Below are positions 1-64,000 of a DNA stretch of 64,000 bases, piece by piece (positions within the stretch are counted from its first letter, which is position 1; each line of letters opens with the position of its first letter). The notes under the pieces are model-generated. The model was given only the letters and a program-made list of their open reading frames with translations, searched no databases and was not told the origin of the DNA. The DNA lies in assembly GCF_006345805.1 (NCBI RefSeq), contig NC_042997.1, forward strand, positions 96,472,001-96,536,000, read 5' to 3'. Made by a program: the position numbers and the translations under genes. The stretch comes from Octopus sinensis (Eukaryota).

Positions 1-627
1 TATATAAGATGAGATGTTAGCAAATATAGGCACAGCTACAGAGTCCGATATAATTTAAACACTCATACTTTTCGAATTATTCTCTTCCCTGAGAGCAACT
101 TCTTTTAATATTGAAGTTGGATTCCTTCCATCAACATCAATTTAAACTGCTTTTCTCATCCACAAATTCTTAAGTATTGGCACGGTCCCTAGACGACATG
201 ATTGCAAGATTTGTCATTTCGTCTCAATAATTTAATACCATATACATAAATAACAAATATTTTAAATTGCCTGAAGTATTTCAAAAATGCTGACATTGCT
301 CTACAGACATGTTTGTAAACATATTTTTCATCTAAATTTTAATTTGTCTACATTTTGATTATTGGAAGTATGGTCTATTTATATATCTACAATGTTTTTT
401 GGTGTTGATTTTGTCCCACTTAAATACGTAAGACTAACGGGGAAATGTTTGGGCTATATTGAGATTAAAAATCAAATTTAAATATTTCTTACAAGTGAAT
501 CATATGCATCAATATAAACAGTGGTATTTCATTTTCCTTAACAAATATACATAGATACATAGACACACACACATACACACACACACACACACACTCACGC
601 ATACAAACGCACACACACACACACACA

Positions 628-676
<49 letters not shown>

Positions 677-1089
677 GGCGCAGGAGTGGCTGTGTGGTAA
701 GTAGCTTGCTAACCAACCACATGGTTCCGGGTTCAGTCCCACTGCGTGGCATCTTGGGCAAGTGTCTTCTGCTATAGCCCCGGGCCGACCAATGCCTTGT
801 GAGTGGATTTGGTAGACGGAAACTGAAAGAAGCCTGTCGTATATATGTATATATATATATGTATGTGTGTGTGTCTGTGTTTGTTCCTCTAGCATTGCTT
901 GACGACCGATGCTGGTGTGTTTACGTCCCCGTTACTTAGCGGTTCGGCAAAAAGAGACCGATAGAATAAGTACTGGGCTTACAAAAAAAAAGAATAAATC
1001 CCGGGGTCGAGTTGCTCGACTAAAGGCGGTGCTCCAGCATGGCCGCAGTCAAATGACTGAAACAAGTAAAAGAGTAAAGAGTAAAGAGT
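677..1089 (+). mobile_element. tRNA-derived SINE, family A (octopus OR/OK-like), full length, with internal (TA)/(TG) microsatellite and LINE-like 3' tail
   Basis: A/B-box head (GGCGCAGGAGTGGCTGTGTGGTAAG...GGTTCAGTCCC), CORE-like CTTGGGCAAGTG, tail GGTGCTCCAGCATGGCCGCAGTCAAATGACTGAAAC followed by (GTAAAGA)n; related copies at 14.7, 25.3, 37.2 and 46.7 kb. Confidence 0.85.
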
Positions 1090-1113
1090 ATATATATATA
1101 CATATATATATAC

Positions 1114-1155
<42 letters not shown>

Positions 1156-1516
1156 TTATGTATGCATGTGTATATGTATATATGAATGATGTATATATCT
1201 TGTGTATATTCACGAGCAAACTATAGACGTATTGTTGGGAGAGAAGTATGCATTTATGAAAAGCACTGAATATACTTCAAAAAAATATCTTCATCAAATT
1301 AATTGGCAACACATTTATCTGCGAATAGACCTCCGTTGTATGATAGCTGACGTAAGTTTGTGAAAACAGTAGCTGAGGCAAATAAAAAAAAAACATGTGC
1401 GTGCACACGTAATACATACGTACATGTAAGCATGCATATGTGTATGTGTGTATCTCTATGTGTGTGTAGGTGTGTGACTGTGTTTGTGTATATATGAATA
1501 TATATAAATATATATA

Positions 1517-1544
<28 letters not shown>

Positions 1545-1547
<3 letters not shown>

Positions 1548-2178
1548 CAATAATATAAATAATATATAAATATATGCATATATACATACATATATGTACA
1601 TACCTACATATATATGTATATATATATATATGCATACATGCGTACAGGACATTAAAAAGACGTTGAACACAATGAGAAACGAAAACAAAAGCAAAAACAT
1701 AGAAACGAACTTTTTTTCGGACAACGAAAAAAACAAACAGAGAAACGAGACATACAACGTAAAGAATATTCTCCTTCTGCAGTTGTCTCTATTTCAACTA
1801 CTCCACAGGGCGAAGGCAAGGACAAGACGCGACTTCGTTGAAACAATCCTTCCCGCAAAACAAATCAAATCAAATTTGGGATTTTTTGCAGAGGGTGAAA
1901 GTGGTAACAAGAGCAGGACAATGAGATCAAAACAATAAACACAATAAAAAAGTAAAAGCAGTAAAAGACAGAACAATGAGAACAAAACAGTAAAAGCAAA
2001 GGCTGTTAAGCCAAGACGATGGCAAAATTATTGTGAACGTTTAAGAAGGCGAGCTTATGAAGAGACAGTACAAGCCCGTTTAGTCTTTGCGGAGCTAGTA
2101 GTCAGATGGATCCCCTCTAGTCACGTGTGAGCGACGAGAGAGTCGAGGAGGAGCAGTGATAGAGAGGGAGCGGTGAAG
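1545..2178 (-). mobile_element. Non-coding repeat, family 2, carrying a decayed permuted-hammerhead motif
   Basis: Reverse complement aligns with ~6420-7060, including the CACGTGA motif, T-rich body and TA-like tail. Confidence 0.75.
1776..1852 (-). ncRNA. Non-circularly permuted hammerhead-like motif (decayed copy)
   Basis: GAAGG..TTGTTTCAAC..CGCG-TC-TTGTC..CCTTC-(GCCC in place of GAAA)..GTTGAAATAG..GACAA-CTGCAGA; stems I, II and the extra helix pair, core is mutated. Confidence 0.5.
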
Positions 2179-2179
2179 T

Positions 2180-2384
2180 GGGCCATCCCATAAATAATGC
2201 ATTTTTTTCAGTTGCATGAATAAAAAGTCGCAGAGGAATGGGATACGCTACCTGCATCAACTTTCTATAGAAGCAAATAATAATTTTACCTTATCCTTCT
2301 TCTTAGTTCAAGTTTTGAATAATGCAATTCGATTTTAACAGATATTTTTCAAGGCTATAATGGAAGTAACAATGGAGCCTATTT
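2180..2384 (+). mobile_element. Mariner-like 5' end remnant
   Basis: GGCCATCCCATAAATAATGC TIR-like start; ATGGAAGTAACA (MEVT..) resembles a mariner transposase start; truncated. Confidence 0.4.
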
Positions 2385-3490
2385 AGGTTTGAGGTACGTA
2401 GCATTTGATAAATCTATGATAAATCTATTTCAATGGAAAGCTGTGCTGAAGAAGGATGTGAAATATATATGCAATGTATATGAAATATATATCAAAAATA
2501 TATATGAAATATATATTCAATATGTTTATAATCCAGAAACATGATGTTCACAGATAACCACCAGACTTCGTTTTCGATATCTATTCCTTCTGTTTTGCAT
2601 ATGTGAATTACAGGGTTTGTCGTGCCCGGAGTCCCACTTTGATAGAAATAAGCATTCTTGACTGCTATTTCTATTTTTTCGGTATGCGATCAAGCAACCT
2701 GTTGCCTGTCCCTTTTTCTTATATACAATATATATACTGAACTTTACAGAAGTTCCTGCCGGTAATCGGCTATATTTACATACCGAATTCTACCAGTAAA
2801 TAATTGTGGGTTTTTTTAAAAACCTTTATAGAAATTATTTACTCTTATTATTATATTACTAATTGGATTTTTCACTCCCTTACGACAACCCAATAGTTCC
2901 TACTCCTATGGAACTATTTTTGTGGTGCGCATGGCAAAATTTTGGAGGGAAGATTTACGAATTCAAACGTCTATGTAGGTTTAGCTTTTGCTCACTTTCT
3001 TCAAATATTTTGATGTCGCATGGTCAGAAGGTTTGAGGTACGTAGCATTTGATAAATCTATGATAAATCTATTTCAATGGAAAGCTGTGCTGAAGAAGGA
3101 TGTGAAATATATATGCAATGTATATGAAATATATATCAAAAATATATATGAAATATATATTCAATATGTTTATAATCCAGAAACATGATGTTCACAGATA
3201 ACCACCAGACTTCGTTTTCGATATCTATTCCTTCTGTTTTGCATATGTGAATTACAGGGTTTGTCGTGCCCGGAGTCCCACTTTGATAGAAATAAGCATT
3301 CTTGACTGCTATTTCTATTTTCGGTATGCGATCAAGCAACCTGTTGCCTGTCCCTTTTTCTTATATACAATATATATACTGAACTTTACAGAAGTTCCTG
3401 CCGGTAATCGGCTATATTTACATACCGAATTCTACCAGTAAATAATTGTGGTTTTTTTTAAAAACCTTTATAGAAATTATTTACTCTTAT

Positions 3491-3498
<8 letters not shown>
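2385..3498. repeat. Near-identical direct duplication of ~470 bp (2385-2856 and 3029-3498)
   Basis: Copies differ essentially only in homopolymer lengths; 644-bp period. Confidence 0.9.
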
Positions 3499-3573
<75 letters not shown>

Positions 3574-3580
<7 letters not shown>

Positions 3581-4049
3581 TAAGGGCTAAAGAGGGTTAT
3601 TCTAAAGCCAATACACTGATTTATGCACTTATAATCCACTTGTTACAAGAATATTGAACTGAAAGCGGGCAACTAACCTTTAGAAAATTTAAATTTCGTT
3701 ATCTCTATATTAAATCAATTTCGGAATTAATCCTATAAAGGATGTGAGTATTTTATTTATATTCCCTCGTAAGCTCTACTGACGACGAATGTTTCCTTTA
3801 TAGGATTAATTCCGAAATTGATTCAATATAAAGATAACGAAATTTAAATTTTCTAAAGGTTAGTTGCCCGCTTTCAGTTCAATTTTCTTGTAACAAGTGG
3901 ATTATAAGTGGATAAATCAATGTATTGGCTTTATAATAACCCTCTGTAGCCCTTAATTATAAGATGTTTATACTTCAACCGTAAAGGTTTTTTTAATATA
4001 CTGCCACGCTTTTTGATGGAATCCTTTTCTGTAGAGAAAGGGACTTCAT

Positions 4050-4051
<2 letters not shown>
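3574..4051 (+). mobile_element. Hairpin-shaped PLE terminus in (TA)n: inverted arms 3574-3742 and 3794-3962 plus unique tail
   Basis: ~168-bp inverted repeat, ~90-bp tail, (TA)n on both sides, embedded HHR motif. Confidence 0.8.
3774..3833 (+). ncRNA. Type I hammerhead ribozyme motif (slightly decayed)
   Basis: CTCTA-CTGACGA-(C)GAAT...ATTCC-GAAA-TTGA.TCAA-TA-TAAAG; the inverted arm reads TAGAG, which restores stem I. Confidence 0.6.
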
Positions 4052-4126
<75 letters not shown>

Positions 4127-4181
4127 ATATACATACATACATAAATACATACATACATACATACATACATACATACATACA

Positions 4182-4217
<36 letters not shown>

Positions 4218-5589
4218 CATATTTGTGTATGTGTATGTAAATATCTATGTATTAAAATGTTCGAAGTTTCCAGAGAGAGAGATGCATTGGCGAGCATATA
4301 AGTTTTAACAACCATAAATTGTTCCTATTAAGCACATTAGTAGACTAACTCTTTCAATATATACAAGTGCTACTCAACTTCATCTCCTTAACAAGCTGTA
4401 CATTCGCTCTACCGCAAAATACAACTCAGGAATCGTCTGGATAAATTCAGTTATGCAGAGTGCAACATATCTTTAACCCCATCTGTGTCATCATATTTAT
4501 TTCTGTAGAGTGTCTTTTATTGAAGCGAATAGGGAAAAGTCGGAATGTGCCAGTGCTGAATGTACGATGGACGGCAGATCACAATCTAAGATTTCTGACT
4601 ACCTGAATTTAAATCAAAGACATGCAATATCCCACATTGGTATGGTGAAGGTAAAGCATTCTCAGATTCACTCACTTCTTCCTAATGGCTCCTAATGTGT
4701 CTCTCAATGTATCGCTCGCTGGTCAAGAGAAGTTTAGTTTTCATATAAGGTAAGTTTTTAAGTTTACTTCTCAATATATGGGCTGTATTATGAAGTGATC
4801 ATTGAGAGCTAAATCAAAGAATAAGAGGAATTATAGAAGGAACACATCTAGGTAATCAATACAAATTCCAAAGCATAATTTAAAGCATACAACAAATATA
4901 TATACATATAAATTTATATAAATAAGTGAACAAAATTACATGTACAAGTTACATATTTTAGTTTGTAGTACTTTGAGTAAATCCGAAAATATGAAAACAT
5001 TTAATTTTCTTCTAAATAAAGAACGAAATATGGAAATAATTGTTAGATTCAAAGTCTTGATATCAATTGCAGTTTTATTAAGAATATCATGATAAAAGTA
5101 CTTATAGTAAATATTTGGTAAAGATAGATTTGTTTCAGTTTCTGTATTTATGTTTAATACTCTTTAGTGAACCTGTAAAAATTTTTCAAGAGAGCAAAGA
5201 AGCGTTATGATTTAGGAAGCAAGGTTATGTATTCTTTTATAACTGAAAAATCTTTCGGCCAGCTACTTGTGTTAATTAATGGTAATAGAAAAAAAACGCG
5301 AAAATATAAATAAAAATATTTATCATTGGTATCACCTACGATTTTGATTCGCTATACCACTCCTATTCATTAATATAATTGCCAACGTTCGTGAAAATGT
5401 AAGAAAACCAGCAACAATATAGATTATATTGCAGCGTTAACTCATTAAATTTGATTATATAACCCTTCATTATTATTATATAACACATCTCAATGAATGC
5501 ATGCATGTGTATAAATAAATATAGATAGATAGGGAGATAGATAGATACATACATACATACATACATACATACATACATACATACATACA

Positions 5590-5623
<34 letters not shown>

Positions 5624-5794
5624 CATGGACATATCCGCCTGCATGCAGACATATACGCATATTATTTGAAAAAAAGTTCGTTTCTATGTTTTTGTTTTTA
5701 TATTTTCATTTCTCATTGATCCACGTTTTTTATGACCTGTACCTTATATGCATGTATTTATATATATGTGTGTGTGTAGGTATGTACATATATG

Positions 5795-5889
<95 letters not shown>

Positions 5890-5892
<3 letters not shown>

Positions 5893-6220
5893 TCCCGGGT
5901 TGAGTCGGGGTTAACCACAGTCAATAAGGTACTTAATACATAGCAGAGTAAATTAATTTATTTTATAGAAGGAGCTTCTACAGGACTAGAACTGTTTCAT
6001 TCAAAAGAAATCATCAGGAAGCTAGTAGACAAGAGTTGTTTTGGCATTTATACATTTAGGCAGGTTTAAATGGGTGGTGGAAAGTCCCCCACCACCACCC
6101 ATTTAAACCTGTCTAAATGTATAAATGCGAAAACAACTCTTGTCTACTAGCTTCCTGATGATTTCTTTTGAATGAAACAGTTCTAGTCCTGTAGAAGCTC
6201 CTTCTATAAAATAAAATAAA
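5890..6220. mobile_element. Hairpin-shaped PLE terminus with two inverted HHR copies, in (TA)n
   Basis: Inverted arms ~5957-6080 and ~6092-6214; unique tail 5890-5956. Confidence 0.85.
6149..6199 (+). ncRNA. Canonical type I hammerhead ribozyme (inverted identical copy on - strand at 5973-6023)
   Basis: AGCTTC-CTGATGA-TTTC.TTTT.GAAT-GAAA-CAG.TTCTAGTC.CTG-TA-GAAGCT; full core, GUA cleavage triplet, T-T mismatch at the base of stem II. Confidence 0.8.
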
Positions 6221-6761
6221 ATATATATATATATATATATATGCATATATTTATATATTATTTATATTATTATATGATCGAACACCACGCATCCTTTTCG
6301 AAGTAATAATTACGATGTGCACTCTTCTCATTCACTATTTCTTCTCTGTCTATCTCTCTCCCTCTCTTGTTCTTTATCCTTTCTGGTTTTCTCTCCCACC
6401 TTTCCCTATTCTTCTCCTCTCCCCTTCACCGTTCCCTCTCTCTCTTACTCCTCCTCCTCGACTCTCTCGTTACTGACACGTGATCAGAGGGAAGCCATCT
6501 TTCGAACTTCTATCTTCACCAAGACTAGACTAGCTTATCCTGTCTCTTTCATAAGCCGTCTCCTTAAACATTCAGAATATTTTTCAATCGTCTTGACTTA
6601 ACAGCCCTCATCGTTTGTTTTTGCTGTTTCCTTCTCATTGTTCTGTCTTTTACTGTTTTTACATTTTTATTGCTTTTACTATTTTGTTCTTACTGTCCTA
6701 TTCTTGTTACCATTTTTACCCCCCGCAAAAAATCCCAAATTTTATTTAATTTGCTTTGCGG

Positions 6762-6838
6762 GAAGGACTGTTTCAAAGAAGTCGAGTCTTGTCCTTACAT
6801 TCGAACGCGGAGTAGATGAAGAAGGAGAATACTGAAGA
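6762..6838 (+). ncRNA. Non-circularly permuted hammerhead-like motif (decayed copy)
   Basis: GAAGG...CGAG-TC-TTGTC..CATTC-GAA-CGCG...CTGAAGA; its lesions are complementary to those of the 1776-1852 copy. Confidence 0.5.
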
Positions 6839-7092
6839 AGGGGAATATCCCTTGTGTTGTATGTCGTGTAGTCTGTTTTCTTTCGTTGTTAAAAAAGTTC
6901 GTTTCTACGTTTTTGTTTTTATGTTTTCATTTCTCATTGTGTTCCACGTCTTTTTAGGTCCTGTACCCATATATGCATATATATATACATATATATATAT
7001 ATGTATGTACATATATGTATGTATATATGCATATAGTTAAATATTATTTATATTATTATATTATCGAACGCCTCGCAGACTTTTCCAAGTTT

Positions 7093-7150
<58 letters not shown>

Positions 7151-7159
<9 letters not shown>

Positions 7160-7408
7160 GTATAGGAAAGAATGGAGCTGAACGAAGATTTAACAAAAGA
7201 AAAGAAAATAAAGGAATTTTGTTAAATCTTCGTTCAGCTCCATTCTTTCCTATACTTAATATATAAAACTTCAAATTTCCGCACTAAGGCACGGATTTTA
7301 TGCCCTATGGTCGTAACTTCAACCGTGCCCTTTCTGTTGTGAGTTTGCTACCCAGGTATCGGTTATCTTTCGAATTATCCGTAATAAGATAATTCATTTG
7401 TCTACAAA
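7151..7408 (+). mobile_element. Short hairpin-plus-tail insertion in (TA)n (probable PLE end)
   Basis: Perfect ~48-bp inverted arms 7151-7198 and 7217-7265, ~140-bp tail; no HHR visible. Confidence 0.6.
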
Positions 7409-7435
7409 TATATATATATATATATATATGTATAT

Positions 7436-7872
7436 AAACTTAAACTTAGATATATTTCGACCAAAGATTGGTCCAGGCCTTGTCTAACTTAATAGCACCA
7501 CCTGATATGATTATTCGAATCCTGTTTAAGTCAAGTTTTGTTTATGGTCCATTCAAGTAGTGAGTTCTTGTTGGGTGAGTTGTATCCAATTATGGGTGGC
7601 TTATCTGGTATTCTTTGAAGGAATCTATCCAGACTCCGTTTAAAGTTGATGGGATCCTTTTCCTCTTTGATCTCCCTCGGGACAATGTTAAACAGGGCAG
7701 GGCCTGTTGAGGAAAAGAAATTATGTTGCAGTGTACATGTATGTTGTGATCTTGAATTGGGCAGGGGACGTATGGCCCGTGGTCCCAGTCTTGGATGAAC
7801 CTTGAAGCTAATGTTAAGGTCGTTTGGGCAAAGTTGGTGGTATATTCTCCAAATATATGACGTACCGCTCAC
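7436..7872 (-). mobile_element. CR1/L2-group LINE 3' fragment (end of ORF2 and 3' UTR)
   Basis: Translation ..IWRIYHQLCPN..HPRLG..FFSSTGPALFNIVPREIK..FKRSLDRFLQRIPDKP..NSLLEW; tail GGTGGTGC..GGCC..GAAA. Confidence 0.75.
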
Positions 7873-7894
7873 GGTATATAAATACATATATATA

Positions 7895-8037
<143 letters not shown>

Positions 8038-8984
8038 CAGACATACACGTACATATACATATATGTAAGCATGAGTTTGTGTGTGGGGGGGGAACATACA
8101 TATGCAATTAGTTGCCTGTGTCTATGTGAAAATAAAGCATCAATCAAATCAGTAAATTGTTCTCATTGTGTGAGAACTGTCAACGTAAATATTGCTGAAA
8201 GAATGTACTCCTTACGTTTTGAAAAGTGGCAAGGCAGCATCAGTTCTCTTCTATAATCCGTAGTTTTTTTCGTCATATAAGTGTATTGATATTCCACTTC
8301 ACATGACATAGGAAACTTCTATAAATTATTATATTGGGATACTAGTATATCCTTTCAGAGAGCTGTAGCGAAATTTTCTTTCATATTCAATCTATGGATT
8401 TAAAGAAGGAATGACATAATGAATAATAATGTAGTTCTGTGAATAAATCCGGTAACGCAATGGGAATTTTCATAACTAATTTCTACGTGCAATGGTTAGA
8501 ACCGGAATTAAATACCAAAGATTGCAATACAGCAACATCAAACGCACTTCATTCTTTGTTAGTCAAACCGACTCCCGTCTCATGCTTTTAACGTCATTCT
8601 ATAAGACATTTTAACTAAATAACATAAACCAGCACTCGATATAATAAATACATCATGTAGATATATCGGTTCCTCAATTCTTTTCCTGCGAATATATCCA
8701 GTTTCGGATATAGTTACGAAGAATTTTATTCTCCAATACGATATAAAACTTTCTTTGTACCTACCGCACTTATTTTACATACATCCCTCAGTATTTCTCG
8801 TTTGATTTTCTGTTCTTGTTATTTTCACTGCTTATACACTTCTTTGTGACCCCATATAGTATTATATTATGTTATCCTGCACAATTTTTGATCGTTTATT
8901 CCAAACCTGGTGTTTCATAGAGAAAACGTTATTATTACTTCTCTTATTTTTGTTGGTTTTGACGATGATGTTATTGCTTGACAA

Positions 8985-9845
8985 GGAGGCGACTTTGCTG
9001 AATAGTTAGCATGCCGGGCGAAATGCTTAACCGTATTTCGTCTGTCTTTACGTTCTGAGTTCAAATGACGCCAGGGTCGACTTTGCCTTTCATCCTTTCG
9101 GGGTCGATAAATTAAGTACCAGTTACACACCGGGGTTGATGTACTCTACTGGTCTCCTCCCTCAAAATTTCAGGCTTTCTACCTCTAGTGGAAAAGATTA
9201 TTGTTTGACAACAATACCATCATCATTATATTTCATATTTTTAACGCGGCGAGCTGGCAGAATTGTATGCGTGCCGTGCAAAATGCTTAGAGTCATTTCG
9301 TTGTCATGTTGTTCTGATTTCAAATTCCGCCGAGTTCAACTTTACCTTTCATCCTCTCGGGGTCGATAGATTAGGCACAATTCAAACACTGCGGTCGATT
9401 TAATCGACTGGTACCCTCCCCTTAAACGTCAGGCAACATATATTATATTGTTGGTGGTGGTATTATAGTGGTCTTGTTCAGTTAGCGAGCTGGCAGAATC
9501 GTTAGTACACTGACCATCCTGCTTAGCAGTATTTCGCCCGTCTTTATGTTCCTAGTTCAAATTCTGGAGATGTCGACTTTGGCTTTCGTTCTTTCGGGCT
9601 TGATAATATAAATAACTGTTGAACACTGAGGTCGATGTCATTCACTACACCCCTCCTTGAACATTTCAGATCTTATGACTATAGAAGAAAGAATCATTAA
9701 GGCAATCGTCCGCTAGAGTCGTTAATACGTGGGTCAAAATGATTAGCGGCATTTCTTCCGATTTATTTTGTTGTGAGTTCAAATTCCGTTGAAGTTGACT
9801 TTGCCTTTCAATCATTCGGAATACATAAGTACCAGTTGTACCGAT
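8985..9845 (+). mobile_element. Cluster of four tandem SINE family B copies (Meta-domain-like SINE)
   Basis: Repeated GGCGAGCTGGCAGAATCGTTAGC..GAGTTCAAATTCCG..GTCGACTTTGCCTTTCATCCTTTCGGGGTCGATAAA..GTACCAG at ~8985, 9245, 9484 and 9700. Confidence 0.8.
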
Positions 9846-10579
9846 ACAGCTTGTTATCATGTGATACTATCAAACTGGTGAAGAGCAGAGTCAAATATCT
9901 CAAGGCTTCTAACCCAATTCTCTAACAGTTCCGCCATATAATCGCCCCTGGATTAGTCCTTTTTCGTTGAGTCTAAAGTATGAAGATGTACTCTAACACG
10001 CTGACACTTCATCGGTTTTATAGCCATTAGTATGAACTTCCAAACACCTACATACAAACACACATACTCTGTTTATTTCAATTTCTACTCTATCCTCAAA
10101 ATATAGACGTGTAGACATCCCCCGGCAATCTTCAATAATGTACAGGAATAAATTCTTTAAAATGTTCTCTAACGATTTTTCAATAAGAAAAAATCACGCT
10201 GAGAAACCTGTTATTTTCTCAACATGCTTCCCACTGAACAGTATCATATATTCAATCTTTCAAGATCGCAACAAATACATGTTTGCGTTTACACTTTTAA
10301 ATAAGATCTAAAATCTTCAACACGTGGCTCAGGCTTTCTCTTTTTAATCGTACGATTTTATTGGTCACTTGCTTTCTGTAATAATTGAACATGGTCTGTT
10401 TTATTTCTGACAACGTTTTATTTCTGATACAAATATTACAGGCATCCCCCACATACGCACACTAAATAAACATAAACGCACATAGAGAAATAAGCATGCG
10501 CAAATGAAGACATACAATAGAAATACAAAATGGCTGACGGTTAGTAAGGAGAGACACAAATAAGAAAGAAGAAAACAAA

Positions 10580-10625
10580 GGACCACTGATGCGGTCACAG
10601 GAGTGTGACGAAAGAACTCTGGCCG
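10580..10625 (+). ncRNA. Degenerate type I hammerhead-like motif in a probable PLE terminal remnant
   Basis: CCA-CTGATGC-G-GTCAC.AGGAGT.GTGAC-GAAA-G.AA.C-TC-TGG. Confidence 0.4.
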
Positions 10626-10814
10626 AAATACGATTAAGATTAATGTAAAAAATAAATAACACTGAAGCAAATAACATCAAATATATAGTGCGTGTGTTTT
10701 TATTGGCTAAACTGGCAATATGACCATTCCGAAATATAACAGTATCTGTTTCAACACACGACTTCACATAAAAAATCTTGCACAATAAATATTTAAACGT
10801 ACCTTATTTATAAG

Positions 10815-10879
10815 TTCGGTGCCCCAGCATGGCCACAGCTCATAAGCTGAAACTAGAATCAATCAATCAATCAATCAAT

Positions 10880-10880
<1 letters not shown>
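10815..10880 (+). mobile_element. LINE/SINE 3' tail fragment
   Basis: GGTGCCCCAGCATGGCCACAGCTC..GCTGAAAC followed by (AATC)n; resembles the SINE A tail. Confidence 0.55.
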
Positions 10881-10923
<43 letters not shown>

Positions 10924-10933
10924 ATATATATAG

Positions 10934-11545
10934 AATAACACTTTATATATAAAGAACGTGAAATTCACGAATTGACGAACACGGAAAACAGACAGTCATT
11001 CAGAGCCTTCATTCTTCAGTCAGAAACCGATTCATCATGGCAAATTTCGGCTGTTTAATTCTGAGATTTGCTCCAAAACGGCCAGCCCCAAGAAAAAGCT
11101 AAGCTACGGGCATTAGATTTTCTTGGTAGAAGGAAAGAATGTGACAACAGATACGAATAGGAAAACAAGAGACGAAGATAAAATTGGAAACAGTAACGAA
11201 TAAAAACAGGAATGGCACGGGGCGTCTTACGACTTTGAGACAAAATGGGACAAAAACAATTGATCAGCAAGCGTGGGAAGCGATTACCTTTTCGGTAGAG
11301 ATGACACGTGTAGTACAGGCGGCTGTCACCAATGGAATGGCTTAGTAGCAGCAGGTTGCAAGAAGGTGAGAGAGAAAGAGAGACAGAGAGAGAGGGGATT
11401 AAGGAGGGCCGAGAGCAGAAACAATGACCAAGAGAGAGAGAAAGAAAGAATTAAAGAGGATGAGAGGAAGAGGCGCCAATATAACTTGGTAAAGAAGCGC
11501 CAAAATACCTTGGGGAAGAAGCAATGGCGAATGGGAAATATATAC
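10934..11545 (-). mobile_element. Non-coding repeat, family 3 (related to the 14.8-16.6 kb family)
   Basis: Same layout (CT tract, CACGTG, T-rich body, structured motif, (TA)n); 11013-11130 aligns with 15625-15742. Confidence 0.7.
11013..11087 (-). ncRNA. Non-circularly permuted hammerhead-like motif, intact core
   Basis: GGCTG-GCCG..-GCAAA-TC-TCAGAA-TTAAA-CAGCC-GAAA-TTTGC..CGGT-TTCTGA-CTGAAGA. Confidence 0.65.
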
Positions 11546-12257
11546 ATACATGTCTTTACACTGCGATTATGTACGACAATATAGAACTGTGTATATCTGT
11601 TGACATTTAATGAACAGTGTATGTAATGAGAATAATCTGTTCCATTAGCGAATGGGTACTTTTTTCAACGAAAGATTGATTACTATAATATAACATATTT
11701 TGATACGGTAGTAGTTGAATAATATTCTTAAGGCCGCAGTTTACTCACACGCTGCATCTTTCAGAGTTTGACGCTAATTCAAGTCTTAACCAAATTGAAC
11801 ACTCCTAACAGGTTTGAAGAGATGGTCCTTAGCTACATTTTCGCAAAAAAAATTAAGATTTGATCCAGGTGAAAAAGGTTTACATCAAAATGTGTAGCAA
11901 TGTTATATGAGAGTTAGTAACGCCTCCAGTTAGGTTTCTATCTAAATAACTTTTTTTTATTTTAAAAGCAAAATATATTTATCTTTGCATCAAAGATAGA
12001 AGAAAGCATGAAGAATTTCATAGTTTGGTTCCATGCAACAAAACTTTGTATCAAAAGAGTTGTTAGGTAAAATAATATGAAATATAAGGCAAAACATTGG
12101 ATTTAAGAACAATTAACTTTTTCTTTATTTAAAAAACAAACTATACTTTAATTAAGTTTAGTGATAGAGCTCAATTCGAGGAACATTATTGTATCACTCT
12201 CATGCTATGAAGTTTTAAAAGAAAAAAGTTATGAGTGTTGTTTTTCACATGATTATT

Positions 12258-13149
12258 TAGCATAATAGCATAGCCTGGGAAAACATGGATTACATGGGAG
12301 AATGTGAGCAAGAGAAATAATATTCTTAAGATTATGAACCTGGAAAGTACAGGACATGTTATTACACTTGGAAAGTTCAGGATAAGTTATTATATCTGCT
12401 AAAGTACAGAACAAGGCAATTTTTATTTAATATATTGCAACTAAGGATAAAATTTGAATACCAAAAATTAATTCATTTTTATTTACAAAGTAACTTTATA
12501 ATTAATTTTGTTAAAATATTGACACACTAGAATACTTAAAGAATAAAGCCAGAAGTACCAACATAGCTAAATTTTCATGCAAAGTAGAATAGTATACATT
12601 GTAGGCAAATTCAATATGTAAAAAATAGGCATTGGGTCAAGACTAAAAATGTGAAGATTTGGCAATAGCTTAGGCAATAACTCAAGCAAATCTTACTGTT
12701 AATTTATTGTTACAGGTAGATTTTACTGTAATATATAGCTAATTTTTTAATCATTCTTTTTATTGTAATAATTAATTATGTACTACTATTATTTTTTATA
12801 ACCTATTTTCAATTTTCTAATTATTAATTAATAATTAAAAAAATGAAATTTTTTTAAGTGCAATATATATTTTGACTTTTTTTTATTTTGAATCGAAGTA
12901 ACAAGTAATGACAAAGAGAAGTAATAACTTGTAATTTTTTTTTTGAATAAAAGTAATATTTTCTAAATCTAAATATTTATTGTGATATGTTATCCTTAGC
13001 TGCAATATTTTAAGTAAAATTTTCTTTTCTCTACATTACCACATGTAATCACTTGTCCTGAACTTTTATAAGGGTAATAACTTGTCCTGTACTTTTCCAG
13101 GTTTATCATCTTAAGAATATTATTTCTCTTGCTCGCATTTTTCCATGTA

Positions 13150-13186
<37 letters not shown>

Positions 13187-13207
13187 ATATACCATTGCTA
13201 TTATGCA
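12258..13207. mobile_element. Old foldback/MITE-like element
   Basis: Diverged inverted repeats ~12290-12450 and ~12990-13150; right arm interrupted by (TA)n. Confidence 0.55.
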
Positions 13208-13434
13208 TACGTGTCGTAAGTCCAAATCGTTGCTTTTTCAGAAAACGAAAAGATAGTTTCACTATTGCATAGCAAAGCCGTTGTACTACACTTGGACAAA
13301 TATTGGTATGGGAAAGCAGCTAGAGATACGATTGTTTGAACAAAAGAACCGGTTATTGCACGCAAAAATAGAATTAAAAAAAACGCATTTGGCCAAATTT
13401 TAACATGGGACAGTCTAACATAATAGCAACGCTG

Positions 13435-13538
<104 letters not shown>

Positions 13539-13559
13539 TATATATATATATATATATAT

Positions 13560-13623
<64 letters not shown>

Positions 13624-13646
13624 GTGTGTTTGTATATATATATATT

Positions 13647-13822
13647 GATAGAAATGGTAAGATAACAAAAGAATGAAAACGACCTCTATATTATTTAAAA
13701 AGAGGAATTTATCTGTAAATATAATATGTGACTGTTATTCGGTAGCCATGAGAAAACTCCGAGTTTCGGAATGTCGCGGCGGAAACCCACGCCACCATCG
13801 TTTCAGTTATCGAGCCATCGAA
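13647..13822 (-). mobile_element. PLE terminal remnant with degenerate HHR (13750-13811)
   Basis: Minus strand GATAA-CTGAAACGA-..GTGGCG..CGCCGC..-GAAA-CTC.G.GAG-TT-TTCTC, followed by a tail ending at (TA)n. Confidence 0.45.
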
Positions 13823-14848
13823 AAAAGTACACACACATACATATACAAGTGGTTACGGAAGCATTCCTGGCCTTAGGGGTGTCGCAAAAGGCCTTCCGAC
13901 TGCTTATACAGGGCTAAGAAAAACTGAAGGACCACTACAATAAGTGCGTGAATCTCAGAGGGGAATTTGTGGAATAAAATCGTAATTAAATGATCTTCCT
14001 GTAATTTCTTTTACCGAAATTTTAATATTACCTTAAGCAAGAAAAGCTAATATGAATAAATAGAGTGATGAAAATGCGTTTAAAGTTGGAAAGAATTTTC
14101 AATGGTTTTCTTTGATAATTGTTTGTCATGTAATGGTAGGGATAGTTATCTTAACTGTTGCTTTTATCTTAGCAATATTTCTGATTGCGTTCCCTAGAAG
14201 TTTTACAAACTACTGATTGTTAAGATTTGATGAAAGTGAAGTTGATATTTAGATCTAAGTTAAACATTCGGTGCATGATCAAAAGAATTATATCGCTGAC
14301 TATCTCATCGTTTTAGGTGTATCTTATATTAAAATATGATATTAAGAAATGCGTAATTCTGTTTTAAGGAGACGGAGTTTCATTTGATTTGCTATTTCTA
14401 ACATATCTATTTAGGAAGAAGAGACTTGATATATGTTCCATGGAGTAAGGAAGATATACATGAAGAAACGCGTAGTTCAAATCATTTTCCAGTAAAAGCC
14501 GTATTTTGTCTGAATTGAATATATAATTCAAATATACGTACTACTTAAGTGCGTAATTCCGCTACATTCATCTTGCTACTTTCTGTTTCTCTTTTGAACT
14601 CATTTTGATTATATTCATATAGGGATAAAGACATCGTGCTTCCCCCAACCCCACCAATTATGTGAAATATATAATCTGCGGCGCAGGAGTGGCTTTGTAG
14701 TAAGTAGCTTGCTTACCAATCACGTGGTTTCTGGTTCAGCCACACTGCGTGTCACCTTGGGCAAGTGTTTTCTACTATAGCCTTGGGCTGACCAAAGCCT
14801 TATGAGTGAATTTGGTAGACGTAAACTGAAGAAACCCGTCGTATATAT

Positions 14849-16609
14849 TTCTTCCAGGAAATCTACGCTTCCAGCTTAGTTTTTCTTGGAGGGCTGGCCG
14901 TGATCTAGTAATCTCAAGATTAATCAGCCGAAATTACTACGATGATCCGGTTCTTGACTGAAGACTGAGGGGTTCGAATGTCCTGTCCATGTTTATTGTA
15001 TCGTCTTCTATGAGTTATACGTTCTTGTCCATGTTGTATTTTTCTACATACCTTAACATATATTCCAGGCGCCCCGTACCCCCTTTATCATTAATGTGAA
15101 CACATATTCTTAATAATTGGTACGACTCTCTGTTTGTCTCTCTCTCTCTCTCATTTTTACTTTCTCTCTATTCATCTTCTCTTTCCTCTGATCCTTTGGT
15201 CTAGTCTTCCACTACCCTCCTATTTCTTTGTCTCGCTCTGCACTCACAGGTCATTCTTCGACACCCATCCCTTCTCCTCTCTGATTCCTTCTTTCTCTCT
15301 CTTCTCTCTCTTTGTTGCGTTTTGTCCCCCTTTTCTCTCTCTCTCTTTCTTTTATTTTCCCTCTTCTCTGTCACGTGACTGTTGGCCGAAATCTGCCTTT
15401 CAGCTCCTGACCCTCGTCGTGTTAACATCGTTGTTCTTCGTCCGCCGCTATAAAGGCTTTTTCCAATGCGCCAGAGAAAAAATTTGTTTGCTTGTTATCA
15501 GTCGTAAGACACTTGTTGTTTTCACCGTTAATGCTTCTGTATTTCATGTTTCTGTATTCCATTATTGTTTTTTGTTTTTTTATATCTGTCCCTTTTGCTG
15601 TCCTGGTGTTCGTATGCATTCGATCCTTCTTCCAGGAAATCTACGCTTCCAGCTTAGTTTTTCTTGGAGGGCTGGCCGTGATCTAGTAATCTCAAGATTA
15701 ATCAGCCGAAATTACTACGATGATCCGGTTCTTGACTGAAGACTGAGGGGTTCGAATGTCCTGTCCATGTTTATTGTATTGTCTTCTATGAGTTATACGT
15801 TCTTGTCCATGTTGTATTTTTCTACATACCTTAACATATATCCAGGCGCCCCGTACCCCCTTTATCATTAATGTGAACACATATTCTTAATAATTGGTAC
15901 GACTCTCTGTTTGTCTCTCTCTCTCTCTCATTTTTACTTTCTCTCTATGCATCTTCTCTTTCCTCTGATCCTTTGGTCTAGTCTTCCACCACCCTCCTAT
16001 TTCTTTGTCTCGCTCTGCACTCACAGGTCATTCTTCGACACCCATCCCTTCTCCTCTCTGATTCCTTCTTCTCTCTCTTCTCTCTCTTTGTTGCGTTTTG
16101 TCCCCCTTTTCTCTCTCTCTCTTTCTTTTCTTTTCCCTCTTCTCTGTCACGTGACTGTTGGCCGAAATCTGCCTTTCAGCTCCTGACCCTCGTCGTGTTA
16201 ACATCGTTGTTCTTCGTCCGCCGCTATAAAGGCTTTTTCCAATGCGCCAGAGAAAAAATTTGTTTGCTTGTTATCAGTCGTAAGACACTTGTTGTTTTCA
16301 CCGTTAATGCTTCTGTATTTCATGTTTCTGTATTCCATTATTGTTTTTTGTTTTTTTATATCTGTCCCTTTTGCTGTCCTGGTGTTCGTATGCATTCGAT
16401 CCTTCTTCCAGGAAATCTACGCTTCCAGCTTAGTTTTTCTTGGAGGGCTGGCCGTGATCTAGTAATCTCAAGATTAATCAGCCGAAATTACTACGATGAT
16501 CCGGTTCTTGACTGAAGACTGAGGGGTTCGAATGTCCTGTCCATGTTTATTGTATCGTCTTCTATGAGTTATACGTTCTTGTCCATGTTGTATTTTTCTA
16601 CATACCTTA
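14849..16609 (+). mobile_element. Head-to-tail multimer (~2.3 units of 778/776 bp) of non-coding family 1; retrozyme-like
   Basis: Near-identical tandem units; no TE-like ORF; one permuted HHR motif per unit; ends at (TA)n. Confidence 0.85.
14892..14964 (+). ncRNA. Non-circularly permuted hammerhead-like motif, copy 1 (identical copies at 15670-15742 and 16446-16518)
   Basis: GGCTG-GCCGTGATC-TAGTAA-TC-TCAAGA-TTAAT-CAGCC-GAAA-TTACTA-CGAT-GATCCGGT-TCTTGA-CTGAAGA. Confidence 0.65.
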
Positions 16610-16614
16610 ATATA

Positions 16615-16701
<87 letters not shown>

Positions 16702-16999
16702 GTATGTGTGTCTGTGTGTGTATTTTGTGTCTGTATTTGTCCCCACACACGCACCATTGCTTGACATCCGTAACTTAGCGGTTCGGCAAAAGAGACTGAT
16801 AGAATAAGTACAAGGCTCACAAAGAATGAGTCCTGGGGTCGATTTGTTCGACTAAAGGTGGTGCTCCAGCATGGCCGCAGTCAAATGCCTGAAAGAATAA
16901 AAGAGTAAAAGAGTGAAAGAGTAGGGCAGATACTACTATATATAAATCCTCAAACAATAACACAAAAAACCTGAAAACTTTGGTGGAATGGTACAGTGG

Positions 17000-18060
17000 G
17001 AGAGTCAATAACATCTACCTCGGTACTGAACTGGTACTTATTTCGTCGACCTCGAAAGTATAAAAGTATAAATGTCGACCTCAACGGAATCTGAACTCAA
17101 AACGTGAAGACGGACGAAATATCGTCAGATATGTTATCCGGCGTGATAAAGGTTTTAGCTAGTTCGCCGCCTTCAATAATGTAATATAATCCTTTGTGCT
17201 ATAGGCACCAATCCTGAAATTTAGGAAGACGGTCTATACGATTTCATCGACTCTCATAGTATGAAAGGCAGAGTCTACCTTGGTGAAATTAAAGAGTGTA
17301 GGGACAACACCACATGCCTTGCAGTTCGGTAATTGCTTAGACACTATTAAATCTGAACTTGTATCTGATAAAGTTTAATAGTCCACAACATAGAGCAATA
17401 TTTTAGCGCAACACGATATGAATTCATTTCTAATTAATCAGTGCATAAGTTGCAGTACCCCAGTTTGAACGTTTATAGTGTGTAGGGAAAAGGTAAAGGG
17501 TATAAACTTTCAATATGTTTGTTATACGGGGGGGGGTAATGTTTGGTTCGGAAATGTGTAAAAAAGCAACGAAGACTGTGAGAAGAGAAGACATAAATAT
17601 TTACAACTGAAAGGAAACAATGAGCTAACTGATTAAGAGGGACAGAGAATCATTTAGCAGTGGTAGAATAACTTTGCTGGTCTTACAGCATTATATTGGA
17701 TTCATGTTGACTTCAAATTTTGACACAAGACAAGCAAATTCAGTGGAGCCGATAATCGATTACATCGACCCCACTTATTTTATCAACCAAGAATGGATGA
17801 CAGGCAAAGTCGACCTCGGCAGAATTTGAATGCAGAACGTAAAGACGGACGAAATGCCGCTAAGCATTTTGCCCATTGTACTCATGATTTTGGTAACTTG
17901 CTGTTTTAATTATATTGAATTAATATTTTTGCACAAAGCCAGTAATTTCAGTGGAGACGCTAAATTAATTACACTGACCCAAGTGGCCGACTGGTATTAT
18001 TTTTACGAACCCTAAAGGATCAAAAGTAAAGTATATCACGGCAGCTTTTGAAATCAAGAA
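17000..18060 (-). mobile_element. Several decayed SINE family B copies (~17000-17172, 17190-17290, 17715-17905, 17930-18060)
   Basis: Reverse-complement matches such as GGCAAAGTCGACCTCGGCAGAATTTGAA..CAGAACGTAAAGACGGACGAAATGCCGCTAAG. Confidence 0.7.
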
Positions 18061-18437
18061 CGATTCTTCCTGTTCTGCGTTTAACAAGCCACAAGATGAA
18101 TAACTTTTGCATGTGTTTGTGTGATCTAGGGTGCTTTTTGTGGTAGCAGTATCATGTTATCAGATATGTAATGTCTACTTCATGGACGATATTAGAAGTT
18201 CGACAAAAATGCTTAACTATGTTATAACATTTTAGCACTCTCTAACACCCTGGAAATTTTCCCTGTATAGATTCGCTATGTGTGAATATCAGATATTGTT
18301 GAGTCTTACAGTTTGAATTTGTAGCGAATTTGTATCCTGGATACAAGGTAGAATTTTTTCTACCTAAACGCATATGCCAATGGCAAGAAACTTTTAGTAC
18401 ATCTTATGTTAATTCACTCTACTATTAATGCATTATA

Positions 18438-18504
<67 letters not shown>

Positions 18505-18565
18505 CTATCTCTATCTCTTCCTTTCTCTCTGTATATATATACACACACACACACACATATATATA

Positions 18566-18601
<36 letters not shown>

Positions 18602-20384
18602 CTAATATCTACCATTTCGTTGAGAGAGAGAGAGAGAGAGAAAGTGAGAGATTACATGTTCTGCCAAAGAAGTGTAAGTTGTCGAGTTTGTTTTCTGTTT
18701 CGAAGGGACAGCAAATAAATAAGCGGAATGACAAAATTAACAAAAAAACTAAAGTAGTCTTTGAAATTCCTTTGGTGTGTGTCTTGTAATCTCACCGTAA
18801 AATGGAAAAAGATTAACTAACGACTTCTGAGATTAGAAAGCACGAATTTTTGTAGCTCGTGATTGATGACGTTCACAGGGAGTTCAGCCTGGCAGGTAAT
18901 ATTGAATGGGGATTAATCAGAGACAAAAGACTAGCAGTGAGTAAGGAGCACAGTACTTCATTATATCATATTCTACGAATGGTTGTCACTGAGGAGTGAG
19001 ATTGCGTTTCACATCTGAAGGACGATGCAGTTATGTAATTCAGATTTTATCATGTCAAACGTAAGTAGATACATTGTTAACTGGGGACTTAAGATTGTTG
19101 CTCTTGATAGGTACAATCACAAATGTGCGTTTAGATATGTTAAAATCGCTTCTGTAGCGAGAGAAAACTCGAACACTGGTGAATAAAAGAGTAGTATTTA
19201 AAAGTAATCTGTTTGAAACTGTCAGAAACTGTTTCCGAGTTTCATTAAAGTGATCGATTACAGTAGACATTGGAAAAATGTGTACATAATGGTAACATAG
19301 TTGTTAATATAGAAATCTTATGAAATATTTTGTTAGTGTGACCTAACGTTTTATTTGAGGAAAAACAAAAAAATCACTAAATCAACATACTTTATCACAA
19401 TCATTTTTAACTAGATAAAGGATGAATTCAAAATTACTTCCAGTATTCGTTTTTGCTACCTCAGTTATTTCAGTTAACTCAGTTGTTTCAAATACTTGAC
19501 AATCGATAGAAAATAATGTTGTTCTCTTTTAACCCTTCGGTGTTGGTTTTTTTTTTTTTGTATTTTGTCAGTTAACTCTCAGTAGTCTGATGATCAAAGG
19601 TGTATTTCTACAACAACGCTGTAGAATGAGTTATTCCTTTGCTGAAGATAACACTCTAATTTCGTAGCTTTAGATACATCTACTCGAGCGTTTCTCGAAT
19701 TCTGAAGGTCATAGCTATTCCAGATGTGCTTTCGATATGTTGACATTCTTGTGCTACTACATATTTACTTAAAATATAACAATTCAATGAAATATGTATC
19801 ATCAGTTAAAGATTATTTGACATAATGTTGATTTCCAATGCATCATTTAACTGTTTGGTTTGTTGTAATGTGAATGATTAGATTTAAAAGTTCATTGTAT
19901 GCGATGTCACAAAGAATTAACTTAAATTCAATGGTTCATATTTCATACAAATATCCTTTTTCCAACCTCATAGATAAGTGTTTGTGCATTGCTAAATCAA
20001 AAGACATAAACCATTTCATTCTCACTCTCAAGATGAATTCTATGTTCTTGTGAATAATATTTTTTCCTGCGACTATGGCTTGGTAGACTAATCTCTATGG
20101 CAGACTTTCAACAGCAACCCTAACATATTTATGAGTACAGTTTTCATCATTTTCACATGTAGCCATAGCGACATGTGAGTAGGTACTTGTGAGTAGATAC
20201 TTAAATCTGAATATACGCTAACGTTACAAATGTCTAAGTCTCAGATGGGTGAAAAAAAGTTGAATTCTGTAGGAATTCAATACCCAAGGGTCACAATTAC
20301 ATACCTCAAATGAATTTGTCCGGCGCTTTTTCTTTTCTGCCACCCACCAACGTTCTATCACTTTGACGTTAAAAGTAACTTACA

Positions 20385-20578
20385 AAGCAGCGAGCTAACA
20401 GGATCGTGATCATATATATTAGAGTTCTTAGCGGTATTTCATCCGTCCTTGCTTTCTGTGCCTTTCATCCTTTCGGAGTCGATAAAAGATATACGAGTTG
20501 AGCATTGGGGCCGATGTAATCGACTTAATCCCCTCCCCTGAAAATTACTGGCCTTATACCAAAATTTGAAACCAATAT
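20385..20578 (+). mobile_element. SINE family B, internally deleted
   Basis: GCCTTTCATCCTTTCGGAGTCGATAAAA..GGGGCCGATGTAATCGACTTAATCCC. Confidence 0.7.
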
Positions 20579-22559
20579 TAAAAGTAACTTTCTGTTTCCT
20601 GTTGAGATTATGTTTCTTCAGGCAGCGCAGTGTAGCTACTCAATTTTGCATTACTTGGTAACATGGACTTTTTGATTCCTCAATTGACAGCCGTATTTGT
20701 TTTGAAATTTGGTGTAATACTCATATTCGAGAATTTTCTATTACTGTTTGTAAAGCAATTGAAATTTAAATGCATCTGTAATTTTTCAAAGGTGGGCGGA
20801 CTTTCCATGTCACTTTATTTAAGTGTTTCTGAAAGTTTTTTTTTTGTAATTGTTTAGTGTTCGTTCAGCTGCTTTACATAATTTTATGTAACTACTGTAA
20901 TTAATTTTGCTATCAAGCAGCTAATTTATTTCTGCCAACTACACTTCATATATTTTTTCTATGTTGAAAATCCATGAGCAGAAATATTTGCTTTCACTAT
21001 TTCTTCCAAAGTCCATTTTAATTGTATTGATGTTGTTCACCCCTTATAGTCACTGCAATTATATAATTCCTTATAGTGTTTTGATTCTCTCACATATTTT
21101 AATGTCTATAAAAGTTGACAATCTTATAAAATTATATGTCTGTGTATTTTATGAAATACATTATCTTTACACCCACATTTGAGACATATTAATTTTTAAT
21201 GTCTTTTTATTACGATTTTTGTCTCATGGCAACTTTGATTGAATGTTGGTTTGACAGTGTACTATTTAGTTACATCCTACGCTCTAATTCCATACCTCGC
21301 TTATGCTAACTTTGCCTTTCATTCTATGTAAGGTGATAAAATAATGTAATGTACGAATGCTGCTCTCGATTTCATTGACTATAATCAACCTACAATTGAA
21401 ACCTTATGCTAGTATTATAGATAACTATGTCTTCTATATACGGTCGTAAGTTAATTACTACTATATAATGTGCAGGAATGTCATTGCTTGGTCTATCAAG
21501 AATCAAAGCGAAGTTTAAAATGCATGAAAAACAAAGTTGATCTCAGTAACATTTTAAGTTAGAACGTCAGAAGCCATATTGAAATTTATTTTAACCACTC
21601 GTAGACGAGACAAAATGACGATTTTTCATTTAGAAGCTACATATTTTCTGTTGTTACCCTATATTTAGGTTACTTATTAATCGAACACAGAGACTGGTTA
21701 CGTTGCTATACCAGAGATCAAATATTTGTAGCACAGATATCCCACTCATGATGGTGATGGCATGATGATTGTTGTTTTTTAATATAAACACCATATATGA
21801 ATTATATATTATCGGTATTTGTAATAAGGCTATGTTCTTCCTTATATTTTATATATTTAAGCATTTAGTCAGGCTTCCGAAACTAGTTAGGTGTTTCACA
21901 AACCTGGAGACTGACTTGTCTAGTTGCATTCTACAAAAACACATTACGATAAAATATTGTAAAATGAGCTTTCGTTCCAGGTTGTCATTGGTAGTTTTAT
22001 TGCTTTAGTAGACTTGACAATTTATTGTACTTCGCTGCCGTAGTTACGAGATTTTCATGAACAGAAGATAAGGAAAACCTCTTCCAAGCGAGTCGCAAGA
22101 TTTCCTTTTGAAATGAGTCTACATGATTCAGGTTTTAACAGATAAAAGATGTCTAGGCTGCTGCCTTTTGAGTGGTAGGCTAATGTATTTCTTTACAGAA
22201 AAAAAATTACTTCGTAGGAAAGTAGCAGATCTAGTTGTAGCTAATTTCGGTTCCCTAAATTATATTTCTCTGTAGGATTTGATCTTTCATCGAATTGCTT
22301 CTCCTCTACCTGAACTCTGAAAATGACTGCGGACGAATGGTTTCGCACCTACTTAATTTTTGGCTACGGATGAAGTCAGAATTTATGTGACACTGATATA
22401 CGTGATTATGACTTAACTCTGAATTGTAGATTTCCAAAATAGGTACTGTTCTATTCAGTAGTGGTTTTGGAAATAAGTGTCAAGATATTGTGTGTTTTGA
22501 GAATCCTTACTCCACTCTCACCAATTTCGAGACAGCGGACAGGGCAATCATATATCAAC

Positions 22560-23090
22560 ACCAGAAGAGATAAAAGCCAAAGTCCACTGGAGTGGAATTT
22601 GAACTCAGAACGTAAAGAGAGACGACATGCTGCTGCACTTTTTACCCGGCGTACAAACGATTCTCCCAGGATGCCACGTTAGGAATTATATCATGATAAT
22701 AATGATTTCAAATCTTGGTACAAGGCCAGCATTTTCGGGGGAGGGTGTAAGTTAATTACATCGACCCAGTGTTCAACTGGTATTTATATTATCGACCCCG
22801 AAAGAATGAAAGTCAAAGTCAAACTTGGCGAAATTTGAACTCAGAACTCACCACCTTAGCAAATAAAATAATATTCTTTTCTACTCTAGATACAAGGCCA
22901 GAAATTTTGGGGGAGGGGGCCAGTCGATTAGATCAACACCAGTACGCAACTGGTACTTAATTTATCTACCTCGAAAGGATGAACGGCAAAGTCGACCTCA
23001 GCGGAATTTGAACTCAGAACGTAGAGACAGACGAAATACCCACTAAGCATTTCGCCTGGTGTGCTAACATTTCTGCTAGCTCGTCGCCTC
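22560..23090 (-). mobile_element. Three tandem SINE family B copies
   Basis: GAATTTGAACTCAGAAC recurs at ~22595, ~22830 and ~23005. Confidence 0.75.
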
Positions 23091-23136
23091 ATATATTATG
23101 ATATTAACATATATATATATATATTATATATATATA

Positions 23137-23184
<48 letters not shown>

Positions 23185-23268
23185 TATATATAATATATAT
23201 ATATATATATAGATATATATATATACATATATATATACATATATATATATTATATATATATATATATA

Positions 23269-23336
<68 letters not shown>

Positions 23337-25339
23337 TATATATATATATATATCATAAATAATGTGGCCATATTTTCTAGTAGATACTGATAATCTGTTC
23401 CGTAAACATGAGAATTATATCGAAATAATTTCATTTAGACCTATAGTATATTATTATATAAAATACTTAAAAGTTAATCAAACGTGAATTATTACAGGCA
23501 ATATATTTTAATATTTTTATATAAATTTTTATATAAACTTTCTACTGCATATGCGTGTGGGGTTGTGTGCTTGTGGGTGTGTCTGCGTGTGGGGGTGTAT
23601 ACGTGTAGGAGTATATGCATGTGGGAGTATATGCATGTGGGAGTGTATGCGTATGTGCGTATTTGTGACTATTATTTTGTTTAAGTACTTCTATGTATAT
23701 GACTGTCAAGGCATCTAAAATATATTTGTATGTATGGCTAAGAGTCTGTACATCGGAATGAATTTCTGTTAAATCTCGATGACTGATATGATGCAAATTG
23801 TACCGCATTATGTCTATAGATAAAACGAAGTGACGTCACGCTTCTATTTATATTATTCTCTTTTCTCCTTGTATTTTTCCTTTGATTTTGTTTCGTTTCT
23901 CTGTCAGTAATTTATTCTGCGACTGTCTTGCTTTTCCTATCCGTTATATTTCTCTATGACGACTTCCGTTGTCTTTCCACATTAATTTTTGCTCATTAAA
24001 CTTTATTAGTAAGTAATTGCTTCTGTATGAGATTTTAAGACAGCCGATTTATACGAAAGGAACTATTAAACACTCTCGGTATAATTTTCAATTGATTAAT
24101 GAAGAACAAAGTGAAACTAATTATAAGATCATTAAAGTTTTAATAGAAGAAATTAATTCTATTAATTCAACTAACATGAAATATATTTAAATATGTTTTA
24201 TTAGCAATTGTTACTGTAAGTTTCTTGTTCTTCAGTTTTAAATGGCTATAAAAAATTCAGACATGTACAAGGTGTTTAAAAGCATACAATGTAGACAGAT
24301 ACGTTTCAAACCATAGTATTTTACTAGTTAGTCATATAAGCACATCATTCATAATAATGAATGAGAAACTTAATGGAACTGTCCTTGTTGCAGAGGCATC
24401 ATTGTGTAAATAAGTGAATATACAAACATATATTTTGAAAATGATAATTGTATTAAATAATAAGAAATATGTACAAAGAACTGAGCATAATGACGCTTAT
24501 GGACATAACAGTGAAGATCTCTAAGAGAGATTGATTGAAAACAAATACTAACAAATAATATTTATGTGCATCGAGAAAATTAGTAGATGTTTAAAAATAT
24601 CCAATGAAGAAGAAGATATAAACGTACACAAAAACCGAATAGTGATGATAATTAAATTAAAATGTTAAAGTATATAAATTAAATACATGAAGCCCACGGT
24701 AGTAGTGGTTGAGTTAAATGATGACAGTGAAAGGTCAAACTATTCTGCAAAAAAAAAAAACAGAACGTTTTAGCCATTCATCGGTAGATAATTCAAAATA
24801 TTGAAGTATTCTGTATTTTGAAGTATTTCTGTAAGAATATAGAATTACTTCTCTGCATGTTAAGGTTGAGGACTTTTGAAATAAGAGGAAAAGTTTACAG
24901 TGTAAACTGACTTCGAAATGATTATGTGTATTAGCTTGCAGTTAACTTTAATCGCCATTAGACTTAATTGAGATTTTTTTTTTCTTTTACAAAAGAAAAC
25001 AATTATGCTTCGACGAACTTGTAGAATATTTAGATCAGAACATGGTTGTAAGACCCATTTTGAATATAATTTCGTTTTATCCTAAATATATTCCTAATAT
25101 CCAGTTGCAACGTGGCTACAGAATAATGATTCCTTTGGGAGGCAATCGGTGTCAGTTCAACGTCACAACTATAAATCGGTAGAAAAACAGAATTATTGGT
25201 TGTTGATAAAGCTTTCCGACATCCCCTTTTTGATGGAAACTGAAGGAAGGAATGTTTTTCAACATTATATATTCGTACAACAGACATAGCTTTCCAGTTA
25301 AGAAGCTCGCTTTGCATTTATGCCATTTTAGGTTCAATT

Positions 25340-25685
25340 TCACAGTGCGGAATCTTCACAATGTGTCTTCTATAGCTCCGTGCCGATCAAAGTTTTGTGT
25401 GTGAACTTAACTAACGGAAAGTGTGAAGAAGCCCGTTCTATGCACACACGCGCGCACACACATATATGTATGTATATGTATGTAAAACGTTTGTTGTAAG
25501 TCTGTGTGTATCTTTGATTACTGGTGTAGGTATGTTTAGATTCCCATTAGGTGAAAGCGACAGGTAGGACAAGTAACACACGTAAAATTTACTACTGGGT
25601 TCAACTTATTTGACTAAACTCTTTGAGGTTTTGCTCCAGCATGGTTCCAGTCCAATGACAGAAAGAAGTAAAAAGATAAAAAATA
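25340..25685 (+). mobile_element. Decayed SINE family A
   Basis: GTGTCTTCTATAGCTCCG..GAAGAAGCCCGT..GCTCCAGCATGG..AATGACAGAAA. Confidence 0.6.
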
Positions 25686-25769
25686 TAATAAAACATTAAA
25701 CTAAGGTATGAATAATACTGCAAGATATTTTTAGACTGATAATTGCCATTTAGCACATTGCTATCCATC

Positions 25770-26500
25770 CATCCGACTTCTCCGCTCACTCTTCCTGGCA
25801 GGTCATGGGTGTAGAATATTTTGGTATGTCCTCCACAGAGTCTTCTAAGAAACAACTGTGATTAGATTTTCGGTCTGGATTTCCAAGCGAGACGAACTGA
25901 AACTATGGATATTATCCACCATCCCGGTCCTGATATACTCCAATTACCATACCGACTGGCTTAGCTTGAAGAAACCATCTCACGATTCCTTCCTGTTCCA
26001 TTCTAATCACATGTTCACCGTATCGGAAGTCTGACCTATCTATGAGAATCACTGACTCAGCCTAGAGAAACTGTCTGGTCTCCGAGCTACTCACTCTGTT
26101 GAGTAACAGTTACGCCAGGGACTCTTCGGGCGCTTGTGTTCGAGATCGTTCTCTTTCGGTTGTTACCCTATATTCATGACTCTACATGAAGATAGGAACG
26201 GAAACCGAATTGATGGTAACGAGTATGGCTAGATTACCAACCTCATCTGTGGATCGAATGCAGGCATCGGCGTACTGGTGTGCAAGCTCCTGCAACTCTG
26301 GCGTCCACGCATCTTCCTGTCTTCCATCACACGTGAATACGTCTCTCCACTTGTCTCAGTAATTTCTCGTTAACATGCATTGTGCACTGAGGCGTGTTTC
26401 TACAGAGGACCAGTGTTTCAATCATCGCAACACTAATTCTTATCCCTGCTTTGCAGGAGTCGATAGCACAGTCGATTAGTTCATGCAGGAGATCATCCTC
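25770..26500 (-). mobile_element. RTE-clade LINE 3' fragment (degenerate RT C-terminus)
   Basis: ..GIRISVAMIETLVLCRNTPQCTMHVNEKLLRQVE.., then TERERSRTQA, DRSDFRYGEHVIRMEQE and QAKP across stops and frameshifts; matches the RTE RT/thumb pattern. Confidence 0.7.
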
Positions 26501-26625
26501 ACGCTTACATGCACACATACACCTTGTCTCAAAAGGGAAATACGAAATTAAGTTGTAAATATATGTAATTAATAAAACATACAAAGTAGTTCTTTTGAAG
26601 TCTCCAACATCGGAATAGCTATATA

Positions 26626-28059
26626 TACCAGGTTGAGTTAAAAGTAATTTCGTATTTCAAGCTTTAATTACTAATTCAAGTAAGCTATATGCGAAAAGTA
26701 TCAAAATATATTACATCACATTCTGTTGTTTATCGCCACCGTTGTACAATTAGTTCAATTCTACGCTTATGACACTCTGCTTTACAGGCAAAATACTCCC
26801 TGCGTCAGTTTTGAAATTCATTCGTTCATGCAAGAAATGAGCCATGGCTGGGATAAGATGAGAATCTAATGGTGTGAGGCCTGGATTGAAGTGAGGGTAA
26901 GGTATCACTTCCATCCTTTCAAGATCTCCAAGCTTGCGCTTGGTGATATTGGCAGTGTGTGCTTGGGAATTTGTCATGCTGTAACATTGCACATCATCGA
27001 TTAGACAATGTATGTGGCTTTCAAAGCATCGTGAACTCTTTGCATTTGTTGAACATAAATGTTAGTGATTATAGCATGATCATCTGGAGTAAGCTCAATG
27101 TGCAACATCCCCTGAAATACGACCAAGCGCACAACTTGGCTTTCTGTTCAACCACACTTATATGGCAACAGGTTCTGAAACCTGGCCGGCAAGAAACCGC
27201 TGATATCTCTTATTAGGATTTCGAAAATAGATCTATTTTTCATTCGAAGAAAAGAACGGGCGTCTGGAGGATTTGCTAGCGGTTGTTTGCAAATATTCAT
27301 ATGTCTTTCATGAGTAACTTATCGGCAATGTCTTAACAAAAGGCCGAAATTTTTGAGGTGACGATTGATAGTGATTCATGAAAGACCAAGTTCTGTCGGC
27401 AATATGTGACTGCTTGGGCGGCGAGCTGGCAGAAACGTTAGCACGCCTGGCGTAATGCTTAGCGGTATTTCGTCTGCCGCTACGTTCTGAGTTCAAGTTC
27501 TGCCGAGGTCGACTTTGCCTTTCATCCTTTAGGGGTCGATAAAGTAAGTACTAGTTAGTTATGCACTGAGGTCGACATAATCGAATTAATCCGTTTGTCT
27601 GTCCTTGTTTGCCCCTTCTGTATTTAACCCCTTGTGGGTAGTAAAGAAATAGGCAATATATGAGTGCTTATGCTTGGCTGTTCCTCAGTTATTCCAAACA
27701 AGGCCTCATCTTCAACAAGATAAGGTCTCCCTGGCCTTAATTTGTTCTCCTTGAATCTTCCAAACCATTTTTGTGTCTTGTTTGTGGGCAGTTCCTGGAC
27801 CGTTCATATCATTCATTTCTTTTTCCGCTGCCCTCGCTTAATTCCTTCGAAAGGTAGCATAAAATGGTTCTATTTGTAATGTTTTCACCACTCATTATCA
27901 AAATTGTAAAATGAAAAATAAACAATTCATGTTTATATATTGTACATGGAAAGGAAGAATGAACGATTCAGCAACGACTGGATAACAAGCTGTCAAATTA
28001 ATTATATATAATGGCGATACATGTCAAAATTCATCAGTGAAAATCCTAAAAACTTTTGC

Positions 28060-28060
<1 letters not shown>
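26626..28060 (-). mobile_element. Mariner transposon relic with nested SINE
   Basis: N-terminal ..KWFGRFKE..PGRP.. and C-terminal EVIPYPHFNPGLTPLDSHLIPAMAHFL (decayed YSPDLAPSD motif); TIR-like TACCAGGTTGAGT versus ACTTAACCTAGTA in the duplicate copy. Confidence 0.7.
27416..27651 (+). mobile_element. Young SINE family B insertion with 18-bp target-site duplication
   Basis: GGCAATATGTGACTGCTT (27398-27415) and GGCAATATATGAGTGCTT (27652-27669); empty site at ~36239-36256. Confidence 0.9.
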
Positions 28061-28093
<33 letters not shown>

Positions 28094-28143
28094 CACACAC
28101 ACACACACACACACACTCACTCACTCACACACTCACACACAAA

Positions 28144-28185
<42 letters not shown>

Positions 28186-28215
28186 GAGAGATAGACAAAC
28201 ATACATGCATATATA

Positions 28216-29129
28216 CGTTGCCGGGTCATAGTGCTAGTGCATGTATATATGTGTTTATATATGTGTACATATTACATGTACATCTATATATATATATACA
28301 TCTACACATAAACTGCAAAATACAAAGTTATATATTGATATCGCTAGTGATAACTATACTCAAAATATATAACAGACTGAAATTGTTAGCTCTTCTTTTT
28401 CTCTACATTGTATACTTTATAGACAATAGTCTTTAATTTAATTTTTTATTATCTATCTGGACTATTCCATTTCTGCACGCTAATTTTATTTTTAATTTAT
28501 TCCCATTCATGTGAAACCACTTATTCAAGTTCAAATCATTGATGCAATTTTATACCAATTGCTATTTTTACTTTTGTTATGTTACGATTATATTATACTT
28601 TAGTTTGATTTTAATTATTACTTACTACATATGATTCAATTGTTATTATTATTTTTATTGTTAAAGTGAAAGCATCTGACATAAAATAGAGAAATATTTT
28701 TGTTTCACTTTTAACACGTAATACTGAAATAGTGGAGAAGATATGATATCGCTATGGACTCGCTCTAGGCAAGAAGTTGAACATTTTTTTTCCCTATGAA
28801 ATTACATGGACCCAAAGTAGGGCATGTGTAAGATTTGAAGGAAATTGGTTGTGTAGTTCTCAAGTTTTAGGGAATCATAGTGGAGAAGATATGATATTGC
28901 TGTGGGCTCGCCCTAGGCAAAAAGTTAAATTTATTTTGCCGATGACACTCCCCGGACCGTAAGTAAGGCATGTGTAAAATTTGAATGAAATTGGTTGTGT
29001 AGTTCTCAAGTTTTAGGGAAACACACAGACAGACAGACACACACACACACACACATTCTCAGTTTTATATATATAAAGGTATACATGCACTAGCACTATG
29101 ACCCGGCAACGTCGGGTCTTTAATGCTAG

Positions 29130-29130
<1 letters not shown>
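28216..29130 (-). mobile_element. Non-autonomous Helitron-like element with rearranged termini
   Basis: Minus-strand start CTTTATATATATAAAA, then GT/GTCT microsatellite and AACCAATTTCATTCAAATTTT; ~150-bp internal tandem repeat (28728-29020); GACCCG..CGGGTC hairpin followed by CTAGT. Confidence 0.55.
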
Positions 29131-29162
<32 letters not shown>

Positions 29163-29352
29163 GTATATATGTATATATAAATATATGTGTGTGTGTGTAT
29201 GTCATATGTCGAATATTATAAAGACAATGGGGTCTTTAAATGGATATGAATTAAATTATTAACATATTGTGAATTAAGCCTGCAATTCTTTTAATTTGTA
29301 TACAATATGTCTATAGCTATCTTTATATATGTGTGTGTATGTACATGTACAT

Positions 29353-29413
<61 letters not shown>

Positions 29414-30059
29414 GAAAGAAGGTTTGAAAATGCAATTTAAAAGATGTTTATTTACTTAACCGGTTTCACTCTTTGGTAAAAGATTGTCAAAAGTAACATT
29501 GAATATTATGGGTTCCAAAAAGTTTTTTTACATAATTGTCACATTGAATATTATGAATTCAAAAATGTTTTTTATACATAATTGTCACATTACATGTATA
29601 AATATAGTGTTTGGTAACAGAGATATGTTAAGGGCATAAAAAAGTTCAATAGTATGATGAGAATATTTGGAAAAATTGGCAGAAAAGAATAAAACAAATA
29701 TATTATTGGAAATTTGGTTGCGTTAAATATTGGTTGTCGCAAATTGTCACATTACATGTATATATATACAGTCTTTGGTAGAAAGGACATCTTAAAGACA
29801 TAAGGAAGTGTAATAGTTTGGTGAGAAAGTTTGTAATATTGATATTTTATACATCGCAGAATATTTTGAAATGAAGGCGAGAATTTGTTTTTACTGACCT
29901 GTTTGTTTTAGCAGAGAAGTTGAATTGAGAGAAAAAGATGTGTACCCAGTTTTGTGTATGGTTCCCCTTCAAGCATCAATGATTTTGGGGTTATCGGGAG
30001 GTGAGTATGCGGGTGTGAATAGATGTGTCCGTGTGCCTGCTGGTCAGACGGCGTTTGTT

Positions 30060-30758
30060 TGTCACACACATATATACACACACACACAACACACACACAC
30101 ACACATATATACACACACACACACACCACATACACACACACACACACACAGAACACACACATACACAACGCACCCACATATATAATATACACACACAGCA
30201 CACAAATATAACATGTATTTATATATAATATACACACATATATAACACACATACACACACAACACACACACACACACACACACAACACAGGCATACATAC
30301 ATACGTAATATAAATATCACACAAATACACCTAGCATATATATACATGCAATACACATACACAGCATGTATATAATACACATACACAATATATGCATGCA
30401 ATATACATACGCAATACATACATATAATATATATATATAGACAATACATATACATATATACATATATACATATAAATAGTGTTTACATACACATACATAG
30501 ATATACCACATATACACACAATATACATACACACAATGCATACACATACACGTACGCATACATATAATATATATATATACACACACACATAACATACATA
30601 CACAATGCATACATATATATACATGCAATGTATATAGATGTATTCATGCATATATAGCACACCTACAATATACATATATACAATGCACACATACACATGT
30701 TTATACACACATATGCATGCAAATATATATACACACACATACACACACACATATATAT

Positions 30759-30789
<31 letters not shown>

Positions 30790-31260
30790 CATACATACAT
30801 GCACATATATATATTTTTTCACACACATATACACACACATATATATATAAAATCCACACACACACCCACACAGACAAAATACAAACCTATAGCGTACACA
30901 CTCAAATATATATCTACATACCGCACACATACACAAACAATGTACTCACATATACACACATACCATGCATATACACACACAACACACACATATATATATA
31001 TATATAAAAAACAAATACACATGTAAATACATACACACGTACACAATGCTCACACACACACACATACACACACACGCACACAGTGCACACACACACACAA
31101 CGCGCACACACACACACATACACACACACGCACACAGTGCACACACACACATATATATATACACACGCGCACACACACACACACAACGCGCACACACACA
31201 CACACACTACACTCACACACATACATAACCTACATATATATAATGCATGCGTGTGCGTGC
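30060..31260. repeat. ~1.2-kb compound (CA)/(TA) microsatellite forming the Neptune element's 3' UTR
   Basis: Lies between the endonuclease end and the 3' pLTR. Confidence 0.85.
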
Positions 31261-31389
31261 CACGTATGTGTGCGGTCAATTCCCGCTAGTGTGTCCTATG
31301 CGTGCCGATGCGCGCATGTGTCCGCCCGCACGATATGCTGTGAGTGTGCGCGTGTCCCTGTGTGCTTGCTCTGGATGTGTGTCCAGGGG

Positions 31390-33678
31390 GTATGTTTAGT
31401 TGTGGTCTGTATTTTTGAATAAGATTACTTTCCCTATTTATTCGTGTTTGGTCTGTGGTGTTGTCCGAGCATTGGTATAGTGGGAAGACTAAGAATTTGG
31501 GGGACTTAGTGTGTGCACAAAGGTCTAAGTGTCCACTTAGTGGTATCTGTGGAGGGGTCCCTCAGTTGTTGTCGGTGAACTGTCATTCTTTCTCTGAGGG
31601 TAAGGCTCGTTTGCCCTATGTAGTCTTCGTGGCATCCTTCACACCTTATGACGTAGAGTAAATTTTTTGATGCGCACGTGAAATTATTTTTTATGATGAA
31701 TGTGTGTCCCGAATGGAACTTGTACGACGATCCCTCAATGAGGTGGATGCAGGTCCTGCAGTTGGGGCGACCACATATTTTGATGGTGGGCGGTGGGTTT
31801 GTGTTGTGTAATTTTGCGTTGGTGAGGAGGTTTTTTAGGGATTTAGGTTGTCTCTTACTTTTTATTATTTTATGAGCTGCCAGTATTTTTTTCAGGCGTG
31901 GGTCTTGATTTAGTTGTGGAATGTTGTTGTATATAATAGTGTAAGCTTCTGCATTCCTTGGGTTGTGTGTTGAGAGATAGGGGAGGCTATTTACTGTACT
32001 GTGGATGTGTTTGGGTTTTCGTAGGTCTTGAATGTTGATTGATTTGGCCCGTTCTATTCCGTTGTCTACTAGTGATGCCGGGTAATGTCTTTCGAGAATT
32101 GCCCTTAGTTCCCGGAGTCTTCTATTTCGTGTTGTGTCATTTGAGACAATAGTGCAGATTCTTCTCGCTAGGTTGAAGGGGATATTTGTCTTTGTGTGTT
32201 TTGTGTGATTGGAGGTGAATAGAAGGTATTGTTTAGAGTCAGTGGGTTTGTAATGGATGTCAGTTTCAATGTTGACGCCTTTTTTAATGATTAGGATGTC
32301 AAGAAAAGGGAGTTGGTCCTGACTATATTCCATTGTGAATTGAATGTTGTTATTTACACTGTTGATAAGGTTTTTGAAGTCTATAAGTTGGTCGAGTGTG
32401 TGGGACCATAGGATGAGGCAATCATCTAAGTAGCGTATTAGTAGTATTTGTGGAAAGACTGGCCGTACTTATATTTGGATTTTTCATAGATATGTGATTC
32501 CAGGTAGGCCATCACCAGGTTTGCATAGGTAGGTGCAACTTTCGTACCCATTGCAGTTCCTGAGACCTGTCTGTAAGTGTTGTTGTGGAAATACATGAAG
32601 TTGTTTTGCAGAATAAATTTGAGGCCCTCAATTATGAATTCTTTTTTAATTCTTTCCGGGATCTCATTGGGATATTTATCCAGCCAGAATTTAATGGCTT
32701 CCAGTCCATATTCATGTGGGATTGTGGTGTAAAGATTAATAACATCAAAAGAAACTATTAAAGTGTCTTTATCGGTATGTTTGGGGAGATGATTTAATAG
32801 GTCCAGGTCATCTCTTACAATACTTGGAATGTGTTTCAGTATTGGCTTTAAGATGATATCTATAAAGTTGCTAAGTCTGTGTGTTTCACAACTTGGGCCT
32901 GCCACTATTGGTCTCAGTTTGAGATCAGTGGGATGTGGTATAGTGATGCAGGTTGAAGTGGACTTTTTGCAAGCTTCTGTGATAATTTGACTCTTGTGTA
33001 TTTTTGGAAGCCCATAGAGTGTGCTGGTTTTGCAATTAAATTTAGTAATGTAGTCGCATTCCTTTGCTGTCAAGTTATTCCGGTGTTGGTAAATGAGTGC
33101 CTTCAGTTTGGTCATTGTTTTGGATTGCTGGTAGTCGACTACTCTTTCATAGTATGTGGTATCCTCTAAAAGGAGAGATACAGAGTTTTTATATTGCTCA
33201 GTATTCATAACAACGACCGTACTACCCTTATCAGCTTCCTTTATTGTGACGTCATGATTGTCTCGTAGCGTATGGATGATTTCCCATTCTCTTTTACTGG
33301 TGTTGGGTTTGAGTTTAGGTTGTGGGAGTTCACCATAAGGAAGTTTGAGATGTAATCGCAAAATTTGTCTAAGGTTTTGTTTTTGCCTTTTATGGGATTA
33401 TATTTGCTTTTGTTACGGACCATTGATTCGTCGTTATTATTAGTTTTCCTGTCAAAAAATTCCTCTGTGAGGCGTAATTTTCTGCAAAAGTGTGAGATGT
33501 CATCCTGTATTTCCCTCAGGTTAGGGTATTGCGGAGTTGGGGTGAATTTTAGTCCTCTTGAAAGGACTTTTATTTGTGGTGTCGACAGGTTTAGGTTAGA
33601 AAGATTCACTATTTTTGGTTTTTCGGGGTTGGTATCTACCATCTGGTGTCGTGGAAACTGATGCCCTTGCCTAAAAAA
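31390..33678 (-). pseudogene. PLE reverse transcriptase plus GIY-YIG endonuclease, broken by about three frameshift lesions
   Basis: LSRGLKFTPTP, EADKG, LPKIHK, LRPIV, SFDVINLYT, GTAMG, RYLDD (32421-32435), LPFLD, CxxxxCxxC linker (CGRPNCRTC), NLLYVIRC..C..YIGQT..LRER...H, RE..LI..PQLN; lesions near 33340, 32440 and 31550. Confidence 0.95.
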
Positions 33679-34580
33679 GGAATCCTGGGGGTTCTTCTAT
33701 CTGCGGTATTTTGCTGTATGTGATTCTGTCCCCCGTTGATATGTTGTCTGTTGAAGAGGTTTTGGTTGTTGTGATTCTGTCCCCCGTTGATATGTTGTCT
33801 GTTGAAGAGGTTTTGGTTGTTCCAGGATCTGGGTTGTTGGTGTGGCCTCCTGGAAGAGTTTTGGTTATTCCAGGGTCTGGGTTGTTTGTCCTGGGTGTAA
33901 TGTTGGTTCCTTAGAGTGGGTTGGAAACTACATTCATGGTTTAGAAGTGAATTCCTATATGTTGGGGGATAACTCTGAGTTAGGAACGGTTTGGGTTGGA
34001 ATCTACAATCATAGTTCAGAGATGGGTTTCTAAGTGATGGGTAGGATCTCCGAATCTGGAACGGTTCTTGTGTGGGTTGGGGTCTACGTTGTCTGGTAAA
34101 GTTTTGTCTTGTGATGATGGGTGTCTCGGTTCCTTTGATGGGATTGTAGTGCTGTCTGCAAGTTCTGTTGTTGTTGTTGTCGATGTTAGGGGTGGTGTGT
34201 GTTCGGTGTTTTGTGGTTTGTTTTCTTTGGTTTCGGCGAGGGGTGTGAGTTGAAGTAGATATTTTAAAATATGGGTTGCTTGAAAGGTGTTCCATTCGCT
34301 GGAGGGATGTTAGTTCTTCATCCTCGCAGTTTTTTCTCCAGAGTTTGGTGGTTTCATCAAGGGGTGCTCCTTCACAGTGTTTTGAGATTTCAATCTGCAT
34401 TTCATTGTCAAGGGTCTTGAATTTTTCTTCACTGGCGTTGGCTCTGAGCCGCAAGAGTTCTACTTCTGTTTTGAATTTTTCAAAAGCTAGTTTCTCCCTG
34501 AGGTTTTTTTGGTTTTCTGGTTCATTTTGGATGGGTTTTATTTGTAGTTTTCTGGGTAGGATGATAGGGGTGGAGTTGAG
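33636..34580 (-). CDS. PLE upstream ORF1 (5'-truncated; coiled-coil-like then Q/N/R/P-rich)
   Basis: Open for >300 codons; EKLAFEKFKTEVELLRLRANASEEKFKTLDNEMQ helical segment; tandem NNQNLFNRQHINGGQNH repeat; overlaps the RT frame. Confidence 0.7.
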   Translation of the reverse strand, partial: LNSTPIILPRKLQIKPIQNEPENQKNLREKLAFEKFKTEVELLRLRANASEEKFKTLDNEMQIEISKHCEGAPLDETTKLWRKNCEDEELTSLQRMEHLSSNPYFKISTSTHTPRRNQRKQTTKHRTHTTPNIDNNNNRTCRQHYNPIKGTETPIITRQNFTRQRRPQPTQEPFQIRRSYPSLRNPSLNYDCRFQPKPFLTQSYPPTYRNSLLNHECSFQPTLRNQHYTQDKQPRPWNNQNSSRRPHQQPRSWNNQNLFNRQHINGGQNHNNQNLFNRQHINGGQNHIQQNTADRRTPRIPFLGKGISFHDTRW

Positions 34581-35145
34581 CCACCAGGCACACGGACACA
34601 TCTATTCACACCCGCATACTCACCTCCCGATAACCCCAAAATCATTGATGCTTGAAGGGGAACCATACACAAAACTGGGTACACATCTTTTTCTCTCAAT
34701 TCAACTTTTCTGCTAAAACAAACAGGTCAGTAAAAACAAATTCTCGCCTTCATTTCAAAATATTCTGAGATGTATAACATATCCATTTTAATTTTCTCTG
34801 TCAATATTACAAAATTTCTCACCAAACTATTACACTTCCTTATGTCTTTAACATGTCCTTTCTACCAAAGACTGTATATATATACATGTAACGTGACAAT
34901 TTGCGACAACTAATAATTAACGCAACCAAATTTCCAATAATATATTTGTTTTATTCTTTTCTGCCAATTTTTCCAAATATTCTCATCACACTATTGAACT
35001 TTTTTATGCCCTTAACATATCTCTGTTACCAAACACTATATTTATACATGTAATGTGACAATTATGTATAAAAAACATTTTTGAATTCATAATATTCAAT
35101 GTAACAATTATGTAAAAAACTGTTTTGAACCCATAATATTCAATG

Positions 35146-35190
35146 TTACTTTTGACAATCTTTTACCAAAGAGTGAAACCGGTTAAGTAA
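35146..35190 (+). ncRNA. Minimal type I hammerhead variant with U3:A8 core (sense copy on - strand at 29452-29496)
   Basis: TTACTT-TTGACAA-TCTTT.TACC.AAAGA-GT-GAAA-CCGG-TT-AAGTAA. Confidence 0.6.
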
Positions 35191-35264
35191 ATAAACATCT
35201 TTTAAATTGCATTTTCAAACCTTCTTTCATATATAATTCCACTCGTGCGATACCCCACAACTCA

Positions 35265-35302
<38 letters not shown>

Positions 35303-35327
35303 AAAGTCAAAATGCGATAAAATAAAA

Positions 35328-35374
<47 letters not shown>

Positions 35375-35518
35375 TTATACCTACGCATGTGTGCGCGCAC
35401 GTGTGTGTGTGTGTGCGTATCTGTTAAATAAAAGGGATATCGTGTATATAAATCTAAAAATATTGCAAGGAAACTTGATGTTAGGATATCTCTCTCTGGC
35501 TACTTTGGTTGTCTGTTT

Positions 35519-35557
<39 letters not shown>

Positions 35558-35934
35558 ACTCACTCACTCACTCTATCGCTCTCTTTCCCCCTCTCTTTCG
35601 TCATTCATCACACTCTAAATAAAATATTTATGTCATGCATGCTGATATAGGTTTTTTTCTGCATGCTGGATGAATGACATAAAGCTCTCGATCAGCCAAC
35701 ACACCAAAAACTACAAGCTGCAGGGTTATTGTCTTTTGTATATTAATGGCAAATACTTTCCCTGTTTAGATGCAGCTACAGTGATAACGGAAATTACAAG
35801 AACGCCCTAGATATAACAGATCTTTTAAGATATCAAAAAGCCACTCAGGGAGTGTCCACAATCAACTGTTGAATAATTGCCATTAGCACTAAACAGAATC
35901 AATACGTGCATAACAACTTAGGATAACATCCCCT

Positions 35935-36653
35935 GCTCAATGTGCAATATCCCCTGAAATACCACCAAAGGCACAACTTGGCTTTCCGTTCAACCACACT
36001 TATATGGCAACAGGTTCTGAAACCTGGCCGGCAAGAAACCGTTGATATCTCTTATTAGGATTTCGAAAATAGATCCATTTTTCATTCGCAGAAAAGAACG
36101 GGTGTCTGGAGGTTTTGCTAGCGGTTGATTGCAAATATTCGCATGTCGTCCATGAGTAACTTATCGGCAATGTCTTAACAAAAGGCCGAAATTTTGAGGT
36201 GACGATTGATAGTGATTCATAAAAGACCAAGTTCTGCCGGCAATATATGAGTGCCTATGCTTGCCTGTTCTTCAGCTATTCCAAACAAGGCCTTATCTTC
36301 AACAAGAGGTCTCTCTGACCTTATTTGTTTGCTTTGAATCCGCCAAACCATTTTTTGTCTTGTTTGTGGGCAGTTCTTGGACCGTTCTTATCATTCATTT
36401 CTTTTTCCGCTGCCCTCGCTTCATTCCTTCGAAAGGTAGCATAAAATGGCTCTAATTGTAATGTTTTCACCACTCATTATCAAAATTGTAAAATGAGAAA
36501 TAAACAATTCCTGTTCATATATTGTACATGAAAAGGAAGAATAAACAATTCAGCAACGATTGGATAACAAGCTGTCAAATTAATTATATATAATGGCGTT
36601 ACATGTCAAAATTCATCAGTGAAAATCCTAAAAACGTTCCACTTAACCTAGTA
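35935..36653 (-). mobile_element. Duplicate of the 5' part of the mariner relic (without the SINE)
   Basis: Collinear with 27093-28060 minus the SINE and one TSD copy. Confidence 0.85.
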
Positions 36654-36668
36654 CGCACATACACGCAA

Positions 36669-36714
<46 letters not shown>

Positions 36715-36783
36715 CAGACAGATAGACGAACAGACAGTTAGATATTAAGATAGATAGATAGACAGCGAGACAGATAGATAGAT

Positions 36784-36859
<76 letters not shown>

Positions 36860-36886
36860 TATATATATATATATAGATAGATAGAT

Positions 36887-37002
<116 letters not shown>

Positions 37003-37224
37003 TGCACGTATATAATACATATTTGTATGTGTGTGTGTGTGTGTGTGTATCAATGATCGCTTAGTATGAGCAATTCTATAATAGTTCTTGTTACTGGTAA
37101 CTCCTGATATTTCTCTGGATTATGAATACTACCAGGAGTGTAAATTCCATAGAATTAGAAAGAATACAGAAACTGGTACATCTTAAGATTTTTCATTTAA
37201 TTTGATAGTTATTCATACAGGAAA

Positions 37225-37605
37225 CGCATGAGTGGTGTGTGGTAAGAAGCTTTCCACGTGGTTCCGGGTTCAGCACCAATGCATGGAACCTTAGGCAACT
37301 GTCTTCTACTATAACCTCGGGCTGACCAAAGCTTTGTGAGTGGATTTGGTAGACAGGAACTATAAGAAGCCCGTCGTATATATATACATATGTATGTGTG
37401 TGTCTGTTTCTCCCCCTACCATCATCTTACAACCGATGTTAGTGTGTTTACGTCCCCGTAACTTTCCTGTTCGGCAAATGTTTCAGATAGAATAAATACT
37501 AGGCTTATAAAGAACAAGTTCTCTGGTCAACTTGTTCAACTAAAGGCGGTGCTCCAGCATGGCCTCAGTCAAATGACAGAGAACAGGTACAAGAATCAAA
37601 GAATA
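37225..37605 (+). mobile_element. SINE family A
   Basis: Collinear with 677-1089. Confidence 0.8.
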
Positions 37606-37845
37606 ATAGAATGCTGGTTAAAATTACCGAAACCTGGATTCACCTCGAACCACGCTTGTAGATAGAATTTGAATGAAGGAGCACAACAGAATAATTTGGG
37701 TTGCATACGCGACTTCACATACTCTGCGTAGCAGAAAAACATGTCGGTCCTTTATTCTAACCAACTAAACGACAAACTGTTAAATTTAAAAGAAAAATGT
37801 TAAGATTTACTGTCTCCGTACGTTTTGTAATTGTGTGTATATATA

Positions 37846-37925
<80 letters not shown>

Positions 37926-38074
37926 ATGTAGTTGAAATTTCTCACTCTCTATATATTTATATGTGTGTGTGTGTGTGTGCGTGTGTGTGTGTGTATGCAT
38001 GTATGTATGTATGCATGCATGTATGTATGCATGTATGTATGTATGTATGTATGTGTGTATGTATGTATATGCAG

Positions 38075-39900
38075 TTCAAATATATAGAGAAACTAAAGAC
38101 AAAGACAGTTGTATGAACGAACAAGTGTATTAGTTTGACGTTCGGGTAAAATGAAATAGTATTTTACGTTTCGAGCCTACGCTCTTCAACAGAAAGGAAT
38201 AAGAGGAAAAGTGAGATTGAAAAACAAAGTATAGAGTTCAGCTGTCAATATGGCGAATAACTGTAAAAAGGAGGTTGAAAGAATGGAAGATAAGAATTTA
38301 AAAAATGAGGTTGAATGAAAGGGAGAAAATAATAGTGCTAATAATCCCAACAAGATGTGCGTGTGCGTGTGTTTGTATGTGAGAATAGTGTGTTTGAGTG
38401 TGTAAGTGTATGTGTGAATATGGAGGAGTGACTCTGACGTGTGTGAGTGAGTGCGTATGTAACGTGTGTGTATATGTTCAGGTATTATTTACCTGTGTTT
38501 TTGTGACTGGGTGCATGATGGAATATGGTGCGTATACTGAGTTAAACGGTGTGTGTCGCTACTAATATAGTGGTATGTGTGATGACGCTATCGAAGATGG
38601 TATGTGGTTGTGTGGATGATAGTGTATGGTGTGCATGCTGAAAAGTGGTCAGTGCTAGTGTACGTAAAGTGGTGTGGGGTTGGTGTCAAAGGAAGAGTGG
38701 AAGTAAGACTGGTGTTAGATGAAGAGTGGTGGTGAGTTGAGACCATGTGAAGCAACAGAGCGAAGAGAGAAGACTAAATCCTGTACGCAGCAGGAGACTG
38801 GAGCCCGGGTGGCCCCTATGCAAAGAGAAGTTAAGGTAGGAGTGTGAGTCATTGTGTTTATATTTGATGGAGGTAGTGAGACCGCAGTAGGGTATGCTTA
38901 CAGAAAAGTTGAGAAATTCGACGGAAGCGTTAGTAATAGAGCACGAAATTTCGAGGCCAGGAAGGAACGATTGGACAAAAGAGAGGAAGAAGTCTAGTTT
39001 TTTGCAGGAGAGTGAGGTCGCACCGATATAGTCATCGATATCGGGAGTGAGACCAGTGAATTGTAAGAATATTTGGGCCTCAACGTAGCCAAGGAATAGG
39101 TTCGCTAGAAGAGAAGAAAGAATTAAACAGACGGAGAGCATGGTTAGTGTCGTGCATGTGGGGTGGGACAAGCCACTAGGGATGGGCAGGAATACGGTCG
39201 AGATTTTGGGGGATCATTCCCGTGGGGCCGTTGCAGGCGGAGACAATGGGGCGGCCAGGGTTGTTGGACGTGTGAATTCGGGAAAGGAATTAAATAGTAG
39301 CGGTGTGTGGGTTGTGGACAATGATGTTTGAGGTGATGAAAGGGAGAAATGAGGACATGAATAGTGGAGGACAACGTCTGTTGGTAGTTAGATGAGGGTA
39401 GGCGAGCAGATGGCAAACGAAGGAGGTATCTTGAAGTTAAATGTCTGCGCAGAACACCACTACAGATCCACCCTTGTCGGCTGGTTATATGATGATATCT
39501 TCGCCTCAACGGAGATATCGAAGGGTTCGGGCGGGGAGGTGTTGAATATCCGGGACGCCTGCGAAAGTTGAACTGATCCACAACAGGTTCGCAAATACTT
39601 GCAAAATGATCAGATGTTTGGAAATGCCCAGGACCTGGCATCCAGTGGTATGCTCAGCAGCCCAGGCCGGTGAAACAGTCTTCTTCATTAGATGTAGGTG
39701 GAGTGTTGGGGAATAGTGCATGTAGTCTGACGCGGTGCACAGTGCTATGAACATCAGCACGGATCTGAAACTCGTTACTGGATGGTGTGAGGGGGTGAAG
39801 CGCAGGCTCTTACTGAGAAGAGAACGCCCGCTTCAGAGACAAAACGATCAAGAAGAATGGGAATAATAGATTCAAGGGGGGGAGAAGGAGGGTGAGTTAA
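38075..39900 (-). mobile_element. Decayed Penelope-like element (RT fragments and pLTR with HHR variant at ~38160-38197)
   Basis: SLLSKSLRFTP, PADKGGSVVV, RIHTSNNPGRPIVSACNGPT, ANLFLGYVE..IDD..YKHNDSHSYLNFS; pLTR motif CTGTTGAA-GAGC.GTAG.GCTC-GAAA-CG-TA. Confidence 0.85.
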
Positions 39901-40571
39901 GTGTGGGATGGTGGTGGGGCGGTGGAAGTCTAGGAGGAGACAGTGGAAAAAGTAGTGCGTGGGAGGGTTTGGAGTAATGGAAGCGTAGTAGTGAGGATCA
40001 GTAGGGAGTGGATCAGGAAGGGTGGGGGAAAGTTGAGGATGTAGTGGAATCGGGTGGGACGTGATGAAAGAGTGAATGGAGCTTATGTTGTTTAGTGCGA
40101 GGTAGAAAGTCGTGGAACATGTGGTATAGATGGAGTATGAAGAGTAAGGTGAAATGTGAAATGCATGGTGGGCAACAGGAGAAACAGGTAGAATAAGCGA
40201 GAAGAAGAAGGCGGTCGAAGGTGTATATTTTAGAGAGATGTGGTGTGTAAACATATGTGTGTATGTGTGTGCGAGTGTGTATGCCCAAACTGTGCATGTG
40301 TATCGTGTATATATGTGGGCGAAAGTTGTGTTTGTCTATGTATGTTGCGTATGTTAATGCATGTTGTGTGTGTATGTAAATTGTCTGTGTTCAGGTATTA
40401 TGTGCTTGTCTGGGTGTGGCAATATGTGTGTGTATGTGTGTGTGTGTAATATGTCGAATATTATAAAGTAAAGCAATGGGGAGTTTAAATGGATATGAAT
40501 TAAATTAGCATATTGTTAATGAGGCCTGCAATTCTTTTAATTTTTATATAATATATCTATAGCTATCTATC

Positions 40572-40604
<33 letters not shown>

Positions 40605-40766
40605 ATATGTACATATACATATATACCTACGCATGTGTGCGCGCACCTGTGTGTGCGTATGTGTTAAACAGAAGGGATATCGTGTATCGAAATCTAAAAA
40701 TATTGCAAGAAATCTTGATGTTAGGATATCTATCTGAATGAATTAGTTTCTCTGGCTACTATGGTC

Positions 40767-40808
<42 letters not shown>

Positions 40809-41369
40809 TTCTCTCTCTCCCTCTCCGTCTCTCTTTCTCTTTCTCTCTCTCACTCACTCTATCGCTCTCTTTCCCTCTCTCTTTCGTCATTCATCACAAT
40901 CTAAATAAATTATTTATGTCATGCATGCTGATATAGGTTTTTCTGCCTGCTAGATGAATGACATAAACCTCTCAATCAGCCGCACTACAAGCTGAAGAAG
41001 GAGCTTGTTACAGGGTTATTGTCTTTTGTAAATTAATGGCAAATACTTTCCCTGTTTAGATGAAGCTACAGAGATAACGTAAATTAACAAGACCACCCTA
41101 GAAGTAACAGATCTTTTAAGATATCAAAAAGTCACCCAGGAAGTGTCCACAGTCAACTGTTGAATAATTGCCATTAGCACTAAACAGAATCAATACGAGC
41201 ATGATAAACTTAGGATAACAGGTAATAACCATCCTCAGACCAATCGAGTGCCAAAGATATACAGGTTCATGAATTGTAGAGAACCATTCCTTCGCGTGAA
41301 GATTCGATAAGTTTGTCACGAATTCATTAATTCTCGATTACTATCATAGTGAATGTGTGATGTTAAATG

Positions 41370-41820
41370 ACCTGTACGGATGACCATTTACGCGAACTTC
41401 CGAGCTGTATAAGGCAGCGATCCAACCGAACGGCGGAAGACGGAACCGAAACCAGCCTCTCTAAAGATAGTCTGCACGTAGCGATGTTCGACCCTATCGA
41501 AAGCTTTCGATTGATCCAAATTGATCAGCGCCCTACACATACCAGGTTCCTTAACTACCCTGTCTATGACGTTGCGCATCAGATGGAGGTTGTCATAGAT
41601 ACTCTTGCCCGGCACGACGCATCTTTGCACCTTGACGACCATTTTCTCGATGACAAGCGCCAAATCTTCAAATCTGCGCTGAACTCAGTGATGGTCCTGA
41701 AGTTATCTATGACGTTCCTCTTGTTTGGATCTTTCTTTATCAGTGCCACCGCCCTCGCTTCACAGAAACGGGGATACTCCCGTTTTGTTGACAGTTGCAG
41801 TAGACCGCTGCCAAGACGCG
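41370..41820 (-). mobile_element. L1/Tx1-clade LINE RT fragment
   Basis: VALIKKDPNK..DNFRTIT..ADLKI, Q..VPGKSIYDNLHLMRNVID..LINLDQSKAFDRVEH. Confidence 0.85.
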
Positions 41821-42319
41821 TTCGAAAAATACATAATTTTTTTTTCTTCAACTTTAAAGCTGCAGCAAAATTACTTTGTGTGTTCTTATTTGTTCTGGTG
41901 GTGATATTGGTGGTAGTGGCAGTGGTGAAGGCAGTTTTTCTAGTAGTAAACGTTGTCTTTACTTTGTTCATATCTTCTACGGCTACACTCGTGTCATTGT
42001 CTGTGTGTTCAAGCGGAACGACGTTTTTTTCAGCCTCCGTCAACTCCGGCTCGGGTAGTGGTGGGAAGTCAATGAGATGAATGCTGGCCTCTTCGTTTGA
42101 TTTAGCCATTTTCGTTTAGAAGATGACAAAAGAAAACCAAAGAAATTTTTTAAATTTTGAAAATCACCCACAGTAGGGGTTGGGGATTTCCTATTAAAAG
42201 ATTTTGTTAAGTTAAAGGAGAAGATGTTAAACAACTATTTGACAAAAAAATTTAACAACAAACAGTTTTCAATACAAATAAAGCCAACTTACTTGGAGCC
42301 GATCTGTCAACAATCCACT

Positions 42320-42640
<321 letters not shown>

Positions 42641-42743
42641 GAGGGCAATAGAGATTGGTAGATAGATATATGTCTGTATATCTGTGTCTTTGTACGTGCG
42701 TCTGGGTATTTCTAAGTGCGTGTGTATATGTTAGTACATATAT

Positions 42744-43587
42744 ACAGTGTGCGACGAGTAAATTATCGCCGTTTTATAATTTACATTTCGCGCATGCGCA
42801 TTTTTAATTTTGATTTTGTCGATTACACAGTATTGTAGGTTTAATTGGGCAGCGTCTGCAACAAAAGCAGCACCATGACGCAATTCACTCTGCTATAAAT
42901 TTGAAAACATGTTGTAGTGCTTTGCATTCACGCCGGAAGCTCCAATTGAAACATTTCAGTATGTTTGGCCGTCAATCTGAGGATGTGAACCGAGATTGAT
43001 AAAAATCAAACATCCAGTCCACGTCATTGTGTTTGGAGTGATCACTAGTGATGGCCACGTTAGCCTCCATTCATCTTCTCACACGGCCACATACACAACA
43101 CCGAAAATTACATCAACTGCCTGGCGGAGGTAGTGCTGCCTTGGGTCAAGAGGGTGGCTGCTGGAAGACCCTATGTCAGGCAACAAGACTCTGAAGCATG
43201 CCACACAAGCAGGAGAACCCAGAAAATTTCTGAAACCACATCACCCCTAATATCTGGCCACTTAACTCCCCAGACTACAACCTCATTGATTATTATGATT
43301 GGGGCGCAATTGAGCGAGGGACCAACAAAACTCTTTCTAGCACCAAAAATGAACTGAATGCAAGGATTATGCCAGCCTTCACTAACTGAAACAAAGAGAC
43401 CGCCCAGAAGAGTTGCATGAGATTCAGAAGTCGTCTGGAGGTTGGGGTTGAAGCAAAAGGCGATATTATTGAATAAGTCTACTCTTTAGTATTTCAAGAT
43501 ATTTTATGTTATTTTGGTAAACGTATCTATTAAAATGAGACGTTAGTTCTATTTTCATTTTTGCGTAACTTAGACGACAGTTGATAT
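42744..43587 (+). mobile_element. Internally deleted Tc1/mariner (maT/DD37D-like) element
   Basis: HPVHVIVFGVITSDG..VLPWVKRVAAGRPYVRQQDS..CHTSRRTQ..WPLNSPD; starts TA-CAGTG; homologous to 54883-55716. Confidence 0.8.
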
Positions 43588-43871
43588 AAATATGTATGTG
43601 TGCGTGCGCGCATGCGTAGGTGTCTGTGTTTGTGAGTGTGAGTGGATGTATATATGCGAATGCGATTAGCTGTGAAAAATGGAAGGTGCTACTACGGAAT
43701 AAGAAATGTTGCTGCCAGTAAATAATTAGGTACAATTCCGGATTCACCGAAGAGTCTATGGAATGATATGTCTAAAATTATTTTCTAAATATTGGAAACA
43801 TGATTGCTCTTTGAGCATATGTGAGAAGCCAGAGAAATGAAGAAATATACATATGTGTGTGCGTTTGTGTG

Positions 43872-43948
<77 letters not shown>

Positions 43949-44104
43949 TTAGAGACAAAACCACTATTATGCAAATATATATATATATACACCCCACACA
44001 CACATATATATTTTCAAACTTGAATTTTGCCATATATATATCAACTCGTGTTCCTTTTCAACCTTGTACATATATATACGTGTGTGTGTGTGTGTATGTG
44101 TGTA

Positions 44105-44600
44105 CACCAGAGTAAGTGCATAAATGCAAAACAAGGTGGAAAAATTAGTACTCGAATACCAGAGGTAGAGTAATATGCTTTATTATGTTTATATACTGCT
44201 AAGTTTATATGTAATCTAGCGTGGAAAATGTTTTAAATGTATATGTTTTAATTTATTAATTTATTAATATTTTACAGCTAATTATTTACCCTGGGTATTT
44301 AGGATTTTTCCTTCGTTATAAGCTATTTTTGTTTTAAGGTTTTCTTCGATTTTTAATAATATGATTTTAAACCGCAATTTGTTGTTGTATGTAACCGATT
44401 ATTGAAAAGACCGCTAGTTGAAATGACCAATGAATTAAAACAAATTTCAAATGTGCTTCTATCACACTAATTATATAGTTATGCATATAGCTTTATCTTT
44501 GTTCCATTCTAAACGAAACTGTCCGACGAACGGGAACGTGAAACTCAGCGTAACAGTTTAGTGATATTTTTGCTGCTTTTTAATTAATAAAGTATATTCG
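44105..44600 (+). mobile_element. PLE terminal remnant with inverted tail and HHR (44516-44559)
   Basis: AAACTGT-CCGACGA-ACG.GGAA.CGT-GAAA-CTC.A.GCG-TA-ACAGTTT; 44170-44185 is an inverted copy of the 3' end TAATAAAGYATATT. Confidence 0.65.
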
Positions 44601-44609
44601 TATGTAATT

Positions 44610-44699
<90 letters not shown>

Positions 44700-44705
<6 letters not shown>

Positions 44706-45010
44706 TAAATTAGAGACAAAACTATTAGGCAAATCAAACAATGAAAGACTTAAGCCAATACATATGATTAATTTATATTATATAAATATGTAACAATTAT
44801 ATTAATTATATTTTTTAATAATTGTTACATATTTAAATAATATAAATTAATCATATGTATTGGCTTAAGTCTTTCATTGTTTGATTTGCCTAATAGTGGT
44901 TTTGTCTCTAATTTAATATAATATAATATTTTACTATAAAATTGGATTCAATCCTAAATCTGATTTTTCCCTGTAAGTTTGGATTTATTCCCTAATATTT
45001 ATTATCATTA
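44700..45010 (+). mobile_element. Hairpin-plus-tail insertion in (TA)n (probable PLE end)
   Basis: ~100-bp inverted arms 44700-44800 and 44818-44920, ~90-bp tail; a short piece of the same arm at ~43940-43975. Confidence 0.65.
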
Positions 45011-45012
45011 TA

Positions 45013-45053
<41 letters not shown>

Positions 45054-45628
45054 TATCTGTGTATGTATATGTGTATGTGTGCATTCATATGTGTATTATT
45101 TGTGTGTGTATGTGTGCTGTAAAACTAGAAATTAAACTTTGTCGAGTGCATTTAATTTCCGCATGCTTAAACTAGACATCATGTCTAGGATGTATGTCTT
45201 TTTAATTCCGGAAGAAAGTTCCTTAATCGTTCATGTTGAATATCTAACCCATCATATACGTATATATCATTTACTGCACATTCAATGAGATGATGCCAAC
45301 AGCTGTGTGGATATAGTAACCATTTTATTGACATTATTTGCGAACATCTTTTTTTTCCTTCTATGTTTTCCGTCTTAACTTAAATACTCGATGTTTAACT
45401 ATTGCACCGTTAGCCTCATAGACAAGATGGAAAAAAGAAGAAAAACCAACCACTGAATCTAAATCGCAGCTGGAATCAAATTCCCAGTTGAAAATATATC
45501 TTTTCACTTAAGTTGTTAAAATACTTTTAGAAAGTTTTAAATAAGTGGGCATAAAACATGGGGCAGGAAATATGTTTCCACGGCATGGCATTTTGAGATA
45601 GAAAAATATTAGGATATAATATTATACG

Positions 45629-46152
45629 TACGTAAATCCTCGAGTATAATCCGCATATTTTTCTCAAAATTTAAAGGTCAAAATACCTAGTGCATATTAT
45701 ACATTAGGTTAAAGAGGAAAATTATTTTCTAAGCAATGTTCGAGTCTCTATTTGCTGTCCGGCAATGTTTATTCAGGCGCATTTTGTGATGTCGGGCTTG
45801 AAAATACCTTAGGCTAAGCCTGAAAGGAATGAAGTCATAAAAGAATAATCCATAACTTGCAGTAAGCAACATTTATTAAACGTTATTACTATTATTTATT
45901 TATTTTCTGCAAACAAAATGCACAAAAATGCTACATGTTTACATTATGTTATATATACAATAATAATAATAATAATAAAGGATGTTACGGTATACATTTT
46001 TACAAACCAAGGACGTTATATAGACCTCTTTGACTCAAGTTAGAGAACGGGTGCGTATTATACACAGGGTTTAGGTTTTTCAGAGGTACAGCCCTCTAAA
46101 AATCCCCTGCGTATTATACTCAAGGGCGGACTATACTCGAGGATTTATGGTA
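45629..46152. mobile_element. MITE of pogo/Tc2-like type
   Basis: TIRs TA-CGTAAATCCTCGAGTATA and TATACTCGAGGATTTATGG-TA; repeated subterminal GCGTATTATAC. Confidence 0.8.
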
Positions 46153-47219
46153 TTTCTTTACATAAATATACTAAACACTTTATTGCAGGTAAAACTTCAA
46201 ACACAAGGATACTAAAGAATAAATGACGTCTTTCAGATGGTTTGAAAGTTTAGGAAATCTTGCTCTCTCTAGAGTCGAAAATAGCATTAATTACTCCAAT
46301 TATTTCCGCAGTCATTCGTTATGAAGAAACACTTTAAAATTACAGTCATTCTGAAATGCCGACTGACTGACGCAAATCAATATTTATCATACGTTCGTAA
46401 GATACTGAGTTGCTACCGAAAAGTTCCACTTGCATAAACAAAAGAATTTTTTCTAATGAGGCTGCTTATTTCTGTTCTTGAAATTCGGCTGTACTAGTAC
46501 ACTGCTTCGAAGAGTTTTGTTTCTATTTATACCGACTGAAGCACAGTAGATGCTATTATTTGAGTGCTTTTCAAAGGGAGGAAATGTAAACACTTCATTG
46601 GTTCAAGGGAACAAAATATCACTATTTACCTTACTGTCATCGCATTGATATTTTTTTCGGCCATCTCAGTTATGCAAATATACTACCGACGGGTTTCCAT
46701 CTGCAAGATTCTTTGGTCCGAGGAAATGATAGAAGAATTTTGCTCAAAACACTATGCCGTGGGATCGAACATACATTACTGTTAAATGATTCTGTACTTA
46801 AGCCTATAATCATAAATAATCACGAAATCACGCAGTTATCATAAAAGATGTTTCTTTCACCCCCAAAAATGTACGATAATGACTTCCAAAACCTGCAAGA
46901 CATCCATTTACAGCATATAAAGTCATGTTCACCGTGTACTAAACTGTAACCCGTGTAATTAGCCTCTGTCCAGACTAAACAGAGTGTATTTTGATTTGCT
47001 CAGGGTATTGTCTCTTGCACATAATTCGTCATTGGCATATGGCTGAGTCGAACTTTAGTAGAGTTCATTCGAACTGCAAACTGGCGTTACCTATTTACAC
47101 ATCTACCAATACGATAACAATTAAACTAGACCGGAGGTTATACAAAAATATTTAATCAAACTGATATTTTCTTATATCATTTGTCCCGCTAAATTATTGA
47201 ACGCAATACTACAACTTAG

Positions 47220-47428
47220 TTCTACTCTAGGCACAGCACCCGAAATTTTGGAGGAGGGGCCCATTCGATTAGATCGACTCCAATACGCAACTGGTACTTA
47301 ATTTACCGACCCCGAAAGGATGAAAGGCAAAGTTGACCTCGGGGAATTTGAATTCAGAACGTAAAAACGGACGAAATACCGCTAAGCATTTCGCCCGATG
47401 TGTTAACGTTTCTGCTAGATCGCCGCCT
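47220..47428 (-). mobile_element. SINE family B
   Basis: Close match to 22880-23090. Confidence 0.8.
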
Positions 47429-50400
47429 TAAAATGTTACTGAAGTAAATAACTAGTCATTTGAAAATATTTAGGTACAACATATGAATGGGACTTTTGGA
47501 TTTTCTACTGGTATTTACCATGCGCTGTTATCTTGAAAGGTAAATGCTTTCAAATAATTGAATAATTGAAGCCTGCTTCTCCAGATGTTGTATATACATG
47601 GATTCTGAATATACATAAGGTAATATTTGAATATTGCCCGTTCGTATTGCAGTAATATTTATTTTCTAGTGTTCTAATTGCTTTGCAATTTCGGACTTTA
47701 ACTGTGATTCATGTATGGATCAACACAACTATGTTCAGTGAATTAATTAATAACAACTTTCTTGGATATAAGAGGATCTATTCATATAACAGTATGCAGA
47801 AAATAAATCCAACGAAATTATGAACAAATGCCTGGATTAATAATTCCTGTATATTATAATAAAAACATGAATCTGACAGTAATTCTTTATACCGTTTTAA
47901 GCGGAGAATTGATTTAGACAGGTCTTGTGTTCAATGATAATTCTATTCACTTAAGATGTGATAGGACTACTAACTCGACTAAAGGTCTTAACCTGTATCT
48001 TTAATAGCGATGCTGATGTTTCCCATACATTAACCCAATCTAAATACAAATATTTTTAATATTAATGTTAAATTTAATATTCACATATAACATTAGCTCA
48101 TAACTGAGGAAATGTTGATTTTTAGCTCCAGATCCAGCCTGGTGTATAATCAAAGGCACTTAAGTGACAACTGCCACAAAATATTTGAGACTGTGGATAT
48201 CCACGATCCCATTATCCAACGTATCCATCTCTCTTTACGACAGAAGTGTGCTATTTGAAGGAAGTTTGGAAGCGACTTCAACTAAATAGGCGAACTTTTC
48301 TTTTCCTGTTTTATTCTTGTCTCTGTTAGTAATACATAAATAAAAATGGGTTTAATAAAGCACTCTGACAAGAAACTTCCGATCCAAGAAATGAGAGACG
48401 GCTGAAATCAATAGGCAGCAGATTAGCTGACATATTCTCACGCCAGACAGGATGGGATATCACTTTTTCTTTTTAGAGTTTCACAAGTTGTATTTAGCAT
48501 TATATTAACGTTCAATTAGATAATGCTTTATTCGTTAGGTTTCCTTTTCTATGCAGCTAATATAGTCTCCTTATAAATGAAAGTAGCAAACTAGGTTGTG
48601 ATGTCTATTGGAATTATTTGGTATGTGCGTTACTTAATTTGATGTTTTTCCCTCATATATTTAGACGTGATTCATAATTGAGAAATAACTATTTTGCTGT
48701 ATAAATTAGCTTACATGAAACAAAGTTATGTCAAGTAATCACCTATAGCCATGCAAGACGGATACGCTGCTGTTTTAGAAAATAAAATAAAAACTAAATG
48801 AAATTCATTTTGTGAGTTAAGAGATTCGTGACAAATATATGAATAACAAAAATATTTCAGATTCGAACGCCTCTTCAATATTATTCATTCAGTAAGTGCT
48901 ATTTAACAAAAGTTATCACAATTAGTAACCCCACCCTAAAGAATTTATTTCGTGACATATATAAAATATATCAGAAAACAGTAAAGCGTGATTCTTAGTT
49001 TATTTCTTCCCTTCTTTATTTTGACAGATTCTTAATCTCGCCTAATTTCAGTGTACAAATAAGCATCATGGTATAGAAATGGTATAGAAATCAGCACTTC
49101 TTTTATGAGCAGAATAAACTATTCGTTTGGTGAAAGCATCACATCAGTGACCTGACAGGTTTTTAAGACTAAAAACATTGCACTTTTTAATTCATGTCTA
49201 ATAAATTGTGATTAGTGTATTTAGAGGCGAAATTAAAGGCGTGGATTTATGTTATTTAGCACGTAAAGCAACAAATATTGATTTTATCCTCCCACGTTAT
49301 ATTTTTTTTCTTTTTGGAGTCATTCTGAACAATGTTAATATTTATCGTGGGAATAACACAAATGCTATAATGGTAATATTTTTTATATACAGCCAAGCTT
49401 TTGCAGGCAATTTCATGATAAATAAAGAAGAAATTATTTAAAAGAATTTAGTAAAATTGCCAAATTGTATTCAAAAGGAAATATTTTGATAATATTGTAA
49501 TCGGTGTTATTAATAATAGCTATGCTCATTTAGTCGTGTGTGAGTATGTGCATATGGGCCTAAGTTTATGTATGCGTATGTGTGTTTACATATATAGAAT
49601 ATATTTTTACAGATATAATACACATACATGCACATTCATATATAAATACAATTATATATAAACATACATATACGTGTAAAAAAACACATACACATACACA
49701 CACATAGAACTGGTGGCAAAGCTTATAATTCACGAATCGGCATGCTTGTGTGTGCACACCCATGCACACACAAGCTTACACACACAAGCATTCACACACA
49801 CACACACCCACGCACACACAGATACACACACACATATCTACAAGCCTATGTTTATGGATATAAATATACACAAATATATAAATGTTTGGCTTTAGTCTCT
49901 TTTTGGAAACAGAGACTGTTTTATTGTAATGTTATTTTGTAAATATAGTATACGCATTACTGGTTTTAGTTAACTTATAATTATTATTCATCTGTTCAGC
50001 TAATTAATAATTTAAGTAATTAATTCCTTGACTGAAGTGAGTAATTGGTATATCAAAGTGTTTTCGTTGCTATTTGTGATCTCACTGAGAATGTGTCTTT
50101 GTTGATCCCATCCGACCACGCTAGATCTGAAAATGTTTTTCGTATCCTTTTTGCTACGTCCATTAGTGAGTGTGTGTATGATGATATATGTTTGGGTATA
50201 ATAGTTCTTTTGTTATAATTTCTTTTTTCTTTTTTCTTTTGCATCATTCTTGTATAGTTTCTACGTAGGGGGCAGTATCTCTGGCCGTGCGTCTAAGCGT
50301 ATATTTATATTTGCACTTGTGCGTGTGTACACGTATATACATCGTTGCGTAAATTTGCGAATCCAGTCATACTTATGTGCAAACATATGTGTGCACACAT

Positions 50401-51020
50401 TTTCACATGTACACATATCCTCATACATTTGTTTAAATATGCATTTCTACGTAGTCACACACATGCTTTCATGTATACCCACCCGTAAATGTTAATGACC
50501 CGGTCAAAGAAATATCGATGCTGCTGGATTCGTTGCTGATTTTACAATATTTCACACTTATAACTAATAGCGTACAAGAGTTGCTCCTAATGCAGTTACA
50601 CACAAGGACTCATGCACACACACACACAGGCTTATACACACATACACACACTCTCACACACAAGCACACACAACCACGAGCCAAATCCTCCACCCACACA
50701 CATACTGACGCCCTCATTCTCCCAAGTATACTTCAACCATGTATCTACATTGCAGCTGAACTGTCGTAATTTAACTCTTATTTTAATTTCAATATGATCC
50801 ACATTTCCTCTATGTTTATAGTGTATACCCTTTGTCGTTACGTCCCACGTTAATGTTTTTTATACTCATCTATTCTCCCTCTCGGATATATTACGAGCGA
50901 TTTTCCCTGTATAAGAAATAGTAGAATATATCTAGTCACCCTCTGTTGATTTCTTCGTTTGCACTACATTCCTATGTGTGTGTGTGTGTCTGTCTGTCTG
51001 TCAGTCTGCCTCTGTCGGCG

Positions 51021-53487
51021 TACTATTGAAATTCTTTTACTTCCTACATATGTTTCGAAGACAACATTGGTATTATTCCAGAAGGTATAAAATGGTGTAA
51101 AACAATGCAATCTTCTCATCAGGGAAAGAAAGAAACCAAACACATCAATAAGTTATTTCAACAGAATATGATAACTGCGACTCGTTTTATTTTAAAAGAT
51201 CACGAACAAAATTATTTTAATAACCCATCCTTACGACATATTTATCCTACTAGCTCTGGCATCGGTGTACTTAGCAAAAATATTCTAGACAAATATATTA
51301 CTGCCTTAGTTAAAAAATTAAAGCTTAATTTATGGTCTGATTCGTTCTAAGTGGTCGAATGGTTTAGTTCTATTAATAACAAGAAATACAGTTCTATTAA
51401 TAACAAGAAAGTTTATCCAGTTTGATATTTCCATTTTCTGTCAACCCAATCGTACTTATCAAGGCAGGCTGGCTCGCTCACAACAAAGCAGGTCTCACCA
51501 AGGATGAAATTAATGTCGTGTTGACCGCCAGAAAATATATTATTAAATTTGATAACAAGCTATTGGTCCATAAAGATACACCCCACAGTTTTGATGTCCC
51601 GATGGGAAGTTCTGATTCAACACAAATCGCTGATTTGGTCGGTATGAGATGGCTGACCAATTATCAAACATAAATGGAGTTCTATATCGTGATGATTGTC
51701 AACTCTACTTTCAGAATTCTTCTAGCCAAAAATTACAAAGGGTTAAGAATAGCTTTGTTGAATTTTCCCGAAACATGGGCTTAAGCATTGTTTTTGACGA
51801 TGATGTAACTAAAGCCAACTTTTTGGATATTACCCTTAACCTGCACAATGATTCGTACTTCCCATATCATGAACCCTCAACTAAATTAAAATCTATTAGC
51901 TTTTTCAGTAATCATTCAAAGGCTATTACAAAGAATTTAGTTAGGACTATTTCACGTAGACCTCCTAGATTATCTGCTAATGTTGATAAAGCTGAATTTT
52001 ATAACTCTGCCTTACTTAAAGCAGGCTATAAAGAAAAAAGATACCTATATTAACCCTATTGACATTAATTCTACCTCTATTAATCAGGACATGAAATCAA
52101 GTTGTAAGGACATTAACAATTATAATTTTTTTCGAATAACAACACCAAATTGAGTAAAGTATTTCTGCAGTGTAAGGGAGATAACAATTATTTAAGACCC
52201 ATTTTCATTAAAAAGATACATCGAGGATGTTTAAGGATAATTACCCTAATAATAAGATATGTCCTAGCAAAATTGTCTGGTTAATAATTAAACATGGTAA
52301 GCAGATCAAATATAACGTCCCTTACCAGTTTCGTGAAGCTACAGAAAAGAATTTCTCAAGAAATTCAAGATACTATTCGATTATTAACTCACACCGAATT
52401 AGGATAGATTTTTCTAACACAAAAAATATTTCACAAATCATCTCTTCGCATAATAAGTTGTTAAATCCAAATCCACTTAATGAAAATATTAACATTAATC
52501 TTGTTAACACTAACCATTCTTTAAATAATATTAACACCGGAGTTATTGTTTCTGAAGTCAACTCCAATCGCATTCGTTTTCTTAGCAGTAATTCTAAGAC
52601 AAGAAACTCTATTCATCAATATAAAATTACTTCCGGTTCTGACGTCTTTTTTATATAGATAGTTCATCATCTCAGTTGTCCCAAAAACTATCTAATCATT
52701 ACTCTAAATTTAGGCATATCAATAAACGTAACAATACTGGGTTTAGTAAATTAATCTGGTGTCTAAAATATAATAAACAATTTAATTTAGAATGGAATAT
52801 TCTCTCATTTTCTTTACCTTATGACAAAGGTAAATCTTTTGCTCTCTTTGTAATAGTGAAATGTATTTTGTTAATCCTACTCTCTAAGAATCCCCTTGTA
52901 AACACGTTCATATAACGCGTTTATCGTTGCAAACATTGGCAGAAACATACTTTGAGCTCCTATTAGTTATTTCTACAATTCTATAAAATTTGACCTTTGA
53001 TTGTCTTTTTACATTGCACTTCCAGTAAGTATATCTACTTCCTATCCTTTAAGATTCATTCTAATCCACATATCTCTCTACATCTCGCCACTATTAGTTT
53101 TCTGCTAACCTCTTCCTTTCTCCTCTTTCTCTTTCTATAAACTACCTTTGACGTAATATCTACTAACGGTTTAAAAAAAAAAAACTTGATAGCATTCCCT
53201 TCATCAAATATGCAGTGATGACATTCTGTTAAAATGTCTTATTGATGTGTTTGGTTTCCTTCTTTCCCTGATGAGATGATTACATTATTTTACACCATTT
53301 TATTCCTTCTGAAATAAGACCAATGCTGTCTTCGAAACATATTTCGAAAGCAAAAGAATTTGAATAACACCTGCATTTAACTCCATTAATTTATTTATCT
53401 ATATTATACAAAGCATTTCACCTAAACCTGGATTTTTTACCTTTATAAATAGGCTGTTACATCCTTGTTACTTGTGTGAATTTTTGC
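51021..53487 (+). mobile_element. Decayed Penelope-like element of a different clade (Hydra-group-like) with inverted pLTRs (51021-51152 and 53238-53367), tail and (TA)n
   Basis: RHIYPTSSGIGVLSKNILD, NLWSDS..VVEWF, FDVPMGSSDSTQIADLVG, LYRDD, NFLDITLNL, C-terminal H..FRH..T..SKLIW..EWNIL..C..CKH; clade assignment is by recall. Confidence 0.85.
51040..51128 (-). ncRNA. Type I hammerhead ribozyme with long stem II (decayed sense copy at ~53262-53350, +)
   Basis: TTCC-CTGATGA-GAAGA..CATTG...CAATG..TCTTC-GAAA-CATATG-TA-GGAA; palindromic stem III. Confidence 0.75.
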
Positions 53488-53528
53488 TATATATATATAT
53501 ATATATATATATCTATATATATATATAT

Positions 53529-53571
<43 letters not shown>

Positions 53572-53978
53572 ATATATAGATAATGATATGTAAATGTAAG
53601 AGTCAAGTATTGAGATGCAGAAAGTTAGTAAGCTTCGAGCAATCCGTACAAGATATAATAAGCAACTTCGAAGGACAATAGTAGTTTATTGGCTCAGAAG
53701 GTTGTAAACGTTTCCCGTATTGAAGTTCGATGTGCTGGAAAAACCAATTTTATAGTTCACAGTTACCAGAGAGGGTTGCTATGATTGCGAACAAAAATTC
53801 ACATTGAGGAAATGGAGCAGGTTAAATCCAGTTTACATATGTTTCCTAGCTTGTAGAACTTGGGAAGTAATAATTACTCAACGTGGGTTACTCCACTACC
53901 TACTTATCAGGCCGAAGATACCTTAGTTAAATGACGGTTTCATTGTCGTCAAGGAATCCCTAGTTATCTCGCTAGAGA

Positions 53979-54133
<155 letters not shown>

Positions 54134-54140
54134 TATATAT

Positions 54141-54197
<57 letters not shown>

Positions 54198-54206
54198 ATT
54201 ATATAT

Positions 54207-54250
<44 letters not shown>

Positions 54251-54331
54251 TATATATATATATATCCATATATTCAGACCGCTGGTAGCGGAGAATTCTT
54301 TCTAAAATCTTTTTGCTACCCTTATATTTAT

Positions 54332-54363
<32 letters not shown>

Positions 54364-54389
54364 TGAAGTATATATATAAGTATATGAAT

Positions 54390-54715
54390 TATATGATTTA
54401 ACTTATTGAACAAAGTAGTTCATATCTTACGTAAATGGAGGAGGTTGGATGTTAACATGGATGATAAATTTTTGTGCAATTGTTTCATACAGAAAGACAA
54501 TAAATTCAATCTAAATATCTGAGCGGTCAAAACTTACACCTCAGTAGCTTTTTGAAAACTCGGCTTCTTAAAATGAATTGATTGCTTTTCTGTATGAAAC
54601 GATTGTATAGCTACATGAATAAAATAAAATCACCCATTTTAACATCTAATGTCCTCCATTTACGTAAAATATGATTGAATTTGTTAAACTTTGTTTAATA
54701 AATTAAATCATATAC
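54390..54715. mobile_element. MITE-like inverted repeat
   Basis: Diverged arms ~54390-54515 and ~54570-54715 (e.g. TTACGTAAATGGAGGA and TCCTCCATTTACGTAA). Confidence 0.6.
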
Positions 54716-54882
54716 TAACTATACATAGAAAACTTTTCAGATCTCCGATAATTTAGACCAGTAAATTCAAAGTAAAGTATGAAAAAACAACGCTAGAAAT
54801 CTTTTGAAAACTACTCCAGTTAGAAGACGAAATTGCATTCACCTTTAAAGAATATATATGCATCAACGTACACACACACACA

Positions 54883-55716
54883 TACAGCGTGTGATGGGGG
54901 AAGTGTCGCCTTTTTACATTTTAAATTTTGCGCAAGCGCATTGTTTGATTTTGATTTTGTAGACTACACATTATAGTAGGGTCAGTTGGGCACTGTCATT
55001 GAGAAAAACAGCACCATGATGCAATTCAGTCTGCTAGATACCCGGAAATGACATTTACCGCTTGGCATTCGCGAGGGAAGCCCCAATACCAACATTTCAG
55101 AGAGTCTGGGTGCCGATCTGAGGACAGTGCAATTTGAGGACATATACCTAGTCAACATCATTGTATTTGGCGCCATTATGCCTCCATTCATCTCTCGATG
55201 CGGCATTAGACACATACACAGAGGGATATATCAAATGCCTGGAGGAGGTAGTGCTGTCCAGGGTCAAGATGGTGCCTCCTGGAAGATACTATGTCTGGCA
55301 ATAGAACTCTGCACCATTTCACACAAGCAGGAGAACCTAGTCATGGCTGTCAGAAAATTTCTTCGACCACATCACCCCTAAATCTGGCAACTTTACGTAT
55401 GTAATCTCCTTGACTAATGATTATTGTGTAGGGCGCAGTTCAGCGATAGACCAGCAAAACTTCTTGTAATACCGAAATGAACTGAAGATAAGGATTATAG
55501 CAGCATTCAGCAACTTAAACGATGAGACTTCCAAAAGTTTTGCAGTAGATTCCGAAGTCTTCTGGGAGCTGTGCTTGAAGTCAATGGCGATTTCATTCAA
55601 TAATTTTACTTTTTAGTATTTCAAGATATTTTTATGTAATTTTGGCAAATACATTGGTCAAAATGAGATGTCGATGTCATTTTTGTGCGATTTCGACCAC
55701 AGTTTATGGAACCTGT
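54883..55716 (+). mobile_element. Second copy of the deleted maT-like element
   Basis: Collinear with 42744-43587. Confidence 0.75.
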
Positions 55717-55783
55717 ATGTGTAAGATATATAATATAAAAACGCGAGGACTAGGAACACATATAGTGTTATTGGACGCTCAGG

Positions 55784-55816
<33 letters not shown>

Positions 55817-56574
55817 CATATCAGATAGATAAATTATTAAACCACATTCAAAAATATTGCAATCCGTTATGAAAATACTTCTCTTCCATTAATACCAGGA
55901 CCTTAAATATAAATAGTACCTATAAGAAAATTATACCTAAGCTTACATTTTAATATTAAACCAACACCAATAAACTTTTAACACACATCAGTACGAATGA
56001 ATAATTCCCTGCCTCGGTTAGCCATATTTTGGTTCGCCTTAATAATAGATAATGTATTACAACATATTCAAATATTCTCTTTCTAAAATGTTTTTTACCT
56101 GTTGATGTAAAACATTCCCATTTATTGTCTTTCATGAGTTATTAATTTTTAATATATTACTGAAGTTGCTAATCTATAATGAGATTATGCTTCTGTAATA
56201 TTGCACCTTGAAACCTTTATATACTTCAATTTACATATTTTTTTAATATTATTTCCTCTTTATTATTATGTATTATCCTCTAACTTTACCCTTATAAGCT
56301 ATTCTGGAAGATTCAAACAAATTAAAGTTTCTTTTATGGCATTACGGAACAAATATGTTCTTATATATATATATTTCTATATGAACCTGTCTATATATAT
56401 GTGTGTGTGTGTGTGTATGTGTGTGTGTGTGTGTGTGTGTGTTATACAGAAATATTTATACGTAAATGTATGTATTTGTCCGCATGCCTATGCGTGTATA
56501 TGTATGTGCATATATATATGCCTCTAATCTGTATGTTTGTATATATACACACACACATACACACACATATATAA

Positions 56575-57335
56575 GAGCAGCAATACATAAGCCAAACAAT
56601 AAAACAGACTACGTCAAAAGTTGGCTCTGCACAGATCACTGATCAAATTTCCGAAAAACAGGAAAATAGCACTCAGCCAACACATCAACATTTGCGCCAA
56701 TAACAAAAATCCCACCTTCAGAATTTTCCACCCTATCAATTCAGGGACGATACAACCTGTAGCCAACGAATTAGTAAAGAGTCGTTCTTTATTACAAAAT
56801 ACAGACCCCTTTTGAATGCATCTACAACAAGTGACATATCCACCACAACCTTAGAATAACACACACGCAAATATTAAAAATGATACTTTTCGAAAGGGAT
56901 ACCCAAGAATTCATTCAAAACAGTCCCAATCACTACTATCATCCACAATGAGGCAATTTTAGGGTCACTTGAACATTTAACATCCTACTACCATCATACA
57001 ACGCCCGCATTCTTTTATTATTCTTTTTCTTCTTCTCCTTTTTTCCTTCTTCTTCGTCTTCTTCTCCACCGCCTCCTTCCTTCCTACTGCTGCTTAGAAT
57101 AATACCCACGCAAATATTAAAAACGATGCATTCAAAAGAGATACCTCAAGAATTTATTTAAAACAGTTCCGATCACTACTACCATCCACAACGAGTTACT
57201 TTCAGGGCACTTGACTGTTTCACATCCTACAAATATCATACCAGTCCCGCATTCTTTTATTATTCCTCTCTTCTTCTTCTTCTTCTTCTTCTTCTTCTTC
57301 TTCTTCTTCTTCTTCTTCTTCTTCTTCTTCTTCTT

Positions 57336-57371
<36 letters not shown>

Positions 57372-57652
57372 TTCTACGCCCTTTCTGTACTACTACTGCT
57401 GCTTAAACAATCAAAGACAAGAATTCGGAACTATCTCGAACTCACAAGAGAGAGAGACGGACAGAAACAAGGAAAATGCCCCTTTTATTTGAATACTATG
57501 GAAATATTTTTTTCAAAACTTTTTCATTTGATTTTTCTACAATTTAATTGTTTTCAATATTCGAGTTGAAAAAGTCTCAATGACTGAAACCGGTACTAAA
57601 ATATTTTCATGATAAAATTATTTTAGCAATTTCTAACTTGACTTATTTTCCT
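56575..57652 (+). mobile_element. PLE 3' fragment: GIY-YIG end, tandemly duplicated 3' UTR (~243-bp period), HHR variant at 57556-57605
   Basis: QYISQT../RLRQKLALHRSLIK..ALSQHINIC; TTGAAAA-AGTC.TCAAT.GACT-GAAA-CCGG-TA; ends at (TA)n. Confidence 0.65.
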
Positions 57653-57703
<51 letters not shown>

Positions 57704-57830
57704 CACACATACATATATGCACCCATACCCATGTTAAGCGTATGGACATTTATAAAATTTGGATATAAAATAGGCAGTGTGTTTACATTTATATTGTTTA
57801 CATTTATATCGTATATATATATATATATAT

Positions 57831-58036
57831 AACGGGAAGCTTTATGAAAATAGACAAAAGACGAAGGCAGGTGGGAAACAAACAAACAATTGTATTAGTA
57901 TGGCGCTCAGGAAATATAAATAAAACAAGTCTTTAACGTTTCGAGCCTACGCTCTTCAACAGAAAGATACACAGAGAGAAAAAAACACAGAAAGAAGGAG
58001 AGAAAAAAAATGCGTGCAGTAACTAACGAATCAACA

Positions 58037-58038
<2 letters not shown>
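57831..58038 (-). mobile_element. Solo pLTR fragment of the 38-kb PLE family, in (TA)n
   Basis: Shares ACGTTTCGAGCCTACGCTCTTCAACAGAAAG with 38166-38196. Confidence 0.7.
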
Positions 58039-58113
<75 letters not shown>

Positions 58114-58129
58114 CTCTATACATTTGCAT

Positions 58130-58960
58130 ATGGATTGAGATCTGAGGAAATAGGAGGCCAAATGTAAGGGGTTATGTTATAGTAAAAAAATTCAGCCATC
58201 CATTGCTGTGTTACAAGAGCCATGTGTGATAGTACAGAGTCGTGCTGAAACATATGGCATTCCATTGCATACACTATCTATCCAGGGCTTAACAATTATT
58301 TCCAGGACCTCAATGTAGGTGACAGAGTTAACTCCAAGGCTTTGTGGAAAGAAATAAGGAGGTGCCACATGTCCTTCATTGCTGACAACCCCAAAAACCA
58401 TGGCAGTTGCGGGAAATTTCGTATGCGTAACACTTGGAACATCAGAAGGGTGTGCACATAACCATCTGTCATTTTGTCTGTTAACTTTTTGATTTTTGTC
58501 GAAGTTTTTCTCGTTTGAGAAATAACAGATGAAATCTTCTGCTGGGTTTTTTCAGTTTATTTAAGACCCATTTTACATCTGATGTAGTGATTTTCTTTTG
58601 CTTTCTCTAACAGATTGAATTTTCCTTATCATATGAGACTTATATCTGATGTCTTTGCGGAAAACATTTCTGACTGTTCCTTCTGACACATGGAGATCGT
58701 TTACAATTGGCCTCATGGACATTCATGGACATTTATCTGCTGGATAAATTCAGGTGTTCTGCTGATTTCAGAGTGTTTAGAATGCTTCGTTAAAATACTG
58801 GTGACGTTTTTTCTTCCAGTGGTCAAGCTTGTCATTGTGCTTGGTTGATTTCCTTGTGGAGACGGTCATAAGTCGTTCCGGCTGGTTGGTTTTCTTAAAG
58901 GGTCAATTCATAATGAATCTAAAGTCAGATCCGTTCGCATAAAAAAATTATAAATGCAAT
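58130..58960 (-). mobile_element. maT/DD37D-like transposase relic
   Basis: NRQNDRWLCAHPSDVP..TKFPATAMVFGVVSNEGHVAPPYFFPQSLGVNSVTYIEVLEIIVKPWI. Confidence 0.8.
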
Positions 58961-59484
58961 TGATCCCAAAACATACCACTAAAAGCGAAAGCGTCTACGG
59001 ATAAGGTATTCAGAGAAACTGTAAACCAAATTCCTTTTTTAATATTTTCATTTCACTTTTTTTTTTTGTTCAGTATAACTTGTCGACCCCCTTTGCACAT
59101 TCAAACAAATTGATATACAGTTTTAATATTATTAACTGCTATGAACATTCAAACTTACACCTGTCCTCCTAATCCATAATACTAAATTTATCCGCTTTAA
59201 ACATGTTAATTTGTAAACATTGAAACATTTTTATTTGTTAACATTGAAACATTTAAAGATGTTTTTCCAATTCATAATTTTAAACTTTTACCATTGATAA
59301 ACAAAAATGTTTTTCTAATTGATAACCTTAAACTTCTAGCAATGATAAACAAAAAAAACTTTGTTGAAACTAGCTTGGTATATTTGTAAATATATGTATT
59401 TTAAATATTTACGAGTATATGAAATTTGGGTGCATTTTCAACAACACATTTTCCTATATATATGTATGTATACACACACACACG

Positions 59485-59529
<45 letters not shown>

Positions 59530-59575
59530 GCTCTTATGCATACATTTATATGTATCTGTATTCATATTATATTAT

Positions 59576-59608
<33 letters not shown>

Positions 59609-59733
59609 CATATGTTCTTATGCATACATTTATATGTACTTTTATTCATGTTATATTGAGTGTATATGTATGTGATTTTGTACACTTGTGTGTAGATGTG
59701 AGTATTGCTTTTGTTTCACTACAGATTGTGTAG

Positions 59734-60957
59734 ATACAGAAGTTTTTGAAATGGCTATTACTCAGCCCCAATGAGAGGGACTTATGTCCGACACATACCC
59801 TTCAGTCCGTGGAAACTTAGCATTCTTTCTCTTCAGGCGAATCATGGCGCCGGAACCATAGAACATGGCATGTTTCCCGACGAAGTTATGTGAGGAATAA
59901 CGAGTCTGTCACTGCAGTTTTGGCACTACTTCAACATTTACCAAAATCAGGCTGTTGCCACCCGTAACATAATCTTACGTTGAGTGAATGCACTTTGTAC
60001 ACGAGGTGCACTAATAAATTGGAGACTGGTGGGAGCGCTACGAACTGTATGGACCCCGAAGACGTGGAACGCTTCAAGCAAGCCTGCTCTGCTCGGATGC
60101 ATTCCACTAAACTTGGCATCAGTAATCGATCGGTAATGCGTAGTTTGCGTGAGGACATGCTTTTTCACCCGCACAAATTGGTCATTGGACATCACTCAAA
60201 ACCATGGGACTATACACAGCTGTTTCACTTCGCACGCCAGGTGGAAGCAAATTTCGAGGCAAATGACAAACTCAAGTAAATGAATGATGAAGCTAATTTT
60301 CATTTCATGCCATGGTGAATCAGCAAATCTGATGCTATTGAGCTCTTGAAAATCCGAGAGAACTGCACGAAAGACCACTGCATAGCCCAAGAGTGATGGT
60401 CTGGTGTGATGCTGAAAAATTTCAATAATGTAAATGATGTTACTGTGGACTCTAAGCATTAGATCGAGATGATAAACAGCGTATTTGTGCCGCAAGTTAC
60501 GACGAAAATGCATGCCTATTCGACGTGTGTAGTTTCAGCAGGATGGGGCGACGGCCCACACAGCCAGCGCATCAATGGAATTTCTTAGCCCTCTCTTCAG
60601 TGACCGCCTAATTTCCTGGTTTGCTGACATACATTGGCACTTCAGTCCCCTGATTTGTTCATCTGTGATTATCTCTTGTGGGGAAACCTCAAGGCTCAAA
60701 TGTATGCGCCTAATCCCCGTACATTAGACGATTTGAAGGAAGCTGTGTGGAAACAAGTAAACGAGAGCGAATCCTTGTGATATATTAGGCGCTCTCAAAA
60801 CAAAAAAGAATGATAGGCAAAATTATTGCAACTGCCAGACAAATGACGAAGTGAGGGTGCAAGATATGCCAGAGGAGAAAGTTACTCGTGAAGGAATTAC
60901 AATGTATACGCCACCAAAATATGGAAATTGTAAACATTCTTTGATACATATTGGTAG
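59734..60957 (+). mobile_element. Tc1/mariner relic, rosa (DD41D)-like
   Basis: ..LGISNRSVMRSLREDMLFHPHKL..DEANFH..ENPRELHERPLHSPRVMVWC..FQQDGATAHTA..SPDLFICDYLLWGNLKAQMY; boundaries approximate. Confidence 0.8.
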
Positions 60958-62564
60958 AACTTGAACTTATGTTCGAATTGTGCTTTAGCGTTTTAATCAA
61001 ATTTATTCCAACAAAACTTTCAACAATATCATAAATAACTTGGATGAATAGACACACAGGAAAGTGAACAAGTTATCAGGAAGGTGTGTTTCAAAGTATT
61101 GCTGTGTATTTCTCATTGAAAATACTCTATCGAACATCAATCATATTAGAAATGAAAAGAGGGAAATTGATTTTGCTGCTTTGATCTTTAAAATCTTATT
61201 CTCTTTTATTATTTTTAAAAAATCTTATGAGGACATTTTCGTTATTAAAAGTTTTCTTGATATATTTAACTTTGTATTATGTATTTGATGCTCACTTTTT
61301 CTTAGATAAAACTCATTACTTAAAATTTCTTATATATTATCAGTGGGGTGATGTGTGTCAACCTATTACGTGTGCGGTAGAGATCGCTTTTTTTTTTTGA
61401 TAAACAAGAAACCGATACTATTTCAATACATAACAGAACTAATTTCACATTCCTCTCTAATGTTTTTTGAAGAAATCATCAGCATCAAAACAACCCATTT
61501 ATTTAACTGCGATGCAGCAAAGCAAAGATGGCGAATATTTAGTGTCGAGTAGTGTGCACCCAGGATAATACTACTTTACAGCTTATTTCTATCGTTTAGT
61601 AAACGAAAATGTATATTGGACAACGTATTATGTGTACTCTTAGACAAAAAATAAAAATAATTGAAGGCTGAATGTTGGATATCCATCTGAGTTACCTTTC
61701 CGCTTAGATACGTTTGATCAGGATTGATCTGTGTCGAAAAATCCCCCCCCCCACCAAAAAAAAACAGATAAAAAAAGAAATTTAGGTACAAATTGAGTGG
61801 TTGACAGAATCACAGCTATCACAGAACATCCCAAGTGTTTAACCACAACTTGCTGGAGTGCCGAATATGGTCTTCATTTCAGAGGAAGGAATTATATCGG
61901 AATAATAGATATGTTGATTGCATGTAGTAGTTCATCGAGCGATTATGTGGCTGTGGGATGAGGATTTTCTATGTAGTACTCGTATAAAATTTGGGTATAT
62001 AGCTATGTGATATTCCCTAAAATACCAACTACTTCCATAATACAGTGTGCAATCACCGAGTCAGAAAGCGTAATTCAGCTTGGTCACCTGGTCACTTTCA
62101 AATTCCCTCGAACCTGTTTATTTTTGTTTATATGGAGGGTCATATCGCAGTTTTGTCATTGCTTGAATATGTCTGCAATAAGCTTATGATAGTAAAAAAC
62201 ACCTTAATCGTATTAATCACAACAATCTATCCGGCACTTTTATATCCCAGCCTTTCTCTCTACAATGAATAAAACTGAAGAAGAGTAATTTCATGTAACC
62301 ATATTCAATCCCATTATATTCACAGAGTTATGCCACTATTACAACAAACATCACATTCTGCAATGCATACGGTGTAATAAATTACTTAACAAAATATATG
62401 AGCATATTTCCAAAGTTCAGCTATGTTTTGTATGTTCAATGGTTTTGTTAGGAAGATGCGACCGTGACATTAGTATTTTTGTGGCTCTCCGGAATATTTA
62501 CACTCACTGCAGGTTATATTATTCTATACTAGATGACAGTTGGAAAAAAATCGGCAAGGATGAA

Positions 62565-62960
62565 GGCGACGAGCTGGCAGAATAGTTAGCACGCAGGGCG
62601 AAATGCGTAGCCGTATTTCGTCTGCCGCTACGTTCTGAGTTCAAATTCCGCTGAGGTCGACTTTGCCTTTCATCCTTTTCGGGTCGATAAATTAAGCACG
62701 AGTTACGCACTGGGGTCGAGGTAATCGACTTAATCCGTGTGTCTGTCCTTGTTTATCCTCTCTGTGTTTAGTCCCTTGTGGGTAGTAAAGAAATAGGTAT
62801 TTCGTCTGTCTTTACGTTTTGAGTTCGAATTCCGCTGAAGCCGACTTTGCCCTTCATCCTTTCGGAGTCAGTAAATTAACTACCAGTTGCGTAGTGGGTC
62901 GATCTAATCGACTGCCCCCCCCCCCAATGTCGGGGTTTGTGTCTAGAGTAGAAAAGAATA
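62565..62960 (+). mobile_element. SINE family B, full copy followed by a partial tandem copy
   Basis: 62565-62795 is nearly identical to 27416-27651; a second unit restarts at GGTATTTCGTCTG (62796). Confidence 0.85.
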
Positions 62961-64000
62961 TAATCAAGGATGAAATTCACACACATGGACTACCAAGGGA
63001 ACTGAGTTGCCTTTATAAAGCGCAATCCCAAAATGTGGGCCATTTTAAGTAACGATATGTATAGATCTGTGAATAAAAAGGGCCTTGCATAAGAGTCTAA
63101 TGAGAACAAATAAACCCGATCATCAAAGAGAGGTGTAATTTCAGTAGAAATTATGGAGTTTGTGAGAAAACTTTTCCGAACGTCGGCGCTTTTGATGCGT
63201 TTATTCAGAAAAACAAATAAACGCATAGCAATTAAGCAATTAATTCAACGTTTGCATTTTTGTGAAAAATAAAATTGGTGGTAGCTTAGCCTAGTCCGAT
63301 AAGATTTTAAAAAATTATAGATGGCGTTAGAAGACTATTATTATGCAATGATAAATAAAGTAGCTTTTACTAAATAATGAAATATTCCGATATTTTCTCG
63401 CAAAAAACATGAGCTTCTATTTGAAACATGAAATAAGTGAAACAATTGAGGCAAAAGCATACATTACGATATAGTATAAGCAACTACGCTTATCCATATG
63501 GACATACATATATGTATATGTTTATACATCCATACATATATGTACATGCTCGTGGCAAGCACACACACACACACACACACACCACACACACACACACACA
63601 CATATATATACATATATAACACGGGTTCAGATATATATATATATTTTTTAAATAATTAAATATTCTAACATTGAAATCGACAATATATTACAATCAGTAA
63701 AAAGAAAAAAAAAAATTCTGTGAATTTATTAATATTTCTTTATTAATAAATGCATGGAATAACTCACCATATGTCGAGAAAGATAAGAAGAAAATTAATT
63801 TACCTGGGAAATTACCGACGTGTTACCTTGATATAGTAACATAGTTTGTGTTTAATATCAAAATAATACGAGATCCCGCAAATTTTCCTGCAAATTTTCT
63901 CATATATTCGGAACACAAAGTAGAATTTCGATTTTTGTGTCGTTATTACGAACGCGGGCACGCCTGTGTACTTAACAAGTTCGCTTTGCAGCCACGTGGA

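What the first reader, a model, noticed from the sequence alone, without database searches (positions are those of the whole stretch)
14892..14964. Non-circularly permuted hammerhead ribozyme conserved by covariation in three repeat families
Seen in sequence: the three HHR core strands occur in the order [III'-UH-I]...[II'-GAAA-III]...[I'-CUGAAGA]. Established: types I/II/III are circular permutations of the order CUGANGA, GAAA, UH, so this reversed order is none of them. Pairings covary across families. Stem I is TCAAGA/TCTTGA here, TCAGAA/TTCTGA at 11013-11087 and TTGTC/GACAA at 1776-1852. Stem III is TAGTAAT/ATTACTA, GCAAAT/ATTTGC and CGCGT/ACGCG (consensus of the 1.8-kb and 6.8-kb copies). 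Stem II is GGCTG/CAGCC versus GAAGG/CCTTC. An extra bridging helix is GCCGtGATC/GATCCGGT versus TTGTTTCAAC/GTTGAAATAG. Cleavage triplets are AUC, AUC and GUC. Only 4-5 nt link the distal ends of stems I and II, which are adjacent in the active HHR fold. Unusually, the stem II 5' strand comes from the motif's 5' end instead of following A9. Six loci occur in the window (1776, 6762, 11013, 14892, 15670, 16446). Inference: an active pseudoknotted or dimeric self-cleaving RNA that standard HHR models would miss. I recall non-circularly permuted hammerheads being reported in a few other eukaryotes, so novelty for cephalopods and for this topology needs a literature check.
Basis: partly seen in the sequence, partly recalled or inferred. 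Interest (0 to 1): 0.93.

Follow-up and report, generated by a model that had tools for sequence, protein, structure and literature searches.

The report
Split-core hammerhead ribozyme in jumping repeats
Thousands of mobile repeats in this animal genome carry a hammerhead self-cutting RNA whose parts come in a scrambled order and whose core is opened at a point thought fixed, a layout also present in a class of jumping genes reported to lack such ribozymes.

Summary
The motif is real. All hammerhead core bases are intact in 4 of the 6 window copies; the other two are decayed. The block order is that of type-SGC (Eckert 2023), but the chain opens between A9 and G10.1. It is therefore a circular permutation of SGC outside the six published orders. 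Across 19 family representatives the upstream stem II is 93% paired, with compensatory changes in 4 of 5 pairs. The alternative stem after A9 is 59% paired. The core spacing occurs 26,434 times in G000 (control 1,955), near the 3' ends of non-coding, tandem, (TA)n-inserted Penelope-like repeats. Truncated copies begin exactly at the predicted cut site in 41 forward loci, against about 3 per position just upstream: indirect evidence of cleavage in vivo. By eye, 8 of 48 published Naiad 3' ends carry the same layout (ctenophore, corals, acanthocephalan, branchiopod, octopus), 6 carry type CSG and 1-3 type SGC, although Naiads were reported to lack canonical hammerheads. Ten paper searches found no description. 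The scan noted a CSG hammerhead elsewhere, not this form. Cleavage is untested in vitro.

The parts
14892..14964 (+). Split-core hammerhead, copy 1 (family A). G10.1=14892, C11.1=14929, G12=14930, A15.1=14933, U16.1=14912, C17=14913, C3=14958, A9=14964; predicted cut 3' of 14913 (AUC)
   Evidence: covariation
15670..15742 (+). Split-core hammerhead, copy 2; predicted cut 3' of 15691
   Evidence: identical to copy 1
16446..16518 (+). Split-core hammerhead, copy 3; predicted cut 3' of 16467
   Evidence: identical to copy 1
14849..16610 (+). 5'-truncated head-to-tail array (2.3 units of about 778 nt) of a non-coding Penelope-like repeat; starts after TATATAT, ends at TACCTTAA before a (TA)n tract, 143 nt 3' of the predicted cut
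14914..15691 (+). Predicted 778-nt monomer RNA, cut site to cut site
   Evidence: inference
11013..11087 (-). Split-core hammerhead, family B, intact; C17 at 11065; stem I TCAGAA/TTCTGA, stem III GCAAAT/ATTTGC. The host repeat runs from about 11548 to 10932 and ends in (TA)n
6762..6838 (+). Decayed copy, family C (one A of GAAA missing, stem I broken)
1776..1852 (-). Decayed copy, family C (GAAA reads GCCC, core reads CTGCAGA)

Best explanation
A self-cleaving hammerhead ribozyme with the three-dimensional core of type SGC, but with its chain ends between A9 and G10.1. The rest of the RNA enters and leaves at the core instead of at a helix end. It sits near the 3' end of non-autonomous Penelope-like repeats (retrozyme-like) and of Naiad elements. 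Shown: the sequence, the four covarying helices, the array geometry and a step in 5'-junction frequency at the predicted cut. Inferred: a tandem transcript is cut at AUC after 14913 into 778-nt monomers. In the monomer the new 3' end stays docked on the 5' part by three helices (II, bridge, III; about 20 bp), which should favour joining into a circle by self-ligation or RtcB. A Penelope-like reverse transcriptase supplied in trans primes at (TA)n from a fixed internal site 143 nt past the cut. Copying round a circle, or along an uncut multimer, gives arrays with a fixed 3' end and a variable 5' end. Copying a cut linear RNA stops at the cut. The likeliest helper for the young families is the intact RT-then-GIY-YIG (Neptune-like) family; the ribozyme itself is likely Naiad-derived.
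For: Core: G10.1 in 18 of 20 representatives; C11.1, U16.1 and a non-G at 17 in 20 of 20 (CGAAA, CTGAWGA and UH were required by the search, so they are not independent). Upstream stem II: 92.6% of cells paired, 4 of 5 pairs with changes on both sides; the whole-structure covariation score of 0.49 was reached by 0 of 500 shuffles, and slid controls gave at most 0.17. Strand-swap tests over 20 representatives gave p=0.00005 for stems I, III and upstream II, also after re-maximising, and for the bridge. The architecture matches SGC-2 in detail, read from the paper's oligos: stem II strand, 0-1 nt, bridge; bridge abutting stem I; 3-5-nt I-to-II linker. Abundance: 26,434 against 1,955 for the reversed pattern. 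Arrays: 21 of 21 family A arrays with a visible 3' end stop at the same base before (TA)n, and their 5' ends scatter. Footprint: of 28 distinct (TA)n junctions listed, 24 lie at +1..+7 and 4 at -1..-22. Exactly at the cut there are 75 loci, 41 forward, against 69 forward loci over all 23 upstream positions. The same GA|TATATAT junction occurs 25 times at +1 and twice at -2 in contigs C1-C6. Same layout in 8 of 48 Naiad consensus ends, read by eye. PLE reverse transcription starts internally on AT-rich targets (PMC11167929).
Against: No cleavage assay. Nested folding gives z-scores of -0.42 to +0.66 for 6 of 6 sequences. For family A it predicts a competing helix (about 14889-14897 with 14947-14955) that would block stems I and II. 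The 20 representatives were picked by me as intact and are related, so the p-values overstate independence; there are about five independent stem II types. In the MAFFT alignment, stems III and the bridge were only 53-60% paired because of misalignment. The junction peak is broad (38 of 45 listed at +1..+14, maxima at AT microhomologies +8 and +10) and was tallied by eye for one family. Most copies read through the cut site. 0 strict hits in 200 kb of arbitrarily placed genome. One Penelope hammerhead cleaved only with protein and was dispensable for insertion in vitro (PMC11167929). No Naiad ORF was reached upstream in 20 of 20 G000 copies, so the Naiad link rests on published consensus sequences.
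Confidence: 0.78

Rival explanations
1. Same fold, but stem II and the bridge are supplied by the next tandem unit, by a second molecule, or across a circle. It would then be a type-SGC ribozyme with a 700-nt insertion between A9 and G10.1 that works only in multimers or circles.
For: The elements form tandem arrays of 620-840-nt units. On a circle the two readings are the same molecule. PLE and amphibian retrozyme hammerheads can need dimers (PMC7229834).
Against: All four helices are 5-10 bp and can form locally within 73 nt. Single Naiad 3' UTRs carry the same local layout. The known dimer cases arise from a very short stem III, which is 5-7 bp here.
Confidence: 0.08
2. A hammerhead-derived fold that cleaves little or only with protein. 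It is kept as a recognition or packaging signal for the Penelope-like protein, or as a pause site for reverse transcription.
For: A protein-assisted, dispensable hammerhead in a Poseidon PLE. A competing fold in family A. A nick at A9/G10.1 lies beside the known metal site (recalled). 8 of 9 Xenopus retrozymes did not cleave in vitro (bioRxiv 10.64898/2026.07.22.740005).
Against: Catalytic bases are kept across lineages whose stems have turned over completely. The step in junction frequency falls on the scissile bond, where unwinding by reverse transcriptase leaves no structure to pause on.
Confidence: 0.08
3. An ordinary type-SGC ribozyme whose stem II uses the bases just after A9; the upstream match is a secondary or inhibitory pairing.
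For: Families with CCTTC can form a 4-bp stem with two G-U pairs after one extra base. A real SGC occurs in Naiad-4_Dst.
Against: After-A9 pairing is 58.9% against 92.6% and no better than swapped strands (p=0.09, 0.34 and 0.95). The window copy scores 2 of 5. The bridge strand follows the upstream stem II strand, as it does in SGC.
Confidence: 0.05
4. Chance complementarity in repeats, amplified by copy number.
For: One founder can give thousands of copies; the families are related.
Against: At least five unrelated stem II sequences and 12 stem I strand pairs all pair, and the same layout occurs in five phyla.
Confidence: 0.01

Closest known systems
Type-SGC hammerhead ribozymes (HRIMA-1 and variants; Eckert et al. 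2023, PMC10085705)
   Same: Block order S-G-C, core bases, a short linker from stem I to stem II, and a bridging helix joining the other sides of stems I and II
   Different: In SGC stem II follows CUGANGA within 0-2 nt and the ends lie between the bridge and stem III. Here those ends are joined and the break is between A9 and G10.1, which the paper assumed could not be interrupted. SGC was found only in metatranscriptomes; this is in an animal genome in thousands of copies, often as CUGAAGA, which their CUGAUGA descriptors exclude.
Type-CSG and type-GCS hammerheads (same paper)
   Same: Same reversed cyclic order; all are circular permutations of one another; CSG has the bridge helix
   Different: Different opening point. 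CSG was known from 2 metagenome sequences; by eye it is present in 6 nematode Naiad consensus ends.
Animal non-LTR retrozymes (PMC7229834; bioRxiv 10.64898/2026.07.22.740005)
   Same: Non-coding tandem repeats with one hammerhead per unit, dispersed, proposed to be non-autonomous Penelope-like elements
   Different: Those carry type I hammerheads and were sought only with type I models; units are mostly 150-450 nt (up to 972). Circular RNA was shown there and is not shown here.
Naiad Penelope-like elements (Craig et al. 2021, PMC8557442)
   Same: (TA)n targeting, 5' truncation, partial tandems. The octopus Naiad 3' UTR, tagged HHR_half_core, holds this same split layout and matches G000 209 times (control 0).
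   Different: The paper concluded that Naiads lack canonical hammerheads. The window families encode no protein and do not align with the Naiad beyond the fold. Naiad copies in G000 are old (pairwise hits mostly 72-92% alike), whereas family A is young.
Discontinuous Clec2 hammerhead of mammals (review PMC6765202, passage)
   Same: A hammerhead assembled around an insertion of hundreds of bases
   Different: From recall, the insertion there is in a helix loop and the block order is canonical; here it is at the A9/G10.1 core junction.

Membership tests
Hammerhead ribozyme | Core CUGANGA, GAAA and UH flanked by stems I, II, III in hammerhead register | tested here: met
   intact in 4 of 6 window copies
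Hammerhead ribozyme | G10.1-C11.1 and A15.1-U16.1 pairs | tested here: met
   G10.1 in 18 of 20, C11.1 in 20 of 20 (C11.1, A15.1 and U16.1 were part of the search)
Hammerhead ribozyme | Covariation of stems | tested here: met
   not R-scape, and the representatives were hand-picked
Hammerhead ribozyme | Site-specific self-cleavage 3' of H17 | not testable with these tools
   indirect only: step in 5' junctions at the site
Types I, II, III | Cyclic order CUGANGA, GAAA, UH around a three-way junction | tested here: not met
   the order is UH, GAAA, CUGANGA; no Rfam hammerhead match listed
Type SGC | Linear order S, G, C | tested here: met
Type SGC | Short linker between stems I and II, and bridging helix | tested here: met
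   linker about 3-5 nt; bridge swap test p=0.00005
Type SGC | Stem II strand follows CUGANGA within 0-2 nt (intact block C) | tested here: not met
   the strand lies 20-32 nt upstream of H17
Non-LTR retrozyme / non-autonomous PLE | Non-coding tandem units with one ribozyme each, dispersed | tested here: met
Non-LTR retrozyme / non-autonomous PLE | Type I hammerhead | tested here: not met
Non-LTR retrozyme / non-autonomous PLE | Expression as linear and circular monomer RNA | tested here: inconclusive
   only contigs of runs guessed to be RNA
Naiad PLE | ORF with N-terminal GIY-YIG, CxC and RT | tested here: not met
   no PLE ORF within 1.5 kb upstream on the same strand of window-family copies; the window elements are non-coding
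Naiad PLE | (TA)n insertion bias, fixed 3' end, 5' truncation | tested here: met
   21 of 21 arrays; not specific, since Neptune elements share it

The most novel reading that the evidence does not exclude
The window shows a seventh, catalytically active permutation of the hammerhead, opened inside the core. It belongs to a family of reverse-order hammerheads (split, CSG, SGC), interconverted by circular permutation and carried by Naiad retroelements and their non-coding derivatives from ctenophores to octopus. This would overturn the statement that Naiads lack hammerheads and make non-circular permutations common in animal genomes. The split form may also act as a three-helix clamp that favours closing the RNA into a circle.
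Probability: 0.6. Interest if true: 0.9.

Novelty: new variant of a known kind. Interest (0 to 1): 0.83.

Why it matters
The hammerhead is the best-studied small ribozyme, and the 2023 count of six possible permutations assumed that CUGANGA and stem II are inseparable. A natural form broken at that point, in roughly 24,000 genomic matches above background, breaks that rule. It also moves non-circular permutations from rare environmental RNAs into animal genomes. It explains a published puzzle (Naiads without hammerheads, tagged half-core) and gives a series of natural permutations for studying how RNA topology evolves. The insertion junctions give genomic evidence that a Penelope-type ribozyme cuts its template in vivo, a point left open for PLEs. 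A ribozyme whose host RNA enters at the core, and whose products stay clamped, could be useful for RNA circularisation and switches.

Tried and rejected
Rfam scan at E<=5: no hammerhead among the 150 listed of 182 matches. The direct-repeat finder was swamped by microsatellites. Minimum-free-energy folding cannot show the pseudoknots and gave no signal. A fourth helix closing the A9/G10.1 junction (bases after A9 with bases before 10.1) is possible in several families but no better than swapped controls (p=0.46), so it is not claimed. Sequencing runs: no RNA holder listed. Four runs laid were contigs only and showed no ends or informative joints. I first took the motif 1.1 kb downstream of GIY-YIG in L164 and L174 for part of the Neptune-like element. 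This was rejected because 9 of 9 long-ORF loci lack it and the element ends before it; these are neighbouring insertions. Walking upstream from 12 plus 20 Naiad-type copies reached no ORF. A 200-kb sample gave 0 strict hits. only repeated. PMC3334697 is not held. Passages of PMC10162972 and PMC544870 held nothing on this layout. Searches of this scan's notes by genome and by sequence gave nothing relevant.

Full report
Observation. Three identical copies lie in a tandem array at 14892, 15670 and 16446, and an intact relative at 11013-11087 on the minus strand. The copies at 1776 and 6762 have broken cores and belong to an older family whose majority sequence is intact. A descriptor for the order UH, GAAA, CUGANGA with stems I and III, an upstream stem II and a bridge found 4 hits in the window and none in 100 dinucleotide shuffles. 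Rfam listed no hammerhead.

What the layout is. I read the main text of Eckert et al. 2023 (PMC10085705; parts 1-6 of 8) and supplement parts 1 and 8; figures were not visible. They define blocks S, G and C, assume that none can be interrupted, and so count six orders. Type SGC has a 3-nt linker from stem I to stem II and a helix binding the other sides of stems I and II; all four helices were needed for cleavage. In their SGC-2 oligos the stem II strand follows CUGAUGA after one extra base and runs into the bridge. In the window the same stem II strand and bridge strand sit at the 5' end, joined to stem III. So the motif is SGC circularised and reopened between A9 and G10.1. Their descriptors require CUGAUGA(U)G directly before stem II and would miss it. 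[quoted passage not shown]

Is stem II really upstream? I gathered more families from a genome pattern search (26,434 matches, reversed control 1,955). Of the first 30 hits, 26 looked like family members by eye, 14 passed the stem I and III test and 9 had an upstream stem II of 5 or more pairs; many of the rest are 5'-truncated. I then fetched 40 more regions at listed places, chosen to avoid family A. From these and earlier loci I picked 20 intact-looking representatives. Stem II variants include GGCTG/CAGCC, GAAGG/CCTTC, GAGCA/TGCTC, GCACC/GGTGC and GACAC/GTGTC. Swap tests gave p=0.00005 for stems I, III and upstream II, also when the upstream partner was re-maximised. For a partner after A9 they gave p=0.09, 0.34 and 0.95. 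The bridge passed (p=0.00005) and a junction-closing helix did not (p=0.46). On a MAFFT alignment of 19 of the 20 (A3 left out as a near duplicate), upstream stem II was 92.6% paired with double changes in 4 of 5 pairs; the after-A9 version was 58.9% paired. Hand-picking and relatedness inflate these p-values. Five independent perfect 5-bp stems is the fairer count.

Host elements. Families A, B and C gave 1,070, 2,223 and 1,874 first-look candidates, and the 40 best family A hits are 100% identical over 141 nt. The 30 family A loci fall in 22 arrays. All 21 with a visible 3' end stop 143 nt past the predicted cut and run into (TA)n, while the 5' ends scatter. Other families show tandem periods mostly of 620-840 nt. 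No PLE ORF lies upstream on the same strand. This is the anatomy of non-autonomous Penelope-like elements and retrozymes (PMC8557442 passages; PMC7229834 passages; bioRxiv 10.64898/2026.07.22.740005 main text, supplements not seen).

Link to Naiads. Craig et al. 2021 state that Naiads lack canonical hammerheads and tag eight as HHR_half_core, among them the octopus Naiad. I read by eye the last 420-600 nt of 48 Naiad consensus sequences in their supplement; the remaining few ends and all upstream sequence were not seen. Eight have the split layout: Bfor (stem I only 2 bp), Amil, Aacu, Anas, Plae, EuTe, Obim and Ovul. Examples are coral II GGCTCC/GGAGCC with I TAGGA/TCCTA, and acanthocephalan II GGCCCC/GGGGCC with I GAGGA/TCCTC. 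Six nematode elements have type CSG (Nbra-1, -2, -3, Hcon, Hpol, Asuum). Dst-4 has type SGC with a long insert, and Smim and Ptep are SGC-like with an irregular stem II. In 31 I recognised none. The octopus Naiad motif matches G000 209 times (control 0), which suggests an octopus genome (inference). Those copies are old and truncated, and none of 32 reached an ORF. G000 also holds intact 775-781-aa RT-then-GIY-YIG elements, 98-99% alike, with a Neptune-type cysteine linker (clade name inferred from the motif, no tree built). They carry their own minimal type I hammerhead and are the likeliest helpers for the young families.

Evidence of cutting in vivo. If the template is cut, truncated insertions should begin at the cut. 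For family A, 24 of 28 listed (TA)n junctions lie at +1..+7 and 4 at -1..-22. With a downstream anchor, 38 of 45 lie at +1..+14 and 7 at +15..+30. Both were tallied by eye from the first 100 rows. Genome-wide, the exact cut-site junction occurs in 75 loci, 41 forward, and all 23 upstream positions together in 69 forward loci: about 14-fold fewer per position. The same GA|TATATAT junction occurs 25 times at +1 and twice at -2 in C1-C6, so microhomology does not explain the step. The spread to +14 fits trimming and microhomology joining (inference). Most copies read through the site, which needs a circle or an uncut multimer. A competing helix predicted for family A could slow cleavage.

Mechanism and limits. 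The proposed cycle is: tandem transcript, cleavage, monomer with ends held by three helices, ligation, internal priming at (TA)n, and copying round the circle. Internal priming on AT-rich DNA is shown for a Poseidon PLE, whose hammerhead needed protein and was dispensable in vitro (PMC11167929 passages). Retrozyme circles are thought to be closed mainly by RtcB. That an extra base is tolerated between A9 and G10.1 is seen in the SGC descriptors; that the backbone there points outward is recalled. Sequencing runs gave nothing usable.

Novelty. Ten searches of the open library returned only Eckert 2023 for SGC or CSG, and no listed paper joining Naiads or octopus to a permuted hammerhead. A November 2026 paper still lists three main types plus the cited variants (PMC13725137 passages). 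Perreault 2011 passages on core insertions showed none of this kind, and PMC6765202 was read in passages. Subscription journals, figures and preprint supplements were not seen. Verdict: a new variant of a known ribozyme class, probably active, with a wide and unrecognised distribution; interest 0.83.

Noticed in passing
window 31394-33678 (-) and 56603-56820 (+): Broken remnants of a Neptune-like Penelope element (52-58% identity to the intact 781-aa protein).
   Followed up: no
L223-L231 (for example L224:1532-3874): Intact, near-identical Penelope-like ORFs of 775-781 aa (RT, cysteine linker, C-terminal GIY-YIG), some with an upstream 479-aa frame; probably an active family.
   Followed up: partly
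L174, minus strand, about 230-190 nt upstream of its split motif; also L164: The 3' UTR of these elements holds a minimal type I hammerhead with U3 (TTGATAA in L174, the U3-A8 variant; TCGATAA in L164), a 5-bp stem II and a palindromic short stem III, as in dimer-type PLE hammerheads. Read by eye.
   Followed up: partly
L164 and L174: A split-hammerhead repeat sits directly 3' of a Neptune-like element; in L174 the two are fused without a (TA)n spacer, which may record template switching by the helper enzyme.
   Followed up: no
L218 and L104 (minus strands): Another repeat family with a canonical-order core (CTGATGA, 6-bp stem II, GAAA).
   Followed up: no
PMC8557442 supplement, nematode Naiads Nbra-1/2/3, Hcon, Hpol, Asuum: Clean type-CSG hammerheads with a bridge helix; only two CSG sequences were published.
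   Followed up: partly
PMC8557442 supplement, Naiads CGi, Sglo, Olur, Tgra, Skow, Pfla: No hammerhead core seen, but a different conserved 3' UTR motif is shared by bivalve and hemichordate elements; possibly another ribozyme class.
   Followed up: no
L221:about 170-240: A near-perfect palindrome enclosing GAAA and followed by CTGATGA; unexplained.
   Followed up: no
window 14700-14830: A separate, very abundant short repeat lies just 5' of the array (very high contig depth).
   Followed up: no
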